The notes beneath the pieces were generated by a model, which searched no databases, was not told the origin of the DNA, and saw only the letters and a program-made list of their open reading frames with translations. Source: a virus (lineage: Duplodnaviria > Caudoviricetes). Taken from it: a stretch of DNA of 64,000 nt. The position numbers and the translations under genes were made by a program. Positions 1 through 64,000 of the stretch are shown one piece after another (positions within the stretch are counted from its first letter, which is position 1; the number at the start of each line of letters is the position of its first letter). The stretch spans positions 1 through 64,000 of the IMG/VR virus record IMGVR_UViG_3300031992_000070. One strand, written 5' to 3'.

Positions 1-735
1 GGTGGCAGTGCTTCTGACTGCATAGAACGTGCTGGTTCTGGTAATATGTTGTATATACAATACTATCATGCTGGCGGAATAAATATGTGTCAGGGCGGCG
101 GTAATGTGGGTATAGGTACTACGTCGCCATCCTACAAACTTGATGTATATGGCGCATCTCGTTCAAAGTATATGTGTTTCTACAATAATGCTTACAACGG
201 AAATGCTGGTTATGTAGGAGCGGGCTCGTCATCGTCAAATGAGATAATTCTTGAAGCATACTCGGGTAATGCTCTGTCACTTTGGGCAAACGGTACTAGA
301 ACAGTTTATATAAACACATCGAACAATGTTGGCATAGGAACTGATTCGCCGTCACAAAAGCTTCATGTATCTGGAAATATCTATGCGACAGGCGGTGTAA
401 CCTGTCTCTCCGATATAAGGGAAAAGATGATAGTCAGACCGACGGAAATCACGGTTGAACAGATTGCGAAGATGCCTAGCATTGTGTACAAGTGGAAGAA
501 CAATGGTGATGACTGCGACGAACATGTAGGTAGCATTGCGCAGGACTGGCAGAAAACATTGCCACAGGTTGTGCTTACTGCAAAGGATGAGAAGAAAACA
601 CTTTCGATGCAGTACGGTGTAGCGGCACTAGTAAGTGCTATCACTATAGCCCGCAAGGTTGTAGACCATGAGCGTCGCATCAAGGAACTTGAGAACGAGA
701 ACAGGAAACTAAAGGAACAATTAAAAATAGCATAA
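1..735 (+). CDS. Tail fibre/spike C-terminus with intramolecular chaperone (peptidase S74-like) domain; 5' partial
   Basis: Frame is open from base 1. Two GNVGIGTxSPSxKLxV repeats, an SDIREK autocleavage-type motif and a C-terminal coiled coil. Confidence 0.85.
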   Translation, partial: GGSASDCIERAGSGNMLYIQYYHAGGINMCQGGGNVGIGTTSPSYKLDVYGASRSKYMCFYNNAYNGNAGYVGAGSSSSNEIILEAYSGNALSLWANGTRTVYINTSNNVGIGTDSPSQKLHVSGNIYATGGVTCLSDIREKMIVRPTEITVEQIAKMPSIVYKWKNNGDDCDEHVGSIAQDWQKTLPQVVLTAKDEKKTLSMQYGVAALVSAITIARKVVDHERRIKELENENRKLKEQLKIA

Positions 736-739
736 AGTT

Positions 740-2095
740 ATGGGATGGAGTGGAACTTATGTATCAAAACCAGTCAGTATGTCAGATGTAAAGTCTGCAA
801 TAGGCAGTTCTAGCAACGACCTTGCAACGCTTTGCACCAGTACAGCAATCAATATGTGGTCAAAAATTAAGCCCATATTCCATTCTGGAGTAGGAGCACT
901 TTCAGATTCACAGTTTGCAGACAATACTGGCGGTCAGTCTGGTTATCAAATTAAATACGGAATCAAGCGCGCAAATAGCTACGGAACTACCGACCTTGTA
1001 AATTCGTCAGGTGTCGTTCAAGACAGACAATGGGAATATATCCGACCATCTGGTGGTACTAGTTCGCCTTATCGTTTAAGCGACTTTGCATCAGTAGACC
1101 GTGCTGGTTACGGGTATAGTCCAAAGGCTGTTCCACCTTTCCAGTTGAATATTTCTTCAAATAATGGAATATTACCTATTCCAGCAGGAAATACAGACGG
1201 AACGATTATAACATTTTATTTTAGGTTCGGAAATGCGGTTGACAACTGGTCTTCTGCGCACAGCATTTCGCTTACTGAATTGCTCACAACATCTGAACTT
1301 AACTACTATCCAACCGTCGGATTCTTCTTTAAGAGTGGCAACCTTACTGCGCAATACTATGTATCAAGCCAATACAAGTTAAGCGAAGTGATAAACAGTC
1401 ATGGGTACGTTGCTATAGTTCATGTAGACACAAAGACTATGCGTGATGCAATGAATAGCAGACCAGATGTATGGTTTGCCGATGGCGTTACTTGGACAAC
1501 AATTATGTTCTTGTCATACAAATATTGTGATGGCACGGCTGCGAATCAGCTTACAAGCGGAAATATATCACGTTTGCAATACCAAGCAGACTGGCCTGAC
1601 AGACATTTCTTTAAGGTAAAGACATCGACTTGGATGGACAATGTTTCAAAGCTGTGGTTCACCGTGACGATGAGGAAGCGCAGCAACACTCAATTTGATG
1701 TCACGCAAGTCGTAGTAGACTATAGTGCAAGCCAAAGAATAAATAATATAGCCATTGAAATTGAATATGGAATTGTCGGAGGTGCCGAGCTAGGAAGCAT
1801 CTCAGGGACTTCTTACGGTACTGTTGTTGCGCAAGACAGCCAAGGAAACTGCTATATATACAAAACGACCGACACGCTGACAATGCAAGGCTCAACCACA
1901 AAGACGTATAATACGAATGGTGTTACACAGCCAAACATAAACATCACAGGAGCATTGCCTGCTGGCGAAAAGGTTGCTTACGTGGTAATGCGGTTTAACT
2001 ATGGTGGTATTGAAGTAAGCGGAACTGTAAACATCAGATGCGATACAATATCAACTAACGGCACAACTACCGCTACAGCAAAGATAAAAGGATAA
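740..2095 (+). CDS. Putative virion protein following the tail fibre
   Basis: 451 aa, Ser/Thr/Gly-rich; position in the tail operon. Confidence 0.55.
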   Translation: MGWSGTYVSKPVSMSDVKSAIGSSSNDLATLCTSTAINMWSKIKPIFHSGVGALSDSQFADNTGGQSGYQIKYGIKRANSYGTTDLVNSSGVVQDRQWEYIRPSGGTSSPYRLSDFASVDRAGYGYSPKAVPPFQLNISSNNGILPIPAGNTDGTIITFYFRFGNAVDNWSSAHSISLTELLTTSELNYYPTVGFFFKSGNLTAQYYVSSQYKLSEVINSHGYVAIVHVDTKTMRDAMNSRPDVWFADGVTWTTIMFLSYKYCDGTAANQLTSGNISRLQYQADWPDRHFFKVKTSTWMDNVSKLWFTVTMRKRSNTQFDVTQVVVDYSASQRINNIAIEIEYGIVGGAELGSISGTSYGTVVAQDSQGNCYIYKTTDTLTMQGSTTKTYNTNGVTQPNINITGALPAGEKVAYVVMRFNYGGIEVSGTVNIRCDTISTNGTTTATAKIKG

Positions 2096-2142
2096 ACATT
2101 TTTAGTTCACTTATATTATTAACAATTTAAATTCTTACAATT

Positions 2143-2442
2143 ATGAGTACATTTAACATTACAAGTTCAACACTTAACAGTAACTATGAGTACAAGAACG
2201 GCGTGGTTGTCGTAACTGGCAACTATTCCAAGGATGCAACCAACGACACCTTGCAGAGCATCGGCGGCTCTGTCTACAACGACAACAACGGCGAGCAGGG
2301 TGACTACATCGGCAATTTCAACGGCTACATGCGTGACGGCGAAATCCGCTATTCGCTCTCTGAAATGTCGCGCAAGGACTCCAACAAGGTATGGGATGCC
2401 ATCGACGAGATTGAGGTCTATGTACTTGGAGAGAACGAGTAA
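2143..2442 (+). CDS. Hypothetical protein
   Basis: 99-aa ORF with an A-rich translation start. Confidence 0.6.
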   Translation: MSTFNITSSTLNSNYEYKNGVVVVTGNYSKDATNDTLQSIGGSVYNDNNGEQGDYIGNFNGYMRDGEIRYSLSEMSRKDSNKVWDAIDEIEVYVLGENE

Positions 2443-2483
2443 TCGGAACGTTAAGTTAGTAACACGTAAAGAAAGGACACGTC

Positions 2484-2954
2484 ATGAAAACGAAGATTAC
2501 GACAGAGAAGGTGCTGAATGCCTATCGCATTATCAGCGGTGCAAAGTACACGAAGATGGACGATGCCGACAAAATCAAGGTCTGGAAGATTGCACGCGCA
2601 CTGAAGCCCGTTGCCGACAAGTTTGAGGATGATTCCAAGGACGCAGCCGATAAAATGAAGCCGTCCGAGGATTTCGCCGACAACTTGCAGAAGGCACAGG
2701 AGTTTGAGCGCATCACCAAGGATAAGGACTTTGACGCATCGAAGCTGCCTATGGGCGTAGCCGAGTACAACGGGTTCATCAAGGAGTTTCAGAACTACAA
2801 CAGACTTGTAGGCGAAGCCGTAAAGGAATTTGCCGACAAGGAAGTCGAGATTGAGTTTGAACCGCTTTCGGAAGATGCATTTGGCAAGCTGATGGCATCC
2901 AACGAGTGGACGATGGAACAGACCGTTGAAATCGGCATGCTTATCGTCGGATAA
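2484..2954 (+). CDS. Hypothetical helical protein
   Basis: 156-aa ORF, codirectional with neighbours. Confidence 0.6.
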   Translation: MKTKITTEKVLNAYRIISGAKYTKMDDADKIKVWKIARALKPVADKFEDDSKDAADKMKPSEDFADNLQKAQEFERITKDKDFDASKLPMGVAEYNGFIKEFQNYNRLVGEAVKEFADKEVEIEFEPLSEDAFGKLMASNEWTMEQTVEIGMLIVG

Positions 2955-2990
2955 TTATTATCAACAACTAAAAAAGAAAGGACAACGCTT

Positions 2991-3167
2991 ATGAAATGGA
3001 CAAAACTTGCAATCTTTTTCATCCTGCTTCTGTACTTCTTCGGTACTGTAGCAGGCATCGGGTATTCACTTTATCACGGTGAGTGGTGGGTTTCGATAGG
3101 CATTGCAGCCGTATCGGCACTTGCATTCCCGAAAGCAAAGGAGTTGTTTGACATACTACGACCTTAA
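2991..3167 (+). CDS. Small membrane protein (58 aa, two hydrophobic segments; possibly holin-like)
   Basis: Translated by hand: MKWTKLAIFFILLLYFFGTVAGIGYSLYHGEWWVSIGIAAVSALAFPKAKELFDILRP; last gene before a terminator. Confidence 0.55.
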   Translation: MKWTKLAIFFILLLYFFGTVAGIGYSLYHGEWWVSIGIAAVSALAFPKAKELFDILRP

Positions 3168-3194
3168 CCATCGTGGTTTCTGTTGTTTGAAAGT

Positions 3195-3227
3195 GGGTGC
3201 GGAACATAAAAATTCCGTGCCCTTTTT
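3195..3227 (+). terminator. Intrinsic terminator
   Basis: GGGTGCGGAA/TTCCGTGCCC stem followed by T5. Confidence 0.75.
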
Positions 3228-3387
3228 CGTTGTAACACGTTATGTTACAGCGTATTTGTGCGGACTACGAAAATAAAAAAAGAAGATTTGTTTGCTAGGT
3301 AATTGCTGTAACCTAGTAAACACTAATGCAAACGAAAAACAACACGGACTTGTAAAAGTCCCGTATGGATTTAATTTGTTTCCGTCG

Positions 3388-3395
3388 TAACTTTG
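3388..3395 (+). promoter_or_regulatory. Bacteroidota -7 promoter element
   Basis: TAACTTTG matches TAnnTTTG, upstream of the 3458 gene. Confidence 0.65.
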
Positions 3396-3457
3396 CAACC
3401 GTAACGTTACAAAGTGAGTAATAACTAAAAGTATAACAAATTAAATCTTTATTTGAC

Positions 3458-4414
3458 ATGGCAGAGATTTATCAGCTCCCAAGTGAAAATTCGGGAAATG
3501 CAGGAATGGGCAACATTCCCTTCTCTATCCCCATCGGCGGTTTCGGCATGGGTAATGGCTGGGGCAACGGCTTCGGCAATGGTATGAACGGTGTATTTGA
3601 CATCTTCGCACTTGCAATCATCGCTAATATGTTCGGATGGAACGGAGGCGGTTTCGGTGGATTCGGTGGCTGTAACAACAACGGCCTTGGTTTCCTTGCA
3701 AACCAACTCAACAATGACAGCGGACGTGAACTTCTTATGAATGCTATCACCTCGCAGGGTGAGGCAAACCGCAGCGCAGTTCAGAACCTTGCTACTACTT
3801 TAGGTCAGGATTTCGACCTTGTAAATGCAGCCGTTTCAAACGTTCAGAACTCGTTGCAGACACTTGCCTTGCAGCAAGCCGTTAGCGTACCTCAGATTAT
3901 CAACGCAATTCAGAGTGGCAATCAGTCACTTTCTCAACAGTTCTGCCAGTGCTGCTGCCAGACACAACAGCAGATTATGGCACAGGGCTACGAGAATCAG
4001 ATTCGCACCATCGAGCAGACTGGCACATTGTCTAATCAGGCAAATGTCAACGCAGCACAGATTCGTGCCGACATTGCACAGCAGACCACGTTCATCAACG
4101 AGAAGTTCTGTGACCTTGAAAAGCGTGAGTTGCAAGACAAGATTACAAACTTGACTGCAAACAACGCACTGTTGCGTTCACAGATTGACAACGCCAATCA
4201 GACCGCAGCTATCACAAGTTACGTGAATGGTCTTGTAAGTCCTATCGCAAAGGAGGTCAATGACATTAAGTGTTCTATGCCTCAGACCGTGCCCGTTCAA
4301 TGGCCGCAGTTGACCGCAGTTAATACCACTCCTTACGTTAGTGGTGGTTTCTACGGACAGCCTTGGGGTGGTTTCTACGGCAATGGCTTTGGTGGCAACA
4401 ACATCGTATTCTAA
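3458..4414 (+). CDS. Gly/Asn-rich protein with CCC motif and coiled coil (recurrent gut-phage family, function unknown)
   Basis: Gly-rich N-terminus, FCQCCCQTQQ motif, PVQW..GGFYG tail. Confidence 0.75.
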   Translation: MAEIYQLPSENSGNAGMGNIPFSIPIGGFGMGNGWGNGFGNGMNGVFDIFALAIIANMFGWNGGGFGGFGGCNNNGLGFLANQLNNDSGRELLMNAITSQGEANRSAVQNLATTLGQDFDLVNAAVSNVQNSLQTLALQQAVSVPQIINAIQSGNQSLSQQFCQCCCQTQQQIMAQGYENQIRTIEQTGTLSNQANVNAAQIRADIAQQTTFINEKFCDLEKRELQDKITNLTANNALLRSQIDNANQTAAITSYVNGLVSPIAKEVNDIKCSMPQTVPVQWPQLTAVNTTPYVSGGFYGQPWGGFYGNGFGGNNIVF

Positions 4415-4440
4415 CAATTAAGGCATAGGAGGTTAAAAGC

Positions 4441-4785
4441 ATGAGTTGTAATTGTAATAACTGCAATATAACAATCAACGCAGGAGGGCAGCCATACATT
4501 GCGAATACGCAAGTTACAGTAGGCACTGATACCGTGAATATTGCGCTTGGATGGAGACGTATTCAGCCTATCGGATATTTTACAATCCGTATGGAAAACC
4601 AGATTCCGTCCGATGCAACCACTGCGTTACCAATTACGCTTACTTTGAATGGAATTACACGTCCACTGCTTTTGCCTAATGGCGACCCAGTGACAGTAGC
4701 AACCATTCTTAACGTGAGCGTTATGGAGATATTCAACGACAAGTGGAACAACATCCTTGCGCTTATGTCAAGGACTATTGTGTAA
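4441..4785 (+). CDS. Beta-rich hypothetical protein
   Basis: 114 aa with MSCNCNNC start; same operon. Confidence 0.65.
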   Translation: MSCNCNNCNITINAGGQPYIANTQVTVGTDTVNIALGWRRIQPIGYFTIRMENQIPSDATTALPITLTLNGITRPLLLPNGDPVTVATILNVSVMEIFNDKWNNILALMSRTIV

Positions 4786-4817
4786 ACCAAGTGATTAACA
4801 ACAAAAAGTAATTAACA

Positions 4818-5369
4818 ATGGAATTTTCAGCACTAACGAACGGAATGCCGTTCTATGTATTAAGAAAGAGTGACAAGCCTTTTTTGGAGGTTGGTGTGGT
4901 AAAGCAGAAATCGCAGCCACGGGCACAGTACCCGATGCAGACACCAAATGTTGGTATGGGGTTACAGATGCAGCAGGTTGTGGATATTACGGCGACCATC
5001 AACGGCAAGGACGAAACGTTTCCGAACCTGCCTGTTAACGTGGAAATAGCCCAAAAGGGCAATGATACGTTTAGCGGTAGCAGGGAGGCGATGTTGCAAG
5101 CCGTGGACGCTATGTTGCAGACATCAAAGAAAGCAATAGAGCAAGTTCCGTACCACAAATCGGTTATAACCGAGAGCGAAAAGATGCTTGAAACGCTTAA
5201 TCCACAGTATGCCGAGAACAAGCAGAATGCAAGGGTTATTCAGTCCTTGCAGGAAAAACAGAAGATGCAAGAACAACAGCTTGCCGAACTAAAGGCGCAG
5301 AACACGGAAATGCTATCCATCTTACGACAACTGAACGGTTCTCCGTCCGCTGGTGTTGTTAATCCTTAA
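4818..5369 (+). CDS. Hypothetical coiled-coil protein
   Basis: 183 aa with a Gln-rich coiled-coil C-terminus. Confidence 0.65.
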   Translation: MEFSALTNGMPFYVLRKSDKPFLEVGVVKQKSQPRAQYPMQTPNVGMGLQMQQVVDITATINGKDETFPNLPVNVEIAQKGNDTFSGSREAMLQAVDAMLQTSKKAIEQVPYHKSVITESEKMLETLNPQYAENKQNARVIQSLQEKQKMQEQQLAELKAQNTEMLSILRQLNGSPSAGVVNP

Positions 5370-5383
5370 AAACCGAATAAATT

Positions 5384-5608
5384 ATGGCATGGATTTTTGT
5401 TGACAAAGAGAAGGACGGCGGTGAAATGCGTCAGCAGATGCGTCGTTCAATGCGTGGCGGCTACCGCTACGACGGCTATTCACCTATGATGCGTGAGGAC
5501 AAGTGGGAGCACGGCTACCGCATGGGCTACAAGCACGGTTGGGAAGATTCCGAGGACGATGAAATGGAAATGCGTCGTGCAAGGGACAGTCGAGGCCGTT
5601 ACGTTTGA
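5384..5608 (+). CDS. Small charged protein ending RRARDSRGRYV
   Basis: 74 aa, Arg/Met/Gly-rich. Confidence 0.65.
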   Translation: MAWIFVDKEKDGGEMRQQMRRSMRGGYRYDGYSPMMREDKWEHGYRMGYKHGWEDSEDDEMEMRRARDSRGRYV

Positions 5609-5694
5609 TTGGTAAAGTAAAGGATGGGATTGGTGGAAATGTTCTGCCAATCCTTTCCAATGTTTAATAAATTGGAATAAAATTGGAAAGGATT

Positions 5695-6093
5695 ATGAAA
5701 CATTATATAAGCGAAGGCCGTGCAATATACGAAGACGAAAACCACGGTCTGTTTTCAAAGAAGCTTGCCGAGTGGGCTATCAACAAAATGGAAATCGAAG
5801 ACCCTGCAACAGGGGTTATGAAGAAAATCACACCAAGAAAGTTGGATGATGTGAAAGAGGTGTTGAAAGAGAACAAGATAGCGTATCCAGAGCAGTTCTG
5901 CTATACGGCTTGGTATCTTTTTAATATGGCCGTTGCGGACTATCCGAAACTTTGCAAGACAGATGAGCAGCGCGCTATTTTTGTAGACGAAACATTGTGC
6001 GACCCCGATGGTATGCCAGAGAATGTCTTGGATTGCTTTGTGACCAAGATGTGCAACGCTGGTGTACCTATATACTGGGAGGAGTTTCTATGA
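5695..6093 (+). CDS. Hypothetical protein
   Basis: ATG at 5695 (TTG alternative at 5683); ends YWEEFL with an ATGA overlap into the next gene. Confidence 0.65.
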   Translation: MKHYISEGRAIYEDENHGLFSKKLAEWAINKMEIEDPATGVMKKITPRKLDDVKEVLKENKIAYPEQFCYTAWYLFNMAVADYPKLCKTDEQRAIFVDETLCDPDGMPENVLDCFVTKMCNAGVPIYWEEFL

Positions 6094-6479
6094 AACAGGC
6101 TTATCTCAGATTCCCGCGCAACGAATGGGGCGTTGCGGTTGTATATGATTTTGACACGTATCTTGAACATGACGTTATGGTTGAGCAGATGCGTAGTTTC
6201 GGAATGACGATACGCAATGCGGAAAAAGCCTTGAGCATCCTTTCTGGGTACAACACTGGAATGGCCGTGAGCAACGAAACGTTGAAGATGTCGGCAATAT
6301 ACATATCAGATGCTACAAGCGTAGAACAGTGGTGGGACAGTGCCGCTCATGAACTTGCTCATGTAGTAACTGCAATCATTGATGCTTATAATGTACCATA
6401 CGATTCAGAGGATGCTGCCTATCTTTCAGGGTATCTTATGCGCCAGCTTGTAAGAGAGGTTGGCGAACCTTGTCGTTAA
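6090..6479 (+). CDS. Putative HExxH metallopeptidase-like protein
   Basis: AAHELAHVV motif; start at the ATGA overlap at 6090. Confidence 0.55.
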   Translation: MKQAYLRFPRNEWGVAVVYDFDTYLEHDVMVEQMRSFGMTIRNAEKALSILSGYNTGMAVSNETLKMSAIYISDATSVEQWWDSAAHELAHVVTAIIDAYNVPYDSEDAAYLSGYLMRQLVREVGEPCR

Positions 6480-6501
6480 TAAATAAAAAACAAACAAAGT
6501 T

Positions 6502-6846
6502 ATGGAAAGAGAAAAGCTTTTAGAAGAGTACAAGGTGACACTTGAAAGCCTTGTGTCAAAGACGGAGTTTATTTACAGTGAAGAGTTTTATAAACTTGAC
6601 GAGTTTGATAAGCAAAAGTACAACAAAGACAAGATGACAACTGAGGCACATCTTAGTACACTATGCGAATTGCTTTGGGGTAAGAAGATGCAGTTTGACA
6701 ACGGTCTTGGAAATATGTTCGCACTTGGCATTCTTAGCTCTATGTTCGGTGGTGGATGGGGAAGCCCAAGCACAGGCACGGATTACCTAAAGAAAACTCT
6801 TGAAGAAAACGCGCAAGCAACGGAAATTGAAAATAAAGCCGAATAA
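6502..6846 (+). CDS. Hypothetical protein
   Basis: 114-aa ORF with an A-rich start region. Confidence 0.6.
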   Translation: MEREKLLEEYKVTLESLVSKTEFIYSEEFYKLDEFDKQKYNKDKMTTEAHLSTLCELLWGKKMQFDNGLGNMFALGILSSMFGGGWGSPSTGTDYLKKTLEENAQATEIENKAE

Positions 6847-6911
6847 CCGCATTTCTTTTGTTCGGTGGATAACTATCAAGGAAAGGCAAAGAAAATGCCG
6901 TAGTGGTCTTA

Positions 6912-6945
6912 AAACGGGGTTATACACAAATATATAACCCCGTTT
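6912..6945. terminator. Bidirectional terminator between convergent blocks
   Basis: 13-bp perfect stem AAACGGGGTTATA/TATAACCCCGTTT. Confidence 0.75.
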
Positions 6946-6950
6946 GTATA

Positions 6951-7889
6951 TTATTCCTTGTATTTCCATATATAATTACACAACCTCACTTTCTTACCGT
7001 TGCAACAATTATATATGCGGCTATAAGGGATGGATGTCATTTTACTTGCTTCATTTACACTTTTATAAGTATTTAAATACTTGCCATCCAAAGAATATTG
7101 TTCGACAGGTTTCGCATGGTCTTTTTCTCTTTTTAGCCAATAAAAATCCAGAACCCAATCTCTATCTTTGGAAAACCTATATACTTTTCTGTCATATTTC
7201 ATGAAGTCTTTTAGCGTTTCGTATTTTAACGCCACAGACTTACAATCTTCATAGGATAAACGTTTTCTTGTGTTAAGATGCCTGCCTTCAAGCCAATCAA
7301 AATGTTTTAAAAAACCGTGTCTGACGGAAGCGTTGTACGCTTTATGGCTATTGCTTTTAAAATCTTTAACCGTCTTGTACTTTTGCGCTTCAATATAACA
7401 TTTTTTATAATCCCATTTTTCGGAATTATAAGTACCTATGGTATTAGTTTTTTCTCCTGTCGGTGCTACGTTTAACAAGTTCCACCCTTCTTTTTCATAC
7501 TTTATGCAATAATAATTTTCTTTTTCAACACCTTCGTCTATTGTCTTAAACCTTTCAAGAATGGTCATCGGTGGAATTTCGATGCCGTGCTTATGTGCAA
7601 ACCTAAAAACAGCAGAATCGTCATTTAATCTATGTTGTGAATCTCTTAATTTTAGGTATAAAGTCCTTCCTACATATATACTTTTTTGTTCAACAAAGAA
7701 ATAGGCATATACGTTGTCGCAATATTTTTCGTTATCTTTTATTCTATCATAAATGGAATTGATTTTGTCTTGTGTTTGTTTATCGTTTATTTGCGGGGGT
7801 TCTTGTCTAATATCCCCATTTATTAAAAGAAAGATAGAATCAATAATTGTTTGTCCTTCGTCTAAATTGCTTAATCGTTTTTCAATCAT
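6951..7889 (-). CDS. GIY-YIG homing endonuclease with C-terminal NUMOD1
   Basis: YAYFF..SIYVGRT..R..QH core; C-terminal KPVEQYSLDG..YKSVNEASK..IWKY. Confidence 0.8.
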   Translation of the reverse strand: MIEKRLSNLDEGQTIIDSIFLLINGDIRQEPPQINDKQTQDKINSIYDRIKDNEKYCDNVYAYFFVEQKSIYVGRTLYLKLRDSQHRLNDDSAVFRFAHKHGIEIPPMTILERFKTIDEGVEKENYYCIKYEKEGWNLLNVAPTGEKTNTIGTYNSEKWDYKKCYIEAQKYKTVKDFKSNSHKAYNASVRHGFLKHFDWLEGRHLNTRKRLSYEDCKSVALKYETLKDFMKYDRKVYRFSKDRDWVLDFYWLKREKDHAKPVEQYSLDGKYLNTYKSVNEASKMTSIPYSRIYNCCNGKKVRLCNYIWKYKE

Positions 7890-7995
7890 AATATACCGAA
7901 ATTTTCATTAGCCGAAAAATTGCAAAGCGGGCATGGCTTTCGGCATACCTTTTCGGACGGTTAATTACTCCTTCCTATCCCACTTTGCAAAGATA
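7890..7995 (-). promoter_or_regulatory. Promoter (TATCTTTG, 7988-7995) plus structured leader
   Basis: Three-helix leader sharing GGATAG..GAWAAG..AAAGCC with 46241-46331. Confidence 0.6.
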
Positions 7996-8056
7996 CTAAT
8001 AAATTACCATACTACCAAATGTTTTGATACAATTCTTTTGCAAAAACGGCTTTCTT

Positions 8057-8341
8057 TTATTGTTTGCTACTTGTGTTTATAATCTTTTCATATTTCTTGC
8101 ACTTGTTATAGTAGTATTCAAGTAACTTTGTTAGCGCAAAATCATTTACCCATTTTGGGTCATCGAGGAACGTGGATATTGTTGCCGTATCACGATTTAT
8201 GTCGTACAACATACCTTCTAACGGCTGCTTGGTAAAATGTTCAAGTTTCTGTTTGTACAGTCCTTCAATAGATGCAAAGACAACATATCCATCTTTCCAA
8301 GCATCAAGAATCATGTTTTTTAAATCTTCTTTTGTTTCCAT
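8057..8341 (-). CDS. Hypothetical protein
   Basis: 94-aa ORF in the operon. Confidence 0.55.
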   Translation of the reverse strand: METKEDLKNMILDAWKDGYVVFASIEGLYKQKLEHFTKQPLEGMLYDINRDTATISTFLDDPKWVNDFALTKLLEYYYNKCKKYEKIINTSSKQ

Positions 8342-8342
8342 A

Positions 8343-8690
8343 CTATAATTCTTTAATCATCTCTACCTCATTTTCATCTCTTGAAAGTTCCTTGAACCCA
8401 AGGCGTTCGTACCATTCACGCAGCCAGATGTTTTTTGCGTCAACATGTAGACGTGCAAATGTCATTCCATAGTCACGGCAGGTGTTGATGGCGTACTGTA
8501 TCATCACCCATCCAAGTCCTTTCTTTCTTTCTGGTTCAAGAACCGAAAGGTCGCAGATATACCCTGTCTTTGGAAACGTCTTTTCGTCAAACTTGACGCA
8601 CACGATAGCCGTTCCGTCATCTTTCACTATGTCAACACTCTTGCCCCAATACCATTGGCATACGTGATATACAAATTCATTTTGTTCCAT
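8343..8690 (-). CDS. GNAT-family acetyltransferase
   Basis: LSVLEPERKKGLGWVM acetyl-CoA motif and WYERLGF. Confidence 0.8.
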   Translation of the reverse strand: MEQNEFVYHVCQWYWGKSVDIVKDDGTAIVCVKFDEKTFPKTGYICDLSVLEPERKKGLGWVMIQYAINTCRDYGMTFARLHVDAKNIWLREWYERLGFKELSRDENEVEMIKEL

Positions 8691-8693
8691 AAA

Positions 8694-9305
8694 TTATATC
8701 TTTTTAGAAAACAATAAAAATACACCTCTAAACTTATAATTCGGATTATCCAATGCTTTATGTATTACATCAAAACTTGAATGAAGTCCTTTTATAGCAG
8801 AAACCAAAGTTGTGAAACTTTCAATATATTCTCCATTGATACTATACTTGTGTACTTCTATTTTAGCACCAAAAGAACCGTTTTTAATTCTGGTGGCAAT
8901 TCTTTTTTCATTTGTTGATTTTTGCCTTGTTGTTCTTGTTATAGCATCCATTGTTAATGGATTGTGAGTATTTTCTTTACATGTACACCACTTTAGATTC
9001 TCAACCCTATTGTCAAACTTGTCGGTATTCAAATGGTCAACACAAGGTTTGTTTTTTGGATTTGGAAGAAATGCTTCTGCAACAAGTCTGTGAACATACA
9101 CTTTCTTAGGTAAAGAATTTTTACGCAAGGAGACGTAATAATATTGCCTTCCAGACGAACATAAAGACAATATCTTTTCTTTTATTAGTCTAAAACCACC
9201 TTTATTGTCGTTTTTTACTAAACGTTCCAAAGATTTAACTCTCCCAAGGCTACTGACTTGGTATAAACCTTCATAACCAACTACGTCTTTCCAAATTTCT
9301 TCCAT
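8694..9305 (-). CDS. NUMOD4-HNH-NUMOD1 homing endonuclease
   Basis: MEEIWKDVVGYEGLYQVSSLGRVKS start; VHRLVA..VDHLN..DNRVENLKW. Confidence 0.85.
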   Translation of the reverse strand: MEEIWKDVVGYEGLYQVSSLGRVKSLERLVKNDNKGGFRLIKEKILSLCSSGRQYYYVSLRKNSLPKKVYVHRLVAEAFLPNPKNKPCVDHLNTDKFDNRVENLKWCTCKENTHNPLTMDAITRTTRQKSTNEKRIATRIKNGSFGAKIEVHKYSINGEYIESFTTLVSAIKGLHSSFDVIHKALDNPNYKFRGVFLLFSKKI

Positions 9306-9310
9306 AAGCA

Positions 9311-9925
9311 TTAAAGTTTTGTTGGTTGTGGATAAAAACGCTCGTCGCTCCATCGGAATACCATTCCGCAAGATGTGCATTTGTTGTCAACGCCTTCCAC
9401 AAGGTACTGCTCGTGGTTACACTGAGGACAGATACAGTCGTACTTCTTTGGTATCGTTATGAAGTGGTTTTGATACGAGTCTCCAGAGTCAAGCGTGCCA
9501 GTTTCGTACATGGTCTTCAGCAGAGCCAAAATGTCGCGTACACTGGCTTCGGATAACTCCTGTGACCTCTCTCGCAAAAGATTATTCAAAAGCCGTTGTA
9601 CTTCAGCCCCCGTAAAGCGATAGTCGCTGAGGTTGCTCGCCCTTTCCTGTATATCGCTTCTGTACTCTTGTTCAAGATACTCTTGCAATTGTCTGCAATT
9701 TTGCTGTTCAAGCATTATCTCGGCATCTTTGCGCTTGCTTGCAAGATACTCTTCTTCATCCTCGGACGGCACGTTACGTTTGTACTCTTGCGTATCAAAA
9801 GTATTTGCATAGGCAACCTCAAGTCTCTCACCAAGAACAACTTGAAGGACGAATATATATTCCTGCAATGTAAAGTCCACAAGCCTTGTGTGAAGTTGGT
9901 TTTGTGTAGAAAGTAAATCTAACAT
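9311..9925 (-). CDS. Possible terminase small subunit-like/HTH protein with C-terminal Zn ribbon
   Basis: N-terminal F..V.G..AY..F pattern; CPQC..CTSC. Confidence 0.35.
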   Translation of the reverse strand: MLDLLSTQNQLHTRLVDFTLQEYIFVLQVVLGERLEVAYANTFDTQEYKRNVPSEDEEEYLASKRKDAEIMLEQQNCRQLQEYLEQEYRSDIQERASNLSDYRFTGAEVQRLLNNLLRERSQELSEASVRDILALLKTMYETGTLDSGDSYQNHFITIPKKYDCICPQCNHEQYLVEGVDNKCTSCGMVFRWSDERFYPQPTKL

Positions 9926-10425
9926 ATTTTCCTAATTATATCTATTGAACGTATTCCGTTGTAGTCAATAAGACGAGAGTATGGATAGTTTACAACCTTT
10001 GCATATTCTGGCTGTGGGTCAAAAACGATGTTGAAATTGATGTCGCACAACACGCTATGCAGGTGGTCAATAGGGTGTTCATTCGGATTTGTGTACTTTG
10101 GCGAATACACAGACGCAAGGAATAATCCGTTAATACCCATATCTTCTGTTAAGACGTTGAATGTGCAATGGTCAACTGGCCATACGTTCTCCCATACATT
10201 CCATGTCGGGTCTTCAAGGAAAGCAACTCTCGGATTGTACAATTCTTTACCTGAATAGTCATATCCATGTTCCTTAAAGAACTTCTGCGCTTCAAGTAGC
10301 CAATTTTCGCCAAACTCTATAAAGTGAGGTACTTCCTCATATTCCAAGTCAAGTATGCTTGCAATGGCACACTTATAGCAGTCACCGTGTCTTGGGTCGT
10401 CGATTCGCTGATATATTTTCTTCAT
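9919..10425 (-). CDS. Hypothetical protein, possible Cys-His peptidase-like
   Basis: GDCYKCAIASIL..VPHF and a later HSV motif. Confidence 0.4.
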   Translation of the reverse strand: MKKIYQRIDDPRHGDCYKCAIASILDLEYEEVPHFIEFGENWLLEAQKFFKEHGYDYSGKELYNPRVAFLEDPTWNVWENVWPVDHCTFNVLTEDMGINGLFLASVYSPKYTNPNEHPIDHLHSVLCDINFNIVFDPQPEYAKVVNYPYSRLIDYNGIRSIDIIRKIC

Positions 10426-10428
10426 ATC

Positions 10429-10740
10429 TTACTTTTTACATTTATTTCCCGAATAGCAATCATATATAATAGCATTTGAACAATGTTCCTTTATATGTTT
10501 AACAGCATCATTAACTTTCTCAAAATTATGTGGCGGCTCAAACCACGGAGTTCCCCACCAATGGATAAAGAATAAAACAGTATATCTTTGTTCTATTCTA
10601 TACCATAGTGGATGAAATGCCTCTGGACAATGTATTTCATTATTCACAATACGAAATTTCTTGCGCATAGCATTTTTTATTTTATTTACCAGTTGTACCA
10701 TAATTGTTTTGATTTTATTACAAGTTTTTACGTCGTGCAT
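10429..10740 (-). CDS. Hypothetical protein
   Basis: ORF in the operon; start uncertain. Confidence 0.45.
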   Translation of the reverse strand: MHDVKTCNKIKTIMVQLVNKIKNAMRKKFRIVNNEIHCPEAFHPLWYRIEQRYTVLFFIHWWGTPWFEPPHNFEKVNDAVKHIKEHCSNAIIYDCYSGNKCKK

Positions 10741-11209
10741 ATTCCGCTATCAATATTCCGTCGTAGTCCGTATGCTTAAAATCTGCAAGTTGAGGAAACA
10801 GACGTTTTCCAATATCCTTGCTTGCTTTCTTTTGTTCATCAGCACCTTTGATACCTTTTGGCAAAAGCAATCCCTGCCACTCCTTGCTATCAACGTAGCA
10901 ATACGGCAAACCAAGATGCTCGATAAGAGTCAGTTCAGCCTCAAAGCAACGTAATGCAGATGTCGTTGCTTTAAACCTTGTAGGATTGACCATCGGGCGT
11001 TCAAGTACGACCATCACATCGTTTGCGTTATAACTCATAAGAATGCTCGCAAAGGCATTAGCATCAAGACGTGTTATAACATCTTTTTTCTTTGTATAGT
11101 TCTGCTCTTTCTTTATTGGTGTGTGGTATATAAGCGGCTGCATACCATCTTGCACAATGCCTATAGTTCCCGTTACACCATTGTCTATTCCTATATAAAT
11201 CTTGCTCAT
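10718..11209 (-). CDS. RuvC-like Holliday junction resolvase
   Basis: IYIGIDNG, VLERP and DYDGILIAEY acidic motifs. Confidence 0.8.
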   Translation of the reverse strand: MSKIYIGIDNGVTGTIGIVQDGMQPLIYHTPIKKEQNYTKKKDVITRLDANAFASILMSYNANDVMVVLERPMVNPTRFKATTSALRCFEAELTLIEHLGLPYCYVDSKEWQGLLLPKGIKGADEQKKASKDIGKRLFPQLADFKHTDYDGILIAEYARRKNL

Positions 11210-11625
11210 TTCAATACGCCGCAAAAGTTAGTTTCTTTGATACCTACCAAATCCATATCCTCAAGACCCTGTTTCATATACTGTTCAACGGCTTGGTGCG
11301 CCTCTTTCATATCGTGTGCAAACAGGGCTACGGAATACTTGATGTCTTTTGTTTCTTCAGTTTCCATATCAACAAAGTGGTCAACAATCTGTGCAATGTA
11401 AATCTTGCACGTCTCATCGTCAGAAGGCTGTTCGTTGATAATTTCCTTTAGCTTACTACGCTTGACGCTTACGACATCAATAGCCGTTAGTCCGCTTCCA
11501 TAGTCGTAGCCAATCTGTTCCGCATCGGCAAACGACTCGGCGTGTTCAAGGATAAGGCTTTCTTTTACGTTACGGTCGTTGCCTTTTGAATCGACCTTTA
11601 CAAATGTGATTTGAATCTCGTACAT
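11206..11625 (-). CDS. DUF4494-like Bacteroidota phage protein
   Basis: KESLIL.HAESFADAE pattern duplicated; family assigned from memory. Confidence 0.55.
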   Translation of the reverse strand: MYEIQITFVKVDSKGNDRNVKESLILEHAESFADAEQIGYDYGSGLTAIDVVSVKRSKLKEIINEQPSDDETCKIYIAQIVDHFVDMETEETKDIKYSVALFAHDMKEAHQAVEQYMKQGLEDMDLVGIKETNFCGVLK

Positions 11626-11629
11626 ATTG

Positions 11630-12100
11630 TTATTCCTTTTTAATTGTGAGTTCTACATTCTTTGGTATTGTAATTGTAATCGGAATTTGTGGTTCAAATA
11701 CAATTTCATTCTGTAACTTTATGATGCGCTTTACGATAGTCCACCGCTTTCGCCATATCGGCTGCTGCTCAATCATTGTGTACATCTTGTTTACGCTTGA
11801 TGCAACGCAGGTTTTCGTAAACTTCCTCTTGTACATGGATTCAGAAAGCTTGCTTATCTTTTCGTATGTTTCGTTAGTCATATAACGGTATGCGTACCAG
11901 AAAAGCCAACGAGCCTGCGCAACATCTAGGTCGTTGCAGTTTGAAAACATACGTTCAATATCAACGTTGCAAATAGAAGCAACAAAATCAGCAAGATGCA
12001 CCCTGATTCTGTCTTCGTAGTTTGCAAGTGTGTCGCACACAAGTTTCATTGCAAGCCTTTCGTTCGTCTCCAATTCTTGTTTGATTTCTTCCTCTGTCAT
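11630..12100 (-). CDS. DnaA C-terminal-like HTH DNA-binding protein
   Basis: VAQARWLFWY..RY.....YEKISK pattern. Confidence 0.5.
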   Translation of the reverse strand: MTEEEIKQELETNERLAMKLVCDTLANYEDRIRVHLADFVASICNVDIERMFSNCNDLDVAQARWLFWYAYRYMTNETYEKISKLSESMYKRKFTKTCVASSVNKMYTMIEQQPIWRKRWTIVKRIIKLQNEIVFEPQIPITITIPKNVELTIKKE

Positions 12101-12528
12101 TTCCCGTTCTTTTTTGATTCGTTTATACTATTGATAATTGTCTGCTGTGCCAACGGAAGTCTTTCAACAAAAAGATTAAGACGCTGTTTATCCTTGCCAA
12201 GAACCTTGTCCCATATTCCAGTTATGGAGTATTTAAAACGCATAAATATAAATTCGCCTTTATATGCGACAGAACCTTTGTCAATCTGTTTTTTCAGATA
12301 AGCTTCAAACTGCGGCTTTGCTTCGCGTTCTTTATACGACTGACTTTCAAAGTCGTACTCAAGAACTTTCTTGCGTCTTAGCCATAGATAGCTTTCGCCG
12401 TCATCTTTGAAATATACGGCGGTAATCCCGCCTTGAAGGTTTATGCCGTCAATGGTGAGACTACCTTTGTACGAACCGTCTTTGCTGTGTTCTACAAATC
12501 CGTTTATATAATCATCGTTCCAAATCAT
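12097..12528 (-). CDS. Hypothetical protein
   Basis: 143 aa, beta-rich. Confidence 0.6.
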   Translation of the reverse strand: MIWNDDYINGFVEHSKDGSYKGSLTIDGINLQGGITAVYFKDDGESYLWLRRKKVLEYDFESQSYKEREAKPQFEAYLKKQIDKGSVAYKGEFIFMRFKYSITGIWDKVLGKDKQRLNLFVERLPLAQQTIINSINESKKNGK

Positions 12529-12899
12529 AGTTCTTCAACAGTTGTTTCGTCCACCTCCCAACCATTACATTCCTTTACTATTGCTAGTAGCCAAATACCG
12601 TCAACTTTCTTAATGCCGCCATTGATAAGATGTTGTGCAAGTTTGCCGCAAACTTCGATAAGTTTACTTGGTGTGCAAGCAACATTTTCGTAGACATCTT
12701 TCCAATCCGTATCATCGGTATTGGCGTATGTAGTGCCCGTTTCATCATCATATTCTGGCTGATATTGGTCGGTGGATATTGTAGTTTCCTTGACCAAAGT
12801 CTGTGTAACACGGACATCAAAATCCTGTTCTGGAACTATTTGCTCGTTCCAAGGTGCATCCTTGGTGTCGCTTCCCATTGGATAGTCGTAGTTATTCAT
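12525..12899 (-). CDS. Hypothetical protein
   Basis: 124 aa starting MNNYDYPMGSDTKDAPWNE. Confidence 0.6.
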   Translation of the reverse strand: MNNYDYPMGSDTKDAPWNEQIVPEQDFDVRVTQTLVKETTISTDQYQPEYDDETGTTYANTDDTDWKDVYENVACTPSKLIEVCGKLAQHLINGGIKKVDGIWLLAIVKECNGWEVDETTVEEL

Positions 12900-12906
12900 A
12901 CGCTTT

Positions 12907-14037
12907 TTACTGAATTAGCATTGGCATACAAAGCGAGAGATACTCGTCGCGTGTTAGTTCAAATGCAGAGAAGAATACGCCAGCCCGACTTGGGTTGTCG
13001 AGTTCTATAACAACATTATCATCATTGATGTTGCGTAGTATTTCTATCAGTGTAGAACCTTTGAATCCTATTTTTAGTTCTGTGTCGCAATCACAAGAAA
13101 CTGTTTCGCTTGCGGACTTGCTAAAATCAATATCCTTTGCGCTTACAATAACCTGTCCGTTTGAGAAGTCCATTTCAATAAGGTTGCTTGAATCATTTGC
13201 CATAGGCAATACGCGTTTGATTGCGTTAAGCAGAAGGTTCTTGTCGGCTGTAACAATTATCGGGCTGCTTTTAGGAATGACAGAATCGTAGTTTGGATAT
13301 TTAAATTCCAAAAGCCTTGCAGACAGCTTAAAATCCTTATTGTTGACGGATATTGCCTTGTCGTTGAAAGAAATCTTTATGTCGCCATCTATTGCGCTTA
13401 GAATTGTCAAAAGAATGTTTGACGGTTTCTTTGGCAGGGTAAAGTTTGGAGTTGTTTCTCCGACATCCAGCAGGACGGTCTTGTCTTTATATCGTGCAAG
13501 TTTGTGTCCGTCTGACGTTGCACATACCATACCGTCTGCAAAGAAATCAAAGTGAACACCGTTCATCACGGGGCGCAGTTCGTCATTGGCAGTTGCAAAT
13601 CCTGTAAGTTCAATCGCTTTCAAAATTTTCTTTCCGTCAACAATAAAGTCCTTTAAGTTCGTCGTGTCCATATTTGCAAGCGGGTACTCGTTAGCATCCT
13701 CATACGGCATTGAGAACTTTCCGTTATCATAGCTACAAGTAATCGTGTGTGCTGATTCGTCTGTCGCAAGTGTTATGGCCATATAGTCGCTAAGGTTGTC
13801 AACGGCTTTAAGAAAATTGCCTGCGTCAACACAGAAACGTGTATCGCCGTCACTTGACAAAATCGGGCATTTTAACGATAGCCACTGTTCAGAGTCACTT
13901 GCCGTAATAAGCATTACGTCACCTTTTGTTTCCACCAAGAAATTACCAAGAATCGGCAATGCGTTCTTGGAGTTGATTACTTTCGCTGCCATTTTCAAAC
14001 GGCTTGAAAGTTCTTTTGACTGTAGTTTGATTTCCAT
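12907..14037 (-). CDS. dnaN: DNA polymerase III beta sliding clamp
   Basis: PILGNFL, ATANDELRPVMNGVHF, ATSDGHKLA, YPNYDSVIP, GFKGSTL, LCMPM. Confidence 0.95.
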   Translation of the reverse strand: MEIKLQSKELSSRLKMAAKVINSKNALPILGNFLVETKGDVMLITASDSEQWLSLKCPILSSDGDTRFCVDAGNFLKAVDNLSDYMAITLATDESAHTITCSYDNGKFSMPYEDANEYPLANMDTTNLKDFIVDGKKILKAIELTGFATANDELRPVMNGVHFDFFADGMVCATSDGHKLARYKDKTVLLDVGETTPNFTLPKKPSNILLTILSAIDGDIKISFNDKAISVNNKDFKLSARLLEFKYPNYDSVIPKSSPIIVTADKNLLLNAIKRVLPMANDSSNLIEMDFSNGQVIVSAKDIDFSKSASETVSCDCDTELKIGFKGSTLIEILRNINDDNVVIELDNPSRAGVFFSAFELTRDEYLSLCMPMLIQ

Positions 14038-14083
14038 AAATTTTTTATTGTTTTCGTGAATAATTAAAATTCTGTTTTAAAAA

Positions 14084-14176
14084 CCTCCTACAGCTTTCAC
14101 AAGTGTCGGAGGAAAAGGTAATTTAATTAAAAACCCTATTAAATGCCAACAAAAGAAATTATCATTTGCAAATGTA
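14084..14176 (-). ncRNA. Candidate sRNA/attenuator: promoter, U-rich tract, GUGA hairpin, U-tract
   Basis: TACATTTG at 14169-14176; CCTCC..GTGA..GGAGG followed by T5, upstream of dnaN. Confidence 0.45.
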
Positions 14177-14246
14177 CATATTTATATTGTACAAAACAAA
14201 CTTTCCGTTTACTTTTTAAGCATAATTATGTTAAAATCCATTTATA

Positions 14247-14543
14247 TTATATTCTGTTTTCTTTTATGAAGTTGTCAAGGTATGGTGATGGTTCAACATT
14301 TTTCTTTTTCATCCATTTGACACAATGCTTAATGACCTCTTTCAATCTACAGATAAACCTTTGTTGTGCAAAGTTTTTGTGCGCAAGCATTGTATTTGTT
14401 TCTTGCAGCCTTTTGATTTTGGCCTGCATGCTACTGTATTCACCATACATACGTCTATAGTCTTTGACGATGTACATTAGGTTTTGTTCCTCTGGAATCA
14501 ATGGTGGCTCAACGTAAGCCTTTCCTTCTTCGTCGTATAACAT
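14247..14543 (-). CDS. Hypothetical coiled-coil protein
   Basis: 98-aa ORF. Confidence 0.55.
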   Translation of the reverse strand: MLYDEEGKAYVEPPLIPEEQNLMYIVKDYRRMYGEYSSMQAKIKRLQETNTMLAHKNFAQQRFICRLKEVIKHCVKWMKKKNVEPSPYLDNFIKENRI

Positions 14544-14547
14544 AGTT

Positions 14548-14961
14548 TTATTTATTTATTAGTATTTTGACACCTTTTAGTGTTAGATAGCCTGCAACAA
14601 GAATGTTTACTAGGCAGATGATGTATATTGACGTTGGTTCAAGTTCAAAGTCAAAGTAGGACTTTTCAAACAGATGCGCAAATAAAAATGTAGTTGCATA
14701 CAAATTCCATTTACAAACCTCTATTGCAAGGCTTATTATAAGTGAAACAAATACAACAAGCCAATCATATTCCATAATGTCTGCTATATAAAAATTGATA
14801 GGTGTGTTTATTATCGTGCAGTCATTAAAGTATAAATAACTATCAAAATATAGCGAGTAGGCAACTTCTAAATAAGCTACACAAACAATGAAACAGATTA
14901 CAAATGGTTGTACTTTACCTAATCTTATAAGTAAACGTCTGGCATCATTTGAAACACTCAT
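14548..14961 (-). CDS. Multi-pass membrane protein
   Basis: About four hydrophobic segments. Confidence 0.6.
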   Translation of the reverse strand: MSVSNDARRLLIRLGKVQPFVICFIVCVAYLEVAYSLYFDSYLYFNDCTIINTPINFYIADIMEYDWLVVFVSLIISLAIEVCKWNLYATTFLFAHLFEKSYFDFELEPTSIYIICLVNILVAGYLTLKGVKILINK

Positions 14962-15140
14962 TTCTTTTTTAACTTTACTTTAAATACTACGCTATTGCTT
15001 CTTGGCATGGGTGTTTTACTCAACGTATCACGTCTAAGGGTATCGTTCTGTACGCTATCCTTTCTGACAATGGAAACGCTCTTTTTGAGTTTCACCTTGC
15101 GCCTAACCCTACGCTTTCTTTTCTTTGGTTGCTGTGCCAT
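14958..15140 (-). CDS. Small basic protein
   Basis: Lys/Arg-rich, 60 aa. Confidence 0.5.
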   Translation of the reverse strand: MAQQPKKRKRRVRRKVKLKKSVSIVRKDSVQNDTLRRDTLSKTPMPRSNSVVFKVKLKKK

Positions 15141-15306
15141 AATAAATTTAATTAAAATAGCCTACTACATTTCGCAACGCCTCGGCTAAACATGATAATG
15201 AAAAAAATACCCTTAACAGCCTAATGACCTTCACAGGCTCTCGGCTGAACAACCTTAGTATTAATCAAAAAAACACATTATTATTATATGAGCAAAAATG
15301 CGTATA

Positions 15307-15594
15307 TCATCGTTTTTTCTTACCTCCACGGGCACGGCGGTCTCCAGCCGTATCAGACTTTGAGCCACGGTTGACGGAAGATTTCTTGTAGACTATTCCG
15401 TTCTTTGTGTGGCTTGCATCCTTGCCTTCGCGTGATGCCTTGCCATATTTCTTATCGTGCTCACGGTTATGCTGAACCAACTCGACGCGCTTTTCGCGCT
15501 GTTCTTTCTTCTCGTTGAACTTCTTGTCATACTCAGCCTTTTTCTTTCGTGCGGCTGGATGCGTCTGATAGTATTTTGCAGTCCTTGAAACCAT
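15307..15594 (-). CDS. Small basic protein with a degenerate HNH-like core
   Basis: GKDASHTKNG..SSVNRG. Confidence 0.45.
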   Translation of the reverse strand: MVSRTAKYYQTHPAARKKKAEYDKKFNEKKEQREKRVELVQHNREHDKKYGKASREGKDASHTKNGIVYKKSSVNRGSKSDTAGDRRARGGKKKR

Positions 15595-15596
15595 AA

Positions 15597-15995
15597 CTAA
15601 AATGGATTGGTTTTATCTTTATATTCCTTTATAGTATCTTCAAAATCCTTCTTGAGCTTGATAAGATGCTCCTGTTCTTCTTTTGTCAACCTTGGGCAAC
15701 CTTTATGCCATGCCGTAAAGTTCGGTACAATCTGGTCGTATTCGTGTGCAAACAATGTGTAGTCGTACCATTTAACCAAATTATCCCAGTCGGTAAGGTT
15801 GTTGTCTACTGAATACTTAACGACATCAATGAAATCAAAGAAATAATCCCCGACGCATGCGATAGTGCCAGCATCGCCAGCAACCCACGAATCCTGTTCG
15901 TACACCCTGTTGTAGTTGTCGCAGAATGCTTTAAGGTACTCTTCGCATACATCGTTGTATCTTTTGTTTAAGAGTTCTGTGTGCGCTTTATTCAT
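15597..15995 (-). CDS. Hypothetical protein
   Basis: 132 aa with WVAGDAGTIA motif. Confidence 0.6.
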   Translation of the reverse strand: MNKAHTELLNKRYNDVCEEYLKAFCDNYNRVYEQDSWVAGDAGTIACVGDYFFDFIDVVKYSVDNNLTDWDNLVKWYDYTLFAHEYDQIVPNFTAWHKGCPRLTKEEQEHLIKLKKDFEDTIKEYKDKTNPF

Positions 15996-16189
15996 ACCAT
16001 TTCACATTTAACAAGTAAACCAATCATTGAGCCGCGTTTGAATTGCTTGGATTCAAGTTTGTTTGCCTTGACCATGTTATACACGGTCTGCTTTGACTTG
16101 CCAAGTATTTTTGCATACTCGCTGACGCTAACCCAGTCGTAATTGTTTTTATTTATATTACTTTCCGCTTGAGCCATATCCACCTCCAC
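15992..16189 (-). CDS. Excisionase/MerR-like HTH protein
   Basis: WVSVSEYAKILGKSKQTVYNMVK. Confidence 0.7.
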   Translation of the reverse strand: MEVDMAQAESNINKNNYDWVSVSEYAKILGKSKQTVYNMVKANKLESKQFKRGSMIGLLVKCEMV

Positions 16190-16652
16190 GATTTTTGGTC
16201 ATATCAAGTTCTTCAACTTCCATTATTTCTGTGTCTGGAACTTGTACAATTCTCATTTGTGCAATGCGAGTACCTTTTGTAATAATTGCTTTTCTGAATA
16301 TAGGAAAGTGATTGGACTTAACCAAAGCCCCTACATTGTCTCTATAATCTTCATCAACCAACCCAACGACAACATCCGCATCAACACGTCTTCCCTTGCT
16401 AAAAACACCAAATAGCATAAACCACCAATGGCGAATCATTGACTGAACTGGCATACCTTTGCATGTAAAGCCGCTTCTTGGCTGGATAATCGCTGCACAA
16501 CCGTGAGGTAGTTCAATAGAGAACTTTAGGTCTATGACCTGCCTCCCGTGTTTTAGTTCAATGTCATCTGGTGCATATAAGTCGTATGCGGCAGCAAACT
16601 CAGAACCTTTAGTCGGCATAATTCCATCATTCAGTTTAATCTTAATTTGCAT
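16158..16652 (-). CDS. dut: Trimeric dUTPase
   Basis: AAYDL, PRSG, GLVDEDYR, RIAQ and RGGGYGSSG motifs I-V. Confidence 0.92.
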   Translation of the reverse strand: MQIKIKLNDGIMPTKGSEFAAAYDLYAPDDIELKHGRQVIDLKFSIELPHGCAAIIQPRSGFTCKGMPVQSMIRHWWFMLFGVFSKGRRVDADVVVGLVDEDYRDNVGALVKSNHFPIFRKAIITKGTRIAQMRIVQVPDTEIMEVEELDMTKNRGGGYGSSGK

Positions 16653-17310
16653 TAGCCTGCGCCTCCATCGCATCGCTCTGTTCTTGTTCCTGAATGGCCG
16701 CAATCTCTTCCTGCATAACCTGTTCATCCGTCTTTTTGGGGAACAGTACGCGCTCTTCCAAGTCCTCTGTAAAATGCTTTATGCTTTCAAGAATTTCTTG
16801 GATAAACTGCTTGTTTGTCATATCCTTCGTTTTTTCACTAAGAAGGATTGCGTTTCGTGCAATGTTGTGCATATAATCCTCGTAGACCAAGAATGATTCA
16901 ACCTCCGTTTCTCCAATGCCGTACAAAGGCTGGAAGACGTTGAACAAGAACCATTCGTAGTACACAACAATGTTATACTCTGATTTATCTTCCTTTTCTT
17001 TCAGAACATCAATCAGACGCTGGTAAGAATACCCGCTTTCTGTCTTGATTGCCTCAAGATTATCGTTGGCAATTTCGATAATGCGTTTTGTGTACAGGTA
17101 AGGTCTGCTAACACCAGCACTTGTAATGTTTGAATAGACGTGACGGTGGTAGTTCGTTTCAATAACACAGCCATCAGCATCGGCAACAAGTCTGACACCT
17201 TTGTCGCTAAAGAAGATACTGATTGTGTCTTTTGTCTTTGGCACAAACACAATGGCGTTTTCAATACGCTTTTGTAACTGTGCGTTTGTTGGTTTTTTCT
17301 TTTGTTCCAT
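16642..17310 (-). CDS. Hypothetical protein
   Basis: 222-aa ORF. Confidence 0.6.
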   Translation of the reverse strand: MEQKKKPTNAQLQKRIENAIVFVPKTKDTISIFFSDKGVRLVADADGCVIETNYHRHVYSNITSAGVSRPYLYTKRIIEIANDNLEAIKTESGYSYQRLIDVLKEKEDKSEYNIVVYYEWFLFNVFQPLYGIGETEVESFLVYEDYMHNIARNAILLSEKTKDMTNKQFIQEILESIKHFTEDLEERVLFPKKTDEQVMQEEIAAIQEQEQSDAMEAQANAN

Positions 17311-17463
17311 AAACTTATTGTTCGTCGTTTTGTGATTCTATATACTTTATTCTTGACTCTATCTGCTTTATTGCGCACGGAATGCTTGATGTTGGATAAA
17401 TCTTTTCGACATCCCGAAGGACGGAAATCTGTGCGCGAAGCTTGTAAAAATTCCAGTTCATTC

Positions 17464-18000
17464 TTACTTGCGATTTTTGTTGCTCATGTATATGTTGTAT
17501 AGTCGCATCTTGATAGTTTCTTCGTTTGTCGGAATTTTACCTTTCTTGATGCGGTTCATACGGTTATACTCTCGCAAATACGCCTGTGCCTGTTCAATGT
17601 TCTGTATTTCTGGGAAAATCCATTCTGGCAGCTTGTTTGCGTCTTCAATAGCCTCTTCAACCGTTCCTTGGTTTTCAAGTTCTTTTGCTTCCGCAGCAAG
17701 TTGCTCTGCGCGCTTTTTCGACTCGCTGTCAAGGTCTGCGTCCGTTGTGTCGTTGTCCATGTACGACGGAACGACAAAAACTTTTTCAATACCCATGAAC
17801 GGCTCTACACCGAATACTTTCTTAATTCTTGGCTCTTTGTCCTCGTCCTCGTTGAAAGTACAAACGGCAAAAGCCTGACGGTTCAGTGTAAGGTTGATGA
17901 CAGCAACACCGTCTTGGAAAGAGTCCTTTCCGTTCCATTCTTTTTTAGGAATGCTTGGAATGTTGAGATAGGCTATAACCTCTTTTTCAAATTCTATCAT
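17464..18000 (-). CDS. Hypothetical protein
   Basis: 178 aa with its own promoter TATCTTTG at 18028-18035. Confidence 0.6.
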   Translation of the reverse strand: MIEFEKEVIAYLNIPSIPKKEWNGKDSFQDGVAVINLTLNRQAFAVCTFNEDEDKEPRIKKVFGVEPFMGIEKVFVVPSYMDNDTTDADLDSESKKRAEQLAAEAKELENQGTVEEAIEDANKLPEWIFPEIQNIEQAQAYLREYNRMNRIKKGKIPTNEETIKMRLYNIYMSNKNRK

Positions 18001-18072
18001 AACTTAACGTTTAAATTAAACTTTGTGCAAAGATATGAAATAGTTTGGAATATTCCAAGGATTTAACAATTA

Positions 18073-18805
18073 TTATATGCGAAGAAAATCCTTGACGCTC
18101 TGTATCATACGTTGTCCTTCTTCTGTAGGCTTGCCGTGTTTGTGCGGAACAAGCACTTTAAGCCTGCTGTTTATAACGAAGTATTTCCACCCTTTCTTTA
18201 TCCTCGCATGTTCTTGCTGTTTAGCCTTTTCAAGTGCTTTTTCGTCCTTGTCGGAAACGCCTTTGTTTTCATATACCCAGTTTGCCATAATTTATATTGT
18301 CAGCGTCCTTTTACAATGTTGTTTTCGTCCTGCTCGTAAAGCCGTTGGTTTGTGCATTTTCGCAGGAATTTTACAGAAGTCCCGTCTTCAATCACAAGTG
18401 CCAATCCTTTTGTAAAACGCAGGCATTGGTTTTTTATCGGGCATTGGATACCCATACAATATACGTTGCCATTTTTCATAAGCATATATTCTTTTTCCAT
18501 TTGCAAAAGGACTGGTCTTGTCTTTCTGGAGAACTGAACCGAGTCGCGTCCACCTTTATTCCAATACCAGTCCTTCCATTTGCTTATTTCCATTACTGCG
18601 CAAAGTTCTTGAACACACCACCGTTATTCACAAAGGACATGATTGGTACTTTGTAGTATAGGTTTCCGCAGTATTTCAGCGGCTGAATCATATCGCTTGC
18701 GAAAAGCCCTTTAAAATGCTCGTCAACAAGGACGACATGTTTTGGTATGTTCAGTTCTCTTTCAAGTCCGCTGTGTGAATGCAGCACGTTCATTTTCAGA
18801 CTCAT
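18073..18805 (-). CDS. Three small hypothetical ORFs (18073-18288, 18300-18593, 18593-18805)
   Basis: Tightly packed codirectional ORFs. Confidence 0.55.
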
Positions 18806-19668
18806 TTCTTGCCCTCCTTCTTGTCTTTAACCTCTTCGGAACTATCGAAATCTTGGAACTTCTGTGCCACATCTGCGGCTTTCTGTGCGTCAACAATAGC
18901 CTGTTCATCATTATCCGTGTATTCGTATTTATTTTCCTCACGCATAACACTCTGGTCTGCACGAATAGCATCTTGAAGTTCGGTAGAAAGGACACCGTTT
19001 TTGCTAAGGTTCAGTTTGATAACCGTCTTTCTTGCCATGTCGTCGAAATCGGTAGTCCATTTACTTTGCTCCCTAATGTAAGGTGTTTTTGACTTGTATG
19101 TCTGTGAATATCGTAATGCGTGTGCGTTCATTTCCTCCTTACTCATATACAATGTGCTTTCAAAGCCGTTAATCAAAAGGAAATAATTAACATATCCGAT
19201 GATAGGAGTTTCAAGTCTCTTAGCCTCATCTTTAATCCAGTTCCATTCGATTTCACCTGTAAGGCGATTGCGCTTGACTAATTCGCCATCACGAACATCT
19301 GTAGTATTGATTCGCTTGTATTGCCCTGTGCGTAACGCAAGTTGCTGGAAACCCTTGTAACCCAACTGAAACTGTGCCTCTGTTACACCACGCTTGTTAT
19401 TCTTGTACGGTACGACGTGCGCCATTCCCAATGTCGGCTCTATTGGCAGGTTTAATGCGGTAGCCTTCAACGCTGCAAACATAAGCGTATAAGGCTCGCA
19501 CTCCTGTAGGTTTGCGTTATTGGCTACAAGTGCCGTCAAATTGCTTACAAACTGACCTTTTCTTTCGTGCAAAAGGTCGGTTAAATACTTTTGCGTTGCA
19601 GGACTTGTGATAGTCTGGTTAAATGTTTTCAGACTGTAAACTTGTGATTTTGTTACTTCGTTTGCCAT
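18802..19668 (-). CDS. recT: RecT-family single-strand annealing protein
   Basis: ALKATALNLPIEPTLGMAHVVPY, AQFQLGYKG, W..DFDDMARKTVIK. Confidence 0.9.
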   Translation of the reverse strand: MANEVTKSQVYSLKTFNQTITSPATQKYLTDLLHERKGQFVSNLTALVANNANLQECEPYTLMFAALKATALNLPIEPTLGMAHVVPYKNNKRGVTEAQFQLGYKGFQQLALRTGQYKRINTTDVRDGELVKRNRLTGEIEWNWIKDEAKRLETPIIGYVNYFLLINGFESTLYMSKEEMNAHALRYSQTYKSKTPYIREQSKWTTDFDDMARKTVIKLNLSKNGVLSTELQDAIRADQSVMREENKYEYTDNDEQAIVDAQKAADVAQKFQDFDSSEEVKDKKEGKK

Positions 19669-19679
19669 AATCTTAATTT

Positions 19680-20684
19680 TTACTCGTTATTATCCTTTAT
19701 TTTTATCGTTACGTATGCACGCTTTTTTGTAGTCTTTTGGTATTGCTTCTTTAACTTGTTTGCAATACGCGGCCTTTTAGCCTCTATTTCGTTTGCGAAA
19801 ATAGCTTTGTAATCCACGCTAACGCTTTCGGATGCCTGCACCAGTGTAATTGCCCACGCATCATTTTTTATGCTTTTTACGCCCTTTTCTTGCATAAAGT
19901 CGCAAAGCCTTTTTTTGAACTCATCGACCTTGGTTTCGCGTTCTTTGATTTCTGCAAGGATGGTTGTGATGGTGTCAAATTCCTGTTTTACTTTCTCTGG
20001 CAGGTATTCGCTTTCTATTTCATCGCCATCATAATAGCTGTCAAATGTTTCCAAGAAATCATTAACAATATCCATCGCATCTGAAAGTCTGTACATTCTC
20101 GCTTCTTTGTCTATACTCCGCAATTGCTTTACGGTGAGTCTTGACGTGTCGAACTCAAAACCGTCTTCAAGGTTCATTCCTTCCGTCGAATAATGCACCA
20201 AAGAAAGTTTTACCTTATAACCCCCAAGTTCTTTTGCAATCTCATTAGCAATCACCCAATGAATAATCAACTGTGCCTTATACGTGGCTCTTGTTTGTTC
20301 AAATGTAAACTTAGTACATTTAACCTCGTACACATTAAGCACTTTGTTTTCGTCATCTTGCAGCACAATGTCGGGGTGCGCAAGTAGCTTAACATTCTTG
20401 CGGCTATACTTCTTACTAACCCAGCATGGATTGGACTGATACCTATCGTTATTGGCTTTCAAATGCTCAAATACAAGCATTTCCAACTCATCTCCCGCAC
20501 GAACAGCAGCAGTGTAAGGAATATCCTCCTGCTCTATCAGTCCTTTACACACGGCAAGTCTTTTGTATGCAGACTTTGGAATGACACCGCTTTCCGCAAC
20601 TTGCAAAATAAGTTTTCCATCGCTACTTCCGAGCGCACCGCATCTTGAACTGCGGATTTCATTTTTGTAATCCAATTCTTCCAT
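19680..20684 (-). CDS. YqaJ/lambda-exonuclease-like recombination nuclease
   Basis: RCGALGSSD, HPD..YEVKCT..YKAQL; adjacent to RecT. Confidence 0.8.
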   Translation of the reverse strand: MEELDYKNEIRSSRCGALGSSDGKLILQVAESGVIPKSAYKRLAVCKGLIEQEDIPYTAAVRAGDELEMLVFEHLKANNDRYQSNPCWVSKKYSRKNVKLLAHPDIVLQDDENKVLNVYEVKCTKFTFEQTRATYKAQLIIHWVIANEIAKELGGYKVKLSLVHYSTEGMNLEDGFEFDTSRLTVKQLRSIDKEARMYRLSDAMDIVNDFLETFDSYYDGDEIESEYLPEKVKQEFDTITTILAEIKERETKVDEFKKRLCDFMQEKGVKSIKNDAWAITLVQASESVSVDYKAIFANEIEAKRPRIANKLKKQYQKTTKKRAYVTIKIKDNNE

Positions 20685-20698
20685 AATAATTCTTTTGT

Positions 20699-21043
20699 TT
20701 AATCGTTATTGTAAGGTCGTGTCTGTATGCACAGAACCTCGTTTGCGTTTAGTGCGTTTACAAGTACGGATTTGCCGTGTACCTCGTCATAGAAGCTACT
20801 CATAAATCCGAAGACTATGCACGGTACTCCAGTATGTGCCTTTATCTTTTTAAGATACTCTACAACTTTCGGCTTAAACACCATTATTTTTAGCGTCTGT
20901 CTATAGTTGTTTTCTGTAGAGTTGGCATTTGCTTTTGATTCAACGTCAAGGCCGAAATACATAAACGTTCCTCCGTTTTGCGTTTTGCCTTCTTTTAGCA
21001 CAGAGCCTATCCGTCCTTGTAGAATTACAATGTTTTTATCCAC
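20699..21043 (-). CDS. Single-stranded DNA-binding protein (OB fold)
   Basis: NIVILQGRIG start; follows the RecT/exonuclease module. Confidence 0.6.
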   Translation of the reverse strand: MDKNIVILQGRIGSVLKEGKTQNGGTFMYFGLDVESKANANSTENNYRQTLKIMVFKPKVVEYLKKIKAHTGVPCIVFGFMSSFYDEVHGKSVLVNALNANEVLCIQTRPYNND

Positions 21044-21062
21044 GTCTATTTATTTTAATTAG

Positions 21063-21136
21063 TGGTCTTGGGTGGAATCGAACCACCGATTAACGCCTTT
21101 CGGTAAGCGTTGCTTCATCCAACGAAGTTCAAGACC
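21063..21136 (-). ncRNA. tRNA-like RNA with a 10-nt anticodon loop
   Basis: Acceptor GGTCTTG/CAAGACC, D arm CTTC/GAAG, T arm GGTGG-TTCGATT-CCACC; loop TTACCGAAAG. Confidence 0.7.
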
Positions 21137-21299
21137 AAGTTGCCCCACCGCTGTAGGGCTTAGTTGAATTTTTAAATAATTGTTTAACTTTTAACCATAA
21201 CAATGATACACCCTCACGGGCTTATATACGATGCAAAGTTACAAATAAACTTTGAATATTTCAAAATCCTATAACATAGTTTAAGTTAAAAAACCAAAA

Positions 21300-23054
21300 C
21301 TACATTTTTACGCTTTTCAAAAGTTCATCGTAGTCCTTTGCTGCGTGGCAAACAGCGTTCATCGCGCTACCGATAACACGGCCTTGGATAGTATCGCTAG
21401 TCCAGTGATAACGGGCGATGGTACGGTTGGTTGCAAAGGCATTCATTTCACGTAGGATTAAGTCTGCCTTATACGGATATATTTCAGTAAGTGACATACC
21501 TCCGCACCAGCTGCCGCTTGAATGGCCGCTCGGATATGAGTTGGCGTACAGTTCGGTTCGCTGTATTTCCTCAAAGTCTTCTGGTGAATCAACCTTGTCT
21601 GGTTGAGTCCAATTGCCGTTTGCATCGTAGTATCCCGTGGGGTTTCCGTCCCCATCCTCAATGAACCAATCTGTTGAAGCGTTCCATCTGTTGTCTGTTT
21701 CGGAGTGCTTCTTACATTCCTGTTCCCATGAACATGCTGGTCGTAATCGGCCATACTCTATCGCACCGAGTGACTGGTCTGCATGTTGCAGGATTCCGCG
21801 TGCGCTGCCGCCTATCTGTTTGATAAGGTTTATAAAATCAGCTAGTTTACTATTAGGGGTGATGTATTCGCCTATAGTTTTCTCGCCGAACACCGCATTG
21901 AACTCATATCCATGAACATCTTTTTTTCCACTTCCGAAAAAGTGGTTGGTGTCCCAGTCTTTGTCTGCTATTGCCTGTACCGTGGTCTGTTTTGGCAGAT
22001 TTTCGCTTGAAACAATAAAGTTGTGAATGTCCATATCCATTTGCAAGCATCCGTTTTCAGTCTTTGCGTCAGGGAACGTAGGATTATTTTTGCTTCTGTC
22101 TTTATAAGCTGGCGCGTAAGGTGCAGGTGCGCTTGCCATAAACTTTCGCAAGTCAATATAGAAAGCATCGTCAGTGACGTGGTTGCGTGGCTCGACATCC
22201 CATAACTCATATAGTGTCTTGTCGTATTTACGTCCTCCGACCTCACTGCGCATTGTGTCTGTGTCTGGCTTTAGGATTGAGCGCATGGCGACGTAGACCA
22301 CAGATGCAACAAGTCTTGCAACGTTAGGGTCGCTGCGGAACTCGTATCCGTAGATGTTGCTGTTCATTGTGTAGCCGCCAGCCTCGTAGCCAACCTTAAA
22401 TATATAGTTTCGTTTCTGTGGGCAAAGTTCAGACGTATGCAATGCTATTATCCAACCCACCATCGTCTTAAATGCAGCGTCCTCGTCTGTTCGTTCGCCC
22501 CAATAGTCGTACACGATGGGAAAGTTTGTACGGCTGTAAAGCAGCGGCAGCGTGCATCTTGCGGGCTTGTAGTATTGCCAATAAACCTCGTCATATAACT
22601 TGGAAAGATAGTTGTAGGTCTGTGAATCCTTTGCAATATTGATGGTGGAGGTAAACTTGTCCAGCACATCGTTTAGGACAGTATAGTCCACCTTTTCTTC
22701 GGGTTCAGGAGTCGGCTCTGGTGTGGGCTCAGGTTCTGGAGTAGGATGTTGTGCTTCAATCTCAGCTTCCGTCGCCTCACGGAAATATCGTTCCCACATC
22801 TTTATCGCAGGGTCGATGTCAGCACCTAGGTAGACTATTCCAACCTCATAAGGCTTGATTTCATCGGTACACATATACCAAGTTCCAGAGTCGATGCTCT
22901 TTAGCTTGCTAGAACTGCCGACAATCTGATGCGCTTGTGGCTGTGGCTGGTTAATGACTTGCAGAGTTTCCTCTGCGGTTTTTCTCGTTGTCATGTAAAT
23001 GATGACTGCGGCTAAAGCTATAGCAACCGCGATAATAACCCATAATGTTACCAT
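21300..23054 (-). CDS. Membrane-anchored PAP2/class A acid phosphatase-superfamily protein
   Basis: N-terminal TM helix, PEPT linker, catalytic motifs GRLRP, SYPSGHS, RTIARYHWTSD. Confidence 0.85.
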   Translation of the reverse strand: MVTLWVIIAVAIALAAVIIYMTTRKTAEETLQVINQPQPQAHQIVGSSSKLKSIDSGTWYMCTDEIKPYEVGIVYLGADIDPAIKMWERYFREATEAEIEAQHPTPEPEPTPEPTPEPEEKVDYTVLNDVLDKFTSTINIAKDSQTYNYLSKLYDEVYWQYYKPARCTLPLLYSRTNFPIVYDYWGERTDEDAAFKTMVGWIIALHTSELCPQKRNYIFKVGYEAGGYTMNSNIYGYEFRSDPNVARLVASVVYVAMRSILKPDTDTMRSEVGGRKYDKTLYELWDVEPRNHVTDDAFYIDLRKFMASAPAPYAPAYKDRSKNNPTFPDAKTENGCLQMDMDIHNFIVSSENLPKQTTVQAIADKDWDTNHFFGSGKKDVHGYEFNAVFGEKTIGEYITPNSKLADFINLIKQIGGSARGILQHADQSLGAIEYGRLRPACSWEQECKKHSETDNRWNASTDWFIEDGDGNPTGYYDANGNWTQPDKVDSPEDFEEIQRTELYANSYPSGHSSGSWCGGMSLTEIYPYKADLILREMNAFATNRTIARYHWTSDTIQGRVIGSAMNAVCHAAKDYDELLKSVKM

Positions 23055-23062
23055 AATTAAAA

Positions 23063-23635
23063 CTATCTAATGTCTACAAAATCTATCAGTAAAATATCGT
23101 CTTTAGTTCCTTTGGCAAGATTTTCTTTGTTGTGGATGGCAGCATATAGCCACGGCCACCAGTCATCTATGATTCGCGGGTAGCATACCGACGAATATTT
23201 CTCGTCGCAGGTAGGGTGACATCTGAAGCTATAGTCGCAAGTCCAATTATACAGGTTTCGTCCGCACCAGAACTTGATTTTAGGATAGTCTGACACGGAA
23301 ACATAACAGAAACTTCTGAAAAACTCTACGGACTTCTCATATTGCTTTCTTGTCCTAGCCTCATGTATAATACGGACAAAGCAGTCTCCTTTATCGTTAA
23401 GGAACGCGAGGTCGTCCTTTAACTGCTGTTCGCTAATTTCGTAAACAACAAGTCCGTGAGCTACTTGCATTTTCCACTTCTTCCACCTTACGCGCAGGTC
23501 AAAGCACCGCACTCCGTACTTTTCGTACTGTTCTCTGATGTCCACTCTCTGACATTTCGCCATAAAGTGGAACGGCCACATCCACCAGTGCTTCGGTGGA
23601 AGGTATGACCAACTGTTGTGACTACCTAGTATCAT
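23063..23635 (-). CDS. PI-PLC X-domain-like phosphodiesterase
   Basis: LGSHNSWSY..Q..IREQY..GVRCFDLRV..VAHG. Confidence 0.75.
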   Translation of the reverse strand: MILGSHNSWSYLPPKHWWMWPFHFMAKCQRVDIREQYEKYGVRCFDLRVRWKKWKMQVAHGLVVYEISEQQLKDDLAFLNDKGDCFVRIIHEARTRKQYEKSVEFFRSFCYVSVSDYPKIKFWCGRNLYNWTCDYSFRCHPTCDEKYSSVCYPRIIDDWWPWLYAAIHNKENLAKGTKDDILLIDFVDIR

Positions 23636-26600
23636 TTTTCTTTCATTGCTTTAAAACGTTTCAATACTTCTTTGTAATAATCTGGTGTTGACTTATCTGG
23701 AAACATCATTCCTAAATCAATCAGCAGTTTATCTATCTCCACAATATCCTCCCAAGTGAGTTTATTGTCTTTCTCTGCTTGGTGGTAGCCTAATAGAAAT
23801 GCTTCTTTACTACTACAATCTCTTAACCTACCATCTTGGAAATGTTCTAAGTATCTATCTTCTGCCTTACTCATAATCTTTCGTATATTGTCTTTATTCT
23901 TTTTCCATCTTTTCCTATAACAGCTACAGGAACAACATTAAACGGCTTACAAAACTTCCATATTAACCTTTTGTTAAGAGGATTTTTGAGCCATTTTTTA
24001 TAGATTCTACGTTTCATCTTTCATTGCTTGTTTGAATTTTTGTTTCTATTTCTTCATAATCTGCCAACTTAGACTCTCTTATTCCATCAGGACTAATAAT
24101 TGCTACTTTATCTTTTGGAAATTGTTTCATAAAGATATAGTTTTGTATCAATTTCTTTTGATAGCCACGTCCACCACAGAAAACAACGTGACCACCACTC
24201 TCTAATGCAGCATCTATCCTTGCTTTAATTTTTCTATTCATCTTTCATTGCTTTATTTAAATTTATAATATATTCATCATCAATTACTCCATTGCGATGT
24301 TCGTTGAGATACATACATACTTTTTCTATCATTTCTTCCCTTGCAATCTCCACTGCTTCTAATGCTTCGTTTGTTGGAATCCAAGGAAAATTCTCAGTTA
24401 TATGATTAACCTTTCCTCTTATTCTCTTTTTAATAAATTCTTCAGCCCTACTCATAGTTCTATTTCTTAATTACGATTACTTTTACTTCTGAGCCTACGA
24501 GATAATTATCTGCTGGTAATCTGAAGGAAAACAACGCAGCACCTTGGAATCCAAAACATTGTGCATCAATAGCTTTTGCCATCATCTGCTGCTCCATTTT
24601 GTTCATACCTGCAAGCATGGCATGGTCTTCTGCAAGTTCAATGGTAGATTGGTCTTGCTCTTTCTGCCATTTAGCAACCCTCACAGCAATCCTGCTTAAC
24701 TTGGCAAATGACACCTCTTGGAATTGCTTGGATAGTTCGTTGATATACTCACCTAAGTCATCACCTACTGGTTCTTCTTGCGAATTATTTCCAAAGTTGC
24801 ATGAATTATCAAGATTTAGCAAGTCAGAAGTGTATGCCCATCTTTTAACCATCCCATAATTATTAATAGATTGTCGATGGATTATTCTTCCGTCGTTTGT
24901 TTCAATGAGCAAATCATCACGTTCAGGCTTTTCACTTGCATCGTGCCAAATGCTTACAGGCTCTTCTTGCAAGGAGTCAATAAAAGCAAGCAGTTCTGTC
25001 AATACTGATTTCTGGCCATCAGCAAAGTCTGTGCGTATTCCAAGTATTTTCTCCCTAAGCCTTTCAACCTCTTCACGAATCTTCTCTTTGTCTGTCATAT
25101 CTTATTCGCTTATTAAGTTCATAACTTTATTGTACGATTCTGCGTTTAAATTGTACCTTGTTCCGTTTTTAAGGATAAGTATATAGTCTGTGTAGCTAAA
25201 ACCGCCTTCTATATGACAAGAGCTAATTTCGTCAACATTGACCATTATCTCGCCACATCTGCCTTGAGTGCGTAAACTAATAAATTGTGCCATAACTATT
25301 TATTTTTAAATGCAATCACAAGACTTAAAATAAGTGTGCATAATAGCATTGTAACACAAATTGTTGTAACTTCTTCATGCATATCATTACTTTCCTTTCT
25401 GTGCCTTATTACTTACATGCATACCAAGTTCAAAGAAATGCTTGGCAATAGCCTTACCGACAATACCATTTACCAACTTGTTATATACAGGGTCTTCCTC
25501 AACAAAATCCTTGTATTCTTTCTCCAAGTCCACCTCTTTCACCTCAAGGGTGTCGATGAACATAATAATTCTATTTAGTTGATGTGCTGTCCTCACAACC
25601 CACTCCTTGTCACTTTCACATATTATATGGTCGAGCAACTTGCGTTTTCTTCTTTCTATCTCCGCCACTACAGCGGATTTGTCTATTAGTTTCATAAGCC
25701 TAAATTATTTTATTTATTATTTAAAATATACGTAATAGTGTATAATCGCCAAAATAACGGTGAATAAAGCGCCAGCAAACCATATTAAAGCTTCACCTAA
25801 ATATCCTTTATCATCCATACTATTACTCTCATTTCATATAGTTTATGAATTTCTCAATGTCTTCATCAATTAGACAACTATGAGTATCTTCATTATAAAA
25901 GTTGTTTAGCCATTCCGCAGCTTTGTCAATAAAGGCATCAGTGCGGGTGTACTCAACAAAGATATTACTATGAGGATTACTTTCAAACCAACCATCATGT
26001 GCATTTGGTTGAACATATATTTTATCTGGTGCGTTTGTTTTCATAACTTCAACCTTTTAGTTTCTTTAAATCTTGATAGAGTGAATCAAATATAGGAAAG
26101 CAATATCTTTCATCACCGTCGTATCTTTTATCTTTAAGCCATTGTTTAAGAGTATCCATCTGCTCATCACTAGGCTTCCACTTTGACTGAGGTCTGAGCG
26201 AGTGAAGAGCAGATAACACTGTATGTTTATCAACTCCACGCCAACAGTTAAAATGGTTGTTCTGTTCCACAAAAGCAATCGCAGCTTCTAATATATTTTT
26301 GTCTAACTGGGTTAATTCAACTTTTGGCTGTACTCTGTCTTTGAGGGATTTGAGCCAATCTAAATCTTTTTGAACGACATCTTTATTTACGTCGGCGGTT
26401 TCACTGTGTAGAATGTTTATAAGGATTTCACAAATATCATCATAATATGGACTATCATATTCACTCCAAGAGGAATTGGGAATTTCCCTCTCGTTCCCAT
26501 TTGCTCCCTGCTCACCTTGTTTTTCAAGTTCTTCTAACCTTTTAATGGCATTTTCACGATAGCCTTTTATGCACTCAAGTTCTTTCTCTATAAACTTATC

Positions 26601-27220
26601 TTTTTCACCTTGCTTTTCAAGCCAAGCAACAGAATCTGTTAAAAGAAATATAGTCTTACTGTCAAGCACATTATTTAGCCTATAATATTCTAAAAAATCA
26701 ATAAGTTCTTTCCTTATCCTCTCATCCTCGCTCTCTGGAACAAAGTCTGCGCATATTCCACGTGCAACTTCAACTGTAATTTTTCCACTATTAACCATCT
26801 CTTGTAGTTTGGCTATAGTGTCTTTATGTAATTTCTTGTAGTCCATAATCACAACAAATTTAATTCATGTAATTTCTCAATCATAGTCACGCAAGCATCA
26901 ACAATGTTGTCTGCTTTAGTATGTAAATCACTTATGTGTGGATATGTAATATAGTTGTCATCAAGTGCTATTATTGGTTTACTGCCTTGAATTTCTGGTA
27001 AAATACCAAGCAATGCTGCAAGACTCCAACATCTAATATCGTAGTTAAAATCTTCTTTGCCATCTTTGAACAATGGTGTAGGACAAATAGATTCTACATC
27101 TGGTGGAAAGTAATCATTATCAATCTGACAAAAATAATACATATCTGCACTCTCTATTGGCAGTATCTCTGCCAACTTGCGGCTCTGTTCTAAATCAGTG
27201 TAACTTTTAATTGTTGCCAT
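23632..27220 (-). CDS. Run of small hypothetical ORFs (23632-23874, 24014-24241, 24234-24455, 24460-25098, 25102-25293, 25387-25695, 25829-26044, 26049-26852, 26849-27220)
   Basis: Codirectional, short spacers; modular motifs (EDERIRKELI, EEPVS, WKPSDEQM). Confidence 0.6.
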
Positions 27221-27253
27221 ACTTTATCCTTTCTTTTAATTGTTACTTATTAG

Positions 27254-27379
27254 TGGAGAAAGCAGACTCGAACTGCTATCTTCTGATGGTATGTTATGGG
27301 ATGCCTCCCAATGGCGCAGATTTTTTATGTACAGTCACTGCTATGACCACCAGATGTTCTGCCTTTGAACTATTTCCCC
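27254..27379 (-). ncRNA. tRNA-like RNA with a 55-nt insert in place of the anticodon loop
   Basis: GGGGAAA/TTTCTCC acceptor, TA-GTTC-AAAGGCA-GAAC D arm, TTCGAGT T loop, 9-bp extended anticodon stem. Confidence 0.7.
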
Positions 27380-27458
27380 AAACGCCCCACCGCTGTGAGG
27401 CTAACTGTTATAAAATTCATAAATATGAAAGAATACCCATCGCGGGCTTATATCAAAA

Positions 27459-27716
27459 GTGGCACATTCTGCCAAGGTGTGTTGTTACACCAAAGACGCC
27501 TACGCATTGCGTGAAGGTCATTAACCTTGCTCATTCCTATTTTCCCACAGCTACATCAGAAATGTGCACCATAATTGTATTTTATTCCGTTATCAGGCTT
27601 TATAATCATACAACCGCAAGATACTATTTTCCGTTTTGCCACATGTGGTAGTTCGCGTCACTCTTTAAAAGATGGCTACCTCCAAGCCTACTTTCCTTGT
27701 CTGTAAAACGTGCCAC
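27459..27716 (-). ncRNA. Structured RNA resembling 23S rRNA H42-H44 (GTPase-associated centre) with a 169-nt insertion
   Basis: Own promoter TAAATTTG at 27739-27746; closed by GTGGCAC/GTGCCAC; GTAGGCTTGGAGGTAGCCATCTTTTAAAGAGTG ... GTGTAACAACACACCTTG. Confidence 0.75.
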
Positions 27717-27790
27717 TACATTATCAAAGAACACTTTGCAAATTTACAACTTTAATTTTGAATATTACAAGTTCGTTAGAATAGATTAAC

Positions 27791-28540
27791 TTAAATATCT
27801 TTAATCTTATTTGTTCCGAAAGTTCCGTTGTTAATCCATCTGAAATACTCGCTGTTCATTTCATCCTGCCATTCCTTTTGGTCGTCATACATCATATCAT
27901 CAGATACATAAGAGAAAAATCTCAAGAGAATTTCATTTACCATATATCCGCGCAGGATGCCGCCTCCATCCATAAACACGTCGTATGGAGCAATCCCTTT
28001 GTCTTCGTTGTTCTTTGATGACTCGTCGCCAACTACGTCAAAGTGCATCCAGCGCAACACAATGCTTTCAACCTTTCGTGCAAACTCTATATTTTCCAAT
28101 CCTAAAGGCTTTAGATACCTTTCCGTGTATCTGTTGAATGCGTGCGGAACGATGTCAATAACCATACCAAGACCTCTATTGCTTCCGTTTACCTTGCTTT
28201 TCATCGCAAACGGGTCGATTGCAAGAATACCCTTTCCAGTATTGCCGTCAATCTTGTTGCTTCCGTTTTTTCTTTTCTTTTCTATTTCGTATGTGGTATA
28301 ACAGAAACTCCAGAACTGTCCTTTCTTTACAGCTTTCTTTGACTTACAGATAATAAGCATCAGCCATTTGTTGTTCCTGTCATCATTAAACCGTATTCTC
28401 TGTACATAAGGGAATCTTGTACCGCGTCCAAACTTGTCCCATATCTCACTTTTAAAATCATCGTAGACGCTTATTGCAGTATTGTAGATTCGGAATGCTT
28501 CAAATGCTTTTTCCTCATCGTTCATCGTAGGTAATACCAT
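27791..28540 (-). CDS. Hypothetical protein
   Basis: Likely start MVLPTMNDEE at 28540. Confidence 0.6.
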   Translation of the reverse strand: MVLPTMNDEEKAFEAFRIYNTAISVYDDFKSEIWDKFGRGTRFPYVQRIRFNDDRNNKWLMLIICKSKKAVKKGQFWSFCYTTYEIEKKRKNGSNKIDGNTGKGILAIDPFAMKSKVNGSNRGLGMVIDIVPHAFNRYTERYLKPLGLENIEFARKVESIVLRWMHFDVVGDESSKNNEDKGIAPYDVFMDGGGILRGYMVNEILLRFFSYVSDDMMYDDQKEWQDEMNSEYFRWINNGTFGTNKIKDI

Positions 28541-28556
28541 ATCCTTATTTTTGTTT

Positions 28557-29471
28557 TTATTTAAATTTATATACCTTGTTGAATTTTCTCTTTTTTGCCA
28601 TTTTGTAGTAGTTGATAATGTCGCATCCGCTTTTGAAACCCATAAGCCACTGTGTGCGTGCATACATAACCCATCTTCCGTCATCAAGGGTTCTCAACGC
28701 AAAGTTGTACAACTCCATGCTTTTCCATCTTGCGCAGTCCTCCATAAGATGCTGTGCAAATACAGAGAAGTCTTTCTGTATGCTTTTGTCTGTATTATCC
28801 CAGAATACAGGAGTATAGTGTCTGTCGAAAAAATCCTTCCCGTGTTCATCAATCATAAAATCATATACCCTGCGTATATCGTTCATTCGCTTGAAAGTCC
28901 AAGCAACAACTTCGTCGTGCAGCCAGTAGAACTCATCCAACACATTAGATGTGTCATCAATATTCCTTTGTACGGGACGAACATCTATATAGCTTGAGCC
29001 TCCGTATATAGTCGTGCTGTAGTCAACGGTAGCAGCTATAAGGTCTGGTCTTCCTCTTTCATACAATGTCCTGTAGAACGTAGGATAGTCGCATCCTTTA
29101 CTGCGGAATGCACCGATACCGACACTACGACCTACTTTTGTATTGAACCTGAATCTCTTCATTACACATAACAGTTATCTGTTGTCAATCTTTTCGTGCG
29201 TAGTGTTAATGCGGCCTTTGTCAAGCAGATAGTGCATGATGTCTTTCAGATTCTTGTCGCGGTCTTTCTTTGCGCCAGACCACATTGCAACTACCTTGCT
29301 TTGCAGTTCAAGGTATGCCTCTGACTGACCTTTTCGCAGCATATTCAAGTATTCCACATACACCTTTGTTATGTCTTCGTAAGACACTTTCTCACTAATC
29401 ATCAAATCAAGAATGATTGCCGCAATAAATTCCTTTGGCAGCGACTTTAATGCTTTTATTATTTCTTCCAT
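28557..29471 (-). CDS. Two hypothetical ORFs (28557-29162, 29175-29471)
   Basis: Codirectional ORFs. Confidence 0.6.
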
Positions 29472-29689
29472 AATATTTATTATTAAAATTCAATATCGCA
29501 TCTACTAATAGGCTCGTCATCGCCACCAATCCTTGTAATGTAAATATTTCTTATTGTTGCACCAAACTCTTGTTCAAGCTCGTTTGCAAGTTGTATAAAC
29601 TGTTGTTTATAATCTTTAATTGTTCTCATACTCTTGTTGTTTGTTTAATTAATTATTATTGTACTTGTAAATTAAAGCAGTGTTTTGAT

Positions 29690-30138
29690 TCTGATTCCTG
29701 ATTAAGCACAATACTCCCAAAGTGCTGTTTAGACACTCTGGTAATTGTGCTATTGACTTGTCCGTCATCGTCATCCGTCAATCACACACAATGTCGGTTT
29801 AAGCGAACATTGATACTTGTCACATCCGTTCTTAACAACGTCGCACAAGCGGACAAGACACTCGTTAAAGCGTACCCTCACTTACTGGCTTTGTGCTTTC
29901 CCTCTTGCCAGTTTTATTTCCTTGGAATCGAGGTGTGACAACTGATACAATTACTCTTTCAGCATTTACGGACGTTCAAATCCCAAGTAAGTGAAACAGA
30001 GAAAGCCAACACATATAATGAACAATCCCTATCAAGTGATGGTGGCACTCAATAGGGATAAATCCTTTATAGTGTTGGCTATAAGCCTATTCTATCGTAT
30101 TATGTCCGCTACAACAAGTCCACCATCCTTGTTTTCAC
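29690..30138 (-). ncRNA. Large (~450 nt) multi-helix ncRNA candidate
   Basis: Promoter TATCTTTG at 30143-30150; no credible ORF; about 10 helices including long-range and crossing pairs. Confidence 0.65.
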
Positions 30139-30254
30139 GTTGCAAAGATACAAAGTATGTTTTAATATTGCAAGTTTTGGAAACATAAATTAAGATATTT
30201 AACTTTTATTTGCCAAAATGCAAGCCAGCGGCGGGCGGTGTTGAGAGTGAACGG

Positions 30255-33200
30255 CTATTCTTCTTCGTTATAATCGTCATCATCATCAAGTCGCCTATCA
30301 CAAATACAAATACCATTACATAATTGAATGTGCAGACCTTGGTCACACCAACGGCAACCGTCTTCGTTTCTAAAATGAATACACTGTTTCATAATCAATC
30401 CTTCTTGTTTTTAATTAAACCGTTAATCCACTTTTTCATATTATCAAGAATATAGTCACCGCACTCCATAATTTGACCACAGGGGAACGCTTTCGTATAA
30501 TTCCACTTACTATCTCCCATTGCTTCAAACACCATATCATTTGTTGGTGTATTGATTGTGACAGCATCAAACACAACAACACAAAGGTCATCCGAGTTTC
30601 TGTGCTCATAAACGCAATAGTTGCGCTGCTCACCATTGTACTGAACACTAAAGATGTAACCCTGTTCACGGCAATTCTCGTAGCGACCTACTTCAACCCT
30701 TGCGTCGTATTCGCGAAATTCCTTATTCCAAGTCTTATCAATGGCATTGTTCTTTGTAACCCGCAGATATGCAAGTACGCTTTGTGCCTGCCAGTTTGCA
30801 CCGTCTTCCATGTAACAATTAATATTCGTCATAGCAATTATCTTTATTTATATAACTCATTTGCCCTGTCAACTATTTTCTGACGACACTTCTTGTCAAG
30901 GTCGCCAAACCAAGACATCGTTTGGTCGTGCGAATACTCAACTTTACCTGTCCATTTATTAAAGATATGGTCGCCAAGCATCTCACCAAACAGATACCGT
31001 GCCTCATTAAGACACCACCGATTGTACATATAGTACATGAAATTCTCAACCTCGCTATTCATCTTCTTTTTCCAGTTTATACCATTCAACATCAGGATTA
31101 TCTAATCCCCAAAACTTTTTCAGATATTTTCTCGTTTCATACTCACGGATACGTTTGTCTACAATATGACCAAACATATCGCCAGTACAAGAATAGGTCG
31201 TGGTAATGATGTGCTCGTTGCCACGTTCCTTAATTGTCGCTTTCCAAATTTCCATATTTATATTTGTTTTAAGCCGTTAAAATTGTGGCGGCTTGTAACT
31301 ATCAAGCAAACCACACAAAATGCGCCTAGAAAGCCTTAAAGTGTGCTTAAATCAATTATATGGGTTTCCACGTAAGTAAGCTTACCCTCATAACCGCGAC
31401 GCTTTAGTTCTTCCATCAGTTCACGCGGTGTGAAATCCTTTAGTCGCGTCATCTTTACATTATTGATTGCTTTGTTACGACCATTTGCAACTTTTTCTGC
31501 CATACAAGACTTACAGAAATCGGTTACTTTTCTTTCGCCCTTCATACCCCTAATACCTCTAACGGCAAACTCGGTAATCGGCAATTCTTTGCCACAACAT
31601 TTACAAACTTTTGTTTCCATAATTTAAATGTCATTTAAGTTAATATCAATACAATCCGTACTTATGTACTTTGAGAATTTTAACCCAGTAAAAGGGTCGG
31701 TGGCAGATAGCCAAGAAAGCACCAGCTTTTCAAGACCATCTTCGTCGGATAAATCCGCATTGGCCTTTATTTCTTCAATGAATCTTGCCAACGCAATAAC
31801 AACACCATTAAGACAAGACAAAGTATGTTCCATAGGAATGCCATCAAGACTTTCAAGCATCGAACTTGATACACTTAATGCAATCTCTTTGTCAATGTCC
31901 TTACTATTAATCGTTCTTTTCATAGTCAATCATTTTTTAATGTTTCAAGATAATCTTTCGGCAGATAATACTGCGCAACACGCTTGCGAGGTGACACCTG
32001 AATCTTCTCTGTAATGATAGGCAAGTCCTCTTCACGCAACTTAAAGATGATAGCCGACAGTCTTAACGAGCCAAACTTATTCAACGCCTCAAGCGGTGTG
32101 ATTGTGTTGCCATTCAACAGCCATGCACGCACGTTAGCTTTCTGTGTACCAAATTCATCGTTCCATTCGTAATCTTTCATAATCCCAAAATTTTAATTGT
32201 TATACTTTAATTTCTTAATCTTAGACAGGCGACCACCAAGTTTTACCTTTCGGTTTCTGTTGTCAATCCATCTGATGTCACACATAAATGCGTATGTACC
32301 ATCTTCAAGCAGATACTTGTCAAGCACACCTTTGTGGGAAATCTGCTTGTAGAACTGTAGACCGCTTTTAGAATCTTCAAGATTGGCAAAGTATTCCTTT
32401 ATGCTATATCCGTACATATCCTCACCTTCTTCTTCGTCTATTGACAACAGCTTTCCCCTGAACTCATACTTTACATCTTTCTCGATACCATTGTCTGCAA
32501 GTGTCTTGTCCCACTCTGGTCTTGTCAAAGACTCCTTGTATGACTTGAGCGCAAAGAAAGCAACGTAGCATTCGCCAATACCGATGTATTCATTTTCGAT
32601 TGCATCCTTAATCTTGGCTGTCAGGTCTTTCTCGCCATCCCAGTTAAGACCACCTTCCTTGTCTTCATAGAACTTGCAGATATTCTTGTAGAGTTCATCA
32701 TCGGTATCTCCTGTGAAATCCGAAAAATACTGAGACAGATAGTCAAATGTTCCTAACTTAACCTTGTCACCTCTATCCCATTCTGCCTTAACCCATCCAT
32801 CTCCGTTCTCTTTAATAAACGAGTCACACACAGCAATTGCGTAGTCAAATCTAACAGCCTTGCTCAAGTAGTGGTCGGCTGGTCTCCAAGAACCACCTTC
32901 CCAACCATATTCATCACAGCCACCAAGATATACCGTGAAACACTCAAACAACTTTACCGTAATGTCTTTAAGGTACTTACCTTGTGCAACAAGTTTGTCT
33001 ATACAGGATGAACCGACCTGTTTCCATTCACCAGTTACCTTGTTTTTGACAACAAATGACTTCACTCTTCGTGTATGGGTTCCACCGCAATAGTCGCACT
33101 TTGTGTATTCCAAGCCGAACTTGGATGGCATTTCCTTGAATAGTTTTTGGTCAACCATCGTAACAATACCATCGTTGTAATATACTGCTGCGACAAGCGA

Positions 33201-33434
33201 CCAGTCGCCAGCACACATGTCGCCAATTGTTACCTTGATTGCATCGAACTTTTGTCTGTATCTTTCATAACCATTTTCGTCAGCCATACCACCCTGATAA
33301 ACAACGGTGGTAGTCTTGACAACTTTCTCAACCTCGCCGTACTCGACGGTTGGCTTGTTGTCCCAATGCTTGAACATCAACTCAAGTTTTCTTTCACATT
33401 TCTGACGCTGGTCAGGCATAATATAAAACTCCAT
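30255..33434 (-). CDS. Early-region ORFs (30255-30392, 30395-30832, 30844-31092, 31055-31255, 31336-31620, 31624-31929, 31926-32180 HTH, 32193-33434 Zn-finger-containing 413 aa)
   Basis: 31926 ORF has ITPLEALNKFGSLRLSAIIFKLR HTH pattern; 32193 ORF has CDYCG..VGSSC. Confidence 0.6.
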
Positions 33435-33446
33435 AATCTCTTTGTT

Positions 33447-34761
33447 TTAAGTTGTTTCTCTTTTCTTCATATATCTCGTAGATAACTCGTATTCGTCAGC
33501 AAGATAACCCATCTCATCATCTTTATGTTCCGCTTTCCATAAATTAAGTGCATTGATGTAGTCATCTTTGTAGGGGGTATTGGTATAGTCAATCTCAGTA
33601 TATGCAACCTCATCAGGGGTTTCGTGATAATATATGGCATACCACTTAGTATCTGGCATCATCTTGTTAAGAAAGTCCACAAAAGGCTTAACTTCTTTCA
33701 TAGCTTTTTCTTCCTCGTTTTTTCTTTTGAGTTGACGCATTTCTTTTACCCAAGCCTCTTTGACATAATAAGGGACTTCCACTCCATTATCTTCAAATGC
33801 TTTTGTTGCCCGTGCAATCCATTCTTCTTTCTCACGCATTGCAGCATACATAGGGTCATCAGCCCGCATCTGCATTTCCTCACACCAAAACTCATATTCC
33901 TCCTGTGCATCCATTACGTTTTCAACGTACATTGGCTCACCTGCTTCGTTTCTTACTAAATGCTGATACATAATACTTAATGTTTAATTGTTAATACTTA
34001 CTATGTTCTTCTTCCCATTTAACTGCATCCTCAAATGTGGCAAACCACATTAAGATGTCAAAATCCGAACGATGGTATCCGTCTTGACCATTGTAGCCAC
34101 GAAGATAACCATCGGCATCAAAGTCATCTACACAGAAGATGTTGTACACACCATCATCTTCCTCAACTATAAAATACCGCATTTCCTTTTTCATATTACC
34201 AAATTTTAATAGGTTTCCTGTCTTTCGTTCCTTTCGTAGCGAGATTCCTAACGGCATTGCCAAAGGACTTGTAATAACCATAAATCCACATTTCGTCTTC
34301 ATCTTTGCCTTTGAACTGTTCGTTCAATTCCCACACATCACCATCGTACAACTGAATGTTGGCATAGTGCGTCCACATTGTTTCATCACCATGCCGACCA
34401 CCACCAGTATATTCAACCCTGTCAATCGTGACAAGTTCAACCTCACCACGTTCGTTTATCAAAGGTATTGCGCCCCAAGTCTTTTCGGGAAAATACTTTT
34501 GAAGAACGGCATCCATAACTACTGGCATCCGTTCAGCCTCACTTGCACTCCAATAGACCATAATCTTTACTTTTTTATCAATGAATAATCTCCATGATTC
34601 TGCATACGGATAACAACCTTTTCAAGCAGTACCGTAGCCTCGTATAATAACGTCTTTTCTTTTTCTGACAACAACTTGTATTCCTTGTTGTCAAATACAC
34701 CGCAGTAGTCATCAAGAATCTCTACCGCAACATTCAGTCTTTTTGCATCAATCGTAGCCAT
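33447..34761 (-). CDS. Early-region hypothetical ORFs (33447-33971, 33991-34194, 34196-34561, 34567-34761)
   Basis: Codirectional, tightly packed. Confidence 0.55.
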
Positions 34762-34935
34762 AGTTCTTTTTTTTGTTTAAGTTAATAAATAGCGAGCAAC
34801 CATTCAGCCGCCCGCGTGCAGATAGTGAACATTACTTTCTGAACCCGCGACCGCCAAGACCAATGAAGATGTCTGGACGGATAATAAGTGTGATAATAAT
34901 CAATAATGTAATCATTTCTTTTGTTTATTTTTTAA

Positions 34936-35730
34936 TTAATCTACTCCATACGAACGCTTGAATGACTGCATATAACTACGCACTCTCTGTGCATTATCAT
35001 TGCTTGGAAGTCTGAAATTCCACCTGACAAACAGCGTATTATCAAACTCCTTGTAGTCAGCCATTAGGCTTAATATGTTTGACCTGTTAGGCTCTTTACA
35101 GTTTATGTGTTCCCAATCCCAATCCGACGGGTCGCCATCAGTGTAGTCTGGAAATACCTTTGACAATACTTTTGCAAATACCGTAATGTCACGACATTCC
35201 TGATGTCGCTTTCTTTTCATTTCTCCTTTTTTCATCTGTTCTTCTTCTTTTTGTTTTTTAGATTTCCTGTTAAAACTTTCTCTCCATTTCTTACAAGCAC
35301 CGCCAGTCGCCTCGCCACGTTCCTTCTTTGCAGCAAGAGCTTGTTTAGTTCTCGTTGATACCATTTCCCGCTCGTATTGCGCAACGGCGGCAAATACACC
35401 GAGTATCATTGAATTGACAACAGGCATATCCGTAAAGTGAATGTCTATACCTGTGTTTATTACCTTGAAAGTAAACTCCACATCCCTGCTCATTCTGTCC
35501 AACTTCGCAATAACTAAACTACAATCATTCTTCTTGCAGTAGTCAATCGCTTGCCACAGACCCTTTCTGTCACGATGTGTTCCACTTTCTACATCAATAA
35601 ATTCTTGGACATGGCAACCGTTGTTCTGTTTAATAAAGTTCTCGCACATATTCCTCTGTGCAGAGATACCAAGTCCTTGCGCGCCTTGACGCTGTGTCGA
35701 GACACGAAGATAGGTTACATATTGTTTCAT
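34936..35730 (-). CDS. Serine recombinase (resolvase family)
   Basis: YLRVSTQRQG (catalytic Ser), KLDRMSR, AQYEREMVSTRTKQALAA. Confidence 0.9.
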   Translation of the reverse strand: MKQYVTYLRVSTQRQGAQGLGISAQRNMCENFIKQNNGCHVQEFIDVESGTHRDRKGLWQAIDYCKKNDCSLVIAKLDRMSRDVEFTFKVINTGIDIHFTDMPVVNSMILGVFAAVAQYEREMVSTRTKQALAAKKERGEATGGACKKWRESFNRKSKKQKEEEQMKKGEMKRKRHQECRDITVFAKVLSKVFPDYTDGDPSDWDWEHINCKEPNRSNILSLMADYKEFDNTLFVRWNFRLPSNDNAQRVRSYMQSFKRSYGVD

Positions 35731-35733
35731 TGT

Positions 35734-36324
35734 TTATTTATTTAAATCATCAACGTATTTCCATTTATATCCACCAGCGGTTTTTCTTATACCCACACAC
35801 GATGCATATATTCCACTCATCTGTATTCCAAGACTTTTACTTGCTTGCTTGACACTACTCCATTTCTTAACTTCAATATCTTCTGGTGTAAATTGAGCCA
35901 CCCATAAAGAATGTTCGCTATGAAACTTTCGTATGCTTTCAACCCTCTTTTTGTTAGCATCAATATATTTAGACCTTGCAATAGGGAAATTTGTGTTTTC
36001 TCTTTGTGTACACCACCTCAAATTAGTTGCACGATTATCTGTCCGAATGCCATTTATATGGTCTATAAAATCCTTACCATCTACTTTTTCTAAAAATGCT
36101 TTTGCAACAAGCCGATGTACAGTAAAAGCCTTTCTCTTTTTTTTATACCACAACGATACTACTTTATAACCAGTGTTTAATAACTCTTGTGATATAATTT
36201 TTCCTTTCACTTTTTGTGGTGTTGAAGAACGCAAAATAGTTCTATCAACCGATTTTACTCTTCCAAGGTTGCTCACTTGATAAAGCCCTTCGTAGCCAAC
36301 TACGTCTTTCCATATCTCTTCCAT
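35734..36324 (-). CDS. NUMOD4-HNH-NUMOD1 homing endonuclease (paralog of 8694-9305)
   Basis: MEEIWKDVVGYEGLYQVSNLGRVKS; VHRLVA..IDHING..DNRATNLRW. Confidence 0.85.
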   Translation of the reverse strand: MEEIWKDVVGYEGLYQVSNLGRVKSVDRTILRSSTPQKVKGKIISQELLNTGYKVVSLWYKKKRKAFTVHRLVAKAFLEKVDGKDFIDHINGIRTDNRATNLRWCTQRENTNFPIARSKYIDANKKRVESIRKFHSEHSLWVAQFTPEDIEVKKWSSVKQASKSLGIQMSGIYASCVGIRKTAGGYKWKYVDDLNK

Positions 36325-36484
36325 AAGTATAAAACAAAAGGTAACTTTCAAAATGCGGTCTCCTACCTCCGCAGATTTACTCGTTACCATTGTTAAGTTC
36401 GTTGATGCTTAGTAGGAGTTAAGCGTCATATACATATGCAAAGATACAAAGAATATTTGGAATACGCAAATATATTAACTTAGA

Positions 36485-39400
36485 TTAACGCGCAGGTATG
36501 TTGCATACTCTTTCCTCCTCTATCGTAAATGTTCTCGACACTGTTACATACTGTCTATTAAGACATTCCTTTGCCTCACGCTTTGTGTTGAACCGACCAA
36601 CACAATAAGAACGGCTACCGCTGCGGTAATCGCAATGCGCCATAACCCTGTAAATCTTCTTTGCCATATAACTATAATTTATCAAAACACTTTCTTAATA
36701 TATTCCTCTGCCGCTTCCATATTCTTTCGGTTGCCAGCAAGTCTTGAAGCATCACTCCACACATAATTAACAGGCTTGTATTTTGGAATGTCGTAACAAC
36801 AAGCAATCTTACCTAAGTCACCATTACATGTGTATCTGTATATGTTCAAATAGGAATAACAGTTGTCGTTCTCAGCAACAATCTTATATTTTTCACCGCC
36901 AATAAGAACAACAGTCTCTGATGAATAACTTGGAGACTCGTTCCTTACTTTAATTTCAATTTCCTTTTTCATTTACTTTTTATTGTTTAAAGATTAATAC
37001 TTATTTACTTATTAAATTCTTTCATAGAGAAAAACTTCGCTACACATCATATCTCTGTATGTCATCCGATATTTGTCTGTACAGAATATTTCATCGTCAG
37101 TGTCATCTTCGCCGTCAATCGTGTAACCGTCTTTGACAGAACAGCGATTTATCATATACTCTATTACATTTTCATTTTCGCCAAACTCAATCAGTTTCTG
37201 TAACGTTTTCCACTTTCTTTGCTTGAACTCGTCAAGTGTGGCTACCAATTTATACTCCATAATTAATAAACTTTGGTTTTGAAATAAGATATGTGAAAAG
37301 TTTTCTTTGTTTCTCCATCATTCCAATAGTCATCAACGATAGCATAGTGCATACCATCCTCAAAGAACTCGTCAACCTCAGACCATACAACATACGAATG
37401 TCTGTCGTTCTCGTCTGGCTTGTGAGTCTTGTAATAATTGAGGTGCTGTAAATAATTCTTTCGTGCATCACCTTCGTTCTTGTAAACATTAACACTGCTG
37501 GAGTTGTACCTGACAACCCAGACATAATCACCTTTCTGCACCATAGTTATTTTGTTTTATTAAGTTCTTTTACTAACGCATCTGCATACTCAACCGATGT
37601 CTTTGCAACATCTTCTGCATTACCAAAATACGATTTCCCTGATAGTAGTGCCTGTCCAAACATAATTGCTGCAAGAGTTCTTGTGTCTAAGTTTTTAGAA
37701 ATGTCGTTAAGCAAACTTGGAACACGACCCATGTACTGCATTTCAATTTGAGTCATAATATTCTATATTAATTAATTATATTTATTTAATTATTTTTATT
37801 ATGCGCGTGCGCAATAAAGTATCACCCACAGATTCTATAATCATGGACTAATCTGTCTTCGCTATTGTAGTAGAGAATCAAACGATTGCCGTTATCATCC
37901 TCATCAAAGCACCGCTTCATAATGTAGCTGCCATCATCACAGCCATCATCAATACAGTCATCGTACACATGTGGATTGCCAAGCGCATCTTCCGCCTTGT
38001 CAATATCTATGTCCATGCAGTTTTCGTAGATAAAATCTTCGTCGTATAACATAATTCCTATAAATTTAAGTAAGACATAATTTTAATATTGCTAATCCAA
38101 TATGATTTCCAAATAGAGGGAAATAACACACCGCTTACATAAAGCATAAGGTCGTAGCACAAACCAGCAAGCGACCACCAACCGCCGCTGCAGGTAAGTA
38201 CGACGGCTACAAACAGAGCCACCGTACAAACCAGATAATTAACAACGTTTTTCATATCAGTCAACGTATTGATAATAATAATCCATTGCCTTGTCGTGCT
38301 GCTTGTTGTCGCTGTCGAACCAATCGAAATACAAAGCCTGTACCATATAGAAAAGTTCGCTGTACATCTTGCCGTATTCGTTGTTGCCGCGAGCAGCATG
38401 TTCCCAAGACTTGAGGTTTATCACAAGTAGAATTTCAGCAAACCATTCAACATCATCACGCCAGTTGTCAAGCGCATTTTTCAATGTGTCAGCAATGGCA
38501 GACATACCCTCGACAGGTACACACCACTCAGCAATACTAAAGTCGCTGGTGTACGTGGTCTGACGTTTATAATCCTCCCGCAGATTCATCTCAAAGTTAC
38601 GCTCACACCATGCCCCGTATGTGAATGGGTCGCGGATATTGCGCTGAATTAACTCGCCGCCAATAGCGTCATACTTGTGCGCTTTTACAAAGTCGCACAT
38701 CTCCTCAACTCTCTGTTTGTAATCACTCTGTGTCATAATTAATCCTCCGTTTTAAATATGTCTAATTTCCAAAAAATCTCTTCCTCATCATCAAAGTTCT
38801 CATAGAACCAATCGTCTGACAAATTGTTGTCTGTTTCAAAATCATCTGCCAAATCTCTGATTCTGTCTACGATGGTGTTATTGGCCATACCAAGGTGACA
38901 TCTGGATTTGCCCATAACATCTAAAGCCTTTTCAACTTCGTAGTATGGTATATCCCAATTCTCGTTGCAATACTTGATAAAGTCTTCCTTTTCCATAAGT
39001 TATTTATTCTCGTTAATCTTGTTGTTTATCCAACACAATGCGGTGTTGATGCCGTACAGATACTCCATAAACTCCTTGGTTGACTTTCTTTCGTCAAAAC
39101 CAAAGTAAGAGCGAGTGCAACCACCGCTCGGCAATTTCTCATACATTGACCAGCCGCCATAGTGCGGGATGTAGTCGCATACAAAATTTCTCCCTGTTAG
39201 TTCGTTGAGGAACTTAACCCTATCCTCAACCTGTTTCTTTGTGTACCTCATAACTTTAATTTAATTAATGATTAATACTATTTCTTTCGCATTTCACGCA
39301 CCCATTTGCGAGTCTCTTTCAAGAGATTATCCCAGTCAACTGCTGTGTGATTGATAGCGCGATGGTGTACCGACTGGTCGTTTCTTTTTTCTTGATAGAC

Positions 39401-40117
39401 CATGCGAATATCCCAATCAGGTTCGTCAAGGTTATACAACTCAATCGGAGTAATGTCATTGAGTTTCTCGTCAAGAACCGAATAACAATGCAACTCCCAA
39501 TCGCAATCTACCGCTGCGTCAAAGTTATACCCACAGCACTGATAATGAATATTTACAATTCTACTCATAATTTAATCTCCTATGTTTTATTTATATCAAA
39601 TTCTTATTAAGTTTAAAATTTCCCAGTCTTTATTATATGTTTTTATGATGGCTTTAAGAAAGTCCATGTAATTTGTTTTGCGCCTCTTGTAGAAGAACCA
39701 TCCCGTCATATCAAAGCCAAGTTCCGTCATTTTCAGAATATATTCGTCTTTGTTGTGGTCGATATATTTCCATTCAACTTTCTCAACGACTTCTATTTCG
39801 TGGGTTTGTCCGACAAACGTGTGTATAAATCTGTTATCTTCTTTAATCAGATTTACATCGTCAATAACCCATAGTTTTCTCCTCGCCGTAGAAACAACCT
39901 CGCCTACAACTGGTAATTTTGTCGAATCAAATTCACGGACACGTTCGTTTCCTGTGGCTTGATACCTTACGACACGTTCAGTACCAGCCTCATAAAAAAG
40001 GTCTTCATATTCCAACTCAACTGATTCAATTACCTGACCGTTCTCTGCATTTACAAATGTAATAAACGGACATCCGCATTCCTGTGGAGCATTGTAAATT
40101 GCAATAATCTTTTTCAT
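36485..40117 (-). CDS. Array of 12 small early ORFs (36485-36685 through 39596-40117)
   Basis: 65-175 aa codirectional ORFs with AT-rich spacers, typical of a host-takeover region. Confidence 0.6.
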
Positions 40118-40242
40118 AATCTTATTTTTTAATTAATACTAAATTCTGTTTATTGTTCGTGTCTTTTGAAAAACGTCCCTCGGCAGTCACGTCACGACCA
40201 CCAAGGGACATACAAGTATTAATCAAAAAACACGCAAAATAG

Positions 40243-40296
40243 TGGGTGCAGCGGTCTCACTCCGCTTTGTCCGACTCGCTAGGTCGGTCAGCACCC
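40243..40296 (-). ncRNA. D-armless tRNA-like element with CU-AGC-GA loop
   Basis: GGGTGC/GCACCC-A, CCGAC-CTAGCGA-GTCGG, AGCGG-AGTGAGA-CCGCT. Confidence 0.45.
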
Positions 40297-40319
40297 CGTG
40301 GCCGTGTTGACAGTGAACA

Positions 40320-41123
40320 CTATGCCGCACCAGCCTCAATGTACGAGTTGATTGTTGTTGCCAAACTATCAATGCTCGTTCCGTACCGAACAATATCCGA
40401 TGTGCTCAACAATACACCCTTGATTCCAAATGTGTTCCTGATTTCCGTGCCAGACATAACCGAGCCATTATTTCTGAAATATTTGTCGCTTGCTCCGTGA
40501 TGCCAGCGAAGAAAACACATACGACAGAATGCGCGGTTCGTAAGCGGAAATGCAATGTTCAGCAAGTTGAGCGGTGCGCGGCTATCCTTAATCTTAACAA
40601 AGAGTGCTGCGTAATTGTTGTTGCGCTCACAACCGCACATCGCGTATAGGTTACAACGAACGCCCGCACGCTCCGTTGCTGCAATCACATTCGCAATCTT
40701 TGCAGCAGCCTCGGCTAACTTATCAAGGTCTATACCATCCCAAATAGACGTATCGACATACACGTCGATGACTGGTTTCTTTGGATATTTCCTGTCAATT
40801 TTCAGCATAGTCTTTGGCACACCCCGCAAGAAATTTGGCACGCAAGGCACACAACCGACAACCGCACTTTCGAGGTTGGGTGCGCCCGTTCCACGTTTCT
40901 TTGCAATTATATTTCCCTCTGCCTTAATCTTTGCAGCCGCTTCCGCATCGCCATTTTCCAAAAAGTTTATTGACTCTGGAAGTGTCGCGCCACACCAAGA
41001 TTTCTGACGCGACTCACTCCACTCTGATACACACTCCGATGTGCCTTTCCAGCATGCCCTCGGCTCTTTGTCGAGGGCTGCTGTAAATTCGGCTACTGAA
41101 TTAAATCTTCCTATCGTTTCCAT
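40320..41123 (-). CDS. vWA-like partner of a MoxR/CbbQ-type ATPase
   Basis: VIDVYVDTS..L..AAAKIA..GVRCNLYA; directly downstream of the AAA+ gene. Confidence 0.6.
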   Translation of the reverse strand: METIGRFNSVAEFTAALDKEPRACWKGTSECVSEWSESRQKSWCGATLPESINFLENGDAEAAAKIKAEGNIIAKKRGTGAPNLESAVVGCVPCVPNFLRGVPKTMLKIDRKYPKKPVIDVYVDTSIWDGIDLDKLAEAAAKIANVIAATERAGVRCNLYAMCGCERNNNYAALFVKIKDSRAPLNLLNIAFPLTNRAFCRMCFLRWHHGASDKYFRNNGSVMSGTEIRNTFGIKGVLLSTSDIVRYGTSIDSLATTINSYIEAGAA

Positions 41124-41130
41124 AACTCAA

Positions 41131-42900
41131 TTACTTTACAAGTGACTTAAATGCCTTGTGGTACTTTGTAGTACCTTCGACTCTGTTTGCAATGATGCGG
41201 ACATCCTGCTGTGACCAACCACCGCACAATCCGTATGTAAGACATTCCTTGTCTGACAACCCCATCTCCTGAAAAGCCTTGATAGCCTTGCTTGCGCGTG
41301 GACTTGCGGTGTACGTGAGGTCGGCAGCATCGAGAGCCTTGCGGACATCCTTCATAAATGCCACAAGTTCTTTGTCATCGCGAGCCATCTGCATATCCTG
41401 TTTGTCGGTGTAGTCGATTGCAACTGGCGTGTATCTATCGAGCGTAGACGCATCCAACTCAAATCTGGCGTGGTATTTCTTGTCACCACCCCAACCTGCC
41501 GTGTTGTCGGCTGCAATGATGTGGAAATCGGGGTGTGCTGTCAACATCCCGACCTTCGGGAAGTTGTACCAAAGGTTAGCAAGCATAGAGTTGAATGCCA
41601 CCTGAACCTCTGCTGATGTCGTGGATGCCTCATCGAAGAGGAATATGCCACCCTCCTTGGCTGCCTTGTAGAACACCGTCTGAACCAACTCTCCCATAGC
41701 ATCCGTATAGCCTTCCAACTCATATTTCTGCTGCAATGAACTAACGGAGTAGAACGGCAACCCAAGGTGGTCGGCAATCTGCTTGCACAATGTTGACTTA
41801 CCTGAACCCGCTGGACCGAACAACCAAGGATAACGCCCAATGGCTCTATCGTTCACAACCATATTCAGAACCAGATTGAATAAAGGATGCAATGTTTCAT
41901 CCTTTGCTTCCTTGACCGCCTTAATTTTGCGAGCCTTGACAGGGTCTGACTTTTCCAACTTGTCAAACTCGTCGCGGACAATCTTCCTGATTGCATCCTC
42001 ATCAACGTCACCACCCTTGCTCTTCGTGCGAGCCTGACGCAATGCCTCTGCAATCGCCTTGGCGGTCTCATCTATATTGTCATCATCCTCTTGAGGTGCG
42101 GCCTCATCCTCGGTCTCTTTCTCGGCTTTTTCAACACCCTTCTTGGATGCCGTGCGACCCGCGCCCTTTGCTGGTGCCTTCGGTGCTTCTGGCATTGGCT
42201 CGCCATCGCCATCGCTCTCGCTCTCGGTAGACCCGCCATCGGTGCTCTCCGTACCACTAGAACCATTACCATCGCTCTTGGCATCGCTCTCGGTGTTTGC
42301 ATCGGCATTTTCGTTGTTGCCGTTGCTGCTGCTTGACTTGTCACCCTTGTACTCATCATCTACAACCTCCACAGAGTAACCCTTCTTGATAAGCTTGGAC
42401 ATCACCCTCTTGAGCATATCGGCTGAGAAACTGATGCTACCGTCTACTCGAACGTCAATACCCGTTGCGTCGCTGACGAGGCTTGAATCCCCGTCGAACG
42501 TCACATAATCATTACCATCCCTGACGAGGAAAATGGTGTTGCCGTCGAATGATTTTGAATGCGTCCACACAACGCGAGCGGAGTCTGGTGCCTGCTGCGG
42601 GTGCGGCATATCACTCTTCGGTGCTTCCTGACGTGGTGCGCGTGCCTTGCGCTCCTGCTTACTCTCTCCTGCACCCTTGACGGGTACGATAAAGTTCCAA
42701 CCATCCTCGGTGTCCAAGAGGTACTTCGTGTACGCACCAGCCTCCTCGTGGCCGATGACCTTGACGTGATACTTTTCGCACCACTTTACCTTGGGTTCTG
42801 ACTTACTCAAATAATACGCTGTGCCATTACGGAACACACCATTACTGATTTCAACTCTCTCCTGTGTAGCGATGTTTGCTACGACTAACTTGTTTGCCAT
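41131..42900 (-). CDS. MoxR/CbbQ (CobS-like) AAA+ ATPase with MutS-domain-I-like module and acidic linker
   Basis: GPAGSGKS Walker A, FLFDE Walker B, IAADNT, LDASTLDRY. Confidence 0.85.
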   Translation of the reverse strand: MANKLVVANIATQERVEISNGVFRNGTAYYLSKSEPKVKWCEKYHVKVIGHEEAGAYTKYLLDTEDGWNFIVPVKGAGESKQERKARAPRQEAPKSDMPHPQQAPDSARVVWTHSKSFDGNTIFLVRDGNDYVTFDGDSSLVSDATGIDVRVDGSISFSADMLKRVMSKLIKKGYSVEVVDDEYKGDKSSSSNGNNENADANTESDAKSDGNGSSGTESTDGGSTESESDGDGEPMPEAPKAPAKGAGRTASKKGVEKAEKETEDEAAPQEDDDNIDETAKAIAEALRQARTKSKGGDVDEDAIRKIVRDEFDKLEKSDPVKARKIKAVKEAKDETLHPLFNLVLNMVVNDRAIGRYPWLFGPAGSGKSTLCKQIADHLGLPFYSVSSLQQKYELEGYTDAMGELVQTVFYKAAKEGGIFLFDEASTTSAEVQVAFNSMLANLWYNFPKVGMLTAHPDFHIIAADNTAGWGGDKKYHARFELDASTLDRYTPVAIDYTDKQDMQMARDDKELVAFMKDVRKALDAADLTYTASPRASKAIKAFQEMGLSDKECLTYGLCGGWSQQDVRIIANRVEGTTKYHKAFKSLVK

Positions 42901-42930
42901 AATTCTAAATGTTTTTTAAATTAATACTTA

Positions 42931-43637
42931 TTACTTATTGAACTCGATTTCACTGATGCTTATATCCGCAATATCGTCTTGCGGATACTGACTGTTTGAA
43001 AGGTTTACGCACGCATCCATTAACGCCTCGTCTACATTGTAACCCTCGCCTACCTGTGTAAAGGTCACACCTGTGACCAATAACACCTTAAAGAAATACT
43101 TTTTCATAACTCATTTGTTTTTTTTACTGATTAATACTTAACTTATAGATACAAGCGACGCAACCAAACATCGCGCCGCACAAAATTGTTCCTGCTAACA
43201 TATTTACCCCTCCTGCATTAAAAGGTAAATACTCGCCATCAAATTGGCACGATAACACTCTGAATCCTCGACGCTGAATTTTTCGTCTGCTAAATAATAC
43301 TCTTTCATTGCTTTGCTTTTGATTAATACTACTTTCCTGATTAAACTCGCTTTGCCTTGCATACGCACGTAATACGGCTACCATCAAAACGTCTTGTCGT
43401 TATCATTGTGCCGCAAGTACCTGCCTTTTCCTTTGAAAAACTATTCTTAGCACGTTTTGGCGTTCGTACACCCTTGCAAGATGCAAAAATACCATCCGTT
43501 CCAAGCCGTTCCAAGTCACGCATACATAATGCGTAATTGCTTAAACGCTGTCGGTTCGGGCGGTGTTGATAGTGGTCGTTCCCACCCTTTGCTGCAATTG
43601 CGCCCAATTCTGGGCAAAGTTGTGCCAAAGTTGCCAT
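42931..43637 (-). CDS. Small early ORFs (42931-43107, two peptides near 43124-43310, 43341-43637)
   Basis: Hand-translated; each preceded by an AAGTATTAATC-type start region. Confidence 0.5.
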
Positions 43638-43655
43638 AGTTATATGCTTTTGATT

Positions 43656-43729
43656 AATACCGACACCCCACCGCCAAGCCGAGAAAGTGAGGTGTTTCGT
43701 CGCAATTTTCAGCGACTCATCGGGGTATC
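43656..43729 (-). ncRNA. Type I hammerhead ribozyme (CCGAUGA core variant)
   Basis: Stem I GATACC/GGTATT, CCGATGA, stem II GTCGC/GCGAC, GAAA, stem III CACCTCAC/GTGGGGTG, GUC cleavage triplet. Confidence 0.85.
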
Positions 43730-43742
43730 TTAAATCGTAGAT

Positions 43743-44384
43743 TTACTTTTTGAGAGCCTTGAACCAACGGCTATCCTTACGGATAACCTTTGTCCATTCG
43801 GGTTTCTGAGCCGTTCCACAATTGATGTAACCTTCGGTTAAAGCCTCGGCTTTGGCGATTGCTTTAGCAACCCTTGCCGTCCATTTGCCGTATTCGGCAC
43901 ACTGAGCCAAACCATCGACAACTACATCCGTAGTTGGGGCAATGTGCTTTTTCTTGTCGAAGTTCTTGTCGGTTTCCGACAAGATAGTGCGCTTTTCGTA
44001 GACCGAAACTCTCGAATAGTCGCCACTCTCCTTGAGAGTGTAGAGGGTGTAGTCCTTGCCACCTACCTCTACGAGGTAAGCAACTGACTTGAACATCATC
44101 GGGTTGTTGTTCTCGTCAATAAGTCCAAAGGACTTACCAATGTTCTTGTCGAAGCAACCATACCAAGCCGTGAAGAAATCGGCTGCCTTAAGAGTTGCTA
44201 AACTCTTAACGTGAACACCGAGGACGTTCATTGCCTTAAGGCAAGCCTTACCCTGAGCATCGTTGATAGGCATTGTAAATGCCTTGGCGGTCTGGTTCCA
44301 AGTGTGGGCAACACTCTTAAGAGTGTTCTTGGCGTTCTTGACGGTGTTGTTCTTGCGTGTGTTGTTACTTTTACGTGTTGTCAT
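43743..44384 (-). CDS. First early-operon protein, hypothetical
   Basis: Real start probably MTTRKSNN at 44384. Confidence 0.65.
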   Translation of the reverse strand: MTTRKSNNTRKNNTVKNAKNTLKSVAHTWNQTAKAFTMPINDAQGKACLKAMNVLGVHVKSLATLKAADFFTAWYGCFDKNIGKSFGLIDENNNPMMFKSVAYLVEVGGKDYTLYTLKESGDYSRVSVYEKRTILSETDKNFDKKKHIAPTTDVVVDGLAQCAEYGKWTARVAKAIAKAEALTEGYINCGTAQKPEWTKVIRKDSRWFKALKK

Positions 44385-44450
44385 AAAATGCGGCTTAACC
44401 GATGTTGCCGTAGGGCTGAAATGATTAATACTCAAAAAACTTGTTTTTTG

Positions 44451-45010
44451 TGGACTTTCGGGAGTCGAACCCGAATCCAATATCGAAGATATTGCGATGT
44501 CCGCCACCAACATCATTGCCGCGATTTTCAATACTCCGTATTGAAGTGCTATCCGTAGAAGCCCTTGCCCCAAATTCATCAATGCTACGCATTGCCAAGT
44601 ATGCCGCGAATTTTGCCTTGGAGACTAATGCTACCTTGCATCAAACCAAAGGTTTGTCGGTATGTTCCTCCCGATTGGCTACTCTAAAGAGTAGTTGCTC
44701 AATCCAAGTCCGCTTTTACGCCAACCCTTTTGGGGTTGCATCTTTGTGAGGTTTCCCTTAAAGGGAAAAATGCTTGTGGCTACCTCACGATGCCTTACTA
44801 CTACGTAGTAACTGGCGGCTCTCTCTCGATGCTTTGCATTTCCGTTTGACACCCCTTTTCCCCTAAAGGGGAAGTGTCGCACCGCTATCGGTTCGGTGGG
44901 TTGTTCAAAATTTCAAAGAAATTTGGGTTGGCTATTCCCGTAGGTTGCTATATCTTTGCCGTAGCGATTAGTGAACCATCAACATCTGACCGCTGTCGTT
45001 TGATGTTGAC
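44451..45010 (-). ncRNA. Long structured leader/ncRNA ending in a tRNA-like T arm and acceptor
   Basis: Promoter GACCTTTG at 45015-45022; many hairpins; TCGGG-TTCGACT-CCCGA-AAGTCC-A at the 3' end. Confidence 0.6.
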
Positions 45011-45059
45011 GATGCAAAGGTCGGAAATATCTGGCAAACTACAAATCATTTTAACAATT

Positions 45060-46200
45060 AATTTTTGTCTAAACAAGCAAAATCTTCGGAAAAGCCTTTA
45101 AATAAAGGAGTTTTAGGCAATCAAAAAGACTCTTTTTTATGTTAAATTCTAAATAATTTCGACTATAATGCTCTGAAACACCTTTAAACACTATACTTTC
45201 AAGCATTTCGTTAAAGTAAAAGTTTAAGGTATTATGATAAATAGATACCAAAAATAAGCGTTTTTAGTGAAAATATCTTTAGTAATCTTAATTTTTTTTG
45301 GAATAAATATACCGCATAAATATTCATTTTTGTATTAGTGTAATAGTAAGATAGTACACTTAAAATTGTAAAGAAAAAGTCAATTTAGACAATTTCTAAA
45401 TATAGAATTTTCTAAATAAGTATATATCTATAATATACTCTTTAAATAGATTATTTATTTAGATTATTTCTAAATAAGATAGTACTTTAATTATCTGATA
45501 GTTTAACTAAAGTATAGTATAGAAATAGAATATAATTATAAATAAGGCTAAAATAAACTTTAATAAAAAGCCGTAAATAATTGAATATCAATAAGATACG
45601 ATAGATAATAATACGTCAAAAATAGCAATAAATAACGAACGTTATATAAAAATATTTGAATATTACAAAATATTCGTAATTGTCTGAAAACCAATAAGGT
45701 ACGCCAAAGTTATTTGACTGAAATGTAAAGAAATAGTCGGGGGAGGGGGTTAATTCGCGCCCCAATGACAGGGTGCAAACGCCCCTGTTTTCAAAAAAAG
45801 AAAATTTTAAAAATAAAAAATTTAAAACGCGAAAAAAGAAAAAACGAAAATCTGAAACCGAAAAAGAAAAAAAACGCGAGAAAAAAATCTGAAAAAGTGG
45901 GAAAATCAAGATTTAGTGTCTTGTGTGTTGGTGTATTATGTTGTTAGATTCGTTTTAAGGCACTTTTTAGGCTTTCTGGCGGGTTTTTACCTATTTACCT
46001 TATAACTTATCCACTTTGATGAAATTCGTGGCTTAGAACGGCTTAAAATGCGTTGTTGTTATTCTGGTATAAGAATTATTATGCTTTTGCGGTACGATAA
46101 AAAGGGTTATTGCGAAAGTTACGCGCGTGCGTATGTGTGTATATAATAAATATACTTATTTAATAAGGGTACTTTTCAATAAGTGTAGTGATTTAATTGC
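45060..46200. other. AT-rich non-coding divergence region (candidate origin or packaging/terminal region)
   Basis: Gene strand switches here; palindromic repeats, G5AG5 tract and phased A-tracts. Confidence 0.55.
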
Positions 46201-46231
46201 CTAAAAACTTGCATATTTCAATATTTTTTAG

Positions 46232-46331
46232 TACCTTTGCAATGTAGGATAGTCAGGGGTCATGACCTGATGATAAGGGTAAAGCCAATCGCCCTTCCTA
46301 CATTTAACGAGGTTGGTAATTTTTGATTGGT
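46232..46331 (+). promoter_or_regulatory. Promoter (TACCTTTG) plus structured leader
   Basis: AATGTAGGA/TCCTACATT closing stem; same architecture as 7890-7995. Confidence 0.6.
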
Positions 46332-47084
46332 ATGAGAAGAACAAGAGAGCAGATTGTTGCAGAACAAGATGAAAGATTGTTATGGAACGGAAATAAGCGT
46401 AGGGAAGATTTTAGAAATCGCTACATTGAAAAGTTTAATGCTTTATATGGTGACAAATATGATTATCTTGATGCTGATTTTCACACACATAATGGTCTTA
46501 TTAATGTATTGTGTCCAGAACATGGTTTGTTTAAAGTGACCATACAACAGCATTTGCATGGCAAGGAATGTCCGAATTGCAAGCCTTGGAGAAAGAATCA
46601 AGTAAAAACAGAAAAAACAAGACCAAATGGTGTTGTTTTAAAAGAATTGGCTTACAATCGTATCAGCACACCTATTGATGCAGAAAAGAAAAATGAATTG
46701 TATATATTAAAAAAGATGCATCCATATATTTCTTCTCGTTCGGAAGGAGAAATATTAATAGCAAGGTATTTAGACAAAAACGACATAAAATATTATCGTG
46801 AATGGAAATTGCCTAATGAATACCTGCTAAACCCCCGCAATTATATGCTTGTTGATTTTTATTTGCCAGACCACAATACGTTTATTGAATTTAACGGTGT
46901 TCAACATTTCAAGCCGATAGGTTGGTTTGGAGGTAATGATGTTTTTAAAATGCAACAAGAACGTGATTATGGGCTAAGATTGTATTGTAAGGAACATGGC
47001 ATAAGGCTAATTGAAATTTCGTACAAAGATGTGGGAAAAATCGCGGAAATTTTGAAAACGAAAGTTAAAAACCTTAATAAGTAA
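46332..47084 (+). CDS. Putative homing endonuclease: Zn-binding repeat plus PD-(D/E)xK (Vsr/DUF559-like) nuclease
   Basis: INVLCPEHGLF..HLHGKECPNC; SEGE..IARYL..VDFYLPDHNTFIEFNGVQHF. Confidence 0.75.
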   Translation: MRRTREQIVAEQDERLLWNGNKRREDFRNRYIEKFNALYGDKYDYLDADFHTHNGLINVLCPEHGLFKVTIQQHLHGKECPNCKPWRKNQVKTEKTRPNGVVLKELAYNRISTPIDAEKKNELYILKKMHPYISSRSEGEILIARYLDKNDIKYYREWKLPNEYLLNPRNYMLVDFYLPDHNTFIEFNGVQHFKPIGWFGGNDVFKMQQERDYGLRLYCKEHGIRLIEISYKDVGKIAEILKTKVKNLNK

Positions 47085-47176
47085 CCTTATTTAGTTAATT
47101 TATTTGTTTAATAAGTGTACTTATATATATCTTTGCACTAAGTTTAACGTAAAACAAAAGAATTTATTAAGTTATT

Positions 47177-48190
47177 ATGACGAACAAAGTAAGTGATATT
47201 CCGCAGGAGCTGATGTCTAAGATGCGTCAGTCCTTTGAGGCCGAGCCGAAGATTCGCGAGTTGCGTGTCAACCAGCAGATGCTGATGCGTACTGGCAGGT
47301 ACGATGCCGCGTTGGCTGTCGCACAGAATGTAGAGGTTCTGTTCAACCGTGTTGTCTTTGAGTATCTGGAGAACGCGGAGAACGAGGTTGAGAAGATAGA
47401 CATAGCGACGATGGAGATGCCGACAGGTGACAAGGAGGACTTGATGCGTCATCTTCTTGTGTGTTTTATGTGTGCGGACATCATCAAGTCTTCGATACAG
47501 GATATGGACACGATTCTGCACCGCTACGACAAGACGATGTACATGGAAATGTTCAACGATATGCGTCAGGTGATGGATATGGCCGAGCAGAAGCTGAGTT
47601 ACTTGCAGCAGAACAGCGGCTACCTGAAAGACCTTGTATGGGGTGAGAAGTGCGACAATATGTACGATATAATGGTCAGCAAGGCTGGTTCTATTATGCG
47701 CAAGATGAAAGATGACCCGAACTGGGGTAAGAATACGGAAAAGTTCAATGAAAAGAAATAGAGCCTTTCTAAGCGCGTTAAAAGTCCTTTGTGGTAACTT
47801 ATACCGCTTTGGCATTGAAATGCGCCCTATGGGCTTAAAAAGTGGCAAAAACAACGTTTAACGATAAACAATAGGATTATGATTAACAGAGAGTACGAGA
47901 GAATTGCCCCTTGGAAGAAGGAGCTGTCTATGAAAATTGGGCTTTACGGCCTTAGTGACTTACGCAAGCTCGCCCCTATCGGGGATTTGGGCTACGAGAA
48001 CGGCTGGTACTGGGACTATATGGGTCGCAAGGGATGGTTCTACGGCGATATGGAGAAAGCGGTTATGCGCGCTTTCCATGAGCAGGGCTTCAAGTTCGAC
48101 AAAGGGTGGAGTACGGGCTACCTAAAGACCGACCACCACAGCTTATGCACGGAGTTAGGTTTGTCTTACAGTGTTGACAGCGGTGACTGA
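47177..48190 (+). CDS. Two hypothetical ORFs (47177-47761, 47879-48190)
   Basis: Promoter TATCTTTG at 47128-47135. Confidence 0.6.
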
Positions 48191-48350
48191 TATGCGTATT
48201 GTCAAGAAAGTGGGCTTTGGCGGCTAGGATGGTGAGTCGTGGACGAGTTATCTTGTCTTTGGCAGGTTCTGGGTTCACGTCAACCGTCGCCGCCGTTGGC
48301 CTTTCGTTAGTTTCAAGGAAATACCGTTTTAAAAATTAAATATTATAGTT

Positions 48351-48719
48351 ATGGATATTACAGGTACAGTAGTTACAGTCTTGCCCGAACAGCGTTTCAA
48401 CGGCAAGAATGGTGAGGTGGTAAAGAATCAGTTTGTCATCGAGCACGGCGGTCAGTACAAGAAGAAAGCCGTCTTTAGTGTTCTTGGCGAGGACAAGTGG
48501 AAACAGATGAATGTTGTGCAGGATGCGGATGTGCAGGTGTCATTTGACGTTGATGCCCGCGAGTGGAATGGCAAGTGGTTTGGCGAACTGATGGCGTGGC
48601 GCGTGCAGAATATCAGCGGCCAGCAGCAGGCATCCGCAAGTGCAAGTCAAACACCTGCACCGCAGGCACAGATTCCGCAGGACGGCTCACATGTGGACGA
48701 TGAGAACCTGCCTTTTTGA
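48351..48719 (+). CDS. DUF3127 OB-fold ssDNA-binding-like protein
   Basis: MDITGTVVTVLPEQ..VSFDVDAREWNGKWF..AWRV; acidic DDENLPF tail. Confidence 0.85.
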   Translation: MDITGTVVTVLPEQRFNGKNGEVVKNQFVIEHGGQYKKKAVFSVLGEDKWKQMNVVQDADVQVSFDVDAREWNGKWFGELMAWRVQNISGQQQASASASQTPAPQAQIPQDGSHVDDENLPF

Positions 48720-48751
48720 ATATTGGGTGAACAGACTAAAGTCTTTAGGAT

Positions 48752-49081
48752 ATGTCGAAACAACGTAACGAAACGCTTCAAGCCCTGTGCCGCGACTATC
48801 TGTTGCGGTTGCGGTACATGGCAAAGAAGCACGGCATTGACGTGGATTCTATCATTCGTGCCAACAGGCGCAGCGAGTGCGAAGCCACGCAGAAAGAGGT
48901 AGAGATGCTTGCACGTTGTGTTGACGATGAGCGCATTTCACGCACGGACATACCGAAGCTGCTTGGTGAATCATACCGTCAGAGCGAAAGCAGCGGTGTG
49001 TTCGACAGGATAAAGAAACTGCGTCGCGTCGGTATCTATTCAAAGGTTAGTGCATTGATTTACAAAAACAGAAGAAAATAG
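48752..49081 (+). CDS. Hypothetical protein
   Basis: 109-aa ORF. Confidence 0.55.
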   Translation: MSKQRNETLQALCRDYLLRLRYMAKKHGIDVDSIIRANRRSECEATQKEVEMLARCVDDERISRTDIPKLLGESYRQSESSGVFDRIKKLRRVGIYSKVSALIYKNRRK

Positions 49082-49083
49082 TT

Positions 49084-49923
49084 ATGGAATATACAAAAGA
49101 ACATCCGTTAAGAGTTGTGACTCTTTGTTCTGGCTATGATAGCCAGTGTCTTGCACTTGAGCGTCTAAAGGCTTATTATCAAGATTTTGATTATGAGCTT
49201 ATCGCTTGGTCAGAGTTTGACCCAGAAAGCACAACGCCGCTTGAAAAGCAGCCTGCCGTAGTTGCACACAATGCATTGTTTCCGCAGTGGGCTGACAGGA
49301 ATTTGGGTGATATGACAAAGATTGACTGGACCAAAGTTGATGATTTTGATTTGTTGTTCTATTCGACTCCCTGTCAGAGCATTTCGTCAGCAGGCTTGCA
49401 GCACGGATTTGTGGAGGGTAGCGGCACAAGGTCAAGTATTATCTGGAACGTGCGTGATGCCGTCAAGGAGAAACGGCCTAAATTTCTTTGTCTTGAAAAC
49501 GTGAAAGCGATGGTCAGCGGCAAGTTCGTGGGGATGTTCAATCTTTGGCAGAACGAGTTGGAAAGGCTTGGTTACGCAAACTTTGCACAGGTGTTGAATA
49601 GTAAGGATTATGGTGTTCCTCAGAACCGTGAAAGGATTTTCTTGGTCTCCATCCGCATAGATGATGAGTCGCCAAAATACAATTTCCCGAAACCATTCCC
49701 GCTTGAAAGGAAACTGAAAGATGTGCTTGAGGACAGTGTTGATGAGAAATACTATTTGTCTGATGAGCGTGTGGAAGGGTTGTTGAATAGCACACAAAAG
49801 GAGTCCGAGCGCGGCAACGGTTTTGCTTTTAGTCCTACCGATGGCAATGGCGATGCTCATGCCATAAAGACGCAGGATGGTAGTCGTAAAACCGATAATT
49901 TCCTGTTTGATGATTATGAGTAA
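49084..49923 (+). CDS. dcm: DNA cytosine-5 methyltransferase, N-terminal part (motifs I-VIII)
   Basis: LCSGYDS, YSTPCQ, LENV, PQNRERIF. Confidence 0.9.
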   Translation: MEYTKEHPLRVVTLCSGYDSQCLALERLKAYYQDFDYELIAWSEFDPESTTPLEKQPAVVAHNALFPQWADRNLGDMTKIDWTKVDDFDLLFYSTPCQSISSAGLQHGFVEGSGTRSSIIWNVRDAVKEKRPKFLCLENVKAMVSGKFVGMFNLWQNELERLGYANFAQVLNSKDYGVPQNRERIFLVSIRIDDESPKYNFPKPFPLERKLKDVLEDSVDEKYYLSDERVEGLLNSTQKESERGNGFAFSPTDGNGDAHAIKTQDGSRKTDNFLFDDYE

Positions 49924-50776
49924 GGTGAAAGTTCCGCTTAACACTGATGTTGATGGTTGCTGTATGACTATCAAGACAAGTTATAGTCGTATGACATACG
50001 CGAATTTCCTTGGTCACCAGCACGACGGTTATGCCGCAACTGCTATTTGTGAGTATGAAAGCGAATAAGGCAACTGGCGGCAAGAGGCTTGCATCAATGG
50101 TGTCCAAGATAGATAGGGCTTACCTTTGGATTGACACATACAATCAAAGGGTAGATGATATTGCTGGCACAATCAAGGCTCGTATTGACGGAAACTGTAT
50201 GTACTATGTAAGTGTTGAGAAATGAAAGATATGGATTGTTTCGGTCTAAGCCGTAGTAGAGACCACAAAGGCGTTATAGTTAAAAGGAGTCTTGTTCCTT
50301 ACACGAACTGTATTCACACAATGGTCGGTAGTGGCTGGAAAACAATGGAGGTTTTAGTGGTTGAGGTTTATGAAGAAAGTAATGTTTTATAACATAGATT
50401 CTGATGAATGTGCGAAAGCCATTCTCTCTGGCTGCTACAAGTTTGGTGTTGCCACGTTGCTGCGACCAGATGGTGCTACGATGACAAGCGTAATTGAGGT
50501 AGAGGATGAAAATAATATCGTGTGCAATGAGAAGTAGGTCGAGTGGCGACTGGCATTCATCCGAACACAGGCAGATACTTGAACTCGGAACGGACATATC
50601 CAATTCGGTCACAAGTGTTCAGAAAGACAGTTTAATATGCGAGATTTATGATTAGTTACATTATGCCAAACCCTCAAAAAAAATTTGGAGAATGGAGGTT
50701 GGATGCTAATATAGCACCATCTATACTATCCACAGATTACAAGTCTCCACCAATAATAGTAGAGTGTTATGAATAA
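49910..50776 (+). CDS. Six overlapping mini-ORFs encoding MTase variable-region-like modules (49910-50068, 50055-50225, 50222-50392, 50370-50537, 50506-50655, 50648-50776)
   Basis: Hand-translated; each starts at an ATGA inside the previous ORF. Confidence 0.65.
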
Positions 50777-51266
50777 TAACGAGTGTAAAATAAAAATAGT
50801 AGGCTATTACATTAAGCCGAATAGGCATAGACCAGCAAAAGGAGTCGTTTATAACGCAAGCGGTATTTCGCCATGCGTTACGGATTATTCCCTTGGTGGC
50901 AATCTTGTGCCTACGATTATAGTAGATGACCATTTAAAAAGCAAAACAAATATGGAACAGACAAAAAGTAGTAAAATCGAGTTGCCAGAAGAATTGAAAG
51001 GCAAAAAGTTCAGAATCAGGAAACTTACTCCAAGAGAGTGTTTTCGTCTAATGGGTGTTAATGATGCGGACATTGACAAGATGCAGGCTGCGGGCATTTC
51101 AAATAGCGGTCTTTATAAACTGGCTGGAAATAGTATTGTCGCTGGAGGTAACTATGTTGATTACAATGGAAACGTAGATGGTGTACTATTTAATCTCTTC
51201 CGCAAGATGTTTATCGAAACGGGAGTTGAGAAAAGCGAGGAGCCTCAACAATTAACATTGTTTTAA
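50769..51266 (+). CDS. dcm: DNA cytosine-5 methyltransferase, C-terminal part (motifs IX-X)
   Basis: RKLTPRECFRLMG and YKLAGNSIV. Confidence 0.88.
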   Translation: MNNNECKIKIVGYYIKPNRHRPAKGVVYNASGISPCVTDYSLGGNLVPTIIVDDHLKSKTNMEQTKSSKIELPEELKGKKFRIRKLTPRECFRLMGVNDADIDKMQAAGISNSGLYKLAGNSIVAGGNYVDYNGNVDGVLFNLFRKMFIETGVEKSEEPQQLTLF

Positions 51267-51469
51267 TTAAATAACTCTAAAATATTTTGAACTATGGTAT
51301 ATATGTAGTATCTTTGCACAAGAAAATTGCACCACGCATCGCCAGCGACAATAGATGCGGAAGTGATTAGGATATTAACGTTAAACAACTTGTTTGAAAA
51401 CGGATGGTACAAAGTTGGAGTCGCTGCCGATAGAGTATCATCCGTTTGACTTAAAAATCAGCGACAATT

Positions 51470-52015
51470 ATGCTACAAGCGAAAACAGAAGAACAAAAAG
51501 CTCGGATTAAAGAAATCTTTGGCCATACGTCGGTATGGGAAGGTGATTCTGGCGACGGCATCCATATTGACGATTGGGTTTCCTATGACGAAATGGCAGA
51601 GATAGTAGACTACCTACGTTCGGTCAACAAGCCGAAGAAAAGTGAACTGGACATGTCTATCGTTGCGACTGAAATGCGTGAGGTCGTAGATACATGGCTT
51701 GCTTACAAGAAAGAGAAAGGACAGTCGTATAAACCGACGGGATTTAAGACATTCTACAAGAAACTTTGTGAACTTAGCGGGAAAAACCCGCATATAGCGA
51801 TGGCAATAATAGAACAGTCAATGCAGAACAACTACGCAGGATTATTCCCACTTAGAAACAATAATAACAACGTGAATTATGGAAGAGAAACAATCACCGA
51901 CAAGATTAGGAGAAGCGTTGAAGAAGCAAACGTCTTTAGTCAGCAACTCACAGAACGAATTGGCAGTCAGCAGCAAGCCGACGTTTGTAACGGAGATAAC
52001 GACGAGGTATGGTAG
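51470..52015 (+). CDS. Replication initiator-like protein
   Basis: WLAYKKEKGQSYK..AIIEQSMQNNYAGLF C-terminal pattern; promoter at 51309-51316. Confidence 0.6.
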   Translation: MLQAKTEEQKARIKEIFGHTSVWEGDSGDGIHIDDWVSYDEMAEIVDYLRSVNKPKKSELDMSIVATEMREVVDTWLAYKKEKGQSYKPTGFKTFYKKLCELSGKNPHIAMAIIEQSMQNNYAGLFPLRNNNNNVNYGRETITDKIRRSVEEANVFSQQLTERIGSQQQADVCNGDNDEVW

Positions 52016-52547
52016 CTTTGTGCAACTTAGCAACAAGTTCTCCTATGCAAACAAGAATACGTTCGTGCAAGATGCTACGGCTTGTTTCCGCAGGGACAGT
52101 CCTACGTTCGTGCGGATAGACATCACATACGGCAGAGGCTCTTCCGCAAACTGGATATACAACATATTACAGGGTATGTTCATATTCCTTGGCGTGACGA
52201 ACGACAAGTTCAGCAAGGAGCAGGTCTACAATCTCGCATGCAGCATCTATGCAAACTATAAGACGCTGAAAGTTGTTGAGTTCCTTCTGTTCGTTACACG
52301 CTTTGAGGGCGGCAGGTACGGAAAGTTCTACGGAGATACATCGTATGCCCTTACAGTCACGGATGCGCTGAACAGATTTATGGTCGAGCGGGAACACTAC
52401 TATGCTGACATTGAGCGTGCGCGTGCCGAAAAGAAGATTGAGGAAAGCAAGAAGGATACAATCACTTTTGAGGAATACAGGCGTATGAAAGAAGAAAGCG
52501 GAGAGCACGTTTCAAGTATGCTTGATGAACTTTACGGCAATGGATAA
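51879..52547 (+). CDS. Putative helicase loader/replication partner
   Basis: LKVVEFLLFVTRFEGGRYGKFYG; follows the initiator. Confidence 0.5.
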   Translation: MEEKQSPTRLGEALKKQTSLVSNSQNELAVSSKPTFVTEITTRYGSFVQLSNKFSYANKNTFVQDATACFRRDSPTFVRIDITYGRGSSANWIYNILQGMFIFLGVTNDKFSKEQVYNLACSIYANYKTLKVVEFLLFVTRFEGGRYGKFYGDTSYALTVTDALNRFMVEREHYYADIERARAEKKIEESKKDTITFEEYRRMKEESGEHVSSMLDELYGNG

Positions 52548-52794
52548 GGAAGAATACAACAGACTGCTAAAGGACTGGCGGTGGAAAGAACGCCGTAGAG
52601 AAATCCTTGAAAGGGATGATTATACGTGTCAAGAATGTTACGCCGACAGAAACGACGGTGTTGTATTAAACGTACACCACAGGTATTATATAGACGGTAA
52701 TATGCCTTGGGAATACCCAGACGAAGCATTGGTTACTTTGTGCGAAGATTGCCATAGAAAAGAACATAAATATAACGAAATTGATGTTTATTAA
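52540..52794 (+). CDS. HNH endonuclease
   Basis: RDDYTCQEC..LNVHHRYY..LVTLCEDCH. Confidence 0.85.
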   Translation: MDKEEYNRLLKDWRWKERRREILERDDYTCQECYADRNDGVVLNVHHRYYIDGNMPWEYPDEALVTLCEDCHRKEHKYNEIDVY

Positions 52795-52880
52795 TATAAT
52801 AATCATTAAACGATTTGGAATATTTAAATAAAACTTATAATTTTGCAAAACAATTTTTTATTAATTAAATTTTTAGCGTT

Positions 52881-53818
52881 ATGAAAACAAAAGAAAAGGA
52901 AATTCAGAAAAAGATTAAGGAACTTTGCGAGTTGATGGACGAAGACGAAAAGTTCTTTTTCTTCCGAAAGAAAGGAAATGCAGTGAATATAGCATTGCCA
53001 AGTGCAAGTGAGAGAAACGACGATAGGGTTTCAGCCGCATTGTCTTCCGTTATCGAAGCCTACTTTCTTGACAAAGGTGACGAAGGTGTTGACAGGCTTT
53101 CTGAAATCATTGTCAATTCTATCGAAGCACTTATCGGAATATCGCCTTTGGCTGGCGCAAAGCTTACGTCGCGGTTCGCAAAGGCTGCGTTGCTTGGTAT
53201 GAAAATGACATTGGATAGGATTAAGGACTTGGATGAAGATGATGATGACGAAGAGGGTGTCGAGGATTGCGAAAACTGCGAGTTTATGAGAACATGCGAA
53301 AACGAAGATGCAGTCAAGTACCGCAAGACGCATGGCATACCAAAGCCCAAAAAGAGAGCCAAGAAAGACAAGTGTAACGAAGATTTAAACTGATTTTCAG
53401 TATGGAAAAACAGAAACTCTTTATCAAACTTCCAAATGGCAGGTATCAGGCTTATCGAGAGCCTGAGCCTCCTTTTGACAATGTACTATACAGGAAAGTG
53501 CTGCACGGAAAGAAAATCGTGTATGAGCCACAATCCATGTGTATAGACAAAGATTTGGATGAGGGCGTTTGGGTGGTTGTTAAGCACTTGTACGGCAAGT
53601 CATATTCAACTGGAAAATATCTCTATGACTGCTTTATGTGCTTAAAGGCAAGTGATATTCAGGACGTTCAGTTGTCAAAACTTGGCGGGATGGATAAACT
53701 TGCCGACTATCTTAGTCATAATTGGGATAAACTGCCAAAAAACAAGTCGCAATACGACCTGTGTCGCGCAATAGTCGGATTACTGTTTAACTACGAAAAA
53801 GAAAAAGACAAGAAATGA
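52881..53818 (+). CDS. Two hypothetical ORFs (52881-53393, 53402-53818)
   Basis: Codirectional ORFs. Confidence 0.6.
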
Positions 53819-54066
53819 CAATGGAACTTACAGAAATAGAAGACGAGATGGGAAATGTCTACAAGCAACAGACTGGAGGTAGCCACTACCAGAATTTGAA
53901 AATAACACCAATTGAGTATGCGATGGAAAACAAGCTTGACGCATGCCAGTTCTCGGTTGTCAAGTACATAACGCGTTTCCGTGACAAGAACGGACTTGAA
54001 GACCTTATGAAAGCAAAGGACTTTATAGATATGTTAATCGCATCTGAATATTGTAATCAAAAATAA
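53815..54066 (+). CDS. DUF3310 (SaV-like) protein
   Basis: GGSHYQ..PIEY..VVKYITRFRDKNGLEDLMKA. Confidence 0.85.
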   Translation: MTMELTEIEDEMGNVYKQQTGGSHYQNLKITPIEYAMENKLDACQFSVVKYITRFRDKNGLEDLMKAKDFIDMLIASEYCNQK

Positions 54067-54155
54067 AGCCTTGTGAGCGCATTTCTTTTTGTTTGTGGCT
54101 AACTATACCACAAGTGTAGTAAAATGCGCTTAGAACGGCTAAAAAACGGCTTAAA

Positions 54156-54622
54156 ATGGAAATTATGGATAAAAGGGAGATGGAAGAGGCACAAAAGATG
54201 ATAATGCCGAACAAATTGTGCATACACTGCATTCACAAGAAAAGGCAAAAGCGAAAGTATAAATCGCAGATATACTGCGAAATGCAGCCGTCGCCGTATA
54301 GTGACAGCGGGTTCAAGACAATCAAGGCGCACGACTATGCGTGCGGATTATATAAACAGAAAGAATAAATGATATGAATAATTTGTTATTTTTTATTATA
54401 ACTAATGGATATAGTGTAGAACGTTGGCACAATATGTCTATGTTTCCAAAACTTAGTATAATGCTTTGCTGTGTGTGCATTTATATTGCATTAATGTCTG
54501 TTATTATTGACATGTATCGCACAAATTGTAGTATATCTGAAAAAATAACGGAAATATGTCTTGGTATGTGTTTTTCTATTTTTGCATTATATCTTTTAGT
54601 AAATTCTATTATTTATTGGTGA
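54156..54622 (+). CDS. Cys-rich small protein (54156-54368) and membrane protein (54374-54622)
   Basis: CIHC..C..C motif; hydrophobic segments. Confidence 0.55.
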
Positions 54623-54624
54623 TT

Positions 54625-55032
54625 ATGGCAGATTTTACTGTACTCGGACACATAAGCAACATAAAGTTCCTTCAAGACAGCATTCTTGTTATTGTGGATG
54701 AGAACAAGAACGGATACACGAAACCGAACGGAGAAAAGGTAGAGCCGAAAGTGCTTACTTGGAAATGCATCTTTAGCGGCAACGCAAGCAAACGTGACTA
54801 TGTGAGCAAGTATTTCAACCAAGGAATGCTTGTGCAGGTAAAAGGAGAGATTGTCCCGTATGCGGTTGAACACGGACAGTTGATAGAAGGGTATTCGGTT
54901 TTCATCCAGACACTGAATCGGGCGAGTTACCCGACAACAACAATTAAACAGGAAAGGAGACTAATCAAGGATAGCCAGTTGAACAGCACGGAAAGACCAG
55001 ACTTGGAGACATACAACCAACCAGACTTTTAG
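54625..55032 (+). CDS. SSB-like OB-fold protein
   Basis: FTVLGHISNIK..KYFNQGMLVQVKGEI; QPDF tail. Confidence 0.65.
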   Translation: MADFTVLGHISNIKFLQDSILVIVDENKNGYTKPNGEKVEPKVLTWKCIFSGNASKRDYVSKYFNQGMLVQVKGEIVPYAVEHGQLIEGYSVFIQTLNRASYPTTTIKQERRLIKDSQLNSTERPDLETYNQPDF

Positions 55033-55080
55033 AATGTAACGTTACAACAAAATATGTATAACTTTTAATTTGTGTAAATC

Positions 55081-55458
55081 ATGACGCAGGAAGAGAAAAT
55101 AAAGGATTTGGAACAACGTTTGGCTATGATGGAAGCAGACAATAGTGCATTGGCGGTTGACATTGAACACTACAAGAAAGTTGCAGCAGGGCTTAAAGGG
55201 CGCAACAAACAGCTTGCCGAACGAATCGAACATTACAAACAGCTCGACTTGGAAGGCGACGGACTATATGAGGAAACTCTTGCAATGCTTGAAGAGAAAG
55301 AGAAAATTATTGCTAGCTTGCAGTCACAGGTATGCAGGCTTACGGTTGAAAACAAGAAACTCAAAGTGAGCATAGAAGGAAAGGAACGCCTGATAGAAGA
55401 GCTTGAACTTGCAACAATCAAGCTACACGCGCCTTGGTGGAAAAGGATTTTTATGTAG
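55081..55458 (+). CDS. Coiled-coil protein ending PWWKRIF
   Basis: Heptad pattern. Confidence 0.6.
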   Translation: MTQEEKIKDLEQRLAMMEADNSALAVDIEHYKKVAAGLKGRNKQLAERIEHYKQLDLEGDGLYEETLAMLEEKEKIIASLQSQVCRLTVENKKLKVSIEGKERLIEELELATIKLHAPWWKRIFM

Positions 55459-55478
55459 TAACAACAGACCTTGCCATT

Positions 55479-55520
55479 AAAAAAGAAGCCACTATCCATC
55501 ACGGACGGTGGCTTATCCTT
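55479..55520. terminator. Terminator between convergent blocks
   Basis: AAGCCAC/GTGGCTT stem; U-tract on the - strand. Confidence 0.7.
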
Positions 55521-55601
55521 TTCTAACGCCTTAGAAACATCTTTTTACCTTAAAAACAATTCATAACCAAACAACTCATAGACAATCATAAAATTAAAGT
55601 G

Positions 55602-56063
55602 TTAAGCATTACTTGGTGATGTTAGCGTATGAAGCGTGATTGTTCCCATAATATACGAATTTCTTCCGCGATGCAGCTTCTGTATCGTAGGCTTGTACGA
55701 TTTCAGACATACTACATGGGCATATTTGTTCACGTAAGCGGATTTCAGGTAGAAATCCCCCTGCTTGCACATATAGCTGATGAATGCGTCGTGTACCGTC
55801 TGTGTGTCGCTAGCACCGTATCTTTCACCAACGACGAACGTTACCGATATATCAACGTTTGCGCGAACGATTGAGCCGCCAGCAAGAAAATAGTCCTCCG
55901 TCTGACTGTTTATCCATTTTGCGGTGTACACGTTCTGTGCTTCGCCAAGTTCGTTGTACCCGTCAACCGCGAGGATTTTAACGCCAGCAAACTTTGTCGT
56001 TATATCCTCCCAACTGCTAGCGTTCCTGCTAACAAAGTATTTGTTCCTTAATTCCTGTGCCAT
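55602..56063 (-). CDS. Putative distal-tail-type protein
   Basis: Beta-rich, 153 aa, downstream of the tape measure gene. Confidence 0.45.
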   Translation of the reverse strand: MAQELRNKYFVSRNASSWEDITTKFAGVKILAVDGYNELGEAQNVYTAKWINSQTEDYFLAGGSIVRANVDISVTFVVGERYGASDTQTVHDAFISYMCKQGDFYLKSAYVNKYAHVVCLKSYKPTIQKLHRGRNSYIMGTITLHTLTSPSNA

Positions 56064-56067
56064 AATC

Positions 56068-56667
56068 CTATAATCTTAGTTCTTTGTCGAAAATCTTTAC
56101 GTTCCCAAGGCAGTATTTTCCAAGTTCCACCTTTGCGTCTTTTGAATACCTGTAAACAACCACATCGCTGCTTTCGTCCAAGTCCTCTATCGTAATAACA
56201 CTCCTGTCGAAAAGCTTTATGTTCGCGGAATTGAACCCTTCACATACAAGATGCACGTTGCTGCGGTTGCTTATGTATATTGTCGGGCATTTGGTCTGCG
56301 GGACAACAACGTTCGCTCCGACAGTCCACATGATGCTTGAAATATCCGTCGATATGTTCAGGTCGTTCTCGTAGTCCCAGTCAACATAAAGCGAATACGT
56401 ATATCCTTTCACGTCATCACAGTCGTTGAACACAACACCGTTGATGTAGTCCTTGAAATACTCCTTGACATATTCTTTGGTAATACCGATGCCCTTGTAC
56501 GCGTGCGTAACAACGTAAGGTATCGACTGTTGGCAAAGCGAAAGCTTTATAAGCATGCTCTTGTCATCACCGCACTTTCTCCAATGCGACTTATAGTCGG
56601 CGCATAGCGGTGCTGTTATCGCACCGCTTAATGCCGCCTTGTAAAAATCGAATATTCCCTTATCCAT
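56068..56667 (-). CDS. Hypothetical protein with C-terminal beta-solenoid-like repeats
   Basis: Start MDKGIF at 56667, directly after TATCTTTG (56672-56679). Confidence 0.6.
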   Translation of the reverse strand: MDKGIFDFYKAALSGAITAPLCADYKSHWRKCGDDKSMLIKLSLCQQSIPYVVTHAYKGIGITKEYVKEYFKDYINGVVFNDCDDVKGYTYSLYVDWDYENDLNISTDISSIMWTVGANVVVPQTKCPTIYISNRSNVHLVCEGFNSANIKLFDRSVITIEDLDESSDVVVYRYSKDAKVELGKYCLGNVKIFDKELRL

Positions 56668-56707
56668 ATTGCAAAGATAGTAACTTTTTTGTTTGTAACC
56701 AAATATT

Positions 56708-59700
56708 TTATGCCATTTCAACGCGAACCGCAAGTCCGTTAGGACTACTCCATCCTTCAAGAATTGACTGTATCGCCATCTGTACTTGGAACGACTGCTG
56801 CAACTGTAGAAGCATCTGTCCCTGTACGCCAAGCTGTATGTCCGCATCGCCTCCAATAAGAATGTCGCGTATCTGCGTGAGGATGTCCGACTGGTAGTAG
56901 ACCTGCTGCGAAACACCGTTCATGTAAGCCTCCAACGCGCCTGCGGTATCTTCGGTTATACCCTGAATACCTTGTTTTAGGGAAGATAGTTTTTCTTTGT
57001 CTTTTTCGCTCCCAAATTCGATGCCAAAAAGTTCCATATACTCTTTAAATTCGTTTTGGACATCACTACGCCAACTAGCAGACGTATCCCTTATGCTTTG
57101 AATGTCTTCTGGTCGAGGTCTTGCAGCATCAGAATATGCTTTTGCGTATTTTTCTTTCGCTTCCTCGTAAGATTTTTTAACACGCTCAATAACATCGTCT
57201 GAAACATAAAGGTCTCTGTCTTGTGCAAACGCCATAATAGCTTCATAGGCAACGTAAGCTTTATCCATTGCAGTCTTTGCATCCAGCACATTCTCGTCGA
57301 GCGATGCCCTTAATTCGGCTCGTTCTGATATATCTTTTAGCATTTCTTCAATTCTATCACCTATAAGTTTGCTAACTATAGATTTGGAGACCATGCTGTC
57401 TATCATTTCATTAAACGAATCCTTGTAAGCGTCCATATATTTCTCGCCTTTTTTGAAAGCGTCAATCATACTGTCAACAAGATTTTCAGCCCAATCTTGA
57501 GAATCTGAAATGTCTACAAGTTCTTTTGCTACATTTTTTGCAGCATTGGAAACTTCTCGCTCTAATTCATCAACCTTATCCTCAAGATTTGAGATTTTTT
57601 CAAAATCTTTGTCTTTGTTATCTCTTGACCTTTCAAGTGTAAGCTGCCTTTTAACATCATCAAGTTCCAATTGTTTGTTAGTTAATTGCAGCTTCTTTAA
57701 TCCAATGTCGTCAGCACCATACGAGTCTTCTATTGCTCTTTTTAATTTATTGTATGATACTGCAAGCCTGTCAATTTGACGTTGGATTTGTGTTACCTGC
57801 TTGTTAATTGCTTCATTTGACGCCTCTGAAGCCCATCTGATAATACTACTTGCAGCCCCAGCTATACCACCGATTATAGCACCATACGCTCCACCAACTT
57901 GAGCACCAGTAGAAGCACCCTTTCCAGCACTTTCTATAACAGAAAACAATCTGTCAACATCACTAGTGTCAACACCGCTTATGGATTTTGCAAGGTCGTC
58001 AAAAACACTGATTGCAGATTTTACAGCGTTTACTGTTTCATATATACTTCCAACCCAAGCAGTTGCGTCAACCTTTCCAAACTTCTCGCGCTCTTCGTTA
58101 AGCTTTTTTAATTTATCTCTCGCTTCTTTAAGTTTTGACTGCGTTTTTTCATCTGCAATTCCGTTCGCTATATTTAAAGCTTCAATTTTTGAAAGTTGCT
58201 CTATTTCATTTTTTGTTTTTTCTATTTCTTCGTCAAACAACTCCATTTTTTCTTTCGCTCTATCAAGCATATTGCCGATATATCCGAAAGGATTGTCTTT
58301 TCTTTGCTCTTTGTATAGGTTTCTTAACGCCTTGTTGATTTTAATTATTTGATTCCCGTCTAACCCTTTTGCAGTCTTTTTATAACTTTCTATTTCAGAT
58401 ATAAGCATTGAAATTGCACTCTTTGACATATTCGCAAGTTCTCCAGTGGCAATAATCCATTCTGGAGATTTCTGGAAAGCTTCAAAGTTCTCCTTTGCTA
58501 TGCCTTGTTCTTGACTGTTATCAATGGCGGTTACAATGTTTAGTTTTGCATTATCATCGCCAGCAATGTTTTTGACAAGATTTTGCAGTTGCTCTATAAG
58601 TTTCTGTTTCTCCTGTGGGTCGGTAGCCGCAAGAATCTGTGTCTGTAAGTTCAAAGCCAAAGATTTCTCGTCTTCGTTTCTTCCAAATTGCTGCGCAAAT
58701 GTCACACGCTCCTTAACGGCGTCATTCTGGATTTTGCTTATCTTTGTTTCATACTCCGCATACTTTTCAAGCAGCTTGTCCCAGTCTTTAATCCTTTCCT
58801 CCGTTTCCTTTCTTTGGAATCCTCTTGCAGCTTCAACAGCTTTTTTTACAAGTTCAAGTTGCGCATCTGTAAATGTTTTGTTTTCTTCAAATGCACGCAA
58901 ATAATCATCCGTGATGTCAAGCACATTTGGAAGTTCTGTCTTTGCACCCAATTCGCTAAGTTTGCTATTCAGTATCTTTGATGCGCGTTCTGCATACTCG
59001 CTTGCCGTTCTTGGCAAATCGTTCACGTCAATACCCATCCAGTCGGCAAACATATTACCCAACTCTGGGTCTGCATCTAAAGATACCGCCAGCTCATACT
59101 CGTCCTTTAGGCGGTCGAGTTCGTTGTTCAAACCCTTGGTAATCTTGGTGAGGTCATAAGCATCAGCATCAACATCAACCTCGCTATATTTGACTTCAAG
59201 TTCTTTAATCTCTTCTGGCTTGATGTTTTTGGCAATTTTGGCAGAGTCCAATTGTAACTTTAACATGTCCAAAAGCGCATGCGGATTGTCCGTACCAGCA
59301 AATTTGGATATATCAAAAAGCGGTATGTTATTCTTTCCAAGTATAGAGTTGATGCGTGCAATAGAATTTCCAAATTGGTTTGTTATCTTTGTTAAGGCAT
59401 CACCACTATTTGCGCCAGCATCGACAAGTTTTTTGTATTGGCTGCGCACCCTATCAATAAGTTGCAATTCGTCTTTTAGTGCTTTTGTCAATTCGCTTTC
59501 AGCAGCCTTTTGAGCCTTGCTTGCGGCAGTATTTTCTTTCTTTGACTCACCACCTTTTTCAACGGCTTTGTTATAATCCTTCTGTGCCTGTGTACGCTCT
59601 TTAAGTGCTTCCGTGAGTTCTCTGTCATCTTGACTAACACGGCTTAAATCAACAGCACCTGTTTCAGCACCCTCAACCTCCTTTGCGCCTTTCTTTCTTA

Positions 59701-62700
59701 GTTGACTAATGCGCTTGTCAAGACGCTGCATTGTCTTCCAAGCATCATCAGCCGCTTTATCGTATTCTTCAAGCTGCTTGTAGACCGACTTTCCATCCTC
59801 CGTGCTAATAGTCATCTTGATAAACACGCTCCAAGTGTTAGCATCGTTTATCCAATTTTTTAATCGGTTGAAAACACTATCTGTTGCAAGGTTGTGCGAT
59901 TTCTCGTATCTATTAGCCCAATCGTGAACTCTTTTTTGCCACTCTTCGGACTGGAAGTCCATAGCTTTCTTGCCGTGGTCTGTCATGGAATTGTACGCAG
60001 CCGTGAGTTCGCTTATGTGACGTTCCTTAATGTATTTTGTGAAATCGTTCCAGTAAGCACGGTTTTCACCGTTGAACTTGTCAAAATCGCGCTTTTGTTG
60101 CTCAAGCGTTTCCAAGTTCTTCTGTATCTGCTGCTTTGATATTTCATCAGATGCTGTTGCGAGTGCGTTCTTTTCGTCGGCAATGCGGATTTCAAGTGCT
60201 TCTTTTGCAGCTTTAGCACGGGCAACCTCAACCTCTCGTTGTAGCGTAAATGCTGTTTGCGGGTCAAGATTACTTTGAGTTGCAAGTCTGTCCGTAACTT
60301 GCTTAAACACCTCATCAATCTTTCCAGTATCACCAGACCATCCGTTAAGGTTGATAAAGTCGATAACAGAATCGGTTGTGACTTTAAGGTCTTTGCGGAA
60401 TCGTTCAAGCGCAGTTGCATAGTCTTTGTCAATAACCTTTGTGAATTTATCATTGGGGTCTTGACCTGCATCTTGAAGTCTTTGTATTTCTTTTTGTAAG
60501 TCTTTTACATTGCCAATCAATCCATCTGCGCCTTGCCAAGCATTCCACCAAGCAGCCCAACTTTGCGTCACCTTGATGCCGTCCTCTCCAATTTCCTTTA
60601 GTGCTGCTGAAACTGTCTGAATGTCGTCAAGTATTTGGAATCCCTGTCTTAGTCTCTCGCTGACATTTTCGATAGAAAGTAGTTTGCTAATGTATTCATC
60701 GCTTGCGTGCGAAGATAATTCAATCTGCTCACGCATAGCCTCCCACACTTTTTTTGCCTCCGATGCAGAAATGTCTTGTCCTACAGTCTGGTTTGCATAA
60801 GCGGTTGCAGCCGCCTTTCCTGTTGATGGGTCGTATATATTCCCAATAGCCGTTTTTTGCGTAGTGTAAAGGCTGTCACGAACATTTTTGTATTGCTCTG
60901 CAAATTTCTTTAAGTCCTCGTATGTAGTTTTCGCGCCATCACGCAAAGATTTGTTAAACTCTTTAGTTGCTCTATCTGCATTGATAAAAGCGTCTCCTAT
61001 CTCTGTTACAAGCAGAGCAGCCATTGTAAACCATGCCAACGGAGAACGAACAAGGGACATAAATGCGCTTCCAAGCGTTCTTACTGTAGCAGCAAGACGT
61101 GTGCCAAGTAACGAATTGAGCGTCATGTATTTGTTAAGAGAACCAAAGCCTATACCTGCCGCATGAGCACAGACACCCAAGAATTGCAGGGCTTTTGCAA
61201 CACCAAACACAAGAGCAACTTCGTTTAGCGCGCCATAAAGATTTTTCCATTGCAAGAATAAACTTCTTAAAGCACCGATACTCCAAGTAAGAACCCCTTG
61301 CGTTTCTTTACCCATATCATTAAGCATATTGTTCCATGCCAACGTAAGGTTTGCAAGACGAACTTTAAGAGTGTCGGCCATTTTTGCTTGGAAATCAAAG
61401 AACTTGCCACCTTCATCAGTCATCTTTGTAATAACAGACATGACAGAATTATAGTCAATGGCTTTCTTTTTCATGCGGTCATATACGTCGGCTGTACTAA
61501 CCATCTTTCCCTCTAGCTCCGTGTAATAGTCGGAAAGTTGCTTTACAAGCGGAATACCAGCATTTGCAAACATACGCGCATCACGACTATTTAGGTAGCC
61601 ATAAGCCTTAATCTGTCCAAGTGCGTAAGTTAAACGTTCCATTGGAACGCCAACGGCAGATGCCATATCTGCCAATCGCCTTGTTGTATCTACAACGTCC
61701 TTTGCGGCAATATCGTATGCCGTTAATTGTTTTGCAGCATTTGACAATTCAATAAGTGTGTATGGCGACACAAGAGCCATCTGTGACAACTCATTGAATA
61801 TTTGCGTTCCACGTTCTGCGCTATTGATAAGAATACCAAGCGCACGTTCGTTCATTTCATATTGCGAACGAACCTCAATAAGGTTCTTGATGAAGGCTGT
61901 TGACGCGCCAACGGTAAAGTAGAACGCAAGACGGTTCTTCATGTAGTTCCAAGAACGGCCGAGCGCATTGTTTGAACCAATCATTTGTTGATTCTTCTGC
62001 ATCACATCGTCCATCTTCTTTTTAAGACGGTCGTATTCTGCATTTACAGTAGAAATTTCTTTCTTTTGTGTTTCAACGTTTAAACCGCTACGTAAAGATG
62101 ATAGTCTTTGCATCTTATATGCAATATCATCAAGCGTCTTTTCAGACAATCCTCCTTTGCCGTTTATACCAATAATAGACTCTAATGACACTGGTCTTGC
62201 GGCTTGTGAACGTATTTTCTGCATAGCGCGTTCGACCTCATGCATAGAAGCAACAAGCGTCTTACCTTGGTCGCTATTCCTATCAGACTTTCCAAGCGTA
62301 TCGTAAGCCTGTTTTAGCTGTTTTAGTGTAGATGCCAACTTATTGTAAGAATCCTTTTCAGCATCAGCCATCTTTACTTGTTGCTCCTGTATTCCAAGAA
62401 CAGATGCAATGGACTGACGTAGGCTGTCGTAGCTTTGGAACGGCGTAGTACCACCAGAACGAATGCCGCTTGCTCGTTTGTTTATTTCTTCGTTGACTTT
62501 TTTCTGGTCTTGATAAATCTTTTTTAATTCCTCACCAGTAAGACGGGTAGCTTGTGCAACTTTTTCTTCTTCGGCAGCTTGCTGTAGCATTGAGGATTGT
62601 TCGCTTTTATGAAGCTGCAAAAGCTGTTCTTCTAGTGCAATACGGCTTTTTAGAGGTGTTGTATCTTTTTCTAGGTTATATACGCTTACTCCATTAACAA

Positions 62701-63526
62701 CTGCGTAACCCTTTTCTTTCCATTGTGCGCTTTCCCTAATCGCTTGCGCTTGCTTGCGAATTTCTTCTGTGTATCTTTGCGCGGATTGTGTAGCGGTGCT
62801 ATATGATGTTGATTGATTTTGCAATTCTGACTGTCCCTTTTTAAATTGCTCGTTCAGTTGAGCAAGTTCAGGATTTACTTTTTGCAGACTATTTACATAG
62901 TTTTGAATTGTATGGCCTTGCGGTGCAATAACATCACCCATCTGCTGAATGGCGTTTTGCAATCCTCTAATCTGCGGTATAAGCGTGCGAACCTCGTCGC
63001 CATATTTATGCACACCTTCGGTTGCAAACTGATATAATCCCTTATCACCAGTTTTTGTTGCACTTGATGCCATAGCAACAAACGAAGAGTATTGTTGACG
63101 GGCTTCACGTAGCCGTTCACGCAATAAGTCAAGTTGTATATTCATTGTTTGCAATGTATCCGCATTGCGTATGCTACCAGCATCTCCAGTACGGACAGAT
63201 ACCTGACTTGCTTTTCTTATCGCAGCGGCCTGTTGGTCGAGTGTTGTGTTATATTCTTTTGCAATTTGATTGTTACGCTGAATAACCTCGCCTTCTTGCG
63301 AGAAAAGTTTTGCACGTCTTGAACTACCACCGTCAGCAGTGCCTCCAGAATCAATTTTGATATTACCAAGGTTCTTGATGGCTTTCTCCATACGACCAAC
63401 CTCAGACGTAAAGTTGTCTGCCATAACCTTTGTTTTTTCGGCTACCATCGACACAAGCTTATTGATAGACTGCTCAAGTTGAGAACTATCAAGACTCGCA
63501 GCTATAATTGTTGCACTATCTGCCAT
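56708..63526 (-). CDS. Tail tape measure protein
   Basis: 2272 aa, helical; AKQLTAYDI..LGQIKA..DARMFANAGIPLVKQL tape-measure domain. Confidence 0.92.
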   Translation of the reverse strand: MADSATIIAASLDSSQLEQSINKLVSMVAEKTKVMADNFTSEVGRMEKAIKNLGNIKIDSGGTADGGSSRRAKLFSQEGEVIQRNNQIAKEYNTTLDQQAAAIRKASQVSVRTGDAGSIRNADTLQTMNIQLDLLRERLREARQQYSSFVAMASSATKTGDKGLYQFATEGVHKYGDEVRTLIPQIRGLQNAIQQMGDVIAPQGHTIQNYVNSLQKVNPELAQLNEQFKKGQSELQNQSTSYSTATQSAQRYTEEIRKQAQAIRESAQWKEKGYAVVNGVSVYNLEKDTTPLKSRIALEEQLLQLHKSEQSSMLQQAAEEEKVAQATRLTGEELKKIYQDQKKVNEEINKRASGIRSGGTTPFQSYDSLRQSIASVLGIQEQQVKMADAEKDSYNKLASTLKQLKQAYDTLGKSDRNSDQGKTLVASMHEVERAMQKIRSQAARPVSLESIIGINGKGGLSEKTLDDIAYKMQRLSSLRSGLNVETQKKEISTVNAEYDRLKKKMDDVMQKNQQMIGSNNALGRSWNYMKNRLAFYFTVGASTAFIKNLIEVRSQYEMNERALGILINSAERGTQIFNELSQMALVSPYTLIELSNAAKQLTAYDIAAKDVVDTTRRLADMASAVGVPMERLTYALGQIKAYGYLNSRDARMFANAGIPLVKQLSDYYTELEGKMVSTADVYDRMKKKAIDYNSVMSVITKMTDEGGKFFDFQAKMADTLKVRLANLTLAWNNMLNDMGKETQGVLTWSIGALRSLFLQWKNLYGALNEVALVFGVAKALQFLGVCAHAAGIGFGSLNKYMTLNSLLGTRLAATVRTLGSAFMSLVRSPLAWFTMAALLVTEIGDAFINADRATKEFNKSLRDGAKTTYEDLKKFAEQYKNVRDSLYTTQKTAIGNIYDPSTGKAAATAYANQTVGQDISASEAKKVWEAMREQIELSSHASDEYISKLLSIENVSERLRQGFQILDDIQTVSAALKEIGEDGIKVTQSWAAWWNAWQGADGLIGNVKDLQKEIQRLQDAGQDPNDKFTKVIDKDYATALERFRKDLKVTTDSVIDFINLNGWSGDTGKIDEVFKQVTDRLATQSNLDPQTAFTLQREVEVARAKAAKEALEIRIADEKNALATASDEISKQQIQKNLETLEQQKRDFDKFNGENRAYWNDFTKYIKERHISELTAAYNSMTDHGKKAMDFQSEEWQKRVHDWANRYEKSHNLATDSVFNRLKNWINDANTWSVFIKMTISTEDGKSVYKQLEEYDKAADDAWKTMQRLDKRISQLRKKGAKEVEGAETGAVDLSRVSQDDRELTEALKERTQAQKDYNKAVEKGGESKKENTAASKAQKAAESELTKALKDELQLIDRVRSQYKKLVDAGANSGDALTKITNQFGNSIARINSILGKNNIPLFDISKFAGTDNPHALLDMLKLQLDSAKIAKNIKPEEIKELEVKYSEVDVDADAYDLTKITKGLNNELDRLKDEYELAVSLDADPELGNMFADWMGIDVNDLPRTASEYAERASKILNSKLSELGAKTELPNVLDITDDYLRAFEENKTFTDAQLELVKKAVEAARGFQRKETEERIKDWDKLLEKYAEYETKISKIQNDAVKERVTFAQQFGRNEDEKSLALNLQTQILAATDPQEKQKLIEQLQNLVKNIAGDDNAKLNIVTAIDNSQEQGIAKENFEAFQKSPEWIIATGELANMSKSAISMLISEIESYKKTAKGLDGNQIIKINKALRNLYKEQRKDNPFGYIGNMLDRAKEKMELFDEEIEKTKNEIEQLSKIEALNIANGIADEKTQSKLKEARDKLKKLNEEREKFGKVDATAWVGSIYETVNAVKSAISVFDDLAKSISGVDTSDVDRLFSVIESAGKGASTGAQVGGAYGAIIGGIAGAASSIIRWASEASNEAINKQVTQIQRQIDRLAVSYNKLKRAIEDSYGADDIGLKKLQLTNKQLELDDVKRQLTLERSRDNKDKDFEKISNLEDKVDELEREVSNAAKNVAKELVDISDSQDWAENLVDSMIDAFKKGEKYMDAYKDSFNEMIDSMVSKSIVSKLIGDRIEEMLKDISERAELRASLDENVLDAKTAMDKAYVAYEAIMAFAQDRDLYVSDDVIERVKKSYEEAKEKYAKAYSDAARPRPEDIQSIRDTSASWRSDVQNEFKEYMELFGIEFGSEKDKEKLSSLKQGIQGITEDTAGALEAYMNGVSQQVYYQSDILTQIRDILIGGDADIQLGVQGQMLLQLQQSFQVQMAIQSILEGWSSPNGLAVRVEMA

Positions 63527-63547
63527 ACTTATTTAGAGTTAAAATTG

Positions 63548-63937
63548 TTATTCTTTCTTCTTTTTCTTCTTGCCTTTGTTGACGGGGATTTCCATTTCCT
63601 CGCCAGCTTTCAGCTGCTTTGTATTTCCGAGACCACCCATGAACTTTTCAAGTTGCTTCTGTGCCTCGTATGCGTCCTTATATCCGTTCCAAGCCTTCTT
63701 GTCTGTGCCCTTCAAATACTTGGTGTGCGTGTTGTCAACGGCCATAAACTGAATCTGTGCAATGCTCAGACGATACAGATAGTCGTCTAATCGGTATTGG
63801 GTGAAGGCTCGGAGGAAGTCGCTTGCGTCTGCAATGACAGTGCTTCCATAAACAGTGATGCTGTCTCCTCCGATTTCTTCTTCCGCATCAGAAGTGAATC
63901 CGTAAGCGTACTCACCGATTTTTTGAGTAAAAAAAAA
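63548..63937 (-). CDS. Tail assembly chaperone GT (-1 frameshift product portion)
   Basis: Entered from the G frame at the T9 slippery run; lies just upstream of the tape measure gene. Confidence 0.75.
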   Translation of the reverse strand, partial: FFFTQKIGEYAYGFTSDAEEEIGGDSITVYGSTVIADASDFLRAFTQYRLDDYLYRLSIAQIQFMAVDNTHTKYLKGTDKKAWNGYKDAYEAQKQLEKFMGGLGNTKQLKAGEEMEIPVNKGKKKKKKE

Positions 63938-64000
63938 CCACTCAAGTCGATTGACTTTATCGCACCTAGAACTACCGCAGCCCACTGGTTCGTGTCAAAC
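63787..64000 (-). CDS. Tail assembly chaperone G, 5' partial
   Basis: Open frame FDTNQWAAVVLGAIKSIDLSGFFLLKK..NTD* running from the window edge. Confidence 0.75.
   Translation of the reverse strand, partial: FDTNQWAAVVLGAIKSIDLSGFFLLKKSVSTLTDSLLMRKKKSEETASLFMEALSLQTQATSSEPSPNTD

What the first reader, a model, noticed from the sequence alone, without database searches (positions are those of the whole stretch)
27254..27379. tRNA scaffold displaying a 55-nt structured domain instead of an anticodon loop
The D arm and T loop are canonical; acceptor plus T stem total 11 bp rather than 12. The anticodon stem extends to 9 bp (TCTGGTGGT/ACCATCAGA) and encloses 55 nt containing a TGGGA-GGCA-TCCCA GNRA hairpin and GCAG/CTGC. 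It is too short for a group I intron. It resembles a natural tRNA-scaffold RNA that might bind synthetases, EF-Tu or anti-tRNA defence nucleases without decoding.
Basis: partly seen in the sequence, partly recalled or inferred. Interest (0 to 1): 0.75.

Follow-up and report, generated by a model that had tools for sequence, protein, structure and literature searches.

The report
Anticodon-less tRNA-shaped phage RNA
A sheep-rumen phage encodes a 126-base RNA with a complete tRNA body in which a conserved folded 55-base module replaces the codon-reading loop, so it is most likely a tRNA look-alike that does not decode, one of the unexplained "split tRNA" genes of gut phages.

Summary
On the minus strand, 27379..27254 scores 41.8 bits with the Rfam tRNA model. 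The 7-nt anticodon loop is replaced by a helix extended to 9 bp and a 55-nt insert with two hairpins.

Three natural variants (one goat-gut contig, two JGI metagenome contigs) keep every helix:
- 97.7% of cells are paired, and four pairs carry compensatory changes.
- A 25-nt core of the insert is identical where the tRNA frame differs at 10 of 53 positions.
- A loop hexamer switches between two perfect palindromes, UGUACA and GGUACC, independently of backbone type. This suggests a self-pairing (kissing) loop.

Excising the insert cannot restore a normal anticodon loop, because G33 is kept in all four copies. There is no bulge-helix-bulge motif, no group I core, and no RNA ligase or splicing endonuclease among the phage proteins that match Pfam. 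The mini reading frame is broken in three of four copies.

The acceptor end keeps the full alanine identity set (G3·U70, A73).

My best reading (0.55) is a non-decoding tRNA-shaped RNA, matured like a tRNA and carrying a conserved cargo. The main rival (0.2) is an intron-bearing tRNA-Asp.

The class is known only as the "enigmatic introns" of Lak megaphage tRNAs, and this scan has met it on other DNA. The function is untested.

The parts
27254..27379 (-). Whole tRNA-shaped RNA, 126 nt (RNA position p = 27380 minus coordinate)
   Evidence: Rfam RF00005 at 41.8 bits. Fold. Conserved in 3 variants.
27373..27379 (-). Acceptor 5' strand GGGGAAA. It pairs with 27255-27261 (UUUCUCC), and the discriminator A is at 27254. 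G3·U70 is present.
   Evidence: Pairs 1-4 and A73 are identical to E. coli alaV. Pair 6:67 covaries AU to GC.
27356..27370 (-). D arm GUUC-AAAGGCA-GAAC, with G18 G19 and A14 present
   Evidence: Pair 11:24 covaries UA to CG.
27346..27354 (-). 5' strand of the 9-bp extended anticodon helix. It pairs with 27282-27290.
   Evidence: Eight of 9 pairs are invariant. Pair 30:94 is G·U, A-U or A·C.
27291..27345 (-). 55-nt insert (cargo): J1 CAUA, hairpin P1, J2, hairpin P2, J3 UAACAU
27316..27341 (-). Hairpin P1, GCAG/CUGC, with an 18-nt loop
   Evidence: Pair 41:62 covaries AU to GC and pair 39:64 is GC or GU.
27328..27333 (-). Self-complementary loop hexamer UGUACA, which is GGUACC in two variants
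   Evidence: The two alleles are discordant with the two backbone types.
27291..27315 (-). J2-P2-J3 core, GCCAU-UGGGA-GGCA-UCCCA-UAACAU (P2 spans 27297-27310 and has a GNRA loop)
   Evidence: 0 of 25 differences between window and L055, against 10 of 53 in the tRNA frame.
27262..27276 (-). T arm GCAG-UUCGAGU-CUGC (4 bp, canonical T loop)
27384..27402 (-). Leader hairpin AGCCUCAC-AGCG-GUGGGGC, which ends 4 nt before the tRNA 5' end
   Evidence: The same hairpin lies 3-5 nt before ordinary tRNAs in 7 other phage contigs and before L055.
27435..27453 (-). Upstream GC hairpin (AUAAGCCCGCGAUGGGU), shared by the cassettes and terminator-like
27233..27253 (-). Shared 3' trailer CUAAUAAGUAACAAUUAAAAG, with no encoded CCA
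   Evidence: Shared with L029 and L040, and in part with L054.
21063..21136 (-). The phage's only other tRNA-like gene, behind the same leader hairpin (21142-21160). Its anticodon loop has 10 nt, UUACCGAAAG.

Best explanation
This is a gene for a stable, non-decoding tRNA-shaped RNA. A near-complete tRNA frame (acceptor, D arm, T arm) serves as a scaffold, and the anticodon end carries a conserved three-way-junction cargo.

Inferred pathway:
1. The RNA is transcribed with its conserved leader hairpin.
2. Host RNase P cuts it at the 5' end and RNase Z cuts after A73.
3. It receives CCA.
4. Because of the G1-G4/G3·U70/A73 set, it may be alanylated.

The 9-bp helix and the cargo keep it from reading codons. 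The cargo offers a strictly conserved GNRA hairpin with its junctions, and a hairpin loop with a 6-nt palindrome. The palindrome probably mediates loop-loop pairing of two copies.

Shown: the fold, its conservation and covariation, the lack of a recoverable anticodon loop, and the alanine identity nucleotides.

Inferred: the processing, the charging, the dimerisation, and a role as a mimic, decoy or adaptor for a tRNA-handling factor.
For: - tRNA frame: 41.8 bits, with canonical U8, A14, G18G19 and T loop.
- Structure: four sequences keep 97.7% of cells paired. Both-side changes occur in the acceptor, the D stem, P1 and the loop palindrome. Slid controls give 0-1 such pairs.
- Core: the J2-P2-J3 core has 0 of 25 differences where the tRNA frame has 10 of 53.
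- Palindrome: UGUACA (window, L054) and GGUACC (goat variant, L055) cut across the two backbone types.
- Anticodon loop: G33 is kept in all four copies, and no excision gives Y32-U33-NNN-R37.
- Frame geometry: the 11-layer acceptor/T stack is kept, and 7:66 is A·G in L055 and L054.
- Splicing machinery: no RtcB, Rnl, EndA or PNK Pfam hit among 78 ORFs of 98 aa or more. No ribozyme or intron family at E<=10.
- Coding need: the phage uses the standard code, and its only other tRNA-like gene has a 10-nt loop.
- Related phages behind the same leader hairpins carry further anticodon-less tRNA shapes: L007 404-483, L009, L008 2899-3037.
- Alanine identity: acceptor pairs 1-4 plus A73 equal E. coli tRNA-Ala and are kept while pairs 6 and 7 change.
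- An RNA-library contig covers the 5' frame-insert boundary unspliced, but DNA in that library is not excluded.
Against: - Only four sequences from two backbone lineages are available, so the covariation statistics are thin.
- One variant was rebuilt from a single contig of depth 4.9.
- The 5' side of the loop reads UGGUCAU/C. That is a tRNA-Asp loop apart from position 33, as expected if a tRNA-Asp gene acquired an insert.
- Lak phage inserts sit in otherwise intact tRNAs.
- No RNA ends, charging, dimer or partner has been shown.
- The palindrome could be read at the DNA level.
- An unknown splicing route cannot be excluded from sequence.
Confidence: 0.55

Rival explanations
1. It is an intron-bearing tRNA-Asp(GUC). 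The 55-56-nt insert would be one of the small 'enigmatic' phage tRNA introns, removed after position 37/38 by an unidentified host or phage activity or by self-cleavage and ligation, to give a working tRNA.
For: The loop's 5' part, U-G-GUC-A-U/C, has Y32 and A37 in place. Lak megaphages of Prevotella carry conserved inserts in tRNAs, and alleles without the insert exist there (PMC6784885). L029 and L040 have an insert next to a perfect CUUUAAU loop. Strong conservation of the insert would also suit an RNA needed for its own removal.
Against: G33 is kept in all four copies, where U33 is nearly universal. Positions 32-35 are locked in the 9-bp helix. There is no bulge-helix-bulge motif, since the 3' cut would lie inside the helix. 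At 55 nt the insert is far below group I size, and no Rfam intron or ribozyme hit appears. No ligase or endonuclease was found in the phage. The discriminator is A where E. coli tRNA-Asp has G (from memory, not checked here). Acceptor plus T is 11 layers, with an A·G at 7:66 in two copies. No insert-free allele was found in four collection scans.
Confidence: 0.2
2. It is a degenerate tRNA gene kept only as a processing signal ('tRNA punctuation'). RNase P and RNase Z would cut the polycistronic transcript here, separating the upstream RNA from the downstream mRNAs, and the insert would have no function of its own.
For: The element lies between an upstream ncRNA (or an ORF, in L055) and downstream ORFs, 33 nt before an AUG. 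The shared leader and trailer form a movable cassette found with different neighbours. Several neighbouring phages have anticodon-less tRNA shapes at such sites.
Against: The insert is better conserved than the frame (0 of 25 against 10 of 53). P1 and the loop palindrome show compensatory changes. A pure cutting signal would not constrain them.
Confidence: 0.13
3. It is a miniature tmRNA-like rescue RNA. An alanine-charged tRNA-like domain would have an insert that supplies a short tag frame (GCA ... UAA, 15 codons).
For: G3·U70 and A73 as in tmRNA and tRNA-Ala. In the window copy, a frame starting with GCA at RNA position 39 ends at UAA 84-86.
Against: A 2-nt length difference in the P1 loop shifts that frame in three of four copies and removes the in-frame stop. 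There is a full D stem and an anticodon helix, unlike a tmRNA tRNA-like domain. There are no pseudoknots. ARAGORN and the Rfam tmRNA models do not hit it.
Confidence: 0.02

Closest known systems
'Enigmatic' introns in tRNA genes of Lak megaphages of Prevotella (Devoto et al. 2019, Nat Microbiol, PMC6784885)
   Same: These are gut or rumen phage tRNA genes interrupted at the anticodon loop by short, highly conserved inserts of no known intron class. One Lak insert holds a nested tRNA, as do L002-L004 here.
   Different: Lak inserts were read as introns in otherwise intact tRNAs, and alleles without the insert exist. Here, excision leaves G33 and an 11-layer acceptor/T helix, and no insert-free allele was found. 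This phage is 81 kb and uses the standard code. Removal has not been shown in either case.
Engineered tRNA scaffold for recombinant RNA (Ponchon and Dardel; see PMC3753655)
   Same: The design is the same. A cargo RNA replaces the anticodon loop on a lengthened anticodon stem. The tRNA frame is thought to give processing and stability in the cell (the role of the frame is from my own knowledge of the method).
   Different: That scaffold is man-made, so the likeness is one of function only. Here the arrangement is natural, conserved, and carries its own conserved cargo.
Phage T4 species 1 RNA (rnaC), a small stable RNA in the T4 tRNA cluster
   Same: It is a stable RNA of unknown function encoded next to phage tRNA genes, with a T arm (CCGGG-UUCGAAU-CCCGG) and paired ends (function unknown per PMC9697503).
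   Different: rnaC does not score as a tRNA (best hit tRNA-Sec, 17.5 bits, E 0.74). I saw no sequence likeness to the element here, but did not align them.
tRNA-Ala and the tmRNA acceptor end
   Same: G1-C72, G2-C71, G3·U70, G4-C69 and A73 are identical to E. coli alaV.
   Different: There is no UGC/GGC anticodon loop, no tmRNA architecture and no conserved tag frame.
Kissing-loop dimerisation hairpins (for example the HIV-1 DIS, whose subtypes carry GCGCGC or GUGCAC; from my own knowledge)
   Same: A 6-nt palindrome sits in a hairpin loop with A-rich flanks, and there are two alleles that differ by a symmetric double change.
   Different: The loop is 18-20 nt rather than 9. Dimerisation is not shown. 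There is no relation by descent.

Membership tests
Canonical decoding tRNA (Rfam RF00005) | Cloverleaf scoring above the family's gathering score | tested here: met
   41.8 bits against 29, but only with permissive filters and a 63-nt insertion state. Missed at default settings.
Canonical decoding tRNA (Rfam RF00005) | 7-nt anticodon loop with U33 and a purine at 37 | tested here: not met
   The loop is replaced by 4 extra base pairs plus 55 nt. Any excision leaves G33 or A33, and G33 is kept in all 4 copies.
Canonical decoding tRNA (Rfam RF00005) | 12-bp acceptor plus T-stem stack | tested here: not met
   7+4 = 11 layers in all copies. 7:66 is A·G in L055 and L054.
Canonical decoding tRNA (Rfam RF00005) | Conserved tertiary nucleotides (U8, A14, G18G19, T loop UUCRANY) | tested here: met
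   Read from the sequence and the Infernal alignment.
Archaeal/eukaryal-type tRNA intron | Bulge-helix-bulge motif (two 3-nt bulges 4 bp apart) at the splice sites | tested here: not met
   The 9-bp helix is continuous, and a 3' site before position 38/39 would lie inside it. No tRNA_int_endo hit in the phage.
Group I intron in a tRNA anticodon loop | A catalytic core (P3-P8), about 200 nt or more | tested here: not met
   The insert is 55 nt. No Rfam intron or ribozyme match at E<=10 in 26800-28200.
Lak-type 'enigmatic' phage tRNA inserts | A short, highly conserved insert at the anticodon loop of a gut-phage tRNA gene, unclassifiable in Rfam | tested here: met
   Description in PMC6784885.
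Lak-type 'enigmatic' phage tRNA inserts | Precise removal restores an intact tRNA, and insert-free alleles exist | tested here: not met
   G33 and the 11-layer stack remain after removal. No insert-free allele in the viral or metagenome scans. Near relatives may be hidden from these scans.
tmRNA | Alanine identity (G3·U70) on the acceptor | tested here: met
tmRNA | A conserved tag reading frame with resume codon and stop, pseudoknots, and a tRNA-like domain without a D stem | tested here: not met
   The frame is shifted by a 2-nt indel in 3 of 4 copies. A 4-bp D stem is present. There are no tmRNA hits.
Alanine-accepting RNA (AlaRS substrate) | G3·U70 with A73 and G2-C71 on an accessible acceptor helix | tested here: met
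   Identical to E. coli alaV at pairs 1-4 and position 73, and kept in the diverged copy L055. ARAGORN's alternative register would put the G·U at 4:69.
Alanine-accepting RNA (AlaRS substrate) | Actual aminoacylation | not testable with these tools
   Needs a charging assay.
Kissing-loop dimerisation hairpin | A self-complementary hexamer in an unpaired hairpin loop, kept by symmetric changes | tested here: met
   UGUACA or GGUACC, 2+2 copies, discordant with backbone type. The loop is unpaired in the fold.
Kissing-loop dimerisation hairpin | Dimer formation | not testable with these tools
   Only a duplex energy estimate: -4.8 and -8.2 kcal/mol for the two hexamers.

The most novel reading that the evidence does not exclude
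Rumen phages make an alanine-accepting, anticodon-less tRNA body whose anticodon end carries a sequence-invariant recognition hairpin and a kissing loop that comes in two specificities. Two tRNA bodies would then pair tail to tail. This RNA would work outside decoding, as a decoy or adaptor for a host factor that handles tRNA (a synthetase, EF-Tu, a tRNA-targeting defence nuclease or transferase). That would make the 'enigmatic tRNA introns' of gut phages, at least in part, a class of natural tRNA-scaffold RNAs rather than introns.
Probability: 0.3. Interest if true: 0.8.

Novelty: new variant of a known kind. Interest (0 to 1): 0.6.

Why it matters
Insert-bearing tRNA genes of gut and rumen phages have been on record since 2019 as 'enigmatic introns', and no mechanism has been proposed in the papers I could search. 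This copy is small and has natural variants, so it gives concrete handles for experiments:
- a frame that cannot yield a normal anticodon loop;
- an invariant 25-nt core;
- a two-allele palindromic loop;
- a conserved alanine identity set.

If such RNAs are not spliced, phages use the tRNA shape as a carrier for other RNA functions. That is the same trick biotechnologists invented for expressing RNAs. Part of what annotation pipelines call phage tRNAs, pseudo-tRNAs or intron-bearing tRNAs would then need re-reading. If they are spliced, a new bacterial or phage tRNA splicing route awaits discovery. Either outcome is testable with a Northern blot and tRNA sequencing.

Tried and rejected
Searches for relatives that found nothing useful:
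- Public phage records, distant blastn: no match.
- Exact-pattern scans of viral contigs for the 5' half, the P2 core and the 3' half: no match.
- A first metagenome scan with the 3' half: no match.
- A degenerate P1-loop pattern: two chance hits inside coding DNA.
- Look-up of the downstream protein by identity: not on record.
- A covariance model of the cargo: no further copy in 357 kb of related loci, and L007's insert, which shares UGUACAUA, is not detected. Sharing that 8-mer is within chance.
- Relatives cannot be drawn for a virus record.
- The leader hairpin in bacterial genomes: 8 hits in unrelated high-GC organisms, about the chance number, so no host clue.

Functional ideas tested and dropped:
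- Antisense targets of the insert in the phage genome: three 11-mers against 1.7 expected, so chance.
- rRNA mimicry by the cargo: local alignment to E. coli 16S and 23S scores below the shuffle mean, whereas the upstream RNA does align to 23S 1045-1088. blastn against E. coli genomes gave nothing.
- TGTACA as a DNA operator: 32 sites against 26 expected, spread through genes.
- Theta (HDV-like) ribozyme at the tRNA 3' end: the trailer is AT-rich, there is no Rfam hit, and theta ribozymes start within 5 nt of the tRNA.
- Riboswitch or small ribozyme in the insert: none at E<=10.
- Plus-strand ORFs 27211-27651 and 27240-27368: no Pfam or PHROG family.
- Neighbouring proteins: no informative family.

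RNA-library contigs:
- No contig joins across the insert, and cover of 27240-27410 is thin (depth about 2). This neither shows nor excludes splicing.
- One contig joins 27407 back to 27207, at a 3-5-nt shared AGTTA. I read it as a cassette rearrangement or an artefact, not as evidence of a circle.

Full report
**What is there.**
Read on the minus strand, 27379..27254 is a 126-nt tRNA-shaped sequence. The Rfam tRNA model aligns it end to end at 41.8 bits against a gathering score of 29. E is 4e-7 in a 1.4-kb search and 1.9e-5 over the window. The model places 63 nt where the 7-nt anticodon loop belongs.

Default Rfam filters, plain ARAGORN and the genome-wide first look all miss it.

The minimum-free-energy fold contains:
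- the acceptor GGGGAAA/UUUCUCC;
- the D arm GUUC-AAAGGCA-GAAC;
- a 9-bp helix UCUGGUGGU/ACCAUCAGA;
- two hairpins inside that helix, GCAG-18 nt-CUGC (P1) and UGGGA-GGCA-UCCCA (P2);
- the T arm GCAG-UUCGAGU-CUGC.

The z-score is -2.4 for the whole RNA and -2.45 for the arm alone. Acceptor plus T stem makes 11 layers. ARAGORN reaches 12 only by starting one base earlier and leaving a 3-nt connector.

**Setting.**
The window is part of an 80,911-bp virus record that CheckV rates as complete. The phage comes from sheep gut. It uses the standard genetic code: stop-to-stop frames of 100 aa or more cover 86% under table 11.

The phage has only one other tRNA-like gene, at 21136..21063. That gene has a good cloverleaf but a 10-nt loop, UUACCGAAAG.

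Both genes sit in the same kind of cassette:
- a small GC hairpin (AAGCCCGYGA..GGGU);
- an AT-rich spacer;
- a hairpin AGCCYYAC-AGCG-GUGGGGC that ends 4-5 nt before the tRNA 5' end;
- a trailer ACUAAU....

The same leader hairpin precedes ordinary tRNAs (Gln, Arg and others) in seven other IMG/VR phage contigs. It is therefore a general pre-tRNA leader of this phage group. In bacterial genomes it occurs only at the chance level.

**Relatives and covariation.**
Near relatives are hidden from most collections, and the first scans found nothing. Two sources did yield variants.

- Goat-gut contig. Laying public runs on the stretch gave one goat-gut DNA contig that covers 27240-27387 at about 95% identity, while its flanks are unlike the window. 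I rebuilt this variant from the tool's tables.
- JGI metagenome contigs. A second metagenome scan with the P2 core found two contigs.
  - L055:1208-1335 is a complete copy behind the same two leader hairpins. An ORF lies upstream of it instead of the ribosomal-RNA mimic.
  - L054:1218-1326 is cut at its 5' end and has a different downstream gene.

On the four-sequence alignment A3, the structure I wrote down has 97.7% of cells paired. Four pairs are changed on both sides:
- acceptor 6:67, AU to GC;
- D stem 11:24, UA to CG;
- P1 41:62, AU to GC;
- the loop pair 47:52, UA to GC.

Versions with the partner slid by 1-3 columns give 0-1 such pairs and 39-53% pairing.

Between the window and L055:
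- the tRNA frame differs at 10 of 53 positions;
- the 9-bp helix differs at 2 of 18;
- P1 differs at 6 of 26, plus a 2-nt indel;
- the 25 nt of J2-P2-J3 (GCCAU UGGGA GGCA UCCCA UAACAU) do not differ at all.

The insert is therefore under at least as much constraint as the tRNA frame. Part of it is constrained in sequence, not only in pairing.

**The palindrome.**
The P1 loop holds UGUACA (27333..27328). The goat variant and L055 have GGUACC, while the window and L054 have UGUACA. The backbones group differently: the window groups with the goat variant, and L055 groups with L054. So the symmetric double change happened, or was exchanged, at least twice.

A 2-nt loop rules out a hairpin within one molecule. 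The simplest reading is pairing between two copies of the RNA, a kissing loop with two specificities. Duplex estimates are -4.8 and -8.2 kcal/mol.

A DNA-level site is less likely. TGTACA is neither enriched nor clustered in the genome: 32 sites against 26 expected.

**Is the insert an intron?**
- The 5' side of the loop reads U-G-G-U-C-A-U (C in L054). That is a tRNA-Asp loop except at position 33.
- G33 is kept in all four copies and pairs with the 3' end of the insert.
- No choice of cut sites yields Y32-U33-NNN-R37.
- The helix has no bulge-helix-bulge motif.
- 55 nt is far too short for a group I core.
- No Rfam intron, ribozyme or riboswitch matches at E<=10.
- None of 78 phage ORFs of 98 aa or more hits an RNA ligase, RtcB, splicing endonuclease or polynucleotide kinase family. 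Many of these proteins have no family at all.
- No insert-free allele was found.
- An RNA-library contig covers 27290-27407 with the frame-insert boundary intact. The library may hold DNA and the depth is about 2, so this is weak evidence.

Splicing by an unknown route is therefore not excluded. Even so, its product would be an abnormal tRNA.

**Is it a tiny tmRNA?**
The window copy has a frame GCA...UAA (positions 39-86). The 2-nt length difference in the P1 loop shifts that frame in the other three copies. There is also a full D stem and no tmRNA hit. I reject this reading.

**Alanine identity.**
Pairs G1-C72, G2-C71, G3·U70 and G4-C69, together with A73, are the same as in E. coli tRNA-Ala alaV. 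They are kept in L055, where pairs 6 and 7 have changed.

From established knowledge, AlaRS recognises G3·U70 on the acceptor helix without regard to the anticodon. The RNA may therefore be alanylated. This is a prediction, not a result. ARAGORN's alternative register would move the G·U to 4:69.

**The wider class.**
Behind the same leader hairpins, related phages carry other tRNA shapes with abnormal anticodon arms:
- L029 and L040: a 30-nt insert next to a perfect CUUUAAU loop, in a cassette with the same trailer, upstream of a homologue of the window's downstream gene.
- L005: 48 nt in place of the loop.
- L002-L004: a tRNA-Leu-like frame holding a nested tRNA-like sequence.
- L007 404-483 and L009: a long arm capped by a tetraloop, sharing AGGAGCGGUWUCGCCUGAC.
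- L008 2899-3037: 139 nt with a long anticodon arm.

Devoto et al. (2019) reported 'enigmatic', highly conserved introns in tRNAs of Lak megaphages of Prevotella, one of which holds a tRNA. I found no later paper on a mechanism.

Earlier notes of this scan describe the same design in at least 16 other genomes. They point to T4 species 1 RNA. I checked that RNA: it has a T arm but does not score as a tRNA.

**Most likely mechanism.**
I commit to a non-decoding tRNA-shaped RNA (0.55). In this reading the tRNA frame is the handle that host RNase P, RNase Z and the CCA enzyme use, and perhaps AlaRS too. The lengthened anticodon helix displays a cargo with an invariant GNRA hairpin and junction, which is a likely recognition surface. 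The cargo also carries a palindromic loop that probably pairs two molecules.

This is the natural counterpart of the engineered tRNA scaffold. What the RNA acts on is unknown. A decoy or adaptor for a tRNA-handling host factor is the most economical guess.

Rivals:
- an intron-bearing tRNA-Asp (0.2);
- a degenerate tRNA kept only as a cutting signal (0.13), which is weakened by the conservation of the insert;
- a mini-tmRNA (0.02).

**Verdict.**
This is a real, conserved RNA gene, and a new variant of a kind that is on record but unexplained. Its interest lies in the concrete predictions it offers for the open question of whether these phage 'tRNA introns' are introns at all.

Noticed in passing
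window 27459-27716 (-): The RNA just upstream of the element resembles the 23S rRNA GTPase-associated centre. Local alignment to E. coli 23S 1045-1088 scores 38 against a shuffle maximum of 33. rRNA contigs of very high depth in two sheep metatranscriptomes match 27659-27693. Exact RNA-library contigs span 27462-27702. L055 shows that the tRNA-shaped RNA also occurs without it.
   Followed up: partly
window 27384-27402 and 21142-21160 (-); L002-L008, L055: The hairpin AGCCYYAC-AGCG-GUGGGGC, with compensatory variants, ends 3-5 nt before the 5' end of many phage tRNAs and tRNA-like genes. It may be a pre-tRNA leader signal of unknown role. It is not found above chance in bacterial genomes.
   Followed up: partly
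window 21063-21136 (-): The second tRNA-like gene has a 10-nt loop, UUACCGAAAG, which can also fold as CC-GAAA-GG. The complement of the loop, UUUCGGUA, lies 4 nt before the AUG of the ORF 6951-7889 (-), at 7901..7894. The genome-wide count (3 other sites against about 2.5 expected) is at the chance level.
   Followed up: partly
L002 3865-4049, L003 7995-8179, L004 3849-4033: A tRNA-Leu-like frame encloses about 130 nt that contain a nested tRNA-like sequence with its own 10-nt loop, AGUUAAUCGA. The stem of that loop covaries between L002 and L004. L005 has the same frame with a different 48-nt filling.
   Followed up: no
L007 404-483; L009 2524-2605; L008 2899-3037: Further anticodon-less tRNA shapes in related phages. 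Two of them share the arm sequence AGGAGCGGU(A/U)UCGCCUGAC, capped by a tetraloop. The third is 139 nt with a long anticodon arm and an extra arm.
   Followed up: no
window 27207-27407: One 151-nt contig of an RNA library (depth 2.1) joins 27407 back to 27207, at a short shared AGTTA. It could be a cassette rearrangement in a related strain, a 201-nt circle, or an artefact.
   Followed up: no
whole genome (G000): There is strong avoidance of some palindromic hexamers: TGATCA 0 against 27.8 expected, AGTACT 1 against 16.1, TCTAGA 1 against 14.5, CGTACG 0 against 10.9, GGTACC 0 against 7.7. This looks like restriction-site avoidance.
   Followed up: no
L006 7160-7338: A match to the permuted-tmRNA family at 45 bits, just under the gathering score of 47, lies in a tRNA-rich stretch of a 103-kb phage contig.
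   Followed up: no
window 27734-27770 and 21230-21264 (-): The shared sequence TTG.AATATTCAAA...TGTAA(A/C)TTTGCA fits the Bacteroidota -7 promoter motif TAnnTTTG (from my own knowledge). It suggests a Bacteroidota host and a promoter for each cassette.
   Followed up: no

Follow-up and report, generated by a model that had tools for sequence, protein, structure and literature searches.

The window analyzed here, a stretch of 64,000 nucleotides from an 81-kb rumen phage, encodes an RNA of approximately 260 nt (27458..27717, minus strand) that is a member of a family of phage RNAs mimicking the GAC of 23S rRNA. The bacterial GAC, or GTPase-associated centre (end of H42, H43, and H44; Escherichia coli positions 1051-1108), is a 58-nt domain that binds uL11 and thiostrepton. 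The phage RNA lies in a non-coding gap of 570 nt (27221-27790) with one Bacteroidota-type promoter on the minus strand, and it is followed there by a cassette of two hairpins and a tRNA-like RNA bearing an insert. The reading that we favor, and hold to be reasonably probable as a whole, is that of a cargo-bearing leader: one transcript that would have gained the GAC RNA by later insertion, would be processed through a tRNA handle, and would supply a decoy that binds uL11. The observation made in the earlier note on this DNA is confirmed in part, and its interpretation is partly supported.

The GAC-mimic RNA and its family

A covariance model (R1) built from 22 other family members, with the window absent from the seed alignment, matches the minus strand at 27465-27707 with 68.1 bits and an E value of 8.7e-19, over model positions 1-175 of 175. 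For comparison, R1 scores 54.1 bits on E. coli 23S rRNA 1051-1108, 70.9 bits on the cultured phage XacN1, and 54 bits on CBB. The mimic recognized in the earlier note is therefore real, but it is not the short element near 27.68 kb; it occupies 27717-27458. Some of the hairpins that had been counted separately belong to its insert and to H44.

The GAC RNA of the window is clamped by an outer stem of 11 bp (27717-27707 with 27468-27458; inverted repeat I1), which is extra to the family model. Inside it lies P1, the equivalent of the end of H42, at 27703-27695 with 27477-27469, where CAAGG/CCUUG supplies the five inner pairs of the model's 9-bp helix and one or two mismatches occur farther out. 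The H43 hairpin follows at 27693-27669, with the loop UUGGAGGUA at 27685-27677, and then the junction UUUAAAGAGU (27668-27660). An insert of 166 nt (27659-27494) is closed by GACGC/GCGUC (27659-27655 with 27499-27495) and is succeeded by UUUGGUGUAACAACACAC, which holds the family pattern YUUUGG plus H44 hairpin that membership requires; the H44 hairpin itself is GU-GUAACA-AC (27490-27481), within the sequence GGUGUAACAACACACC at about 27491-27476. The base triple is formed by U1072 with U1092-A1099, the second commonest state in the family (19/68). The H43 loop carries G at both 1067 and 1070, where real 23S rRNA has A, and a survey of 185,579 species genomes revealed no genuine 23S gene with exactly this loop.

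The family comprises at least 117 viral contigs together with cultured jumbo phages, and the cultured phages that carry it include CBB, XacN1, GAP32, RSP15, and pf16. BLAST of the phage collection retrieved cultured phages only with the 58-nt GAC core as query. In the family structure 94% of cells are paired, and the covariation score is 0.668, compared with 0.19 for shuffles. Compensatory changes are found in all nine P1 pairs (9/9) and in the pairs 1058-1080 and 1092-1099. For the base triple 1072/(1092-1099), 42 members have C.(C-G) and 19 have U.(U-A); U.(U-G) and C.(U-A) account for 5 and 2 members, respectively. Invariant positions in alignment A3 are U1060, G1071, A1073, U1082 to A1088, G1093 to A1095, and A1098. 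At 1067, 49 members have A and 18 have G, with C and U found once each. A variable domain of 42 to 355 nt lies between 1090 and 1091, its insertion point being constant, and the Rfam LSU model aligns the copy of one phage (L004) to positions 1085-1152, that is, the end of H42, H43, and the junction. Conservation thus points to a fold in which the family would rebuild the top of H42, H43, and H44 of 23S rRNA with the variable domain inserted at 1090/1091. No prior description of such a family was found in Rfam 15 or by full-text searches of the literature. A search for the sarcin-ricin loop retrieved AGUACGAGAGGAGC or a one-base variant in five long members and, within two mismatches, no copy in the insert of the window's GAC RNA.

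GAC RNAs are generally found in the company of tRNAs. A same-strand tRNA lies within 30 nt of 36 of 69 members and within 500 nt of 52, 17 members having none within 500 nt, and 491 of the 492 tRNAs in the family loci are on the strand of the GAC RNA. In L004, a phage unrelated to that of the window, the GAC RNA is situated between two insert-bearing tRNA-like RNAs with a common acceptor, AGUCAGG, and a GOLLD RNA (272 bits) is present 1.8 kb away as a separate RNA. Insert-bearing tRNA-like neighbors were counted for at least 6 of the 69 members by a custom motif finder that misses the 4-bp T stem of the window's own RNA, and candidates retrieved with it extend beyond the window and L004. At the level of the family, the GAC RNA is thus in tight linkage with tRNA genes. 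The GAC RNA beside tRNA bodies with insert-replaced anticodon loops is a recurrent pairing, which the window phage shares with one or more unrelated lineages (L004). No downstream gene is conserved across the phages that carry the family. The window represents a new setting for it, namely, a rumen phage of 81 kb for which ARAGORN in default mode reports zero tRNAs across the whole window, and in which the GAC RNA has its own promoter and an extra clamp stem; the nearest match to a tRNA model is the insert-bearing tRNA-like RNA, 79 nt downstream.

Promoter, cassette, and origin of the unit

Bacteroidota promoters of the sigma-A type have the consensus TTTG, 19 to 21 nt, TAnnTTTG. The predicted promoter of the gap (27739..27770, minus strand) agrees with this type in both boxes, in spacing, in its position 5' of the unit, and in its conservation: the upstream box reads cTTG (TTG at 27770-27768) and a spacer of 21 nt leads to TAAATTTG at 27746-27739, so that transcription is predicted to start at about 27733-27728, a few nucleotides 3' of TAAATTTG. 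The choice of promoter in the earlier note stands, as TAAATTTG is the sole TAnnTTTG on the minus strand within 27221-27790 and is conserved in four relatives (L191 to L194). In these the block 27790-27733, of which about 55 nt are conserved, is 80 to 86% identical and lies immediately 3' of a homologous upstream gene, with conservation ending at the predicted start site. Promoters of the class TTTG-N17-23-TAnnTTTG are enriched in the window, with 12 observed against 4.0 expected, and none of 100 shuffles reaches 12.

The gap is non-coding, as had been claimed, but its minus strand is not entirely without open reading frames: a 36-amino-acid GTG frame (27624-27734) is the only one, and it overlies the conserved RNA core. 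A frame of 146 amino acids on the plus strand (27211-27651) has no Pfam match, and the proteins flanking the gap belong to no Pfam or PHROG family. BLAST of the gap and of its 20-kb surroundings against the phage collection returned zero matches, Rfam at permissive thresholds found only a tRNA match plus noise in the gap, and the minimum free energy (MFE) fold of the entire gap is uninformative (z = −1.4).

The two-hairpin leader cassette (27384-27453, minus strand) consists of hairpin A (AUAUAAGCCC-GCGAU-GGGU, 27435..27453) and hairpin B (CCUCAC-AGCG-GUGGGG, 27384..27400), the latter reading CCNNACAGCGGTGGGGC and ending 4 nt short of the 5' end of the tRNA-like RNA. The duplication reported earlier holds for both hairpins, since paralogues of A and B recur at 21.1 kb (21209-21227 and 21142-21158), where second copies are expected by chance at 0.06 and 0.26 matches, respectively. 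Seven aligned copies of hairpin B have an unchanging AGCG loop, with compensatory changes in the stem (CAC/GUG versus CUC/GAG). The cassette is also present in other rumen phages, and a version of hairpin A, GCCC-GUGA-GGGU, sits directly 3' of the promoter in L191 and L194 and occurs in L155 to L160. Hairpin A of the window is a variant with a 5-nt loop, and a pattern fitted to it alone matched nothing in the viral collection.

The hairpins at 21.1 kb are part of a paralogous unit that lacks the GAC RNA (21063..21265, minus strand) and is composed of a promoter (21234-21265, from the promoter motif search), hairpin A, hairpin B, and a tRNA-like RNA. The promoters of the two units are identical at 28 of 33 positions, with an alignment score of 36 against a shuffle maximum of 25. 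In the gap, the 3' trailer CUAAUAAGUAACAAUUAAAA (27234..27253, minus strand) reaches from the tRNA-like RNA to the next gene (ATG at 27220), and it is kept 3' of the tRNA-like RNA in L026, L160, L191, and L194.

The four relatives differ in what follows the conserved promoter. In L192 and L193 it is the mRNA directly; L194 has hairpins A and B and a tRNA-like RNA; L191 has both hairpins, a homologous insert-bearing tRNA-like RNA, and the matching 3' trailer; and the window has the L191 arrangement plus the GAC RNA. R1 finds no GAC RNA in L191 to L194, in L005 to L034, or in nine relative records searched in full, of which four are complete, so the GAC RNA is never behind the conserved promoter in the four relatives. 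The GAC RNA of the window is therefore an insertion, of about 290 nt, in a unit that already existed. The comparison shows directly that this older unit consisted of promoter, hairpin A, hairpin B, and tRNA-like RNA and that the insertion came later, between the start site and hairpin A. Across the relatives and the window the promoter is thus seen alone, with the cassette and the tRNA-like RNA, and with the GAC RNA as well, so that the GAC RNA behaves as a portable module, and together they provide a natural before-and-after series of cargo gain behind one promoter. Co-occurrence in relatives, which the earlier note had proposed as a check, is repeatedly observed for the cassette with the tRNA-like RNA but not for the GAC RNA, which is absent from every close relative examined. 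A conserved synteny of all three elements is accordingly rejected, and the data do not call for any functional connection of the GAC RNA with the tRNA-like RNA.

Transcription of the unit

In the reading that we favor, the promoter at 27739-27770 most likely drives one primary transcript on the minus strand that would contain the GAC RNA, the cassette, and the tRNA-like RNA, and would probably continue into the 123-amino-acid gene at 27220; the consensus scan found no terminator-like site between CUAAUAAGUAACAAUUAAAA and that gene. The single transcript put forward in the earlier note gains its support by comparison: the promoter is conserved, the cassette and tRNA-like RNA stand directly behind it in two of the four relatives, and a second promoter motif is missing, all of which is consistent with a single transcription unit. 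The tRNA-like RNA, with its L-shaped body, would probably give host RNase P and RNase Z a handle by which stable RNAs are released, a processing route suggested by the placement of the GAC-mimic family inside tRNA arrays elsewhere.

An alternative that we consider unlikely, while it accounts for several of the observations, is that the leader acts solely in cis, the hairpins, the tRNA-like RNA, and perhaps the GAC RNA processing, stabilizing, or antiterminating the downstream early-gene mRNA with no action in trans on the translation apparatus. The promoter does drive downstream genes directly in L192 and L193, no terminator separates the tRNA-like RNA from the 123-amino-acid gene, and in L191, L194, and the 21-kb unit the transcript is predicted to begin at hairpin A, a stem-loop that would there shield it from 5'-end-dependent decay. 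A role of this kind is difficult to reconcile with a GAC family of at least 117 viral contigs that is found in unrelated phages, mostly within tRNA arrays and without a conserved downstream gene. Moreover, the nucleotides that the GAC RNA conserves coincide with those of the rRNA tertiary fold, for which a stability element would have no use. Action in cis alone may nevertheless hold for the cassette without holding for the GAC RNA.

The elements could also be transcribed separately, which is a poorer prospect. The GAC RNA would then end at one of two terminator-like hairpins that the consensus scan flagged between the GAC core and the tRNA-like RNA, at 27474-27460 or at hairpin A (27447-27435, followed by AUUCUUUCAU), and the tRNA-like RNA would arise by read-through or from an unrecognized promoter; the AT-rich spacer 27434-27401 could conceal a non-consensus one, for example, TATTTATG at 27425. 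The two sites found compare with a chance expectation of 1.2 ± 1.0, however, and the hairpin at 27474-27460 overlaps the 3' strands of both P1 and the 11-bp outer stem. In the 21-kb unit, L191, and L194, hairpin A stands between the sole promoter and the tRNA-like RNA, which means that it cannot terminate efficiently. On the single-transcript reading, part of the transcripts could still stop at these two hairpins.

The insert-bearing tRNA-like RNA, of 126 nt (27254..27379, minus strand), was described correctly in the earlier note. It matches the Rfam tRNA model (RF00005) at 41.8 bits, against a cut-off of 29, over model positions 1-71; the filtered search of the whole window missed it and the search of the gap at permissive thresholds caught it. 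The inserted 63 nt (27349-27287) replace the 7-nt anticodon loop. The acceptor, D, and T arms are kept (the T stem having 4 bp), as is the 5-bp anticodon stem, which is lengthened by 3 bp and topped by a two-hairpin cap; no CCA is encoded. In the MFE prediction it folds into a cloverleaf whose anticodon arm is extended (z = −2.4), and ARAGORN in default mode makes no call. Homologues with an insert at the same position are found in L026/L159 and L160 (113 nt; 44.2 bits) and in L191, and their acceptor and T stems differ by compensatory changes, which, with the body intact, indicates that the tRNA body is under selection. A tRNA is expected to show a readable anticodon in a 7-nt loop with U33, and none of this is present in the 27.3-kb RNA, which cannot decode. 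It is most likely a scaffold for processing and stability and possibly a tRNA decoy.

That the insert might instead be a spliced intron in a decoding tRNA is very improbable. ARAGORN in its intron mode (-i) does draw a cloverleaf tRNA-Asp(GUC) with a 56-nt intron, on a body that is intact and selected. The proposed anticodon loop has G at position 33 in place of the near-universal U, and for the homologues in L026 and L160 the call is tRNA-Stop(UUA), its intron being of 30 nt and placed elsewhere, so the readings conflict; on these two grounds the intron was rejected. In addition, the 63-nt insert is far below the size of group I introns, and the splicing ligase RtcB is not encoded by the phage. 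Scarcely credible is a small tmRNA-like RNA, charged with alanine through the G3-U70 pair of the acceptor stem and carrying a tag frame in the insert, where a stop-free frame does run from GCA for 15 codons to UAA. The tmRNA mode of ARAGORN (-m) makes no call in the window or the homologues and the Rfam tmRNA families give no match at an E value of ≤10, for which reasons this candidate was rejected as well; furthermore, G3-U70 is missing from L026, L160, and L191 (which have G2-U71 or G3-C70), the putative tag peptides are unrelated across homologues, and an open frame of 15 codons is near chance expectation.

The tRNA-like RNA of the 21.1-kb unit (74 nt, 21063-21136, minus strand; Rfam tRNA, 37.5 bits) has an anticodon arm of 20 nt (7 bp and a 6-nt loop) rather than 17, and its homologue in L155 has the identical odd arm with a different acceptor stem. 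Of the set of translation-apparatus mimics proposed in the earlier note, the GAC mimic and the tRNA-like RNAs at 27.3 and 21.1 kb are retained, whereas those at 40.2 and 44.5 kb are not: no Rfam family, tRNA included, matches 40000-44800 at an E value of ≤5, and the 44.5-kb site presents only a T-arm-like motif and a low-confidence ARAGORN call in intron mode.

Candidate function and known counterparts

True rRNA fragments do occur in phage records, as in the Paenibacillus phage Pd_22F, whose GAC region has genuine rRNA flanks, but descent of the window's element as a captured, functionless, decaying piece of host 23S rRNA is effectively refuted by the R1 match, by the covarying closing helix P1, constant insertion point, and conserved base triple across at least 69 distinct members, by flanks that are a promoter and a hairpin cassette rather than rRNA, with H44 set 166 nt apart from the junction, and by the lack of any LSU (RF02541) match in the window at the gathering score or at an E value of ≤10.

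Common to the phage RNA and the bacterial 23S GAC are a closing helix, H43 with its stem and 11-nt loop, UUUAAAGAGU at the junction, and an H44 hairpin of the form G(C/U)-GUAAYA-(G/A)C, as well as the covarying pairs 1058-1080 and 1092-1099 and the base triple in its states C.(C-G) and U.(U-A). In contrast to the ribosomal domain, the phage RNA is free-standing, with a P1 of its own and of variable sequence, lacks the conserved uL10 K-turn, has a domain inserted at 1090/1091, and carries A at 1101 in H44. On grounds of conservation, the GAC RNA would most likely bind host uL11 off the ribosome, imitating the stalk base, and the uL11-bound RNA would act as a sponge or decoy for some recognizer of that site. 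The G1067/G1070 loop of the window, together with the variation at 1067 in the family, speaks against any function reliant on A1067, for instance, the docking of EF-G or thiostrepton. uL10 was set aside as a partner because P1 has no conserved sequence able to form the H42 K-turn. No uL11, CCA-adding enzyme, or RtcB encoded by the phage was found.

The anti-defence or translation-hijack role suggested in the earlier note may be inferred in a more specific shape, which we offer tentatively and regard as improbable on present grounds: the GAC RNA, perhaps loaded with uL11, and the anticodon-less tRNA bodies would form a counter-defence kit of decoy substrates. The GAC RNA would sequester a host effector by which the factor-binding site of the ribosome is attacked or sensed. 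One candidate is a Tre23-like ADP-ribosyltransferase, an enzyme that modifies H44 positions 1095-1098 (PMC8661411); others would be stringent-response or abortive-infection factors that read uL11. The tRNA bodies would compete for tRNA-targeting nucleases, and the RNAs would be exchanged among phages as plug-in modules behind promoters and inside tRNA arrays.

Several known RNAs resemble parts of this system. Phage T4 produces the stable RNAs C and D (species 1 and 2), which are cotranscribed with tRNAs and cut by tRNA-processing enzymes, and the function of which is not known to have been established. They are stable non-tRNA RNAs among phage tRNAs, a likeness that implies no relationship, and BLAST of the phage collection with the GAC core did not bring up T4. 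Ribosomal-protein mRNA leaders also imitate an rRNA site for protein binding outside the ribosome, for example, the L10 leader (RF00557) and the uL1 site in the rplKA leader (reviewed in PMC10931766). These are cis-regulatory elements of cellular genomes that belong to the mRNA of the protein itself and reproduce no more than a local motif, whereas the GAC RNA is phage encoded, adjoins no ribosomal-protein gene, copies a whole tertiary domain, and matches no Rfam leader family. GOLLD (RF02032) and ROOL, which are large and ornate phage-associated RNAs beside tRNA genes (PMC12286853), are likewise non-coding RNAs within or beside tRNA clusters; the GAC RNA resembles them in neither sequence nor model, is much smaller, and is defined by its homology to an rRNA domain, and neither family has an Rfam match in the window. 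The 27.3-kb RNA can be compared with the tRNA-like modules of tmRNA and of the bacterial Y RNA YrlA (PMC4201824), in which a tRNA body bears a non-decoding RNA domain. In those RNAs the D or anticodon arm is absent or the 5' and 3' ends of the molecule are situated elsewhere, in contrast to the 27.3-kb RNA, which has a full cloverleaf with only the anticodon loop replaced.

A free-standing, widely exchanged phage RNA that appears to rebuild a whole rRNA domain, the one at which uL11 and the translational GTPases dock, has no described counterpart that could be found in Rfam 15 or by full-text searches of the literature. If it is true that this RNA binds uL11 or a factor directed at the GAC, it would represent a new route by which phages act against translation control or ribosome-targeting defences, and the cultured phages that carry it make this idea directly testable.

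The GAC-mimic RNA in the non-coding gap at 27 kb

The source record, an IMG/VR virus record, spans 80,911 bp and is rated complete by CheckV, and the window covers its first 64 kb. A non-coding gap of 570 nt (27221-27790) lies between minus-strand genes of 298 and 123 aa, neither of which belongs to a Pfam or PHROG family. The promoter box proposed in the earlier note, TAAATTTG, is present at 27746-27739 (minus strand), with a TTG 21 nt upstream, and is the sole TAnnTTTG on the minus strand of the gap. Promoters of this Bacteroidota type (TTTG, 17-23 nt, TAnnTTTG) occur 12 times in the window versus 4.0 expected, and 0 of 100 shuffles reach 12. The elements which that note placed behind the promoter are all present, but their boundaries are redrawn here.

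The core GGCUUGGAGGUAGCCAUCUUUUAAAGAG resembles positions 1062-1089 of Escherichia coli 23S rRNA in direct comparison, within the GTPase-associated center (GAC). A covariance model built from 22 GAC-mimic RNAs other than the window copy, R1, matches 27465-27707 over its full length (68.1 bits, E 8.7e-19). The RNA contains a P1 helix (27703-27695 with 27477-27469), a 166-nt insert closed by GACGC/GCGUC, an H44 hairpin at about 27490-27481, and an extra outer stem of 11 bp (27717-27707 with 27468-27458). The GAC element is therefore real, but several hairpins formerly counted singly are parts of this one RNA of ~260 nt. Its H43 loop carries G1067 and G1070 (E. coli numbering), a loop found in no true 23S gene across 185,579 species genomes. 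The window RNA is a member of a GAC-mimic family and has kept the determinants of the GAC fold.

Extent and architecture of the GAC-mimic family

An exact search with the core retrieved 2 further viral contigs, and freeing the four positions that vary in rRNA gave at least 119 among the matches listed, 2 of these being genuine 23S rRNA. By BLAST, the core is present but unannotated in the cultured phages Pectobacterium phage CBB, Xanthomonas phages XacN1 and XaC1, Cronobacter phage GAP32, Yersinia phage fHe-Yen9-04, Serratia phage BF, several Erwinia phages, Acinetobacter phage ME3, Ralstonia phage RSP15, Aeromonas phage 4_4572, and Pseudomonas phage pf16. Conceptually, the family comes closest to the mimicry of rRNA by leaders of ribosomal-protein genes, to phage RNAs associated with tRNAs (GOLLD and ROOL, for example), and to the stable RNAs C and D of T4. 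No family in Rfam 15 covers the GAC-mimic RNA, full-text literature searches found no description of it, and it goes unmentioned in a paper devoted to long tRNA arrays of bacteria (PMC8421152).

The full architecture was read from copies with tRNA genes at both sides. From 5' to 3', it consists of the closing helix P1, GA, the H43 hairpin, the junction UUUAAAGAGU, a variable domain of 42-355 nt with its own closing helix, YUUUGG, the H44 hairpin G(C/U)-GUAAYA-(G/A)C, ACAC, and the 3' strand of P1. Among 22 members, 94% of the proposed pairs are formed, with compensatory changes in all 9 of the 9 P1 pairs and in the equivalents of 1058-1080 and 1092-1099; the covariation score is 0.668 versus 0.19 for shuffles and at most 0.157 for slid controls. 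Covariation also links position 1072 to the 1092-1099 pair: 42 members have C.(C-G), 19 have U.(U-A), 5 have U.(U-G), and 2 have C.(U-A). In the tertiary fold of the genuine GAC, these positions form the base triple. Invariant positions in the family alignment include U1060, A1088, G1071, A1073, U1082-G1087, G1093-A1095, and A1098, while position 1067 is A in 49 members, G in 18, and C and U in 1 each. R1 scores the real E. coli GAC at 54.1 bits, the XacN1 copy at 70.9 bits, that of CBB at 54 bits, and those of loci L003 and L004 at 90.7 bits. Independently of R1, the L004 copy is aligned by the Rfam bacterial LSU model at positions 1085-1152.

The inserts of five ~420-nt members (L035, L038, L041, L104, and L114) hold AGUACGAGAGGAGC, or AGUACGGGAGGAGC in one of the five, which is one or two bases off the sarcin-ricin loop consensus AGUACGAGAGGACC, so that these RNAs unite both rRNA parts of the site where GTPase factors bind. 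The window insert has no sarcin-ricin-loop-like sequence. In XacN1 (L153, AP018399, about 150.3-150.6 kb), the GAC RNA occupies a 360-nt unannotated gap directly downstream of an annotated 2'-5' RNA ligase gene. The candidate in Paenibacillus phage Pd_22F (L154, MZ092003, about 83.9-84.1 kb) was ruled out, as genuine 23S flanks and the lack of an insert identify a real rRNA fragment; it sits in a 1.7-kb unannotated gap.

The usual arrangement is a GAC RNA transcribed with tRNAs, given that 36 of 69 distinct members have a same-strand tRNA within 30 nt and 52 of 69 within 500 nt, and that 491 of the 492 tRNAs in these loci are on the strand of the GAC RNA. We infer that GAC RNAs within tRNA arrays are released by RNase P and RNase Z. 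Insert-less mini mimics (…GGCUUGGAGGUAGCCAUCCUUUAAAGAGUGUGUAAYAACU…), with an H43 loop variant identical to that of the window, occur in bacterial genome contigs L166, L173, L176, L177, L180, L183, L188, and L190, several of them labeled cyanobacteria. Those of L166, L173, L176, L188, and L190 lie within dense arrays of 8-31 tRNAs per 8 kb, and the family thus also lives in cellular long tRNA arrays.

ARAGORN finds no tRNA anywhere in the window, and the neighbor of the window GAC RNA, 79 nt downstream, is an insert-bearing tRNA-like RNA. L004 (regions 6507-6931 and 8565-9058), an unrelated 46-kb viral contig with 26 tRNAs and a GOLLD RNA (272 bits), has its GAC RNA between two insert-bearing tRNA-like RNAs with the common acceptor stem AGUCAGG/CCUGACU; the second of these tRNA-like RNAs is about 155 nt long and ends in an encoded CCA. 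A custom finder located long tRNA-like neighbors in at least 6 other members and 0 on the opposite strand. The hairpin UGGGAGGCAUCCCAUAAC of the window tRNA-like insert (27287-27349, minus strand) recurs as GGGGAGGCAUCCCCAUAAC in the GAC-RNA insert of L050 (3788-3810), with no third occurrence in 1.4 Mb of loci, and may be a shared module or chance.

tRNA-like RNAs and the hairpin cassette

The tRNA-like RNA at 27254-27379 (minus strand) scores 41.8 bits with the Rfam tRNA model (cut-off 29), a match that the filtered whole-window Rfam search overlooked. Its four stems are in register, and 63 nt replace the 7-nt anticodon loop. The minimum free energy fold is a cloverleaf whose lengthened anticodon stem, of 8-9 bp, carries two small hairpins at its tip. 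Among homologues, the inserts diverge, but compensatory changes preserve the tRNA body; G3-U70 is not conserved. The readings as an intron-bearing tRNA or a tmRNA both fail, and we infer that this RNA cannot decode.

A second tRNA-like RNA, of 74 nt, lies at 21063-21136 (minus strand; tRNA model, 37.5 bits), with an anticodon arm of 20 nt versus the usual 17 (AACGCUU-ACCGAA-AGGCGUU). This tRNA-like RNA seems to be conserved and to lack standard decoding. In its homologue in viral contig L155, this arm is nearly unchanged (ACCUAA loop), and the acceptor stem is different but compensated. The set of translation-apparatus mimics envisaged earlier is thus half supported, by the GAC RNA and the tRNA-like RNAs at 27.3 and 21.1 kb, but the sites at 40.2 and 44.5 kb are not confirmed. 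At 44449-44711 (minus strand), a T-arm-like UCGGG-UUCGACU-CCCGA precedes AAGUCCA, for which a GGACUU ~250 nt upstream is a possible pairing partner; the element overlaps the start of a 279-aa frame (43743-44582) and is matched by neither Rfam nor the tmRNA mode of ARAGORN.

Between the GAC RNA and the 27-kb tRNA-like RNA sit hairpins A (27447-27435, GCCC-GCGAU-GGGU) and B (27400-27385, CCUCAC-AGCG-GUGGGG), both on the minus strand. This cassette is indeed duplicated, as both hairpins recur at 21.1 kb, between a promoter that shares 28 of 33 positions with the 27.7-kb promoter and the 74-nt RNA. It is also found in 6 other viral contigs, where it precedes the 21-kb homologue (L155), the insert-bearing 27-kb homologue (L160 and L159, the latter being the same contig as L026; 113 nt, 44.2 bits), or, in some, other RNAs. 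In the seven aligned copies, the loops are invariant, the stems are compensated, and the 3' trailer CUAAU.AGUAACAAUUAAAA is conserved. The cassette occurs twice in tandem in L158 (4200-4360), and 3' of a tRNA-like RNA and ahead of a non-tRNA RNA in L156 (about 6140-6300) and L157 (about 1170-1330); with these varied placements, it seems to serve as general punctuation in the RNA units of rumen phages.

One promoter, exchangeable cargo, and a putative role

Relatives of the window phage derive for the most part from the same metagenome sample series, taken to be rumen or gut from the sample numbers. Four contigs (L191 to L194) encode a homologue of the upstream 298-aa gene (66-78% amino acid identity), and in all four a promoter block of ~55 nt, 80-86% identical to that of the window, directly follows the stop codon; its conservation ends at the predicted start site. 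What comes next is the first downstream gene in L192 and L193; hairpins A and B and a tRNA-like RNA in L194; and hairpins A and B, the homologous insert-bearing tRNA-like RNA, and a common trailer in L191. The window has the L191 order preceded by ~290 extra nt (GAC RNA and clamp stem), placed between the start site and hairpin A. No GAC RNA was detected by R1 in L191 to L194, at the 30 loci that surround homologues of the downstream gene, or in the nine relative records searched over their whole length (four complete). Among relatives, the elements therefore co-occur as far as the cassette and tRNA-like RNA are concerned (L191 and L194), but the GAC RNA is absent.

On sequence comparison, this series places the cargo between one conserved predicted promoter and the first gene, and shows the GAC RNA of the window to be a recent, modular insertion. 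Since units lacking the GAC RNA have no other promoter, hairpin A would not be an efficient terminator. Support for the single transcript proposed in the earlier note comes from this comparison with relatives, which favors one primary transcript across the elements of the gap as a likely, though not assured, arrangement. It probably continues into the 123-aa gene. The unit contains two weak terminator-like sites. Over the five related contigs, non-coding cargo is exchanged at a hot spot just downstream of the conserved promoter block (27733-27790 in the window), which holds nothing, the cassette with a tRNA-like RNA, or these together with the GAC RNA.

The GAC-mimic RNA would fold like the real GAC and bind the uL11 of the host; the phage itself encodes no uL11. 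The lack of a conserved sequence in P1 makes uL10 an unlikely partner, and function is unlikely to depend on A1067 itself because this position varies and the window has G1067/G1070. The sarcin-ricin-like inserts of the five long members suggest that the family may mimic more of the factor-binding site. Toxins are proven to target the GAC, as Tre23 ADP-ribosylates H44 positions 1095-1098 (PMC8661411), which makes a decoy role plausible. What the window locus newly brings to this family is the promoter-cargo series, a host phage without ARAGORN-called tRNAs, and the pairing of a GAC mimic with anticodon-less tRNA bodies.

Follow-up and report, generated by a model that had tools for sequence, protein, structure and literature searches.

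The window, that is, the whole stretch of 64,000 nucleotides analysed here, is part of an 80.9-kb virus record of IMG/VR. The virus is a bacterial phage, with a DnaN-type sliding clamp and other phage replication proteins encoded in its genome, and the public runs in which stretches of the window were found are gut metagenomes of sheep, goat and cattle (ruminant gut). The motifs TATCTTTG and the related TANNTTTG are mildly enriched across the window (87 found, 71 +/- 8 expected), and the enrichment of TANNTTTG-type motifs hints at a host among the Bacteroidota, which fits the ruminant-gut origin.

Two - strand ORFs, 27791-28687 and 26849-27220, are separated by 570 nt. In this gap, and on that same strand, lies an RNA element that resembles the GTPase-associated centre (GAC) of 23S rRNA and is called here the GAC mimic. 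It is single-copy in the phage genome, as judged by a scan with the covariance model R1 described below. No rRNA was found near it, the Rfam LSU model giving no hit over the 80.9-kb genome at E values up to 10. Since the genome has no LSU hit and the element is placed between protein genes, we regard it as a mimic and not as rRNA.

About 80 nt downstream of the mimic, on the same strand, is a tRNA-shaped RNA (27379-27254) which scores 41.8 bits with the Infernal tRNA model. It has canonical acceptor, D and T arms, and about 55 nt containing two small hairpins take the place of the loop on its 9-bp 'anticodon' stem; CCA is not encoded. A second odd tRNA was identified on the - strand at 21063-21136 (Infernal, 37.5 bits), with a 10-nt anticodon loop, UUACCGAAAG. 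ARAGORN called no tRNA in the window, both of these tRNA-like genes included. Each of them is preceded, 4-5 nt upstream, by a hairpin cassette, AGCCNNACAGCGGUGGGGC, which is also found on the - strand (27384-27402 and 21142-21160). The exact 13-mer ACAGCGGTGGGGC is shared by the two cassettes (27402-27384, with the repeat at 21142-21154), where chance would give 0.4 matches with up to 2 mismatches permitted, and the cassette may be a processing or promoter signal. In the RNA run X18, one contig (depth 2.1) joins position 27407 back to 27207 ('goes back 201'), a joint of the kind that a tandem repeat, or else a circular form, of the unit with the tRNA-like gene would give.

The ORF that follows on the - strand (26849-27220, 123 aa) matches neither a Pfam nor a PHROG family. 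Short parts of it turn up repeatedly and at high depth in DNA and RNA runs of the ruminant gut, spread over many different contigs. In a related phage (L121), whose upstream protein is 71% identical, the upstream gene is followed after about 117 nt by a homologue of the 267-aa ORF, and at this syntenic place neither the GAC mimic nor the tRNA-like gene nor the 123-aa ORF is present. The three are therefore considered to form an accessory module. On the + strand, an ORF of 146 aa with a TTG start (27211-27651) runs antisense to the mimic and to the tRNA-like gene. It has no family match, its orientation opposes that of all its neighbours, and it is most likely spurious.

Layout of the RNA and likeness to 23S rRNA

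Comparison with 23S rRNA identifies the element as a stand-alone non-coding RNA of about 260 nt, whose 5' and 3' parts together rebuild the 58-nt GAC. The rebuilt features include the three-way junction of H42, H43 and H44, the U1060-A1088 and 1082-1086 pairs, the 1072/(1092-1099) triple and the 1095 loop. Once 169 nt are excised, the - strand from 27699 to 27473 is collinear, without gaps, with positions 1051-1108 (E. coli numbering) of 23S rRNA. The letters and segment lengths are those given in the original prediction. Identity to 23S rRNA is 37/58 over 1051-1108 and 35/47 within 1057-1103, and the 34-mer at 1057-1090 matches at 26 of its 34 positions; the best match in any of 20 shuffled versions of the window is 22/34. 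The 23S reference 58-mer (1051-1108) is, letter for letter, a genuine 23S stretch found in locus L105.

The whole is closed by a basal stem, as had been claimed, although with 13 bp (11 Watson-Crick and 2 G-U) instead of 11. It is formed by AGUGGCACGUUUU (27717-27705) and AGAAUGUGCCACU (27470-27458), and two substitutions in a variant contig preserve its pairing; the 3' strand, which is followed by UUUGAUAU, scores as terminator-like. After the 5' strand come the internal-loop letters ACAGA (27704-27700) and, directly after them, CAAGG (27699-27695, equivalent to 1051-1055), the 5' strand of the top of H42, which pairs with CCUUG at 27477-27473 and is followed by a single A. The mimic of H43, AAGUAGGCUUGGAGGUAGCCAUCUU (27693-27669), is collinear with 23S positions 1057-1081 and carries the 1067 loop UGGAGGU. 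Next, at 27668-27660, are the junction UUAAA (1082-1086) and the 5' strand of H44, GAGU (1087-1090), where A1088, G1089 and U1090 are invariant in the family described below. The inserted arm then extends over 165 nt (27659-27495) and, as foreseen, is closed by a helix of its own, GACGC/GCGUC (GCGTC in DNA letters), all five pairs of which covary in the family. It is separated by the conserved linker UUUG (27494-27491; UUUR in the family) from the 3' part of H44, GUGUAACAACAC (27490-27479), which comprises G1091, U1092, the loop GUAACA (1093-1098), A1099, C1100, A1101 and C1102. The domain is completed at 27478-27473 by A1103 and the 3' strand of the top of H42, CCUUG (1104-1108), and the pairs of H42 also covary in the family.

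The four compensatory differences described in the original prediction are present, namely CAAG/CUUG in H42, A-U at 1058-1080, U-A at 1092-1099 and U-A at 1090-1101. Both loops had been said to be retained. This holds for the 1095 loop, GUAACA, but not fully for the 1067 loop, which reads UGGAGGU (G1067, G1070, U1072) where rRNA and most of the family have UAGAAGC; the combination G1067/G1070/U1072 is that of a small minority, 3 of 91 family members including the window element. The insertion, formerly located at 1091/1092, has to be moved one position in the 5' direction, to 1090/1091, in view of the covariation in the family and of the fact that R1 aligns genuine 23S rRNA with only the arm and the linker deleted.

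The arm is predicted to fold into a long irregular hairpin and two short hairpins. In a 93%-identical variant from a DNA run, 8 of 8 substitutions at paired positions of the arm keep the pairing. An arm-specific 27-mer had no match in the metagenome contigs and, in view of this lack of close relatives, the structure of the arm rests on the predicted fold and on one variant contig. An origin of the arm in rRNA was considered and rejected, the best rRNA match being of 11 nt with an E value of 0.54, that is, a chance match.

Regarding expression, one sheep-gut metatranscriptome (two runs) yielded contigs identical to 27462-27702 (241 nt) and to 27499-27698 (200 nt), at a depth of about 9; as assembled contigs from a single sample they hint at a stable RNA. 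The contigs of the RNA runs cover neither 27411-27457 nor 27740-28200, and the latter, which belongs to the upstream gene, is covered in DNA runs. Contig ends near 27702 recur in a DNA run and therefore cannot be taken as RNA ends. The claim that the RNA has its own promoter was not borne out, since the sigma-70-type match is 9/12, no better than in shuffles. The promoter-like stretch in question, TTGTAA-18-GATAAT (27749-27720, - strand), comes from a consensus scan with 2 found and 2.7 expected, which is not significant; inside it, the scan for TANNTTTG located the Bacteroidota-type TAAATTTG (27746-27739, - strand). After the element, 2 terminator-like hairpins were found with 0.3 expected. 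The second of these, GCCCGCGAUGGGU followed by AUUCUUUCAU, is placed at 27447-27435 on the - strand.

A family of phage RNAs and its conserved positions

The window element is one member of a large family of phage RNAs. A scan of IMG/VR with a pattern of the H43-junction core, in which five positions were left free, matched at least 119 stretches. Among the matches listed two are genuine 23S rRNA, and the remaining ones, at least about 85 distinct sequences, are family members. In the listed members AAAGAGU is followed by unrelated inserts (of at least 41 nt if properly aligned), then by YUUUGG-Y-GUAAYA-R-CACAC and by the complement of the member's own 5' flank. Prokaryote assemblies hold about 28 full-length members. 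In these genome contigs the pattern TTTGGYGTAAYARCACAC gave 99 stretches, 80 of which were taken further as loci; 28 of these loci are full members with at least 64.7 bits, and most others are chance matches. The isolates carrying members include Flintibacter muris DSM 110149, Clostridiaceae strain 9 and bacterium D16-76, and these copies are presumably located in prophages. Moreover, unannotated members were confirmed with R1 in the cultured phages Pseudomonas pf16, Acinetobacter ME3, Cronobacter GAP32 and Ralstonia RSP15, and blastn with the core suggests further ones in Aeromonas 4_4572, Pectobacterium CBB, Xanthomonas XacN1, Paenibacillus Pd_22F and others. With the 601-nt region as query, blastn gave no match among cultured phages; the core alone finds relatives.

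R1 was built only from phage members. The window element, which is among the seed sequences, scores 107.9 bits (E ~1e-31, model positions 1-194), partly by construction; members from cultured phages and genomes that were not in the seed score 65-121 bits. The model also finds genuine 23S GACs, at 60.2 and 44.6 bits, and aligns them over their whole length, the arm and the four linker positions being all that is deleted. When Rfam 15 was run over the element nothing reached the gathering score and nothing appeared with E up to 10 (GOLLD, ROOL, L10_leader and introns included), and on 12 other member loci it found only tRNAs. The check by Rfam cmscan called for at the outset gave no hit of the LSU model, and the reciprocal comparison of R1 with genuine 23S rRNA was strongly positive. 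A 58-nt domain split by 169 nt is beyond the reach of the 2925-position LSU model, and for this reason the reciprocal test was relied on. The RNA matches no family of Rfam 15, and no description of a phage GAC mimic was found in the full-text literature that could be searched.

The window element has the marks of the family, that is, the GACGC/GCGUC arm at 1090/1091, the UUUG linker, the U1090-A1101 pair and G1089. G1089 is present in all members and U1090-A1101 in 87/91, phages of gammaproteobacteria included, unlike 23S rRNA of the E. coli type, which has A1089 and A1090-U1101. Since both features are fixed even in gammaproteobacterial phages, the family looks like one lineage that spreads among phages and not like the result of repeated capture from hosts. 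The exact 5' core of the window element is common only to L067 and L090, and their arms differ.

A tRNA gene called by ARAGORN is found within 1 kb of 52 of 63 members, always on the same strand, and within 100 nt in 34; in the Pseudomonas putida phage pf16 the element, at about 29.41-29.61 kb of KU873925.1, takes up the space that separates tRNA-Asn from tRNA-Pro. The tRNA-shaped gene some 80 nt downstream of the window element, where ARAGORN calls no tRNA, would fit this habit of the family of lying beside tRNAs. No circularly permuted members were found in IMG/VR, and the six metagenome matches of permuted type resemble mostly two members in tandem. Tandem pairs of members occur in metagenome and genome contigs (loci L227-L231 and L160). 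In the RNA run X18 a contig with a depth of about 205, detected at the joint 27688/27478, consists of a family 3' core, 32 nt and a family 5' core. Its 32-nt spacer forms a 10-bp hairpin, and the contig represents either two tandem members or one circularly permuted member.

The arms of the family range from at least 41 nt, among properly aligned members, to about 350 nt and fall into several recurrent classes, with no family-wide motif found. Compact members contain little beyond the core and one hairpin. The arms of 9/63 members, from two lineages, contain a sarcin-ricin-loop (SRL) hairpin, AGUACGAGAGGA(R)C, of which 1260 shuffled arms gave 3 hits. The large-arm members with this hairpin, in the form AGUACGAGAGGAGC or a variant, are L002, L005, L008, L015, L016, L072, L082, L107 and L029, and they thereby imitate both rRNA elements of the factor-binding site. 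The arm of the window element is without the SRL motif.

Covariation was followed in an alignment of 32 members, with the window element as its first row, and in a second one of 96 members built with R1. In the former, 93% of the cells of the GAC secondary structure and arm-closing helix are paired, against 70% with shuffled columns and 35-55% with the partners slid, and all 8 H42 pairs, 1058-1080, 1092-1099 and all 5 arm-closing pairs covary. The 1058-1080 pair occurs in the family as GC39/UA25/AU21/CG4, and the first pair of the arm-closing helix varies among G-C, A-U and U-A. The tertiary contacts vary in concert as well. Position 1072 tracks 1099 (CG19/UA12/UG1 in the 32 members), and the 1072/(1092-1099) triple is CCG in 68 and UUA in 19 members of the 96-member alignment, the window element having UUA. 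This exchange of C/(C-G) for U/(U-A) is reportedly the same as in comparative analysis of rRNA. The 1082-1086 tertiary pair is UA15/CG5/AU2, these counts coming from members found via the 3' half and being hence free of selection on those positions. U1060 and A1088 are invariant in the family, so that the contact between them is kept.

Positions invariant or nearly so are G1059, U1060, G1071, A1077, A1084-A1085, G1087, A1088, G1093, U1094 and A1098, the invariance of the fold-building nucleotides being counted in sets not selected on those positions. In a viral set of 67 members whose selection did not involve the 3' half, the 1095 loop has G1093 and A1098 throughout, U1094 in 66/67 and A1095 in 64/67, and these exposed bases are conserved beyond the needs of folding. 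The three U positions of the linker are each U in 64-66 of 67 members, and the fourth position is G59/A8. At position 1067, 74 of 90 tabulated members have A; for the family as a whole the shares are about 81% A and about 14% G. Below G1055-C1104 the pairing of the H42-like stem is kept and its sequence is free (family columns 1-6 and 276-281). The original prediction had extended the likeness to the L10 part of the stalk base; a stem that keeps its pairing without conserved sequence lends no support to such a uL10 site. In turn, its view of a selected structure and not a scrap of rRNA agrees with the covariation in helices and tertiary contacts, the single copy, the absence of nearby rRNA and the absence from Rfam.

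Known systems and possible roles

The phage RNA has in common with the GAC of 23S rRNA the segment lengths, the three-way junction, the tertiary pairs, the base triple and the 1095 loop. It differs from it in being free-standing, with its own closing stem and outside the ribosome, and in having an arm of 41-350 nt and a UUUR linker between 1090 and 1091. Moreover, the phage family fixes U1090-A1101 and G1089 and keeps only the pairing in H42, and the 1067 loop of the window element is UGGAGGU. The leaders of ribosomal-protein operons (the rplJ L10(L12)4 leader and the L1, S8 and S15 sites) are also RNAs that imitate the rRNA site of a ribosomal protein. Nevertheless these are cis-acting, belong to cellular operon mRNAs and copy a local motif, whereas the phage RNA is a discrete gene that copies a whole tertiary domain, and no Rfam leader family matches the element.

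Phage tRNAs, as spare or decoy substrates, share with the mimic the genomic home and strand and also the logic proposed here, that of a phage copy of an attacked translation component. A tRNA is usable in translation, whereas the GAC copy cannot enter the ribosome and can therefore only bind, or be attacked, in the ribosome's place. The species 1 and 2 RNAs of T4 (rnaC and rnaD) are likewise small stable RNAs in a phage tRNA cluster. They were tried as members of the family and discarded, since R1 reaches no more than 8.6 bits in the T4 tRNA region, with a match that is located elsewhere. GOLLD and ROOL are, in the same way, large structured non-coding RNAs of phages found near tRNA genes, but the element has no Rfam match to either, and we know of no likeness of GOLLD or ROOL to rRNA.

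We propose, with moderate confidence, that the RNA is an off-ribosome, uL11-binding decoy of the GAC which competes for a host factor by which that site is recognised or attacked. The RNA would be made in quantity together with, or like, the phage tRNAs, and would fold alone and bind host uL11 as the isolated rRNA fragment does; the off-ribosome uL11-GAC surface would then compete with ribosomes for the host factor. Binding of uL11 is to be expected from the established biochemistry of the 58-nt fragment and from the conserved determinants; the fragment is said to fold autonomously and to bind L11 and thiostrepton. The conserved exposed bases of the 1095 loop, together with the SRL that certain lineages carry, suggest that, over and above uL11, there is a ligand which recognises the factor-binding face. 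No Ribosomal_L11, SpoU_methylase or RelA_SpoT gene was found in the phage, hence any partner would be encoded by the host. The first candidate for such a factor would be a toxin or defence enzyme directed at the GAC or the SRL, for example an H44-directed ADP-ribosyltransferase or nuclease, followed by RelA and the stringent response and, in third place, by translational GTPases. The toxin Tre23, which ADP-ribosylates H44 at 1095-1098 (PMC8661411), is a precedent for an attack on the GAC. On the other hand, the G found at 1067 in about 14% of the family, and also in the window element (G1067, G1070), speaks against a ligand needing A1067. Two further points count against a decoy, namely that a stoichiometric decoy would be a weak answer to a catalytic toxin and that, to our knowledge, no anti-phage system targets the GAC.

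In our ranking of the readings, the toxin or defence enzyme would be followed by uL11 depletion with RelA, then by translational GTPases and then by a pure scaffold. All positions that build the uL11-binding fold are conserved and the phage has no L11 gene of its own, as would suit an RNA that simply soaks up uL11. Ribosomes would then be deprived of uL11, either giving it up or not receiving it in the first place, and since uL11 is required for the activation of RelA, the latter would not be activated and the cell would be left 'relaxed' (relC-like), in favour of phage production. We find this unlikely, because uL11 is firmly bound in the ribosomes already present and lytic infection, as a rule, brings the synthesis of ribosomes to a halt; in addition, the conserved exposed bases of the 1095 loop are not needed for uL11 binding, and the SRL copy of some members would be left unexplained. 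If the RNA, together with uL11, served instead to bind a translational GTPase (EF-G, IF2, RF3 or EF-Tu) or a GTPase-like host protein and to sequester or re-tune it, the SRL hairpin of 9/63 members would find a place, as GAC and SRL make up the factor-binding site, and so would the conserved A1095; oligonucleotides of the GAC and of the SRL reportedly bind EF-G. Nevertheless we judge such a role quite unlikely, as the window element and most members have no SRL copy, A1067, which is a factor contact, varies, and the sequestration of elongation factors would also hurt the translation of the phage itself.

Another explanation has no link to a ribosomal ligand and takes the GAC fold as a stable tertiary clamp that presents or protects a variable arm, the latter being the functional part. 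Every properly aligned member does have an arm, never shorter than 41 nt, the longest reaching about 350 nt, and several classes recur; that of the window element is structured, with its pairs kept in the variant. Yet the arms have no common motif, the core is nearly invariant including exposed loop bases without a role in folding, and compact members are hardly more than the core and one hairpin, all of which makes this explanation very unlikely. Finally, the element could be a by-product: a scrap of 23S rDNA captured from a host, an intron or a mobile insertion flanked by remnants of exons, a cis leader, or part of the + strand ORF at 27211-27651. The high local identity to 23S rRNA and the insertion inside a conserved rRNA helix might suggest so, as might the overlap with the 146-aa ORF (TTG start) on the opposite strand. 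We give this hardly any credence, since the flanks bear no likeness to rRNA and instead pair with each other and covary, and since G1089 and U1090-A1101 (87/91) differ from 23S rRNA of the gammaproteobacterial type even in phages of such hosts. Moreover, there is no intron or other Rfam hit, the genes downstream are of tRNA type and do not encode ribosomal proteins, and the + strand ORF has no family and runs against the direction of all its neighbours.

Returning to the decoy of the GAC, it is conceivable, though we advance it only tentatively, that this portable copy of the factor-binding site (GAC, or in some lineages GAC and SRL) serves to disarm an unrecognised class of host effectors. 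Hundreds of phages with very different hosts have kept a whole functional domain of the ribosome, reproduced even in its base triples, and such retention implies that the uL11-GAC surface is read off the ribosome by something important in the infected cell. The partner could reveal a new axis of conflict between phage and host, be it a defence aimed at rRNA, control over the stringent response or the capture of translation factors, and could explain part of the role of phage tRNA arrays. For structural biology, the family would be a natural series of GAC variants with tolerated insertions. The cultured carriers (pf16, GAP32, ME3, RSP15, XacN1 and others) make the family experimentally tractable and, if the decoy reading is true, the RNA would be the first decoy of an rRNA domain and a handle for the discovery of GAC-directed immunity.

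Follow-up and report, generated by a model that had tools for sequence, protein, structure and literature searches.

A stretch of about 450 nt in a ruminant-gut phage genome raises the question of whether it encodes a structured RNA and, if so, what such an RNA would do at this place in the genome. The window referred to below is the whole stretch of DNA analyzed (64,000 nucleotides) and comprises positions 1 to 64,000 of a virus record in IMG/VR that is 80,911 bp long and rated 100% complete; the full stretch is contained in a sheep-gut metagenome, possibly the one from which it came. The minus strand carries all genes from ~44.5 kb down to 7 kb as well as the candidate RNA, and around the RNA locus lies a replication and recombination gene block with a sliding clamp, a clamp loader, RecT, and a RecE-like exonuclease. 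It was concluded, with good support from comparative sequence data, that the locus encodes a genuine, previously unclassified structured RNA that is probably transcribed leftward from its own promoter and is composed of two modules. The features concerned are collected in Table 1.

Table 1. Positions of the RNA, its predicted parts, and adjacent elements in the window
Feature	Position	Strand	Description
Whole candidate RNA (head plus type-A body), ~450 nt	29690-30139	-	Aligned end to end with L017:4250-4721 at 85% identity
Constant 5' head, ~150 nt	29988-30139	-	nhmmer and covariance model R1, 47-160 bits
P2 hairpin	30115-30131	-	CAAG, 9-nt loop, CUUG; loop 30126-30120 (AUGGUGG) is the kissing strand
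Long arm P4-P4b-P5	30005-30079	-	P5 is 30058-30026, with conserved tandem U.G/G.U
L5 loop, CCACCAU	30039-30045	-	Fully complementary to 30126-30120; putative kissing loop or pseudoknot
Type-A 3' body, ~300 nt	29690-29987	-	Common only to the window, L017, and L031
H6 and enclosed H7	29921-29987	-	H6 29987-29980/29928-29921; H7 29963-29959/29945-29941; compensatory changes
H8 hairpin	29884-29912	-	ACUGGC/GCCAGU
H9 and H10	29826-29873	-	H9 29873-29869/29862-29858; H10 29840-29837/29830-29827; compensatory changes
Three 3' hairpins	29705-29812	-	H11, H14, and H12 enclosing H13
H11	29812-29807/29794-29789	-	CAAUGU/ACAUUG to CAAUAG/CUAUUG, then CAAACA/UGUUUG
H14	29782-29777/29757-29752	-	Pairing kept through changes
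H12	29751-29745/29711-29705	-	AGCACAA/UUGUGCU to GACGCAA/UUGCGUC
H13 (inside H12)	29741-29734/29724-29717	-	Every variant pairs
Promoter, Bacteroidota type	30141-30173	-	TTG 30173-30171 and TATCTTTG(CA) 30150-30141; read from the sequence
AT-rich tract after the end of L017 similarity	29630-29689	-	Leads into the 48-aa ORF
48-aa ORF, part of the swapped cassette	29483-29629	-	Missing in L076 despite the same flanks

A promoter belonging to the RNA itself had been proposed in the sequence-only reading of this DNA, and the homologs support it. The TATCTTTG box at 30150-30143, together with the TTG at 30173-30171, matches the Bacteroidota -33/-7 promoter pattern, and this TAnnTTTG box was retained in all homologs, 2-3 nt ahead of a conserved CGUG. 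Conservation among the homologs starts at this CGUG (30139), 2-3 nt past the box, and the predicted transcription start is at about C30139/G30138. The pattern TTG-N17-23-TAnnTTTGCA was found in about 11 copies in the genome, ahead of transcription units, the RNA promoter being one of them. On the plus strand, no promoter of the TAnnTTTG (Bacteroidota) type was found between 29140 and 31150; the only sites there were of the sigma-70 type and are not expected to serve this host group. At the other end, the AT fraction after the last GGG was 0.74, no terminator-like site was found 3' of the RNA, and the downstream genes (48 aa, 98 aa, 201 aa, and onward) are on the same strand as the RNA. The conserved block upstream of the RNA encodes an HTH_39 protein of the winged-helix type and a zinc-finger-like protein, along with small proteins and an acidic peptide rich in Cys. 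In most loci, the gene just ahead of the RNA promoter is for a small Cys-rich peptide with an acidic tail (window 30255-30392 and L017:4784-4945, both on the minus strand), and these peptides fall into two unrelated sequence families of the same make-up.

The minus strand of 29690-30138 gave a minimum free energy of -140.4 kcal/mol (z = -5.1), with 0 of 100 shuffles as good, while the same comparison gave z = -3.3 for the plus strand. The closing stem of the full-length minimum-free-energy structure, which pairs the loop-2 bases elsewhere, was overridden by covariation and dropped. The fold scores, together with the covariation among homologs, bear out the original proposal of a structured, ORF-poor stretch of ~450 nt, which lies on the minus strand (~30139-29690). 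That it contains no credible ORF was also sustained, as no ORF was conserved in the homologs; the conserved bases of the 41-aa ORF at 29774-29649 are read in another frame in L017, and the frame stops after 3 codons in L031. Searches with cmscan against Rfam 15, made for the window at the gathering score and for 29400-30500 at E values up to 10, found no family for the RNA, in keeping with the earlier statement that none could be assigned, and no family was found for 12 homologous loci either. A blastn search of the phage collection gave no match to the stretch, the pattern scan of genome_contigs gave 0 matches and hence no prophage or host clue, and no related loci were retrieved with the 201-aa neighbor gene. 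Logan contigs of four bovine-gut RNA libraries were compared with 28800-31000, and short contigs from relatives were found to span 29742-30006 and 29989-30122; these contigs also span the flanking genes and the promoter and show neither transcript ends nor levels, so that they speak neither for nor against a discrete transcript.

The collection of homologs suggested in the sequence-only reading changed the picture of the architecture. Copies of the 5' part were gathered by protein synteny, DNA patterns, and covariance model R1 from IMG/VR, JGI, and ENA contigs, yielding 14 complete and 2 truncated copies, all on ruminant-gut phage contigs, and covariation was present among them. Neither of the sequence-based grounds for refutation named in that reading, a known family or a lack of covariation, therefore applies. 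The window genome has a single copy. L017:4250-4721 was aligned over the entire RNA, while the DNA on either side of it was nonhomologous to the flanks in the window. Beyond the head, L017 was the only homolog aligned at 85% over the full length; L031 was also aligned, more distantly. The RNA had been pictured as one ~450-nt unit with a long-range architecture, and this was replaced by a constant 150-nt head followed by an exchangeable body.

The head consists, in order, of the P2 hairpin, a conserved linker (CACGGACAU ... GAUAGAA-AGGC), the P4-P4b-P5 arm with its 7-nt loop, and a pyrimidine-rich tail ending in UUUCAC. RNAalifold applied to the head alone found only P5; the remaining helices were placed by hand and then counted. 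The P5 helix was 99.4% paired, its 13-bp stem was identical in 12 of the 14 copies, and the 14-bp hairpin reported earlier at 30025-30059, which corresponds to P5, is present in all of them. P4 is the helix previously given as 30072-30080/30004-30012 and was corroborated by compensatory changes in L033, L034, L054, L055, and L066. For the 5' CGUG, two partners are possible, the nearby CACG or the distal UUUCAC, with one compensatory example for each (CAUGCA/UGCGUG in L055 and GUAAAA/UUUUAC in L049, respectively). The tandem U.G/G.U of P5 varied only to A-U or C-G, changes that would give A.C mismatches on the opposite strand. Since these changes fit the minus strand only, this strand was deduced to be the one that gives the RNA.

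An extremely improbable explanation is that there is no functional RNA and that the conservation reflects a DNA-level element or recent common descent. This would be compatible with the type-A body being present in 3 sequences only and with transcription being only predicted. Against it, compensatory changes were found in 11 loop variants and in many stems, the G.U pairs fit one strand only, and the arms of P5 form, as DNA, an imperfect palindrome.

The most informative pairing lies between the loops of P2 and P5. In the 13-sequence alignment, each of the 7 pairs shows changes on both sides, with 97% of the cells paired. Eleven versions of the loop pair occur among the 14 complete copies, all of them Watson-Crick. 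The complementarity of each RNA with itself is 7 (6 in one RNA), whereas for non-self combinations the mean is 3.06 and the maximum 6, and in a permutation test of loop matching 0 of 20,000 permutations reached the observed sum. The loops therefore vary but stay matched, while the stem bearing the L5 loop is nearly invariant. A pseudoknot had been placed at 29934-29941/29817-29824, but L017 retains only 5 of its 8 pairs; judged by the covariation, the true pseudoknot, missed in that reading, would be the loop-loop pairing of 30126-30120 with 30045-30039. The 8-bp long-range helix 30103-30110/29848-29855 was likewise abandoned, as its end pairs are lost in L017 and L031, and its 5' strand, CGGACAU, is conserved even in RNAs without such a partner. 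The flanks of the 14 loci were also searched for a third copy of either 7-mer loop sequence, and none was consistent.

Covariation is blind to whether pairing occurs within or between molecules. This bears on a reading that we consider decidedly unlikely, in which the RNA would be a stand-alone, trans-acting ornate RNA whose loops pair between molecules to form dimers or rings, like phi29 pRNA or the ROOL/GOLLD assemblies, with self-specificity set by the variable loops and the exchangeable bodies acting as different cargo or effector domains. It would account for a loop pair that is highly variable, always matched, and never above 6 of 7 with non-self partners while the stem of one loop is invariant, and it agrees with the strong promoter, the large size, and the lack of an ORF. 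The position of L5 at the tip of an arm of ~27 bp, distant from the short P2 hairpin, also points in this direction, although a linker of ~35 nt could let the loops meet within one molecule. A precedent is given by ROOL and GOLLD, in which covarying pairings, in ROOL earlier read as tertiary, proved to be intermolecular bridges (10.1101/2024.12.08.627333). Arguing against such an RNA are the lack of a terminator to define a discrete species, the occurrence of the same head before an mRNA in L044 and L055, and the failure of all pRNA, ROOL, and GOLLD models to match.

Phage phi29-family pRNA is encoded by the phage, has its own promoter, and carries two mutually complementary loops that change together among phages; these loops pair intermolecularly, and pRNA binds to the packaging motor. 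The present RNA is alike in having its own promoter and in loop complementarity that covaries among phages (7 of 7 positions, 11 variants in 14 copies). However, the pairing is of 7 bp rather than 4, the pRNA model (RF00044) is not matched, and the locus is internal, within the replication block of an 80.9-kb genome with Bacteroidota-type promoters, and not at the genome end. A large exchangeable body is attached, and intermolecular pairing is here only a possibility. In the immunity RNAs of P4 (CI) and P1/P7 (C4), matched complementary segments belong to a single transcript, lie close to where an early operon starts, and vary among related phages. The likeness is that complementary segments of one transcript vary yet stay matched; the differences are that no consistent further copy of the 7-mer was found nearby, that both partners lie inside one compact domain, and that there is neither a C4 model match nor tRNA-like processing signals.

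The ROOL, GOLLD, OLE, HEARO, and raiA RNAs usually occur in Firmicutes, and ROOL and GOLLD form homo-oligomeric cages that intermolecular kissing loops hold together. The present RNA resembles the five in being a large, multi-hairpin RNA supported by covariation, from a ruminant-gut phage, and in having a prominent covarying loop pairing. It differs in its Bacteroidota-type host, its modular head and body, its lack of adjacent tRNA genes, and the absence of a match to the covariance model of any of the five. The earlier suggestion that size and context recall the ROOL/GOLLD class did not survive, as cmscan gave no match to ROOL (RF03087) or GOLLD (RF01998). The tRNA-like neighborhood invoked for it also fell away: the sole Rfam tRNA match, at 21063-21136, is 9 kb away, and ARAGORN found none. 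This element (minus strand, 37.5 bits with the Rfam tRNA model and no tRNA by ARAGORN in the window) looks like an atypical, tRNA-like sequence.

For the type-A body, nine hairpins (H6-H14) were deduced, in each of which the pairing is kept through two-sided changes in L017 or L031, with only three sequences available for comparison. H6 changes from CUUGGGAU/AUUCCAAG to CUUAAUGU/GCAUUAAG in L031, H7 from GCUGA/UCAGU to ACCGA/UCGGU in L017, H9 from ACGCU/AGUGU to ACUAC/GUAGU in L031, and H10 from CGUU/AACG to CCGA/UCGG in L017. H8, already proposed as 29907-29912/29884-29889, becomes ACUACC/GGUAGU in L017, and UCAC/GUGA stands at the same place in L031. The three 3' hairpins placed earlier within 29705-29811 were substantiated by compensatory changes in H11, H12, and H13, whose variants are all paired. 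The helix 29987-29993/29879-29885 is invariant in L017 and ambiguous in L031 and is regarded as possible. A closing helix was also considered, in which the pyrimidine-rich tail of the head would pair with the GGG found close to the 3' end in all body types; it was rejected because it was no better than internal controls. A pattern specific for type A matched only L017 and two head-less sequences among viral contigs, the latter being taken as chance matches.

In other phages, the head is followed by quite different sequences. Type B bodies were found in L002/L032, L033, L049, L042, and L066, type C bodies in L030, L034, L028, L035, and L054, and a type D body in L029. These non-A bodies are 250-500 nt long and free of ORFs, and they follow heads up to ~95% identical to that in the window (L035 and L042). 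Types B and C have compensatory changes of their own, and bodies B, C, and D gave no Rfam match. The nhmmer profiles of types A, B, and C found nothing in the other types, and a common origin of the bodies was dropped for lack of profile similarity among types. In L044 and L055, an ORF of 243-263 aa with two helix-turn-helix or winged-helix regions begins 15-20 nt past the end of the head. It is thus well supported by these comparisons that the RNA is modular, a constant head being followed either by one of at least four seemingly unrelated structured bodies (A-D) or directly by a protein gene. We know of no large bacterial or phage RNA with such a construction of a head and swappable bodies. 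Promoters of the same type were also seen ahead of other leaders. At L052:6166-6440, 50 nt of promoter identical to 30190-30141 of the window precede a different leader of ~230 nt, which has its own 7-nt complementarity between the 5' segment and a distal arm (GUGGCUC/GAGCCAC); an ORF and RNase HI come after this leader. At L061:5564-5800, L066:6392-6620, and L064:7930-8260, related phages have a promoter of this type ahead of a structured leader and tRNA-like sequences.

The position of the head ahead of unrelated downstream units could suggest that it represents a new kind of catalytic RNA, self-cleaving or other, or else a processing signal, either of which would free the body or the mRNA with a defined 5' end. 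The head contains conserved unpaired stretches (CACGGACAU, GAUAGAA-AGGC, and GAUUGUU) beside a freely covarying tertiary helix, a pattern typical of small ribozymes. This explanation was nevertheless judged very improbable: the hammerhead, twister, pistol, hatchet, and HDV-like models gave no match, no cleavage site could be named, and the conserved stretches weaken in L055 and L066.

A second explanation is that the RNA is a long, structured 5' leader whose head, and perhaps body, acts in cis on the downstream operon (the 48-aa, 98-aa, and 201-aa genes onward) by 5'-end protection, processive antitermination, or control of translation or processing. The head begins at the predicted start with its CGUG base paired to either the proximal CACG or the distal UUUCAC, it ends 15-20 nt ahead of an ORF in L044 and L055, and no terminator-like site separates the RNA from downstream genes on the same strand, all of which would suit a leader. 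On the other hand, an extra 300-450 nt of covarying structure in four unrelated forms goes far beyond the needs of known leaders, the Rfam cis-regulatory families gave no match, and there is no common regulated gene, since the genes downstream differ among phages that share a head. This explanation was considered somewhat unlikely. The pseudoknot-activated rep leaders of IncB and IncI-alpha plasmids are similar in that a leader hairpin loop finds its partner in a distant segment ahead of a replication-type gene, as may be the case in L044 and L055. Here, however, no antisense promoter was found, the partner is another hairpin loop rather than the ribosome-binding region, and the phage in the window has no protein gene directly behind the head.

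The reading that we favor, tentatively, was drawn from what occupies the same slot in related phages. The closest relative at the locus, L076, has flanking genes 94% and 90% identical to those in the window; the slot between them holds four iterons of 19 nt with 21-22-nt spacing, then a promoter and a short leader, and the gene for a 192-aa protein. The 48-aa ORF, which travels with the RNA cassette, is missing from L076 even though both flanking genes are shared. The repeats are four direct copies of 19 nt (CATCGTTACAAATTTGCA) at L076:1300-1383 and also at L072:1700-1790, in each case upstream of a promoter and a gene for a two-winged-helix protein of 192-193 aa, and RNase HI follows in L072. 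The L072 protein is 97% identical to that of L076, and its predicted model has two winged-helix domains (pLDDT 90.5). Foldseek gave weak matches to plasmid initiators, 8ac8 (187 columns) and 4pt7/4pql, and a fold search with the 193-aa protein gave high Z scores only for generic winged helices. The combination of repeats and protein looks like an iteron-plus-initiator module in the slot of the RNA. No iterons were found in or beside the RNA or head locus in the window, L017, L044, L055, or L052, and profile comparison of the two winged-helix protein families indicated no relationship (probability 6%). RNase HI is encoded 0 to 2 genes downstream of the cassette in L017, L028, L044, L055, L052, L072/L073, and one ENA contig, and in L017 and L028 the RNA body occupies the position held by a protein gene in L055 and L072. 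Neither winged-helix family was found in four 92-100% complete genomes with an RNA body; the control search recovered the proteins in three other genomes.

It is therefore possible that the RNA is the alternative form of a cassette for replication initiation or control and works in cis, as a primer or an R-loop transcript. This reading is preferred because of the repeated positional exchange with iteron, initiator-like, and RNase H modules, together with the absence of a terminator and the AT-rich tract. Under it, the RNA would be a protein-free version of a swappable cassette. Where sister phages have iterons and a Rep-like two-winged-helix protein followed by RNase HI, the phage in the window would rely on the folded transcript made from the promoter, which would act in cis at the locus that encodes it. 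The transcript would be a primer or an R-loop-forming origin RNA like ColE1 RNA II or the phage T4 origin transcripts, with the head as the folding platform and the AT-rich tract past the body as the presumed site of hybrid formation. A more specific version was considered unlikely: the folded transcript would replace the protein initiator, the same promoter and head would drive either a Rep-like gene or unrelated bodies, and the variable loops would serve as a self-recognition code, possibly between molecules.

In common with ColE1 RNA II and the T4 origin transcripts, the RNA would be untranslated, promoter driven, folded, and ~450-550 nt long with an AT-rich tract at its end; in addition, relatives carry an RNase HI gene beside the cassette, and the RNA stands in the slot of an iteron-plus-initiator-like module. 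In ColE1, an antisense RNA I is transcribed over the 5' domain, and RNase H processes an RNA-DNA hybrid formed by RNA II at the origin. The differences are that no antisense RNA I is evident (the plus strand of 29140-31150 has no Bacteroidota-type promoter), that there is no sequence or model similarity, that the GC skew turns elsewhere, and that the genome lacks RNase H. The last two also count against a primer: no RNase H gene was found in the window genome, so that a host enzyme would be needed, and the GC-skew turn is at ~45 kb. The cumulative GC skew tracks the direction of transcription, for which reason, with its turn at 45 kb, it was dropped as an origin marker, and neither this turn nor the most AT-rich ORF-free stretch (44.6-46.3 kb) is at 30 kb. 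The region 44580-46331, with 1.7 kb free of ORFs of >=70 aa, GC down to 26%, and the cumulative GC-skew minimum, includes the divergent promoters at 43514 (-) and 46209 (+) among its elements; as an origin or early control region, it is a stronger candidate than the RNA locus itself. Beyond the window, G000 74446-78688 is a further 4.2 kb without an ATG-started ORF of >=70 aa, and two more gaps lie between it and the end of the record. The winged-helix proteins could also be transcription regulators and the iterons their operators, contrary to the initiation reading. For the head placed directly before a protein gene in L044 and L055, a plain leader role fits equally well, and four unrelated bodies are not an obvious expectation for a single priming job.

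The RNA adds a family to those known from phages, and the 11 versions of a single 7-bp loop-loop contact form an unusually clean natural series of compensatory changes. The combination of a constant head with four or more unrelated bodies or a protein gene is an unusual modularity. If the positional exchange reflects function, it would pose in directly testable form the question of whether a phage can use an RNA in place of a protein initiator. Should the loops pair between molecules, the head would provide a compact 150-nt system for programmable RNA self-assembly. Even as a plain leader, the head would be new as a promoter-proximal RNA element in phages whose promoters are of the Bacteroidota type.
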